Below are positions 1 through 11,192 of a stretch of DNA of 11,192 bases, piece by piece (within the stretch, counting starts at the first letter, position 1; each line of letters opens with the position of its first letter). The notes under the pieces were generated by a model that did no database searches, was not told the DNA's origin, and worked only from the letters and a program-made list of their open reading frames with translations. The DNA lies in the IMG/VR virus record IMGVR_UViG_3300045988_001928, positions 1-11,192 of that record, one strand, 5' to 3'. The position numbers and the translations under genes are program-made. The stretch comes from a virus.

Positions 1-57
1 AAGGTACGCTACTGACCCATATTTAACATTTCCCAACGCACATTTAACGGTTGCTAA

Positions 58-86
58 CAGACTTTGGCACGCTTTTTGCTATGGGT
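58..86. repeat. ITR-internal 29-nt direct repeat, copy 1 (cagactttggcacgctttttgctatgggt)
   Basis: Matches 117..145 at 26 of 29 positions with a 59-nt period. Mirrored in the right ITR at 11107..11135. Preceded by tttaacatttc at 22..32. Confidence 0.85.
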
Positions 87-116
87 CGCCCTTACCGTTT
101 TTTTAACATTTCGCAC

Positions 117-145
117 CAGACTTTGGCACGGTTTTTGTTATGCGT
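117..145. repeat. ITR-internal 29-nt direct repeat, copy 2 (cagactttggcacggtttttgttatgcgt)
   Basis: 26 of 29 identical to 58..86. Mirrored at 11048..11076. Preceded by a second tttaacatttc at 102..112. Confidence 0.85.
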
Positions 146-152
146 GTGCGTC

Positions 153-169
153 CGTGAAATTGTTTCACG
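153..169. repeat. Perfect 7-bp-stem palindrome cgtgaaa-ttg-tttcacg inside a left-end-specific 25-nt segment (147..171)
   Basis: The reverse complement of cgtgaaa is tttcacg. The segment has no counterpart next to the right ITR. Confidence 0.8.
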
Positions 170-225
170 TGGAACACAACACCAAGAGTTAAGAAAAGTT
201 AAAACGAAATAATTTGTGCACTTAT

Positions 226-256
226 GCTTGTATGTTAGAAAAATGTTGTATCTTTG
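226..256 (+). promoter_or_regulatory. Candidate left-end early promoter, Bacteroidota type: gCTTG-N18-TATCTTTG
   Basis: TATCTTTG at 249..256 fits the Bacteroides -7 consensus TAnnTTTG. An upstream CTTG lies at 227..230 with an 18-nt spacer. The same architecture occurs on the - strand at 10959..10989. Confidence 0.55.
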
Positions 257-283
257 TAGTGTTCAATTAAACGATTTGAAAAT

Positions 284-496
284 ATGAAAGAGTTACTACA
301 ACATTTCAGAGAGCAACCGAAAGAAGTAATTAAAGAAGTTGCAATGTGTTTAGCGATTTTCACCGTATGTGGGGCAATCTTGCAGGGTTGCAACGTACAA
401 CGTGAAAGCGCAAGCAGCGGCAAAGCAGTGATAATAACAACCGATACAACGTATATCTACCACGGCGGCGCGGTGAAGTTTCCAAAAACAAAATAA
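284..496 (+). CDS. Small hypothetical protein (70 aa), membrane-anchored or secreted; possible lipoprotein
   Basis: First ORF after the candidate promoter. It has a hydrophobic stretch AMCLAIFTVCGAILQG followed by Cys (a lipobox-like LQGC) and a polar C-terminal half. The CAATTAAA leader motif lies 12 nt upstream of the ATG. Confidence 0.5.
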   Translation: MKELLQHFREQPKEVIKEVAMCLAIFTVCGAILQGCNVQRESASSGKAVIITTDTTYIYHGGAVKFPKTK

Positions 497-500
497 CAAT

Positions 501-530
501 AAGTTTAACAATTAAAAGTTTACTACAATG
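501..530 (+). promoter_or_regulatory. 30-nt conserved leader aagtttaacaattaaaagTttactacaATG, copy 1
   Basis: 29 of 30 identical to 752..781. It ends in the start codon of the downstream ORF. Confidence 0.6.
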
Positions 531-740
531 AACGAAAAAAGAAACGCATTTGATGAGTTTAGTTTTGACGCTATGTCGGCGTTGGGTGGCCTTATGGCGT
601 GTAATGAAGTTTGCCGCAATCAACGTGCGGTTATGAAAATAAACCGCTTTCGTGCGTGGCTTATGGACTTGAAGCCGCAAGCCAACCCCGAACTGAACTT
701 GCCTTTTGACGGCGAGCTGCAAGGACAGACAGCCGAATAA
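528..740 (+). CDS. Hypothetical early protein (70 aa)
   Basis: ORF preceded by the conserved 30-nt leader, co-oriented and tightly spaced with its neighbours. No motif recognised. Confidence 0.5.
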   Translation: MNEKRNAFDEFSFDAMSALGGLMACNEVCRNQRAVMKINRFRAWLMDLKPQANPELNLPFDGELQGQTAE

Positions 741-751
741 CAAATAACAAG

Positions 752-781
752 AAGTTTAACAATTAAAAGATTACTACAATG
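752..781 (+). promoter_or_regulatory. 30-nt conserved leader aagtttaacaattaaaagAttactacaATG, copy 2
   Basis: 29 of 30 identical to 501..530. It ends in the start codon of ORF 779..1135. Confidence 0.6.
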
Positions 782-1135
782 AAAAGTTTTGCAAGTAAAT
801 TTAACAAGACCACGTTTGGCATTGACACAACCGATTTTCAGTACACCAGGTTAGCCGATATTTTCAACTCTGAAAATGAGGGCGGCAAAGATGTGATACA
901 CAAAATTAACGGGCTTTATGTCCACAAATCACAATTAGGCGACAGCCCAGTAATTATTGATGAGGAAAACAAACGGTTGGTGAACCTACCAAGCCACACC
1001 GCCGAAACGGTACGTGAAATTCTTACCGATGAGGAGGCGGTACAAACTATCAAAGACGGCAAAGTTGGGTACACGATTTACGAGTATGAGAGCCACGGCA
1101 AGAAGTGTTACTCTATTTCGTTTGTGGACTTGTAA
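779..1135 (+). CDS. Hypothetical early protein (118 aa). It occupies the slot where phi29 encodes its SSB and DNA-binding proteins, upstream of the TP and polymerase genes
   Basis: Clean ORF with the conserved leader. The functional suggestion rests on position only. Confidence 0.6.
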   Translation: MKSFASKFNKTTFGIDTTDFQYTRLADIFNSENEGGKDVIHKINGLYVHKSQLGDSPVIIDEENKRLVNLPSHTAETVREILTDEEAVQTIKDGKVGYTIYEYESHGKKCYSISFVDL

Positions 1136-1154
1136 GAGTTGGGAAAGTTATGTT

Positions 1155-1162
1155 TAACTTTG
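1155..1162 (+). promoter_or_regulatory. Candidate -7 box TAACTTTG for the replication module
   Basis: Fits TAnnTTTG and is followed by TAG, as in the boxes at 249 and 5272. A CTTG lies 22 nt upstream. It overlaps the foot of the 1163..1189 hairpin, so the assignment is uncertain. Confidence 0.35.
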
Positions 1163-1189
1163 TAGGGGTTGCAATGTTTGTAACCCCTA
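1163..1189 (+). terminator. 12-bp hairpin (taggggttgcaa-tgt-ttgtaaccccta) followed by a T-rich tail; possible terminator or attenuator after the early genes
   Basis: Arms pair by hand with one G-T wobble. Downstream sequence is tttaatataat. Confidence 0.4.
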
Positions 1190-1206
1190 TTTAATATAAT
1201 ACCGTT

Positions 1207-1860
1207 ATGGCAAAGTTAGGTTTCAAGATTAAATTTACAAAGTCTGTATTTGGAGCAACCCAACGGGCGAAAATCAAAAAAGAGATATTGCAAGCCGTGG
1301 AAAGCAGTCCCAAATATAGAAAAGAGATTGCTAGGGTTTTCCAAATGGCGAACCGCCGTATTCAGAACATAGAGCAAAGCGGACAACTTTCGCCAGCCGC
1401 GCAAGCGTTAAACAAAGGCGATGTAAAAGGGTTTACCAAGTTTTCAATGAAAGGCGATTGGAACGCCCTAAAAATTGAGTACGGCAAGGCGATTTCGTTT
1501 TTACGCCAGCCGACCAGTACGGCGCAAGGTGCAAGGCAGTACGGGCAACACCTGCAACGTATGTACGACTTAACGCCCGATGAGTATAACCTTATGGCAA
1601 GGAACTTGCAGGGCAAGTTAAACAGCGTTTCGGATAGTGATTTCGTGGAACGGTATTTGATGAGGTACAAAGATTTCACGGGCGAAATGGAGCAAAGCGC
1701 AAGCGATATAAGCACCCAAATAGAAAGTGAAGCGCAAAGCATATCACGGGCAATTGATGCAGAGATAGAAAGGCAGGCAAATGAAGTTGCGGACGCAATG
1801 GAGGATATGCAAAACGATATAGAACGCATATTGAGCAACTTTAATAAGTTTGGCTTATGA
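1207..1860 (+). CDS. Candidate terminal (priming) protein, 217 aa
   Basis: Lies immediately upstream of the protein-primed polymerase, and its stop overlaps the polymerase start (ATGA at 1857..1860), as in the phi29 gene 3 / gene 2 arrangement. The N-terminus is basic and the C-terminal third is acidic and helical. No confident sequence match recalled. Confidence 0.45.
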   Translation: MAKLGFKIKFTKSVFGATQRAKIKKEILQAVESSPKYRKEIARVFQMANRRIQNIEQSGQLSPAAQALNKGDVKGFTKFSMKGDWNALKIEYGKAISFLRQPTSTAQGARQYGQHLQRMYDLTPDEYNLMARNLQGKLNSVSDSDFVERYLMRYKDFTGEMEQSASDISTQIESEAQSISRAIDAEIERQANEVADAMEDMQNDIERILSNFNKFGL

Positions 1861-4067
1861 AAAAAATACCTTTTGAGTTACAAGAAAGAATAAACAGCCC
1901 GACCGAAATAACCGAAATACTGAAAGCCGCCGTAAATGAAAAAAACATTATCGGAAACAGCAAGGGCGAAAGGTTTTACAACATACCGTGTGCCTTTGAT
2001 ATTGAAACAACAAGTTTTTACCGTGATACGGACGGACGGGCGTACACATACGAGCAAGTGCAGCGTATGCAGGACAGCAACGGGCGCAAGGCGAAATTAG
2101 AGAAAGCCGCTATAATGTACGTTTGGCAGTTTGGCATAAACGGATATACGATAATGGGGCGCACGTGGGGCGAGTTTGTTACGATGATGCAGACCGTAAG
2201 CGAGGTTTTGCAGTTATCCGACAAATTGCGCCTTATTGTGTATGTGCATAACCTATCTTATGAATTTCAATTTTTGCGTAAATGGTTTGATTGGCAACGG
2301 GTTTTCTCAATAGACCTACGAAAGCCGATTTACGCTATTACAACGGGAAACATTGAGTTTAGATGTAGTTATTTGCTTTCGGGTTATTCTTTGGCAAAGT
2401 TGGGCGAGCAACTTATGAAATACAAGTGTGCAAAAGCCGTTGGCGATTTGGACTATCATTTAATAAGGCACAGCGAAACGCCGCTAACCGATACTGAAAT
2501 AGGGTATTGCATAAACGATATAAAAGTAGTTATGTGCTATATTCAGGAACGTATAGAGGAAAGCAAAGGAATAACCCACATACCGATAACAAAGACGGGG
2601 TTTGTGCGCAAGTATTGCCGTGCGCACTGTTTGCGTGAAAAGAGCGATTCAGGTAAGACCGTACCGAATTGGGATTATGCGAACCTGATGCAGGAACTAC
2701 AAGTAACGGGTATGAATGAATTTAATATGCTGCAACGTGCATTTGCAGGCGGTTTTACACACGCAAACGCCGAATATACGGACGAGATAATGTGTGACGT
2801 TGATAGTTACGATTTCACCAGCAGTTACCCATATGTAATGATTGCGGAAAAATACCCGATGTCGCAAGGCGTTGCAATTACGGTTAAGAGTACGGCGCAA
2901 TTTGATTTTCTAATATCAAAATATTGTTGCGTGTTCGATATTGAGTTTACTAACATATTTGCCAGCGAAACGCAAGACAACCCGATAAGCGCAAGCAAAT
3001 GTTTTGTTAAGGAAAACCCGTGCGAGAATAACGGGCGTATTGCGGCGGCGAGTAAGATAGCGTTAACGATTACAGATGTGGACTTTCATATTATCAAAAA
3101 CTTTTATACGTGGGAACGTATGCGAGTGGGTGAAATGTACTGTTACAAAAGAGAGTATTTGCCGACCCCGTTTGTTAAGTCTATCCTACATTTGTACGAA
3201 AGCAAGACAAAATTAAAAGGCGTTGAGGGCAAAGAAGCGGAGTACCTAAACAGCAAGGAAATGTTAAACAGTTGTTACGGTATGAGTGTAACAAACCCGT
3301 TGCGTGATGAGTTTACATATAACGGCGAATGGGATATTAACGCAATGTCGCCCGAACAAAAGCAGGAACTACTATATAAGTACAACACCAGCAAAAACCG
3401 TTTCTTGTTTTACCCGTGGGGTATCTTTGTAACCGCATACGCACGGCGCAACCTTTTCACGGGCATACATGAAGCGAAAGACGATTACATATACAGCGAC
3501 ACCGACAGCATTAAGATAATGAACGGCAAGGCGCATGAAGCGTATTTCAAGGCGTATAATATGCAGGTGCAAATGAAATTGCGTGCCGCCTGCAAATATC
3601 ACGGTTTGCCGTTTTCGCTTTGCGAGCCGCAAACGATAAAAGGCATAACAAAGACTTTGGGCGTGTGGGATTTTGAAGGTACATATACGAGGTTTAAGAC
3701 TTTGGGCGCAAAACGCTACATGGTGCAAGAACCGAACGCACTCAAAGCAGGCGGACGGGCATACGATTTCAGTTTAACCGTTTCGGGCGTAAACAAGAAA
3801 GCCGCAATACCGTATCTTATTGAAAAGTACGGCGAAAACGGGATATTCGATGCGTTTACCAATTATTTGGATATACCGCCGCAAGCAACGGGCAAAAACA
3901 TACACACTTACATAGACTACGAGATACAAGGCGAAATAACCGACTACAAAGGCAGCACGGCGCACTACAACGAACGCACTGGCGTACATTTAGAGCCGAC
4001 AGGGTACAGCCTATCTTTGTCGGTTATGTATATAAATTATTTGCGAGGTATCAAATTTAAGGACTAA
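1857..4067 (+). CDS. Family B DNA polymerase, protein-primed type (phi29 gp2-like), 736 aa
   Basis: Exo I is FDIETTS (D48, E50). Exo II is YVHNLSYEF (N132, E136). Exo III is YCINDIKV (Y217, D221). YxGG is FAGGF. Motif A is DFTSSYP (D319). Motif B is KEMLNSCYG (K467). Motif C is YSDTDS (nt 3492..3509). KxY is KRY (K619). Confidence 0.95.
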   Translation: MKKIPFELQERINSPTEITEILKAAVNEKNIIGNSKGERFYNIPCAFDIETTSFYRDTDGRAYTYEQVQRMQDSNGRKAKLEKAAIMYVWQFGINGYTIMGRTWGEFVTMMQTVSEVLQLSDKLRLIVYVHNLSYEFQFLRKWFDWQRVFSIDLRKPIYAITTGNIEFRCSYLLSGYSLAKLGEQLMKYKCAKAVGDLDYHLIRHSETPLTDTEIGYCINDIKVVMCYIQERIEESKGITHIPITKTGFVRKYCRAHCLREKSDSGKTVPNWDYANLMQELQVTGMNEFNMLQRAFAGGFTHANAEYTDEIMCDVDSYDFTSSYPYVMIAEKYPMSQGVAITVKSTAQFDFLISKYCCVFDIEFTNIFASETQDNPISASKCFVKENPCENNGRIAAASKIALTITDVDFHIIKNFYTWERMRVGEMYCYKREYLPTPFVKSILHLYESKTKLKGVEGKEAEYLNSKEMLNSCYGMSVTNPLRDEFTYNGEWDINAMSPEQKQELLYKYNTSKNRFLFYPWGIFVTAYARRNLFTGIHEAKDDYIYSDTDSIKIMNGKAHEAYFKAYNMQVQMKLRAACKYHGLPFSLCEPQTIKGITKTLGVWDFEGTYTRFKTLGAKRYMVQEPNALKAGGRAYDFSLTVSGVNKKAAIPYLIEKYGENGIFDAFTNYLDIPPQATGKNIHTYIDYEIQGEITDYKGSTAHYNERTGVHLEPTGYSLSLSVMYINYLRGIKFKD

Positions 4068-4079
4068 AATAACAAGATT

Positions 4080-5210
4080 ATGACTATAAGAAAGACAAAG
4101 GCAGAAAAGCCGAAATTTTACGACTTGAAAGCGATTTTAAGTAAGAACGCCGATTATAATGTTATCTTTGGCGAACGGTCAAACGGCAAGACTTATGCAG
4201 CCTTAAAATATGGTTTGGAAAACTATATCAAGACGGGAAAGCAAATGGCATATATACGCCGTTGGCGTGAGGATTTACGGGGCAAACGTGCCGAAAGTCT
4301 GTTTGCAAATCACACCGCAAACGGGCTTATTGAGGAACTGACAGAGGGCAAATTTAATGAAGTGTTCTATATGTCTAACAAGTGGTTTTTGTCGTACTAC
4401 GATGCAGAGAAAAACAAGCGGACACCCGACACAACCCCGTTTTGTTACGGGTTTTGCCTTTCAGAGCAGGAACACGAAAAAAGCAGCAGTTACCCGAATG
4501 TTACAACGATTGTGTTTGATGAGTTTCTGACACGGCGGTATTATTTGCCCGATGAGTTTATGTTGTTTATGAACCTTTTAAGCACTATAATACGCCAGCG
4601 CAACGATGTTAAGGTCTTCATGTTGGGGAACACCGTAAACAAGTTTTGCCCGTATTTTACCGAAATGGGGTTGAAGCAAGTGCCGTTTATGGAGCAGGGC
4701 ACGATTGATATATACCGCTTTGGCGAACACGGCGCAATAGTGGCGGTCGAGTATTGCAGCAGCACCATACAACACAAAGCCAGTAACAAGTATTTTTGTT
4801 TCGATAATCAAAACTTGCAGATGATTACTGGCGGTAAATGGGAACTTGCCGTTTATCCGCATTTGCCGTGCAAGTACAAGCCGCAAGACGTGTTGTTTGT
4901 GTATTATATCAAGTTTAACGATGTTGTTTTGCAGGGTAACATTATCCAGGTAGGCAACGAATGTTTTACGTACATACACGCCAAAACAACCCCGATAAAA
5001 GATGAGGAAAACAGCCTTATTTATTCGCTTGAAATGAACGGCAAACCGAACTACAAACGCAAGTTGTTAAGTACAGCGAGTTATGTAGAACAGCAAGTCG
5101 CACGGTTTTTCGCAATAGACAAAGTTTTCTACCAAGACAACGAAATAGGCGAAATTGTGCGCAATTATTTAATTACGAGCGCAAAGACAAACATAGTTTC
5201 GTTGAAATGA
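4080..5210 (+). CDS. DNA encapsidation (packaging) ATPase, phi29 gp16-like, 376 aa
   Basis: Walker A is GERSNGKT (nt 4170..4193). The segment EKSSSYPNVTTIVFDEF parallels recalled phi29 gp16 SEKSNAYPNVSTIVFDEF (Walker B). YIRRW parallels YVRRY. Confidence 0.9.
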   Translation: MTIRKTKAEKPKFYDLKAILSKNADYNVIFGERSNGKTYAALKYGLENYIKTGKQMAYIRRWREDLRGKRAESLFANHTANGLIEELTEGKFNEVFYMSNKWFLSYYDAEKNKRTPDTTPFCYGFCLSEQEHEKSSSYPNVTTIVFDEFLTRRYYLPDEFMLFMNLLSTIIRQRNDVKVFMLGNTVNKFCPYFTEMGLKQVPFMEQGTIDIYRFGEHGAIVAVEYCSSTIQHKASNKYFCFDNQNLQMITGGKWELAVYPHLPCKYKPQDVLFVYYIKFNDVVLQGNIIQVGNECFTYIHAKTTPIKDEENSLIYSLEMNGKPNYKRKLLSTASYVEQQVARFFAIDKVFYQDNEIGEIVRNYLITSAKTNIVSLK

Positions 5211-5220
5211 AAATTACGGG

Positions 5221-5257
5221 CGGTTTGGTGCTGATTTAGTGCCAAACCGACCGTTTT
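5221..5257 (+). terminator. Hairpin cggtttggtgc-tgattta-gtgccaaaccg followed by gaccgtttt; probable terminator after the replication/packaging block
   Basis: 11-bp stem with two G-U pairs when read as RNA. The T-run is separated from the stem by 4 nt. Confidence 0.5.
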
Positions 5258-5271
5258 ACAAATAAAATGTT

Positions 5272-5279
5272 TATCTTTG
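5272..5279 (+). promoter_or_regulatory. Candidate -7 box TATCTTTG for the structural module
   Basis: Identical octamer to the left-end box at 249..256 and followed by a similar TA(A)GT. It sits between a hairpin and the first structural-module ORF. Confidence 0.5.
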
Positions 5280-5304
5280 TAAGTAGTAACTAAATAATAA
5301 CGAT

Positions 5305-5511
5305 ATGGACGCAAATACTATTATTCAGATTGTTTCAAGTTTGGGTTTTCCGATTGTGATGTGTGGGGCGTTGTTTTGGTACATTGTGAAACAAAGGCAG
5401 GCGCACCAAGAAGAGACGGAACACCTAAAAGACACGATTGCGGAAAATACGAAAGTGTTAGCCGAACTTACAACCCTAATTAAAGTTTTGACAGATGAAA
5501 AGGAAAGATAA
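5305..5511 (+). CDS. Small single-pass membrane protein (68 aa), YvrJ-like; holin-like candidate
   Basis: N-terminal hydrophobic segment IIQIVSSLGFPIVMCGALFWYIV followed by a charged helical tail. The GFPIV core recalls the YvrJ small-protein family. It overlaps the connector gene start by 17 nt. Confidence 0.5.
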   Translation: MDANTIIQIVSSLGFPIVMCGALFWYIVKQRQAHQEETEHLKDTIAENTKVLAELTTLIKVLTDEKER

Positions 5512-6583
5512 CATTTACAAGTTGTACCAAGCGCAAATAAGGGATAAGGACACCGCCGTAACCGAATTTATTGCGAACACTTTGGCGAAAACTCAAAGTA
5601 TGTTTGAGTACGAGGGTTTGCCCGAAAGCATACCGCAAAAAGAATTGGAGCGGCTTTTGCAGACAACGGGCAACGCTTTTGTTACCAGCGTGGACGGCGT
5701 TTTGTATGCGCTATCGGGCGGCAAGGGCGGCGAACCCGATGTTTACGGACGGGCAACGCTTTACACCGTGGCGAACCCTGCATTAAAGTTAAACAAAACC
5801 TACGATATACAGAAAGACGGGGTTTTGATTGAGAATGACAGCAACGGCGAAAGCCTTTTGCCGCTGATTGGGCGTTATGCGGTTTTGCATACTGACGGTC
5901 TTATTTCGTTGAACACGGCGAGCATTTTAACCCGTATTACAATGCTGATAAGTGCCAGCGATGATAAGACGAAACAAAGTGCCGATGAGTTTTTGTGCAA
6001 GATACAAGACGGCGAGTTTTCTATTATCGGGGAAAACGCTTTTTTCAAGGGCGTAAATATGCAGACCGCACCGACCACAAACAGCGTGTACATTACGCAA
6101 CTTATTGAACTGATACAGTACTACAAGGCGAGTATGTACAACGAATTAGGGCTAAATGCAAACTACAACATGAAACGGGAACGCCTAAATTTGGGCGAGG
6201 TTAGCATGAATGTAGATGTACTTTTGCCGTATGTGGATAATATGCTAAAAGAAAGACAAAATGCAGTTGAAAAGATTAACGCAATGTTTGACACCGAAAT
6301 TTCGGTTAAACTTGCTTCAAGTTGGGGTTTGGAACGTGATAATTACAACGCTTTGGCGGCTGATTTGGAAACGGCAAAGGAAACCCCCGACCCGACAGAG
6401 GAAACAACTGGAACGGACGGAAACGAACCCGACCCGACAGAGGAAACAACCGAAACGGACGGAAACGACACCGAAACGACCGAAACAGAGGAAACAGAGG
6501 AAACGAAAGAAACGGAAACGGAAACGGACGGTAACGATACCGAAACAGAGGAAACAGACGAAAACAAAGAGGATAAGCAATGA
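5495..6583 (+). CDS. Head-tail connector (portal) protein, phi29 gp10-like, with a ~70-aa acidic repetitive C-terminal extension
   Basis: FEYEGLPESIP parallels recalled gp10 FEWENLPPTIN. DVYGRATLY parallels DVYNQATVF. NANYNMKRERLNLGEV parallels NANLEKKERMVTDEV. RQNAVEKINAMF parallels REEACEKINELY. Confidence 0.9.
   Translation: MKRKDNIYKLYQAQIRDKDTAVTEFIANTLAKTQSMFEYEGLPESIPQKELERLLQTTGNAFVTSVDGVLYALSGGKGGEPDVYGRATLYTVANPALKLNKTYDIQKDGVLIENDSNGESLLPLIGRYAVLHTDGLISLNTASILTRITMLISASDDKTKQSADEFLCKIQDGEFSIIGENAFFKGVNMQTAPTTNSVYITQLIELIQYYKASMYNELGLNANYNMKRERLNLGEVSMNVDVLLPYVDNMLKERQNAVEKINAMFDTEISVKLASSWGLERDNYNALAADLETAKETPDPTEETTGTDGNEPDPTEETTETDGNDTETTETEETEETKETETETDGNDTETEETDENKEDKQ
6386..6469 (+). 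repeat. Two tandem 42-nt in-frame repeats (39 of 42 identical) encoding PDPTEETTGTDGNE and PDPTEETTETDGND
   Basis: Copies at 6386..6427 and 6428..6469. They are followed by degenerate GAAAC(A/G)-type repeats up to the stop codon. Confidence 0.9.
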
Positions 6584-7152
6584 AATACAGCGAACTATTT
6601 ACAACGGGTAACGGGATATTCGCAACCGTTTTCAAGACCGAATATCCGACAGAGTACGCCGCAATTTTCGGCGATACCGCACCCGAAAAGTTAGACGCTT
6701 ACGCCTTACTGATGTACGGCGGCAAGACAGTTGTAAGCAGCATAACCAGCGACAACGCAAAAGATGTTGTTTCGGCGGTTATTGCGGTAAACGTGCAAGG
6801 TTGGGAACGGGAAGCGGCGGCGATGTTAGCCGATTACGATGTACTGACACCCGTAACGGGCAACGTGGAACGTACCGAAACAGTTACTTTGCAGGAAAGC
6901 ACCGACAACACCGAAACGGGCGCAAACAAGGCTTTCAACGACACCGATTTTTCAGACAGCGACCGAAAGACCGCCAACGATGAGAGAAACCGCACAGAAA
7001 GCCGCAAAACGACCGAAACAAGCAAAGGAACGGGCGCAAGCAAATCAATTTCGGGCGAAATTGCAAAAGAATTGCAGTTAAGGCGTGATAATTGGCGAAA
7101 AAATATTATCTTCGCACTTGTAAGAGAGATTACAACGAGTATTTACGAATAA
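6580..7152 (+). CDS. Hypothetical assembly/structural protein (190 aa); scaffold or head-tail adaptor candidate by position
   Basis: ATGA overlap with the connector gene stop at 6580..6583. It lies between the connector and major capsid genes. The centre is polar and disorder-like and the C-terminus is basic and helical. Confidence 0.6.
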   Translation: MKYSELFTTGNGIFATVFKTEYPTEYAAIFGDTAPEKLDAYALLMYGGKTVVSSITSDNAKDVVSAVIAVNVQGWEREAAAMLADYDVLTPVTGNVERTETVTLQESTDNTETGANKAFNDTDFSDSDRKTANDERNRTESRKTTETSKGTGASKSISGEIAKELQLRRDNWRKNIIFALVREITTSIYE

Positions 7153-7173
7153 CTAATTTTAATTTTTAGCAAT

Positions 7174-8364
7174 ATGGAAATAAAACAGATTTACACGCTT
7201 ATTAACAGCGTATCGGGTGAGGTGTTGGGGCGTACTGATATTGTCGCCGAAGACCTTACTGGCATTGTGGATTTAGGCACGGAAGTGTTTAACCAAAATG
7301 CGGTTGACAATTACGTAAAATCACTTGTAAACCATATCGGCAAGGTGATTTTCGTAAACCGACCTTATGTGGGTAAAGTGCCGAGCGTTTTAATGGATGC
7401 TTGGGAGTTTGGAAGCGTATTGGAAAAAATAAGTGCCGATGTTCCCGAAGCCGAGGAAAACGACACGTGGAACTTGAAGGACGGGCATACCTATTCGCAA
7501 GATGTGTTCCACAAACCGACCGTTTCGGCAAAGTTTTTCAACTCAAAGGTTACGTTTGAAGTGCCCGTATCAATCACCGAAAGACAGGTTAAGGAAAGTT
7601 TCAGCAACGCCGCACAGTTGAACGGCTTTATTTCGATGATTTATGCAGCGGTTGAAAAGAGCATGACAATTAAGGCAGACGCTTTAATCATGCGCACAAT
7701 TAACAACATGATTGCGGAAACCGTTTTGGCTGATGCGGTTGCATTTGGCGGTACGGTAGGCGACCTTACAAGTGCCACCCTTTCAAGTGCCAGCACTGCA
7801 AGATGCGTAAACCTTTTGAAGTTGTACAACGACAAGACAGGGGCAGAAACACCGCTTACGGCTGCAAAGGCGATAACCGACCCCGATTTTATCCGCTTTG
7901 CGTCTTACGTAATGGGAACTTACGCCGACCGTCTCCAAAGCATTTCCACCGTGTTCAATGTTGGTGGCAAGGAAAGGTTTACCCCGAAAGATATGTTACA
8001 CGTTGTACTTTTGTCTGACTTTGCAAAGTCGGCGCAAACCTATCTTTATTCTGACACCTACAACCGTGGCGATGTACTGTTACCGCAAGCCGAAACAGTA
8101 CCGTTTTGGCAAGGCAGCGGCAAGAACTACGCCTTTGAGAACACTGGGCATATCACGGTTAAGGAAAGCGGCGGCAAAAGCGTTGAAATTTCGGGCGTGT
8201 TGGGCGTAATGTTCGACCGTGATGCGTTGGGCGTTTGCAATCTTGACAGACGGGTAACAACGAACTACAACGCAAAGGCAGAGTTTTTCAACAACTATTA
8301 CAAGTTTGACGCAGGGTATTTCAACGATACAAACGAAAACTTTGTAGTATTCTTTATTGAGTAA
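7174..8364 (+). CDS. Major capsid protein, 396 aa
   Basis: The position follows the connector and scaffold-slot genes. DNYVKSLVNHIGKVIFVN parallels recalled phi29 gp8 NDFITSLVDRIGLVVIRQ. The gene is followed by the strongest terminator in the window. Confidence 0.8.
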   Translation: MEIKQIYTLINSVSGEVLGRTDIVAEDLTGIVDLGTEVFNQNAVDNYVKSLVNHIGKVIFVNRPYVGKVPSVLMDAWEFGSVLEKISADVPEAEENDTWNLKDGHTYSQDVFHKPTVSAKFFNSKVTFEVPVSITERQVKESFSNAAQLNGFISMIYAAVEKSMTIKADALIMRTINNMIAETVLADAVAFGGTVGDLTSATLSSASTARCVNLLKLYNDKTGAETPLTAAKAITDPDFIRFASYVMGTYADRLQSISTVFNVGGKERFTPKDMLHVVLLSDFAKSAQTYLYSDTYNRGDVLLPQAETVPFWQGSGKNYAFENTGHITVKESGGKSVEISGVLGVMFDRDALGVCNLDRRVTTNYNAKAEFFNNYYKFDAGYFNDTNENFVVFFIE

Positions 8365-8392
8365 CTCAATAAGTATTAGATTGTTTAACTTT

Positions 8393-8440
8393 GGGCGGTG
8401 TGGGTGCATGTGAAAGCGCACCGCACCGCCTTTTTTCTTT
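8393..8440 (+). terminator. Rho-independent terminator after the capsid gene
   Basis: GC-rich stem ggcggtgtgg(g)tgc paired with gcaccgcaccgcc, about 13 bp with one bulge and one G-U pair, followed by TTTTTTCTTT. Confidence 0.75.
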
Positions 8441-8446
8441 GCAGAT

Positions 8447-8890
8447 ATGACAACGATAAACTTTTATTCATACAACGGACACCCTAACACGGTAAACAAG
8501 CAATTAGGAGACTTTACGGCGATTGAGGGCGATTTGCGGCAAACTTTCGATGTGTTGCGCCCGACCGTAACACTACGAAAGCATCCCCGACCGACTTTCA
8601 ATTATTGTTACATACCCGATTTAGGGCGTTATTATTTCGTGGATAGGGTAAGTTTTGAGGGAAACAACGCCTACGAACTTACGTTGCATGTTGACGTGCT
8701 TAAAACCTACGAAAGCGAAATTTTGGCGGCAACTGGGCGTGTATCTGAAAGCGACAACCCCGACCCGTATATTTCAAACCGTGAAACGGTTTACAAGCGC
8801 ACCCCGAATTTTGAGAAAGTACCTTTTGCAAATACGGGCTTACTGAATGAAACTGGTGGAATTATTATGGTAACATTAAAAGGAAATTAA
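8447..8890 (+). CDS. Tail protein (147 aa) resembling the N-terminal domain of the phi29 gp9 tail knob
   Basis: NYCYIPDLGRYYFVDRVSFEGNNAYELTLHVDVLKTYESEI parallels recalled gp9 [48 protein letters not shown]. Confidence 0.55.
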   Translation: MTTINFYSYNGHPNTVNKQLGDFTAIEGDLRQTFDVLRPTVTLRKHPRPTFNYCYIPDLGRYYFVDRVSFEGNNAYELTLHVDVLKTYESEILAATGRVSESDNPDPYISNRETVYKRTPNFEKVPFANTGLLNETGGIIMVTLKGN

Positions 8891-8893
8891 AAT

Positions 8894-10504
8894 ATGGCAA
8901 CATGGACTAACAACGTACCTAACACGTTTTATCCTGACGGTGGCAACACGTTTACAAATAGTGTTGGCACTTTCGACCTTGAATGTGAAAAAGGTTATAT
9001 TTTTGATGGGGATATAACCGTAAAATATAACGGTAATACAACTATCATATTAGAGCAAAACGAAACGAAAACGAAGGCTACAAAAGCGGTATCAAATTAT
9101 ATTGGAACATATGGCGTTACTTTTAAAGGCAAGACCAAACAGGTGTCATCGCCTAAACCGCCGTTTACAGGGCAAAACAACGTACCTAACACAGCATACA
9201 CGGATAACAGCGATTACGATGCGGAAACGCTGAATTTCGTGCTTACGTGCGATAATGGGTATATATTTGACGGGCAACCGACATTCAAATATAGGAACGG
9301 TAATACAGGCTTATTTGAAACCGTTACGGGAGTGTTAAGTGAAAACGACACCGTAGCCACGTTCACGGGAACAGGGTATTACGATAGTAGCGAGGTTGTA
9401 ATAAATGGAAACACCAAGAAAAAAGAAGAGCCAAAGGTATATTTTAAAGTTACCACAGGTTTAACAAATTGTAAGGGTGTGAATATTCCCGAACAATACG
9501 AGGCGGACACGGAAGTGACAATAACGCTAAAAGCCAACACAAATGCTGAATTTGTAAGCGATGAACCCCGCCGCCCAGTTGTGCAACTTTATGACAAATA
9601 CGGTGATTTTACAGCGTTTCCGATGAATATAAGCGAGGATAAGAAAACCGCAAGTTTAACCATATTGTTAGACACTGAAAAATACGACCCAAGCAAAGGT
9701 ATTTACATAGGAGCGGACGCCGAAGTTACCAGCGTAATAGGTGAACATTACGGTGCAATTAATGTGTATTTGGTAACGCTTGATGATTTGGAAGCCTTTT
9801 CTAAAAAGCGGTTTTTCCGTGAAACGGGTAAAGACCCGAGTACGGGCGTTGAAATATACGAAAACATTGATTTAGGCGAATATGTTAACCGAATAAAGCG
9901 TATTTATACGAATATCAATTCAAAAGGGCAGGACGTTATACGATGTGGCAATTACAACACGGAAGTAAACGCAAATATACCTGAAACGGATAAAATAACG
10001 CTTGATTTCGGCACGGCGGTTGTACCAGCGCACAATGAGGACAACACCGACTACGAAAGCGAAATACAAATCTTTTTGCCGTTTGCGGGCTTTGTAAACC
10101 TCAATACCGATTATGCAGGTAAAACGATAGCTTTGCAGTACGTTATAAACGTGGTAACGGGCAACGGGGTTGCGCTTTTGTCCTGCAACGGCGTTGTATT
10201 TCAAGTTGAGGAAACAGAGCCAAGCAGCGAAATAATATACCTTTCACCAAGCACCCAAGTTAAAACCGTTGGCGGCGATGATTGGAACGAAAGGTTATAT
10301 TACGGCTTAGAACCTTACATTTACTGCAAGTGGTACGAGAGCGCAAGCAACGGGCGAAACACCGACCGACAAGCAGGCATTTTAGGCGATTTCAGAGGGT
10401 TTAATATGTTCGATGATGTTACACCCATACACACCGCCGAAATGCTGACAGAGGAACAAGAAATGATATACACGGCTTTGTCTGACGGCGTTTATATTGA
10501 GTAA
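8894..10504 (+). CDS. Large tail protein (536 aa): two tandem ~89-aa N-terminal modules plus a C-terminal region with tail-knob-like segments; probable receptor-binding / distal tail protein
   Basis: It is the largest ORF in the structural module. NNVPNT...C(E/D)(K/N)GYIFDG...(V/F)KY is repeated at aa 6-45 and 95-133. IFLPFAGFVNLNTDYAGKTIALQYVINV loosely parallels gp9 [25 protein letters not shown]. Confidence 0.6.
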   Translation: MATWTNNVPNTFYPDGGNTFTNSVGTFDLECEKGYIFDGDITVKYNGNTTIILEQNETKTKATKAVSNYIGTYGVTFKGKTKQVSSPKPPFTGQNNVPNTAYTDNSDYDAETLNFVLTCDNGYIFDGQPTFKYRNGNTGLFETVTGVLSENDTVATFTGTGYYDSSEVVINGNTKKKEEPKVYFKVTTGLTNCKGVNIPEQYEADTEVTITLKANTNAEFVSDEPRRPVVQLYDKYGDFTAFPMNISEDKKTASLTILLDTEKYDPSKGIYIGADAEVTSVIGEHYGAINVYLVTLDDLEAFSKKRFFRETGKDPSTGVEIYENIDLGEYVNRIKRIYTNINSKGQDVIRCGNYNTEVNANIPETDKITLDFGTAVVPAHNEDNTDYESEIQIFLPFAGFVNLNTDYAGKTIALQYVINVVTGNGVALLSCNGVVFQVEETEPSSEIIYLSPSTQVKTVGGDDWNERLYYGLEPYIYCKWYESASNGRNTDRQAGILGDFRGFNMFDDVTPIHTAEMLTEEQEMIYTALSDGVYIE

Positions 10505-10524
10505 CTGCAAGGCAGGATAAAAAG

Positions 10525-10560
10525 AAAGGCGGCAACTTGATTGTTACCGCCTTTTCTTTT
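10525..10560. terminator. Bidirectional terminator between convergent genes
   Basis: Hairpin aaaggcggcaac-ttgatt-gttaccgccttt with one mismatch, flanked by an A-run upstream and TTTTCTTTT downstream. It therefore reads as stem plus U-run on both strands. Confidence 0.7.
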
Positions 10561-10572
10561 GCTTTCTGATTG

Positions 10573-10926
10573 TTATTTGTCATGCAATGTTTGAATGCCC
10601 GTTAAACCGATGTACAATTTTGTGGGGAAACATTCGCAAAAGGTTTCGAACCGCTCGACCAACTTTTCAGTCGCTATAAAGTCGTATGCTTGATTTTTGC
10701 AGGCAACTTCCATTGCGAACTTGTTGCGTATATCACGGTTAAACAAGATTAGATTGTCCAGCGTATCGGCAAGCGTTTGCATACTTTCGGCAACGTTTTC
10801 AAGGTTTGTGCGAATTTCGGGCGCATTTACCGCCAAAAACTCAATGTGTTTCTTACTTTGCAATACCAAGTTTTGCATTGCGTTTAACACTTTCTGATTT
10901 TCAAAAATTAAATCTGTCGTTTTCAT
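10573..10926 (-). CDS. Hypothetical, apparently helical protein (117 aa); the only leftward gene, at the right genome end
   Basis: Clean ORF with its own promoter-like element. It has the same CAATTAAA leader, 12 nt from the ATG, as the left-end early genes. Confidence 0.6.
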   Translation of the reverse strand: MKTTDLIFENQKVLNAMQNLVLQSKKHIEFLAVNAPEIRTNLENVAESMQTLADTLDNLILFNRDIRNKFAMEVACKNQAYDFIATEKLVERFETFCECFPTKLYIGLTGIQTLHDK

Positions 10927-10958
10927 TTTTATAAAGTATTTAATTGTTTAACACTATG

Positions 10959-10989
10959 CAAATGTACGCATTTTATTTTACCTGCAAGC
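10959..10989 (-). promoter_or_regulatory. Candidate right-end early promoter (reads on the - strand gCTTG-N18-TACATTTG)
   Basis: The - strand octamer TACATTTG spans 10966 down to 10959. CTTG spans 10988 down to 10985, giving an 18-nt spacer. It is followed by (ca)TAGTGTT...CAATTAAA, as at the left end. Confidence 0.55.
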
Positions 10990-11046
10990 GGTTTGCGTGT
11001 TATTTTATGTTAAATTATTCTTTTAACTTTGTTTAACAATGTGTTC

Positions 11047-11192
11047 CACGCATAACAAAAACCGTGCCAAAGTCTGGTGCGAAATGTTAAAAAAACGGTA
11101 AGGGCGACCCATAGCAAAAAGCGTGCCAAAGTCTGTTAGCAACCGTTAAATGTGCGTTGGGAAATGTTAAATATGGGTCAGTAGCGTACCTT
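11047..11192. repeat. Right inverted terminal repeat (ITR-R), 146 bp
   Basis: Exact reverse complement of 1..146. Confidence 0.97.

Follow-up and report, generated by a model that had tools for sequence, protein, structure and literature searches.

The Astrithrvirus-like phages astrithr, Phanie and a Shigella phage (11.2-11.9 kb) are gene-for-gene syntenic with the window, by which we mean the whole 11,192-nt stretch of DNA analysed here. In these phages as in the window, the gene order runs from small genes through a candidate terminal protein (TP) of ~200 aa, a family B DNA polymerase (PolB), a gp16 ATPase and a ~65-aa membrane protein to the connector, and on from a ~185-aa protein through the capsid protein, a ~147-aa knob part and a large knob part to leftward small genes. 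Synteny and homology cover ORF4-8 and ORF10-12, with identities of 57-60% for the capsid protein, 51-54% for the ATPase and 40-46% for PolB, and the window has no match to these genomes at the nucleotide level. It is a divergent new member of this already known kind, the astrithr group having genomes of 11.2-11.7 kb. An endolysin gene lies 3′ of the knob gene in the astrithr group, whereas the window has none; conversely, three left-end genes (ORF1-3) of the window are lacking in that group. There is one leftward gene rather than three or four, the terminal sequence is AAAGGTACGC in the window's clade as opposed to GGCTAGGG or CACACCGG, and TAnnTTTG promoters without Shine-Dalgarno (SD) sites contrast with SD-like sites at 54-77% of astrithr-group genes. 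For example, Acinetobacter phage Aci01-2-Phanie has the same synteny, a perfect 171-nt inverted terminal repeat (ITR) and a split tail knob, with a capsid protein 59% and a PolB 46% identical to those of the window, but differs in its amidase gene and in a knob protein that is much larger and bears the annotation alginate lyase. Phanie is reported to be experimentally helper-dependent and to use a myophage tail, a strategy that its relatives may share (PMC11476376).

The Bacillus phage phi29 (Salasmaviridae) has in common with the window a protein-primed PolB, a gp16 ATPase, a gp10 connector and a phi29-type capsid, as well as the knob N-terminal domain, a 5′-AAA terminus and the adjacency of the genes for single-stranded-DNA-binding protein (SSB), TP and polymerase. 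However, phi29 is 19.3 kb long with a 6-nt ITR and divergent early genes, whereas the window is 11.2 kb long with a 146-nt ITR. Phi29 also has a pRNA, which its gp16 motor requires, appendages (gp12), a tail lysin (gp13), a holin and an endolysin; a search of the window found no pRNA, appendages or lysins. A further phi29-like gut metagenomic phage with a split knob, Bacteriophage sp. isolate 2692_55609 (12.1 kb, 42.5% GC), was compared by description only; it falls in cluster 30, has a predicted Bacteroidales host and is placed with the Amedibacillus phages, not in the astrithr cluster (PMC11476376). The window's capsid protein is ~60% identical to those of the astrithr group and only ~30% to those of the Amedibacillus phages.

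Genome ends and completeness

The first-pass annotation had described a perfect 146-nt ITR at both extremities, and indeed the arms at 1-146 and 11047-11192 (no strand assigned) are exact reverse complements, 100% complementary; the probability of a chance match of this length exactly at the two ends is negligible. The terminal ~40 nt (AAGGTACGCTACTGACCC...TTTAAC...) are the presumed replication origin. Among relatives, AAAGGTACGC is the commonest terminus (25 of 65 contig ends), and at 7 further contig ends an Illumina adapter is fused straight onto it; several contigs, and also a sister lineage, show such exact junctions. The same end sequence recurs in dozens of related contigs, some with the sequencing adapter abutting, and an identical terminus was obtained from different assemblers and different samples, including the same starting nucleotide in an independent megahit contig (L005). 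Since independent assemblies stop at one nucleotide and adapter is fused to AAAGGTACGC, these are real DNA ends. The window itself begins with AAGGTACGC where the ends of its relatives read AAAGGTACGC, and it is therefore most likely short by one A per end. No contig longer than ~12.8 kb carries these genes, either among the best 120 of 3,325 homologues or in the other contig tables.

The earlier claim of a full-length linear genome thus stands as regards the ends and the matched PolB, ATPase, connector and capsid genes, and needs amending for the A that is probably missing at each end. Similarly, 11.2 kb does lie at the low end of the tailed-phage size range, as had been proposed, but it is no record: related phages in GenBank measure 11,151, 11,162 and 10,390 bp, and 11.6 kb is the figure usually given for the smallest tailed phage to have been isolated. 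Taken together, the data support the view that this 11.2-kb linear genome, which belongs to a tiny tailed phage of phi29 type, is essentially complete. We put at roughly 0.85 the probability that the window is, minus one terminal A per end, the complete linear dsDNA genome of an uncultured podophage of miniature Astrithrvirus-like phi29 format.

Gene content and proposed mode of life

As first annotated, the window holds 13 non-nested ORFs, 12 on the plus strand and only ORF13 leftward, with the ATPase gene (ORF6) after the polymerase gene (ORF5) and the connector gene (ORF8) ahead of the capsid gene (ORF10); these four marker assignments all passed profile searches. To this order we add a 68-aa ORF between ATPase and connector and a 190-aa ORF between connector and capsid gene. 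The layout differs from that of phi29, but the implied novelty falls away, because it is the standard Astrithrvirus-like layout, reviewed in PMC11476376. Each of the 13 genes is kept in 64-71 of the 71 near-full-length relatives, none of which has additional genes. The clade is uncultured and very abundant, with 342 IMG/VR relatives and 10,329 sequences in the window's PolB 90% cluster; the window is one among thousands of near-identical sequences from gut metagenomes.

At the left end, ORF1 (284-496, plus strand; 70 aa) is variable and clade-specific, resembles a small exported protein or lipoprotein (charged N-terminus, hydrophobic segment, LQGC) and has no family match in profile searches; ORF2 (528-740, plus; 70 aa) follows. 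A structure match newly identifies ORF3 (779-1135, plus; 118 aa) as an SSB of protein-primed-phage type: a Foldseek search of BFVD with its AF2 model (pLDDT 88.5) ranks the SSB of Staphylococcus phage JBug18 first (E 7.6e-10, TM 0.72), and matches to PRD1 SSB P12 and PrgE in the PDB are weak. ORF4 (1207-1860, plus; 217 aa), the stop of which overlaps the PolB start, is a terminal-protein candidate by position and homology only, as the positional counterpart of phi29 gene 3 and a homologue of astrithr gp02 and Phanie gp2. Profile comparison found no similarity of ORF4 to the TP of phi29 or GA-1, and its AF2 model is unusable (pLDDT 46.7) and lends the assignment no support. ORF5 (1857-4067, plus; 736 aa) is a protein-primed PolB (PF03175, 6e-10; phrog_1907, 3e-71) with phi29 polymerase 1XHX as its sole PDB match. 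It has every exonuclease and polymerase motif, plus TPR1- and TPR2-sized insertions, and its ExoII has Glu in place of Asp, a feature common to astrithr-group PolBs.

The packaging ATPase of gp16 type, ORF6 (4080-5210, plus; 376 aa), matches PF05894 Podovirus_Gp16 (3e-24), and its translation contains Walker A GERSNGKT and Walker B VFDEF. ORF8 (5495-6583, plus; 362 aa) is a gp10-type connector (PF05352, 4e-14; phrog_2038, 1e-38) whose C-terminal ~80 aa form an acidic Thr/Glu/Asp tandem-repeat tail, encoded at 6386-6570 (repeats D1-D4). ORF9 (6580-7152, plus; 190 aa) is probably a short lower-collar protein by analogy with astrithr gp07, which it matches in position, an assignment that follows PMC11476376; hhalign against phi29 gp11 gave a probability of only 6%. 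ORF10 (7174-8364, plus; 396 aa) is a phi29-type major capsid protein (PF25622 Phi29_MCP, 3e-56). ORF11 (8447-8890, plus; 147 aa), a homologue of astrithr gp09, also has homology to the N-terminal part of gp9, the tail knob of phi29 (hhalign probability 60%, E 8.7e-5), and ORF12 (8894-10504, plus; 536 aa), a homologue of gp10 of both astrithr and Phanie, is a distal tail-knob/host-recognition protein with a hypervariable N-terminal half, a conserved C-terminal half and no detectable match to gp9. The sole leftward gene, ORF13 (10573-10926, minus; 117 aa), is variable.

In the mode of life that we propose, replication would start from both ends with a covalently attached terminal protein, possibly ORF4, as primer. 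The ORF5 polymerase would carry out DNA synthesis, the reiterated 5′-AAA terminus would allow phi29-style sliding-back, and the ORF3 SSB would coat the displaced strand. The ORF6 ATPase would package DNA through the ORF8 connector into the ORF10 capsid, and ORF9, together with a split tail knob formed by ORF11 and ORF12, would make up a short tail. The genes would be expressed from Bacteroidota-type promoters lacking SD sites.

Expression signals, lysis and alternative readings

The Bacteroidota-type -7 promoter motif TAnnTTTG occurs 34 times in the window against 14.4 expected, more than twofold over shuffles, and stands at fixed offsets upstream of six genes (ORF1, 4, 7, 10, 11 and 13) in ~95% of genomes. 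For example, TATCTTTG is found upstream of ORF1 (249-256, plus; kept in 68 of 70 relatives, offset 35) and again upstream of ORF7 (5272-5279, plus; 72 of 72), TAACTTTG at 1155-1162 is kept in 58 of 60, and TACATTTG (10959-10966, minus) accompanies ORF13. SD-like sites are almost absent from the clade, compared with 54-77% of genes in proteobacterial relatives and ~60% in phi29 and GA-1, and sigma70-type promoter matches in the window are at chance level only. Reading of the sequence also revealed a hairpin after ORF3 (1164-1188, plus), which directly follows and abuts the TAACTTTG motif, and an intrinsic terminator after the capsid gene (8394-8436, plus), a GC-rich hairpin followed by TTTTTT that a simple scan missed. 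A bidirectional intrinsic terminator occupies the ORF12/ORF13 interval (10525-10554, no strand assigned).

It is very improbable that the ITR and the apparent completeness are an assembly artefact, such as a fold-back at a repeat, or that the window represents only part of a larger element or prophage. Such a reading could draw on two contigs: L004 (12,320 bp) encodes the window's exact proteins but has positions 1-432 replaced by 1,543 nt of unrelated sequence, and the relative L033 has ORF13 at each end and an inverted repeat longer than 600 nt. However, the size of L004 is explained by its foreign left arm and adapter sequence, since the arm truncates ORF1, as expected for a chimera, and the last stretch of the contig is Illumina adapter, 14 nt away from the right end of the window; the adapter junctions and the recurrence of one terminus across assemblers and samples likewise argue against an artefact, and integrase or flanking host genes are absent from every contig examined. 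The complete genome that we favour might nevertheless belong to a phage that, like Phanie, depends on a helper and takes its tail, and perhaps its lysis functions too, from an unrelated phage infecting the same cell; its particle could then neither enter nor lyse a cell unaided. We observed, for the first time, that a gene for an endolysin or other peptidoglycan hydrolase is absent from the window and 71 clade genomes, whereas the sister lineage L089/L090 has a Peptidase_M15_3 gene, L114 an ELLD+CW_7 lysin, and the astrithr group a lysin gene too. Helper dependence would explain a clade with neither such an enzyme nor a tail fibre, and it fits the split tail knob common to the window and Phanie and the suggestion that Phanie's relatives may also rely on a myophage tail (PMC11476376). 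Phanie, however, keeps its amidase gene, so the helper-dependent phenotype as known does not include lysin loss; Salmonella phage Astrid has been described as a non-satellite phage; and the exported ORF1 could form an unrecognised lysis system with ORF7 (5305-5511, plus; 68 aa), a holin-like homologue of astrithr gp05 in which a single transmembrane segment is combined with a coiled-coil tail (phrog_4898 holin, 6e-9; Pfam BhlA match below its threshold). We consider helper dependence unlikely.

Bacteroidota-type promoters combined with the lack of SD sites suggest a gut bacterium of the phylum Bacteroidota as the most likely host, and we hold this to be probable. That both signals are instead features of the phage lineage, or point to another SD-poor group such as Melainabacteria/Gastranaerophilales, seems somewhat unlikely. 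The labels of the 32 metagenomic bins that hold relatives are inconsistent and span many taxa, L089 and L090 of the sister lineage are both binned in Melainabacteria/Gastranaerophilales MAGs, the -33 TTTG element is weak and poorly conserved, and two TAnnTTTG motifs lie immediately next to hairpins and are perhaps not promoters. Yet mis-binning is common for small contigs that comprise a whole phage, in keeping with the inconsistent labels, and Prevotella, Phocaeicola and Muribaculaceae account for three of the 32 bins. In addition to the enrichment and fixed offsets of the motif, its intergenic density is 5-6 per kb, as compared to at most 1.7 per kb in relatives with proteobacterial or Bacillus hosts.

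Elements inside and beside the terminal repeats

Each ITR contains two inward-facing sigma54-like units, a motif array that is a new observation. Unit 1, TTTGGCACGCTTTTTGCTATG (TGGCAC-N5-TTGC), lies at 63-83 (plus) with a mirror copy at 11110-11130 (minus), and unit 2, TTTGGCACGGTTTTTGTTATG, at 122-142 (plus) with a mirror copy at 11051-11071 (minus; repeats D10/D11). These four matches in the window compare with 0.13 expected. Indeed, near the ends of 72 contigs 265 copies face inward and 0 outward, with the units at fixed distances of 66/124/172 from the terminus. A subterminal near-palindrome, TTGTTTCACGTGGAACACA, is present at 160-178 and again at 11040-11058 (repeat I18; no strand assigned) and may serve as an operator for a DNA-binding protein that acts as a dimer; the same element is found near the ends of L090, L111 and L114.

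Physical ends of a small linear genome

The window is bounded by a perfect inverted terminal repeat (ITR), as the first-pass annotation had described, with arms at 1-146 and 11047-11192 that span 146 nt and are 100% complementary. That these arms are real ends of a linear genome is borne out by other contigs. For example, a contig from a different sample and a different assembler (L005) shares its first nucleotide with the window and does not differ from it across the 10,496 nt retrieved, and in relatives adapter junctions fall at a fixed base. At seven contig ends the Illumina adapter, ...CTCTTCCGATCT, is joined directly to AAAGGTACGC, and in the sister lineage L090 it is joined to AAAGGTACAC. 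Ligation of adapter at one constant genomic position is the mark of a physical DNA end, and therefore the true terminus is 5'-AAAGGTACGC. The motif GGTACGC[TA]A[CT]TGACCC was located within 60 nt of the end at 65 contig ends on 37 contigs, most commonly preceded by AAA (25 of the 65, counted apart from the seven fused to adapter), and the consensus terminus of the relatives is AAAGG, a reiterated terminal base as expected of protein-primed linear genomes. The window begins AAGGTACGC; judged against these termini it is probably one A short at each end, which would place the full genome at 11,194 bp. The earlier claim of a full-length genome holds for the physical ends and for completeness, with the reservation of that single base on either side.

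The sizes of related contigs agree with a complete genome of this length. The exact window capsid protein was found on eight contigs, as was the exact protein of ORF1, and IMG/VR contains 342 relatives, of which we fetched 80 with capsid proteins 89-95% identical. Most of these are contigs of 10.5-12 kb, each with its own perfect ITR of 71-349 nt. A search with the ORF4 protein returned 3,325 homologues, and the longest contig among the best 120 of the 3,325 is about 11.9 kb; in the remaining contig tables no contig carrying window genes exceeds about 12.8 kb. A 12,320-bp contig (L004), whose phage proteins are identical to those of the window, would seem to extend the genome, since it joins window positions 433-11178 to 1,543 nt of unrelated sequence (L004 1-1543) in place of window 1-432. 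This foreign arm encodes a GLUG-motif protein and splits ORF1 in two, and at the far end of the contig (12290-12320) Illumina adapter is fused directly after window position 11178; L004 is probably a chimeric assembly, with a rare recombinant as the possible alternative. In a second long contig, that of a relative (L033, 12,685 bp), the inverted repeat exceeds 600 nt and places a copy of ORF13 and of the end of ORF12 at both extremities; either its ITR has expanded or the assembly folded back on itself.

A divergent member of the Astrithrvirus-like phages

Thirteen ORFs lie between the ITR arms, twelve on the plus strand and one (ORF13, 10573-10926) on the minus strand, as had been described. 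The four marker genes named in the first-pass annotation were all matched in profile searches (Pfam and PHROGs): a protein-primed family B polymerase, PolB (ORF5, 1857-4067, plus strand; PF03175, 6e-10; phrog_1907, 3e-71), a gp16-type packaging ATPase (ORF6; PF05894, 3e-24, and a matching PHROG), a gp10-type connector (ORF8; PF05352, 4e-14; phrog_2038, 1e-38) and a phi29-type major capsid protein (ORF10; PF25622, 3e-56, and a matching PHROG). The sole solved structure to match the polymerase is phi29 DNA polymerase (1XHX, E 1.3e-6). When aligned with the polymerases of phi29, GA-1 and three astrithr-like phages, the window PolB retains all three Exo motifs (I-III), KxY and motifs A, B and C, and its motif spacings (A to B, 148 aa; B to C, 79 aa; 134 and 71 aa in phi29) leave room for the TPR1 and TPR2 insertions. 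At 736 aa it is about 160 aa longer than the phi29 enzyme; the window clade has a 23-aa insertion directly after ExoI, and ExoII reads NLSYEF, with Glu replacing the catalytic Asp66 of phi29, a substitution common to the whole astrithr-like group. Separately, the connector ends in an acidic tail of about 80 aa, rich in Thr, Glu and Asp, that is encoded by tandem 42-nt-type repeats (6386-6570); judging by the unequal lengths of antisense ORFs in this region, relatives seem to differ in the number of repeats.

Additional functions could be proposed for several of the smaller genes. The AF2 model of ORF3 (pLDDT 88.5) has as its best structural neighbour the single-stranded DNA-binding protein (SSB) of Staphylococcus phage JBug18 (E 7.6e-10, TM 0.72), followed by proteins of other small podophages and of Clostridium phage susfortuna, with weak PDB matches to the PRD1 SSB P12 and to PrgE. 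The ORF3 profile did not match the SSBs of phi29 or GA-1, and we assign ORF3 as an SSB from its predicted structure only. The resulting order of ORF3 (SSB), ORF4 and ORF5 (polymerase) parallels phi29 genes 5, 3 and 2. ORF11 aligns with the N-terminus of phi29 gp9 (hhalign probability 60%, E 8.7e-5) and ORF12 (8894-10504) is homologous to gp10 of astrithr and gp10 of Phanie; comparisons of ORF12 directly with gp9, and of its C-terminal half with gp9 and the PDB, gave nothing significant, nor did ORF9 match phi29 gp11 significantly. ORF7 is holin-like (phrog_4898, 6e-9), and profile searches assigned no family to ORF2 or ORF13. Similarly, no tRNA was found in the window and no Rfam family was matched, pRNA included. 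Packaging by a pRNA is known in the Bacillus phi29 group, in contrast to the window, where none was found and where the non-coding sequence at the termini shows no unusual degree of structure (z +1.08 and +0.25); a divergent pRNA is possible. For astrithr-like phages, a published review mentions no pRNA (PMC11476376).

Although a megablast search of 50,697 phage records with the full-length window gave no nucleotide match, translated searches identified a set of small relatives: Salmonella phages astrithr, Astrid and assan, Pectobacterium DU_PP_III, Acinetobacter Phanie, Enterobacter Entb_47, Shigella vB_SHGBLB0004 and Vibrio K58 g2. Their genomes are 10.4-11.9 kb, their capsid proteins 55-60% and their polymerases 40-46% identical to those of the window, and their annotated maps are collinear with it. 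Indeed, tblastn paired ORF4-8 and ORF10-12 with counterparts in these phages. The window therefore has the common gene order, homologous core proteins and 11-12 kb genome of the Astrithrvirus-like group, together with its tail knob split into a small N-terminal and a large C-terminal part, as indicated by the matches of ORF11 to gp9 and of ORF12 to gp10 of astrithr and Phanie. Perfect ITRs are likewise present in Phanie (171 nt) and in the Shigella phage (60 nt). Genera are delimited at roughly 70% nucleotide similarity, and with no megablast match and protein identities of 40-60% the window would appear to fall outside the genus Astrithrvirus itself.

The first-pass annotation was thus correct, both as observation and as interpretation, and two of its emphases need adjustment. 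The layout does differ from that of phi29, as proposed, but it is not novel, being the Astrithrvirus-like layout of the collinear maps, which a 2024 review has already discussed (as MCP cluster 23), along with the tail knob split into two proteins and a short lower collar (PMC11476376). The genome is small, but GenBank records in the same group include sizes of 11,151, 11,162 and 10,390 bp. The window phage is a divergent uncultured phage of a known kind rather than a new kind. All 13 genes are kept in 64-71 of 71 near-full-length relatives, in which no additional credible genes were found, and the most variable are ORF12, ORF1 and ORF13 (median identity 60%, 63% and 72%, respectively). The 90%-identity cluster of its PolB has 10,329 member sequences, and GenBank already lists some clade proteins under 'MAG: hypothetical protein [Bacteriophage sp.]'. 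The window is a near-minimal, 13-gene tailed-phage genome, and its clade is among the extremely common ones in sequence data from the gut.

Expression signals, ITR motif arrays and the predicted host

Of greatest interest in this clade are its probable Bacteroidota host, a lost lysin and the motif arrays of its ITRs. The motif TAnnTTTG, which Bayley and colleagues reportedly linked in 2000 to Bacteroides promoters as their -7 consensus, occurs 34 times in the window against 14.4 expected, a count reached in none of 200 shuffles, whereas sigma70-type promoters are at chance (22 found, 21.3 expected). Six genes have the motif upstream at a constant distance across the clade: ORF1 (68 of 70 genomes), ORF4 (58 of 60), ORF7 (72 of 72), the capsid gene (about 66 nt upstream, 69 of 72), ORF11 (68 of 72) and ORF13 (46 of 48). 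The window's own copy before the capsid gene (about 7108-7115, inside the end of ORF9) reads TATCTTCG, one base off the consensus. The -33 promoter element is weak in the clade.

Shine-Dalgarno (SD)-like sequences are nearly absent. SD-like sites precede 0-15% of genes in the window clade and in the sister lineages L089, L090, L092 and L111, and the same genomes carry 2.9-6.2 intergenic TAnnTTTG motifs per kb (5-6 except in L092, a partial contig). In contrast, astrithr, Phanie and the Shigella phage have SD-like sites at 54-77% of genes and at most 1.7 motifs per kb, and phi29 and GA-1 have SD-like sites at about 60% of genes. Another sister lineage, L116, is also without SD-like sites, yet has just 0.9 motifs per kb. 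Together the motif and the absence of SD sites point to a host in the Bacteroidota, a reading from sequence signals to which we give a probability of about 0.65. Published assignments place gut phi29-like phages in Firmicutes and Actinobacteria (PMC10159846), and the one predicted Bacteroidales phage belongs to a different cluster (PMC11476376). Metagenomic bins were considered as a further source: a scan of species-representative genomes revealed 32 relatives with capsid proteins 52-92% identical, but all 32 are small whole-phage contigs, readily mis-binned, in gut MAG bins of assorted and unrelated taxa, and we dropped the bin labels as host evidence. If the Bacteroidota assignment is true, Astrithrvirus-like protein-primed mini-phages extend from Proteobacteria into Bacteroidota.

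Two recurrent elements accompany these signals. A 51-nt direct repeat of 88% identity (482-532 and 733-783; ...AAGTTTAACAATTAAAAGnTTACTACAATGAA) comprises the leader and first codons of ORF2 and of ORF3, and may be a common SD-less translation-initiation region; TTTAAC recurs in both leaders and in the ITR. The sequence GTTTAACTTTG, which contains the -7 motif, adjoins a strong hairpin twice, after ORF3 (1155-1188) and after the capsid gene (8386-8436), suggesting a terminator coupled to re-initiation or a common protein-binding site.

Each ITR consists of a conserved terminus of about 40 nt followed by repeat units of about 58 nt. The core of the unit, T(T/G)TGGCACG(G/C)TTTTTG(C/T)TATG, matches the sigma54 -24/-12 consensus TGGCAC-N5-TTGC, and the window carries two units per end, at 63-83 and 122-142 on the plus strand and at 11051-11071 and 11110-11130 on the minus strand (four matches against 0.13 expected). 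Near the ends of 72 contigs we counted 265 inward-facing copies and no outward-facing ones. Unit starts are fixed at 66, 124 and 172 from the terminus, and the number of copies per end (2, 3 or 4) goes with ITR length (71-349 nt). The motif is also found at the ends of the sister lineages L090, L111 and L116. Just inside the ITRs, between the repeat units and the promoters of ORF1 and ORF13, both ends carry a near-palindrome, TGTTTCACGTGGAACA / TTGTTTCACGTGGAACACA (160-178 and 11040-11058). Related copies are found close to the termini of L090, L111 and L114, a lineage that does use SD sites; the element may be an operator, bound by a dimeric protein that the phage encodes. Taken together, the repeated elements of the two ends may act as promoters, as enhancers of the origins or as operators.

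The missing lysin and a terminal-protein candidate

Neither the window nor any of 71 clade genomes was found to encode an endolysin or tail lysin, and they offer no room for such a gene, a robust difference from relatives. In the astrithr group, astrithr and Phanie included, the knob genes are followed by a gene for an endolysin or amidase, the sister lineages L089 (10655-11077, minus strand) and L090 (10308-10733, minus strand) have a Peptidase_M15_3 gene in the leftward operon, and L114 (10439-11050, plus strand) has an ELLD+CW_7 lysin. ORF1 (284-496) is missing from L089 and L090, which have the M15 endolysin instead. Its N-terminus is charged and conserved, and with its hydrophobic segment and LQGC it is a small protein of exported or lipoprotein-like type. 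Two C-terminal allele types exist; the window has one of them, plus a 6-aa deletion in the hydrophobic segment relative to most relatives.

The absence of a lysin may reflect dependence on a helper, as in Phanie, which needs a myophage as its helper (PMC11476376), or a means of lysis as yet unrecognised. A combined reading would make the clade a Bacteroidota-infecting, Astrithrvirus-like offshoot that has discarded every peptidoglycan hydrolase, and that either depends on a helper, through Phanie-style tail hijacking and borrowed lysis, or lyses its host by way of ORF1 and ORF7, with the TGGCAC-N5-TTGC units of the ITR acting as host sigma54 promoters or host-factor sites for early events from both ends. 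Taken as a whole, we consider this combination unlikely. With no lysin gene in any of its genomes, the clade is a good test case, which could reveal the lower size limit of a self-sufficient tailed phage or else helper dependence among such phages.

ORF4 (1207-1860) overlaps the start of PolB and has homologues in astrithr (gp02) and Phanie (gp2), and by this position and homology it is a candidate terminal protein. Its profiles matched neither the PDB nor the terminal proteins of phi29 and GA-1, and its AF2 model from a 40-sequence alignment is all-helical with a pLDDT of 46.7. The matches listed for a direct search with the protein are 96-98% identical, and a further search used a profile built on more distant sequences. 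E40, A48-N49, R51, E56, P63-A64 and T103-S104-T105 are among the invariant residues, and S62 and T103/S104/T105 are conserved candidates for the residue that would be linked to dAMP. There are two allele classes, of 217 aa and of 210-215 aa. Among 63 genomes the divergence of ORF4 covaries with that of ORF12, 7 kb away (Mantel r 0.60, p 0.005), more strongly than does that of ORF11, the neighbour of ORF12 (r 0.46), or of the genes flanking ORF4 (PolB, r 0.23; ORF3, r 0.09). ORF1, considered as a receptor-masking exclusion lipoprotein co-evolving with the ORF12 knob, showed no such covariation (Mantel r 0.07, p 0.2), and that idea was rejected. The covariation of ORF4 with ORF12 could be that of two co-inherited allele classes. 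In the phi29 virion, cryo-EM locates the DNA-linked terminal protein in the knob lumen, and if ORF4 is the terminal protein its covariation with ORF12 would fit that arrangement.

Follow-up and report, generated by a model that had tools for sequence, protein, structure and literature searches.

Bacteroidota-type expression signals on an Astrithrvirus-like, phi29-type gut phage point to a probable change of host phylum

Which bacterial phylum hosts a small, protein-primed gut phage whose expression signals differ from those of its closest cultured relatives? The question is raised by IMGVR_UViG_3300045988_001928, for which the window analyzed is the whole stretch of 11,192 nt. Its two inverted terminal repeats (ITRs; 1..146 and 11047..11192) are 100% complementary, and such perfect 146-bp repeats at both ends indicate a complete, linear, protein-primed genome of 11.2 kb, with a genome-wide composition of 57% A+T. 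Profile matches identified the traits of a phi29-type tailed phage: a protein-primed family B polymerase (pPolB; PF03175, E = 6e-10; phrog_1907, E = 3e-71), a gp16-type packaging ATPase (PF05894, E = 3e-24), a gp10 connector (PF05352, E = 4e-14) and a Phi29-type major capsid protein (MCP; PF25622, Phi29_MCP, E = 2.9e-56). These proteins and the ITRs are common to phi29 and the Salasmaviridae, and early-type genes lie at both genome ends here as in phi29. Phi29 itself is larger (19.3 kb) with ITRs of only 6 bp, has head fibre, appendage and p13 proteins without homologues here and, unlike the present phage, uses sigma-A promoters and strong Shine-Dalgarno sequences (SDs). An Rfam scan at E ≤ 1 detected no packaging pRNA, the sole match being a sub-threshold ctRNA on a terminator (T4, see below), although pRNAs diverge fast and the absence is therefore weak evidence. 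The phage is a member of a large, very abundant, uncultured human-gut clade.

The closest cultured relatives form the Astrithrvirus group (the phages astrithr, assan and Astrid of Salmonella, DU_PP_III of Pectobacterium, Phanie of Acinetobacter, K58 g2 of Vibrio, and Shigella and Enterobacter isolates), with genomes of similar size (10.4–11.9 kb) and, in DU_PP_III, annotated terminal repeats. Their existence outdates the premise of the preliminary description of this DNA, according to which characterized phi29-like phages infect only Firmicutes, Actinomyces or Mycoplasma. The gene order is identical: terminal protein (TP) position, pPolB, gp16 ATPase, a small holin-like gene, connector, a 185–190-aa protein, MCP, a split tail knob and leftward right-end genes. 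Amino acid identity reaches 55–60% for the MCP, 51–55% for the ATPase and 43–46% for the polymerase, and megablast returned no nucleotide match to any phage record, Astrithrvirus included. By similarity the phage thus lies outside the genus Astrithrvirus (the genus-level threshold being given as ~70% intergenomic similarity in PMC11476376), and it shares the gene order and core proteins of that group. Three differences stand out: in astrithr, Phanie, K58 g2 and DU_PP_III the tail gene is followed by one for an endolysin, which this phage lacks; its sigma-54-like ITR repeats are absent from the group; and Astrithrvirus phages, whose hosts are Gammaproteobacteria, use SDs and have no TAHHTTTG boxes.

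The preliminary description had listed five sites with the Bacteroides -7 consensus TAnnTTTG, and all five exist, in sense orientation before genes preceded by a gap (coordinates are on the plus strand unless stated). These putative promoters, with start sites predicted about 5 nt beyond the box, are P1 (TATCTTTG, 249..256; predicted transcription start site (TSS) ~261), P2 (TAACTTTG, 1155..1162; TSS ~1167), P3 (TATCTTTG, 5272..5279; TSS ~5284), P5 (TAACTTTG, 8386..8393; TSS ~8398) and, on the minus strand, P6 (TACATTTG, 10959..10966; TSS ~10954). A sixth site, overlooked in that description, was revealed by related genomes: P4, before the capsid gene and inside g9 (7107..7114; TSS ~7119), is degenerate in this genome (TATCTTCG). 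On both strands together TAnnTTTG occurs 34 times, against 14.4 ± 3.7 expected from 200 dinucleotide-preserving shuffles, none of which reached 34 (maximum 26). Part of this raw excess is compositional, for TAnnTTTG is enriched within coding sequences as well, where its retention merely tracks codon conservation. A sense-strand TAHHTTTG lies 25–80 nt upstream of all five genes that follow a non-coding gap of 40 nt or more, where the motif's own inflated genome density predicts ~6% per gene. The -33 TTTG element, expected ~19–21 nt before the -7 box, is missing or poorly matched at four of the six sites, with a TTG at 18-nt spacing only at P1 (228–230) and P6; this element has been found weak in the Bacteroidota promoter literature too.

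No RNA polymerase or sigma factor is encoded in the 11.2-kb genome, and since both are lacking, every gene would have to be transcribed by the host holoenzyme. We propose a division into five or six units. Each begins with a TAHHTTTG -7 box such as sigma-ABfr, the primary sigma factor of Bacteroidota, recognizes, and the majority finish at an intrinsic terminator, a class of element that the preliminary description had also passed over. P1 would drive the left small-gene unit g1–g3 (284..1135), which comprises g1 (284–496; 70 aa, whose hydrophobic segment closes with LQGC, resembling a lipobox), g2 (528–740) and g3 (779–1135) and ends at hairpin T1 (1162..1190; -18.4 kcal/mol, z = -4.7), whose stem changes in relatives in a compensatory manner (GGGGTT/AACCCC to GGGGTG/CACCCC). 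P2 is predicted to drive g4–g6 (1207..5210), followed by T2 (5216..5254; -24.4 kcal/mol, z = -5.8, then UUUU); g4 (217 aa), directly upstream of the polymerase gene where a terminal-protein gene would be expected, has no family match and is 27–34% identical to ORFs at the same position in the Astrithrvirus group. From P3, transcription would cover g7 (5305–5511; holin, phrog_4898, E = 6e-9), g8 (5495–6583; the gp10 connector, which bears an acidic repeat tail) and g9 (6580–7152; at the position of astrithr gp07), and possibly g10 (7174..8364; MCP), which P4 may serve separately and which precedes the strong intrinsic terminator T3 (8393..8436; -28.8 kcal/mol, then U6). P5 would drive the tail unit (8447..10504), in which g11 (8447–8890), judged from its position and its homology to the Phanie 'tail knob', is the N-terminal part of a split tail knob, and g12 (8894–10504) is the C-terminal part plus variable N-terminal repeats. 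Between g12 and the convergent g13 (10573..10926, minus strand; 117 aa), the bidirectional terminator T4 (10520..10560; -18.9 and -22.5 kcal/mol) could end both the tail unit and the leftward unit started at P6.

At P2 and P5 the predicted starts fall within the 5′ arms of T1 and T3, respectively. Transcripts arriving from upstream would fold into the full hairpin beside the U-tract and stop. For those begun at P2 or P5, only a truncated stem would be available, separated from the U-tract by 4 nt, and transcription would continue past it. We consider this terminator bypass a less certain part of the proposal.

Conservation was assessed in 80 related IMG/VR genomes whose core proteins are ~95% identical. 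At all six sites the box keeps its orientation and its distance to the gene that follows: before g1 in 65/66 relatives (-35/-36 from the ATG), g4 in 58/60, g7 in 80/80, g11 in 77/81 and g13 in 41/42, and before the MCP gene in 78/81, there as TATCTTTG at -65 to -68 of the ATG. The two free positions vary among the relatives (TATC or TACC at P3; TAAC, TACA, TATC or TACT at P6) and are never G in 231 unique sites, with an A-rich tract just upstream of the box. Another conserved element of these phages is the palindrome TGTTTCACGTGAAACA.

Translation signals are equally distinctive, and the earlier statement that almost no start codon has an SD and that upstream regions are A/T-rich is borne out. 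An SD-like 4-mer precedes only 2 of the 13 genes, g12 (AAGGA) and g9, whose AGAGGA falls within the part of g8 that encodes the acidic tail, and the -20..-1 regions are 78% A+T. Adenine is found at -13 in 12/13 genes, at -14 in nine, at -11 in eight, and at -12, -6 and -3 in seven each, in line with the enrichment at -3, -6 and -11 to -15 reported for Bacteroidota leaders. Ribosomes would initiate independently of SD pairing, the leaders being A/T-rich and having adenine at -13, -14, -11, -6 and -3, and g2 and g3 are each preceded by a copy of a duplicated 51-nt SD-less initiation region (482–532 and 733–783). Clear SDs before the MCP, ATPase, connector, g7 and g11 genes in Proteobacteria phages have no counterpart in this clade; the capsid gene, for example, starts at AATTTTAATTTTTAGCAAT-ATG without an SD, where 4/4 cultured Proteobacteria relatives have one. 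The SD fraction is 0.15 in this genome, with a gut-clade median of 0, and SD-less genomes are monophyletic in a neighbor-joining tree of the MCP.

A uniform metric (gap-preceded genes with the motif, and SD fraction) was applied to this genome, two Bacteroides phages and seven cultured others. The Bacteroides phages B40-8 (motif at 9/23 gap genes, SD fraction 0.08) and BS-TP3 (3/7, 0.11) resemble the present genome, whereas T7, phi29, AD70P2, astrithr, Phanie, K58g2 and DU_PP_III have the motif at 0/46 gap genes (0/21 in the cultured Astrithrvirus relatives among them) and SD fractions of 0.38–0.77. Strong SDs and no motif are also seen in other gut phi29-like MAGs (MT836125, MT836155). The pattern agrees with the refined consensus of Baez et al., TAHHTTTG with AT-rich upstream motifs, and a sigma-ABfr promoter has been reported at 81% of primary TSSs in B. 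thetaiotaomicron. Non-G -7 boxes, A/T-rich upstream DNA, missing SDs and A-enriched leaders are shared with Bacteroides phages and Bacteroidota genes (the preliminary description had named the -7 consensus and A/T-rich, SD-less upstream regions as typical of Bacteroidota), while the mostly missing -33 TTTG and the two boxes that directly abut terminator hairpins are unlike Bacteroidota promoters.

Since these signals match Bacteroidota and transcription cannot rely on a phage-encoded RNA polymerase, the host is probably a member of that phylum. We consider it very probable that this is an Astrithrvirus-like phi29-type phage of the gut clade that infects Bacteroidota, most likely Bacteroidales, its lineage having moved to a new host phylum with its expression signals rewired, and that the boxes act as promoters at the predicted TSS positions, both judged from expression signals read in the DNA. 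The Bacteroidota host first proposed is favored by these signals, the comparative contrast and details of the published consensus. Independent searches gave no direct host link: one CRISPR-style 18-mer spacer probe against JGI metagenomes gave chance matches only, the plasmid collection held no match, and these collections and the single probe yielded no spacer, prophage or isolate linking the clade to a host. All 32 genome-collection matches are MAG contigs, and their bins are spread over six or more phyla; the closest pair was assigned to Scatosoma (Firmicutes) and Prevotella, and this scatter makes binning of these ~11-kb contigs unreliable.

SD-poor translation is not unique to Bacteroidota, and another SD-poor gut lineage such as Melainabacteria/Gastranaerophilales could be the host, with the boxes read by a different sigma or a phage-directed factor. 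Two divergent SD-less relatives, L086 and L087 (capsid 80–81% identical, GC 37%), were indeed binned to Melainabacteria and Gastranaerophilales MAGs in independent studies, although by the same scattered binning. Both carry TATCTTTG-CA boxes at P1 and P3, and in the sister lineage L087 the best cultured-phage matches of an M15 endolysin are Bacteroides phage lysins (46–50%; L086 likewise), with Achromobacter phage lysins scoring nearly as high against the L087 enzyme (~44%). Moreover, the combination of TAHHTTTG, a spacer free of G and an A-rich stretch upstream is the specific signature of sigma-ABfr, found in none of the seven phages of non-Bacteroidota hosts, and we regard such a host as unlikely.

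Less probable still, and in our view improbable, is that the motif is no host promoter, but either a phage-protein site analogous to those of phi29 p4/p6 or simply a reflection of base composition and of common descent among closely related genomes. The enrichment of TAnnTTTG in coding DNA could be read this way, the palindrome shows that these phages have regulatory sites of their own, and the 80 relatives are so close that much of the intergenic conservation is inherited. Against this, TA..TTTG is kept while the free bases vary, retention at P3 and P6 is 98–100% despite flanks only 84–87% identical, and the P3 box before g7 persists in divergent SD-less relatives with unalignable flanks (L086, L087, L089, L108, L113). 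Orientation and distance to start codons fit leaders of 21–55 nt, and a phage without an RNA polymerase needs host-type promoters, yet sigma-70-like sites are not enriched (22 vs 21.3 expected); a DNA-binding site would also leave the simultaneous loss of SDs unexplained. A gammaproteobacterial host with merely atypical signals, suggested by the hosts and identical gene order of the closest cultured phages, is highly improbable given their strong SDs (38–77% of genes) and lack of TAHHTTTG, the absence of E. coli-type promoter enrichment here, the separate branch formed by the SD-less clade, and published work according to which promoters of Bacteroidetes and E. coli cannot stand in for each other.

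With a Bacteroidota host as the preferred reading, the phage would combine sigma-ABfr-type boxes with a protein-primed podophage chassis. With cultured phages as the reference, the host-range outlier announced in the preliminary description stands: among 184 phage records carrying a gp16-type ATPase, not one has a Bacteroidota host. It is real only in that sense, because Gram-negative phi29-like phages are known and a Bacteroidales host was proposed in 2024 for a phi29-like genome, 'Bacteriophage sp. isolate 2692_55609' (Evseev et al. 2024, PMC11476376, cluster 30). That proposal was based on protein homology; the review does not bring up Shine-Dalgarno sequences, and those of its promoter passages that were consulted deal with phi29. 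Isolate 2692_55609 is likewise a small phi29-like genome (12.1 kb, 42.5% GC), obtained from human faeces and encoding a tail knob in two parts; the review assigns it to a different MCP cluster, closest to Amedibacillus phage AD70P2. Isolate 2692_55609 was compared by description only; the MCP of the present phage is 58–60% identical to cluster-23 Astrithrvirus and just 29–30% identical to AD70P2.

The 11,192-base window ends in perfect 146-nt inverted terminal repeats (ITRs) and carries 13 densely packed genes (g1–g13), 12 of them on the plus strand. Family searches recognized a gp16-type packaging ATPase (g6) and a gp10-type connector (g8), which stand alongside a small holin (g7, phrog_4898, E 6e-9) and a Phi29-type major capsid protein (g10, E 2.9e-56). 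Together with the perfect repeats, these proteins mark the window as a complete phi29-like genome, in line with what the preliminary description had assumed. No nucleotide-level match to it was found among 50,697 phage records. The nearest cultured phages by protein form the Astrithrvirus group, taken here to include the Salmonella phages astrithr, assan and Astrid, phages of Shigella and Enterobacter, phage DU_PP_III of Pectobacterium, Acinetobacter phage Phanie and Vibrio phage K58 g2; their capsids are 55–60% identical to that of the window, and their gene order is the same. Since these relatives infect Gram-negative hosts (Salmonella, Shigella, Enterobacter, Pectobacterium, Acinetobacter and Vibrio), the earlier premise that characterised phi29-like phages are confined to Firmicutes, Actinomyces or Mycoplasma is outdated. 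A 2024 review (PMC11476376) sets out this Gram-negative phi29-like branch and, for a different faecal genome (2692_55609), proposes a Bacteroidales host on the grounds of homology between proteins. Capsid homologues of the window number at least 8000 at E ≤ 1e-20, and the best 120 of these at least 8000 are 93–100% identical to its own. IMG/VR holds 342 contigs encoding a relative, a representative search with the tail-knob gene g12 gave 541, and the 80 IMG/VR relatives that we used come in the majority from a single dataset (3300045988), taken to be a human-gut collection. The window clade is huge, uncultured and very abundant in the gut.

All five sites at which Bacteroides-type −7 boxes (TAnnTTTG) had been proposed were found: P1 (249), P2 (1155), P3 (5272) and P5 (8386) on the plus strand and P6 (10966) on the minus strand. 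The motif occurs 34 times, above the 14.4 ± 3.7 copies expected from composition in shuffled sequences. Its placement carries more weight than its count, in that all five genes preceded by at least 40 nt of non-coding sequence have, 25–80 nt upstream, a sense TAHHTTTG, the form to which Baez et al. refined the consensus. When the orthologous start codons were located in 80 related genomes, the box stood at a fixed distance before g1 (65/66), g4 (58/60), g7 (80/80), g11 (77/81) and g13 (41/42). A sixth site (P4), inside g9 and 65–68 nt upstream of the capsid gene, is kept in 78 of 81 relatives and reads TATCTTCG in the window (7107–7114). The free bases of the box vary among relatives (TATC, TACC, TAAC, TACA, TACT), and across 231 unique sites G never occupies either free position and an A-rich tract lies 5–11 nt upstream. 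The flanks of P3 and P6 are just 84–87% identical, yet the box there is kept in 98–100% of genomes; in distant relatives (g7 44–53% identical), with unrelated flanks, TAnnTTTG still lies 25–40 nt upstream of g7. The box pattern is real, non-random and conserved. A promoter of this type was found at 81% of primary transcription start sites (TSSs) in B. thetaiotaomicron (Ryan et al.), and AT-rich motifs at −18 and −28 together with a weak −33 element have been described (Baez et al.). A convincing −33 TTG with an 18-nt spacer is seen at P1 and P6 only; taken over the six sites, the element is not convincing. Scanning the window for sigma-70-type promoters gave no enrichment (22 against 21.3 expected).

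Lacking genes for an RNA polymerase or a sigma factor, the window must be transcribed by the host holoenzyme. The boxes, together with terminator hairpins (T1–T4), would cut it into six transcription units: g1–g3 from P1 to T1 (1162–1190), g4–g6 from P2 to T2 (5216–5254), g7–g9 from P3, the capsid gene from P4 to T3 (8393–8436), g11–g12 from P5 to the bidirectional T4 (10520–10560) and, on the minus strand, g13 from P6 to T4. With the T of the box taken as −12 (Baez et al.), the predicted TSSs lie at about 261, 1167, 5284, 7119, 8398 and 10954, giving leaders of 21–55 nt. At P2 (1155–1190) and P5 (8386–8436) the box precedes the terminator hairpin by 0–2 nt, which places the predicted TSS within the 5′ arm. 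Folding energies at these junctions are −18.4 and −28.8 kcal/mol for the full hairpins but only −7.8 and −15.1 for RNAs starting at 1167 and 8398, which lack the bottom 3–4 pairs and leave 4 nt between the stem and the U-run. Relatives keep the box at a constant distance from the hairpin, and a compensatory change occurs in the stem of T1. We infer selective termination at both junctions, where T1 and T3 would stop upstream transcripts (e.g., the abundant capsid mRNA) and transcripts initiated at P2 and P5 would pass them.

The translation starts also bear out the preliminary description, which had reported almost no Shine-Dalgarno (SD) sequences and A/T-rich upstream regions. An SD-like 4-mer precedes g9 and g12 only, that of g9 falling where the overlapping g8 encodes Glu, and the −20 to −1 positions are 78% A+T compared with 57% for the genome. 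A is found at −13 in 12 of the 13 genes, at −14 in nine, at −11 in eight and at −12, −6 and −3 in seven each, and these are the A-enriched leader positions reported for Bacteroidetes mRNAs. The stop-to-start junctions before g2 and g3 are a 51-nt direct repeat (482–532 and 733–783, 88% identical), reading AAGTTTAACAATTAAAAGnTTACTACA-ATG, which is a duplicated SD-less initiation cassette. At the end of the connector gene (6386–6572), degenerate tandem repeats appear to encode an acidic Thr/Glu/Asp-rich tail, and the genome's only strong SD-like strings arise from them.

For comparison with other phages, every genome was run through a single crude gene caller and scored on two measures (genes after a gap that carry the motif, and SD fraction). 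The window scored 5/5 and 0.15, and the 69 complete clade genomes had a median of five genes with the motif (0.6 expected) and a median SD fraction of 0. The Bacteroides phages B40-8 and BS-TP3 gave 9/23 and 3/7, with SD fractions of 0.08 (equal to background) and 0.11, respectively, and T7, phi29, Amedibacillus phage AD70P2, astrithr, Phanie, K58 g2 and DU_PP_III gave 0/46 together, with SD fractions of 0.38–0.77. Start regions of the capsid gene in Proteobacteria phages carry an SD (AAGAGGAAATAAAC, TAAGGAGTATGAAAAT, TAAGGTGATAAA), whereas that of the window clade reads TAATTTTTAACGAAA. In two other gut phi29-like genomes, MT836125 and MT836155, SDs are strong and boxes absent. In a quick neighbour-joining tree of capsids, built without bootstrap, the SD-less genomes (the window clade and the related contigs L086–L089, L108 and L113) form one branch, apart from the cultured Proteobacteria phages and beside SD-using uncultured lineages; such a single branch fits one change of host type.

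A Bacteroidota host is the best-supported explanation and, in our judgement, a probable one. Signals, conservation and controls all agree with this earlier proposal, of which the host-range premise is the part that did not stand, and it draws on the logic of the signals and the comparative contrast rather than on a host link. The taxonomy of metagenome-assembled genomes (MAGs) was rejected as host evidence: all 32 matches in genome collections are MAG contigs that represent phage genomes in whole or in part, and their bins (Firmicutes, Bacteroidota, Melainabacteria, Actinobacteria, Omnitrophota and others) span so many phyla that we regard them as binning noise. Whole ~11-kb phage genomes among contigs L084–L115 sit in MAGs of at least six phyla, two Melainabacteria bins included, a contamination or mis-binning problem for those MAGs. 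Carriage on a plasmid or episome found no match in the plasmid collection. A CRISPR-style probe, in which an 18-mer conserved in 75 relatives was combined with one non-phage-base position 22 nt away, meant to exclude phage contigs, was scanned against JGI metagenomes; as it samples ~0.1% of possible protospacers, its outcome is uninformative rather than negative. Its seven matches, none identical beyond ~20 nt, were dismissed as chance, the sole repeat-flanked one (L126) having degenerate repeats. Our literature search found no published host assignment for the clade, and the supplements of the palaeofaeces paper contain nothing on an Astrithrvirus-like unit. The only supporting item, an indirect one, is from the sister SD-less lineage (L086/L087, capsid 80–81% identical), which encodes an M15 endolysin whose best cultured-phage matches are lysins of Bacteroides fragilis, B. 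salyersiae and crAss-like phages (46–50%), with those of Achromobacter phages close behind (~44%); a search for cellular homologues was dominated by clade members.

No endolysin was recognisable in the window or among the accessory ORFs of 84 clade genomes, unlike in the Astrithrvirus phages and the sister lineage, each of which has one; the holin is present in the window. The place where relatives have the lysin gene corresponds to 10505–10572. Phanie is reported to need a helper myophage (PMC11476376), and by analogy helper dependence of the window phage may be worth considering.

Each ITR holds two inward-facing matches to the sigma-54 −24/−12 consensus (65–79 and 124–138 on the plus strand; 11114–11128 and 11055–11069 on the minus strand), reading TTGGCACGctttTTGCT (perfect, GG-N10-GC) and TTGGCACGgtttTTGTT, a total of four compared with 0.04 expected. 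Of 69 complete clade genomes, 66 have the motif, as do the divergent SD-less L087, L108 and L113, while the Astrithrvirus group, phi29, AD70P2 and B40-8 lack it. An rpoN gene does exist in Bacteroidales (P. gingivalis PGN_1202), and the motif could be a sigma-54 promoter or else an origin or DNA-binding repeat. A further box, TAACTTTG (11024–11031, plus strand), points outward to the right ITR with no ORF downstream and is kept in 54 of 59 relatives; it could give rise to a short transcript running toward the end or belong to an imperfect terminal repeat of extended length.

Taken jointly, these features suggest a scenario that we offer tentatively and think rather unlikely to hold in full: a phi29-type, protein-primed podophage that ranks among the most abundant small phages in the human gut would have crossed into Bacteroidota with all its expression signals rewired. 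It would have lost its endolysin but not its holin, depending perhaps, like Phanie, on a helper, and would carry promoter-inside-terminator junctions that stop upstream transcripts but not those from the embedded promoter, as well as inward sigma-54-type promoter repeats in its ITRs. The phi29-like chassis, Gram-negative phi29-like phages and the suggestion of a Bacteroidales host for another genome are already known. What is new is to show, clearly and in a testable way, that transcription and translation signals have been rewired, and to put this very abundant clade of the gut on the Bacteroidota side, together with the side observations; overall novelty is moderate. A very large uncultured clade thereby gains a probable host phylum, which points isolation efforts to Bacteroides, Phocaeicola or Prevotella. 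One 11-kb gene set in an SD (Proteobacteria-type) branch and in a TAHHTTTG branch with SD-less A-rich leaders (Bacteroidota-type) is also a natural experiment in what must change when a phage crosses phyla. The six compact promoter/leader cassettes and the promoter–terminator junctions are testable parts for Bacteroides genetics, and a phi29-type polymerase and terminal protein functioning in Bacteroidota would, if true, be of practical interest.

An Rfam search of the window returned no pRNA or other RNA family. In contig L120 (ENA ERZ1744836, 12,320 bp), which has an identical capsid gene, two leftward ORFs (274 and 262 aa; 1–1610) replace the left end and g1; this contig has either a left arm of variant type or a chimeric structure that arose in assembly through the ITR. 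The palindrome TGTTTCACGTGGAACA (161–176) lies immediately interior to the left ITR, some 75 nt upstream of P1. In L086, L087, L108 and L113, as well as in the SD-using gut phage MT836125, perfect copies of TGTTTCACGTGAAACA adjoin promoters, gene starts and ITRs; the palindrome probably serves as operator for a regulator that the phage encodes and that is common to host types.
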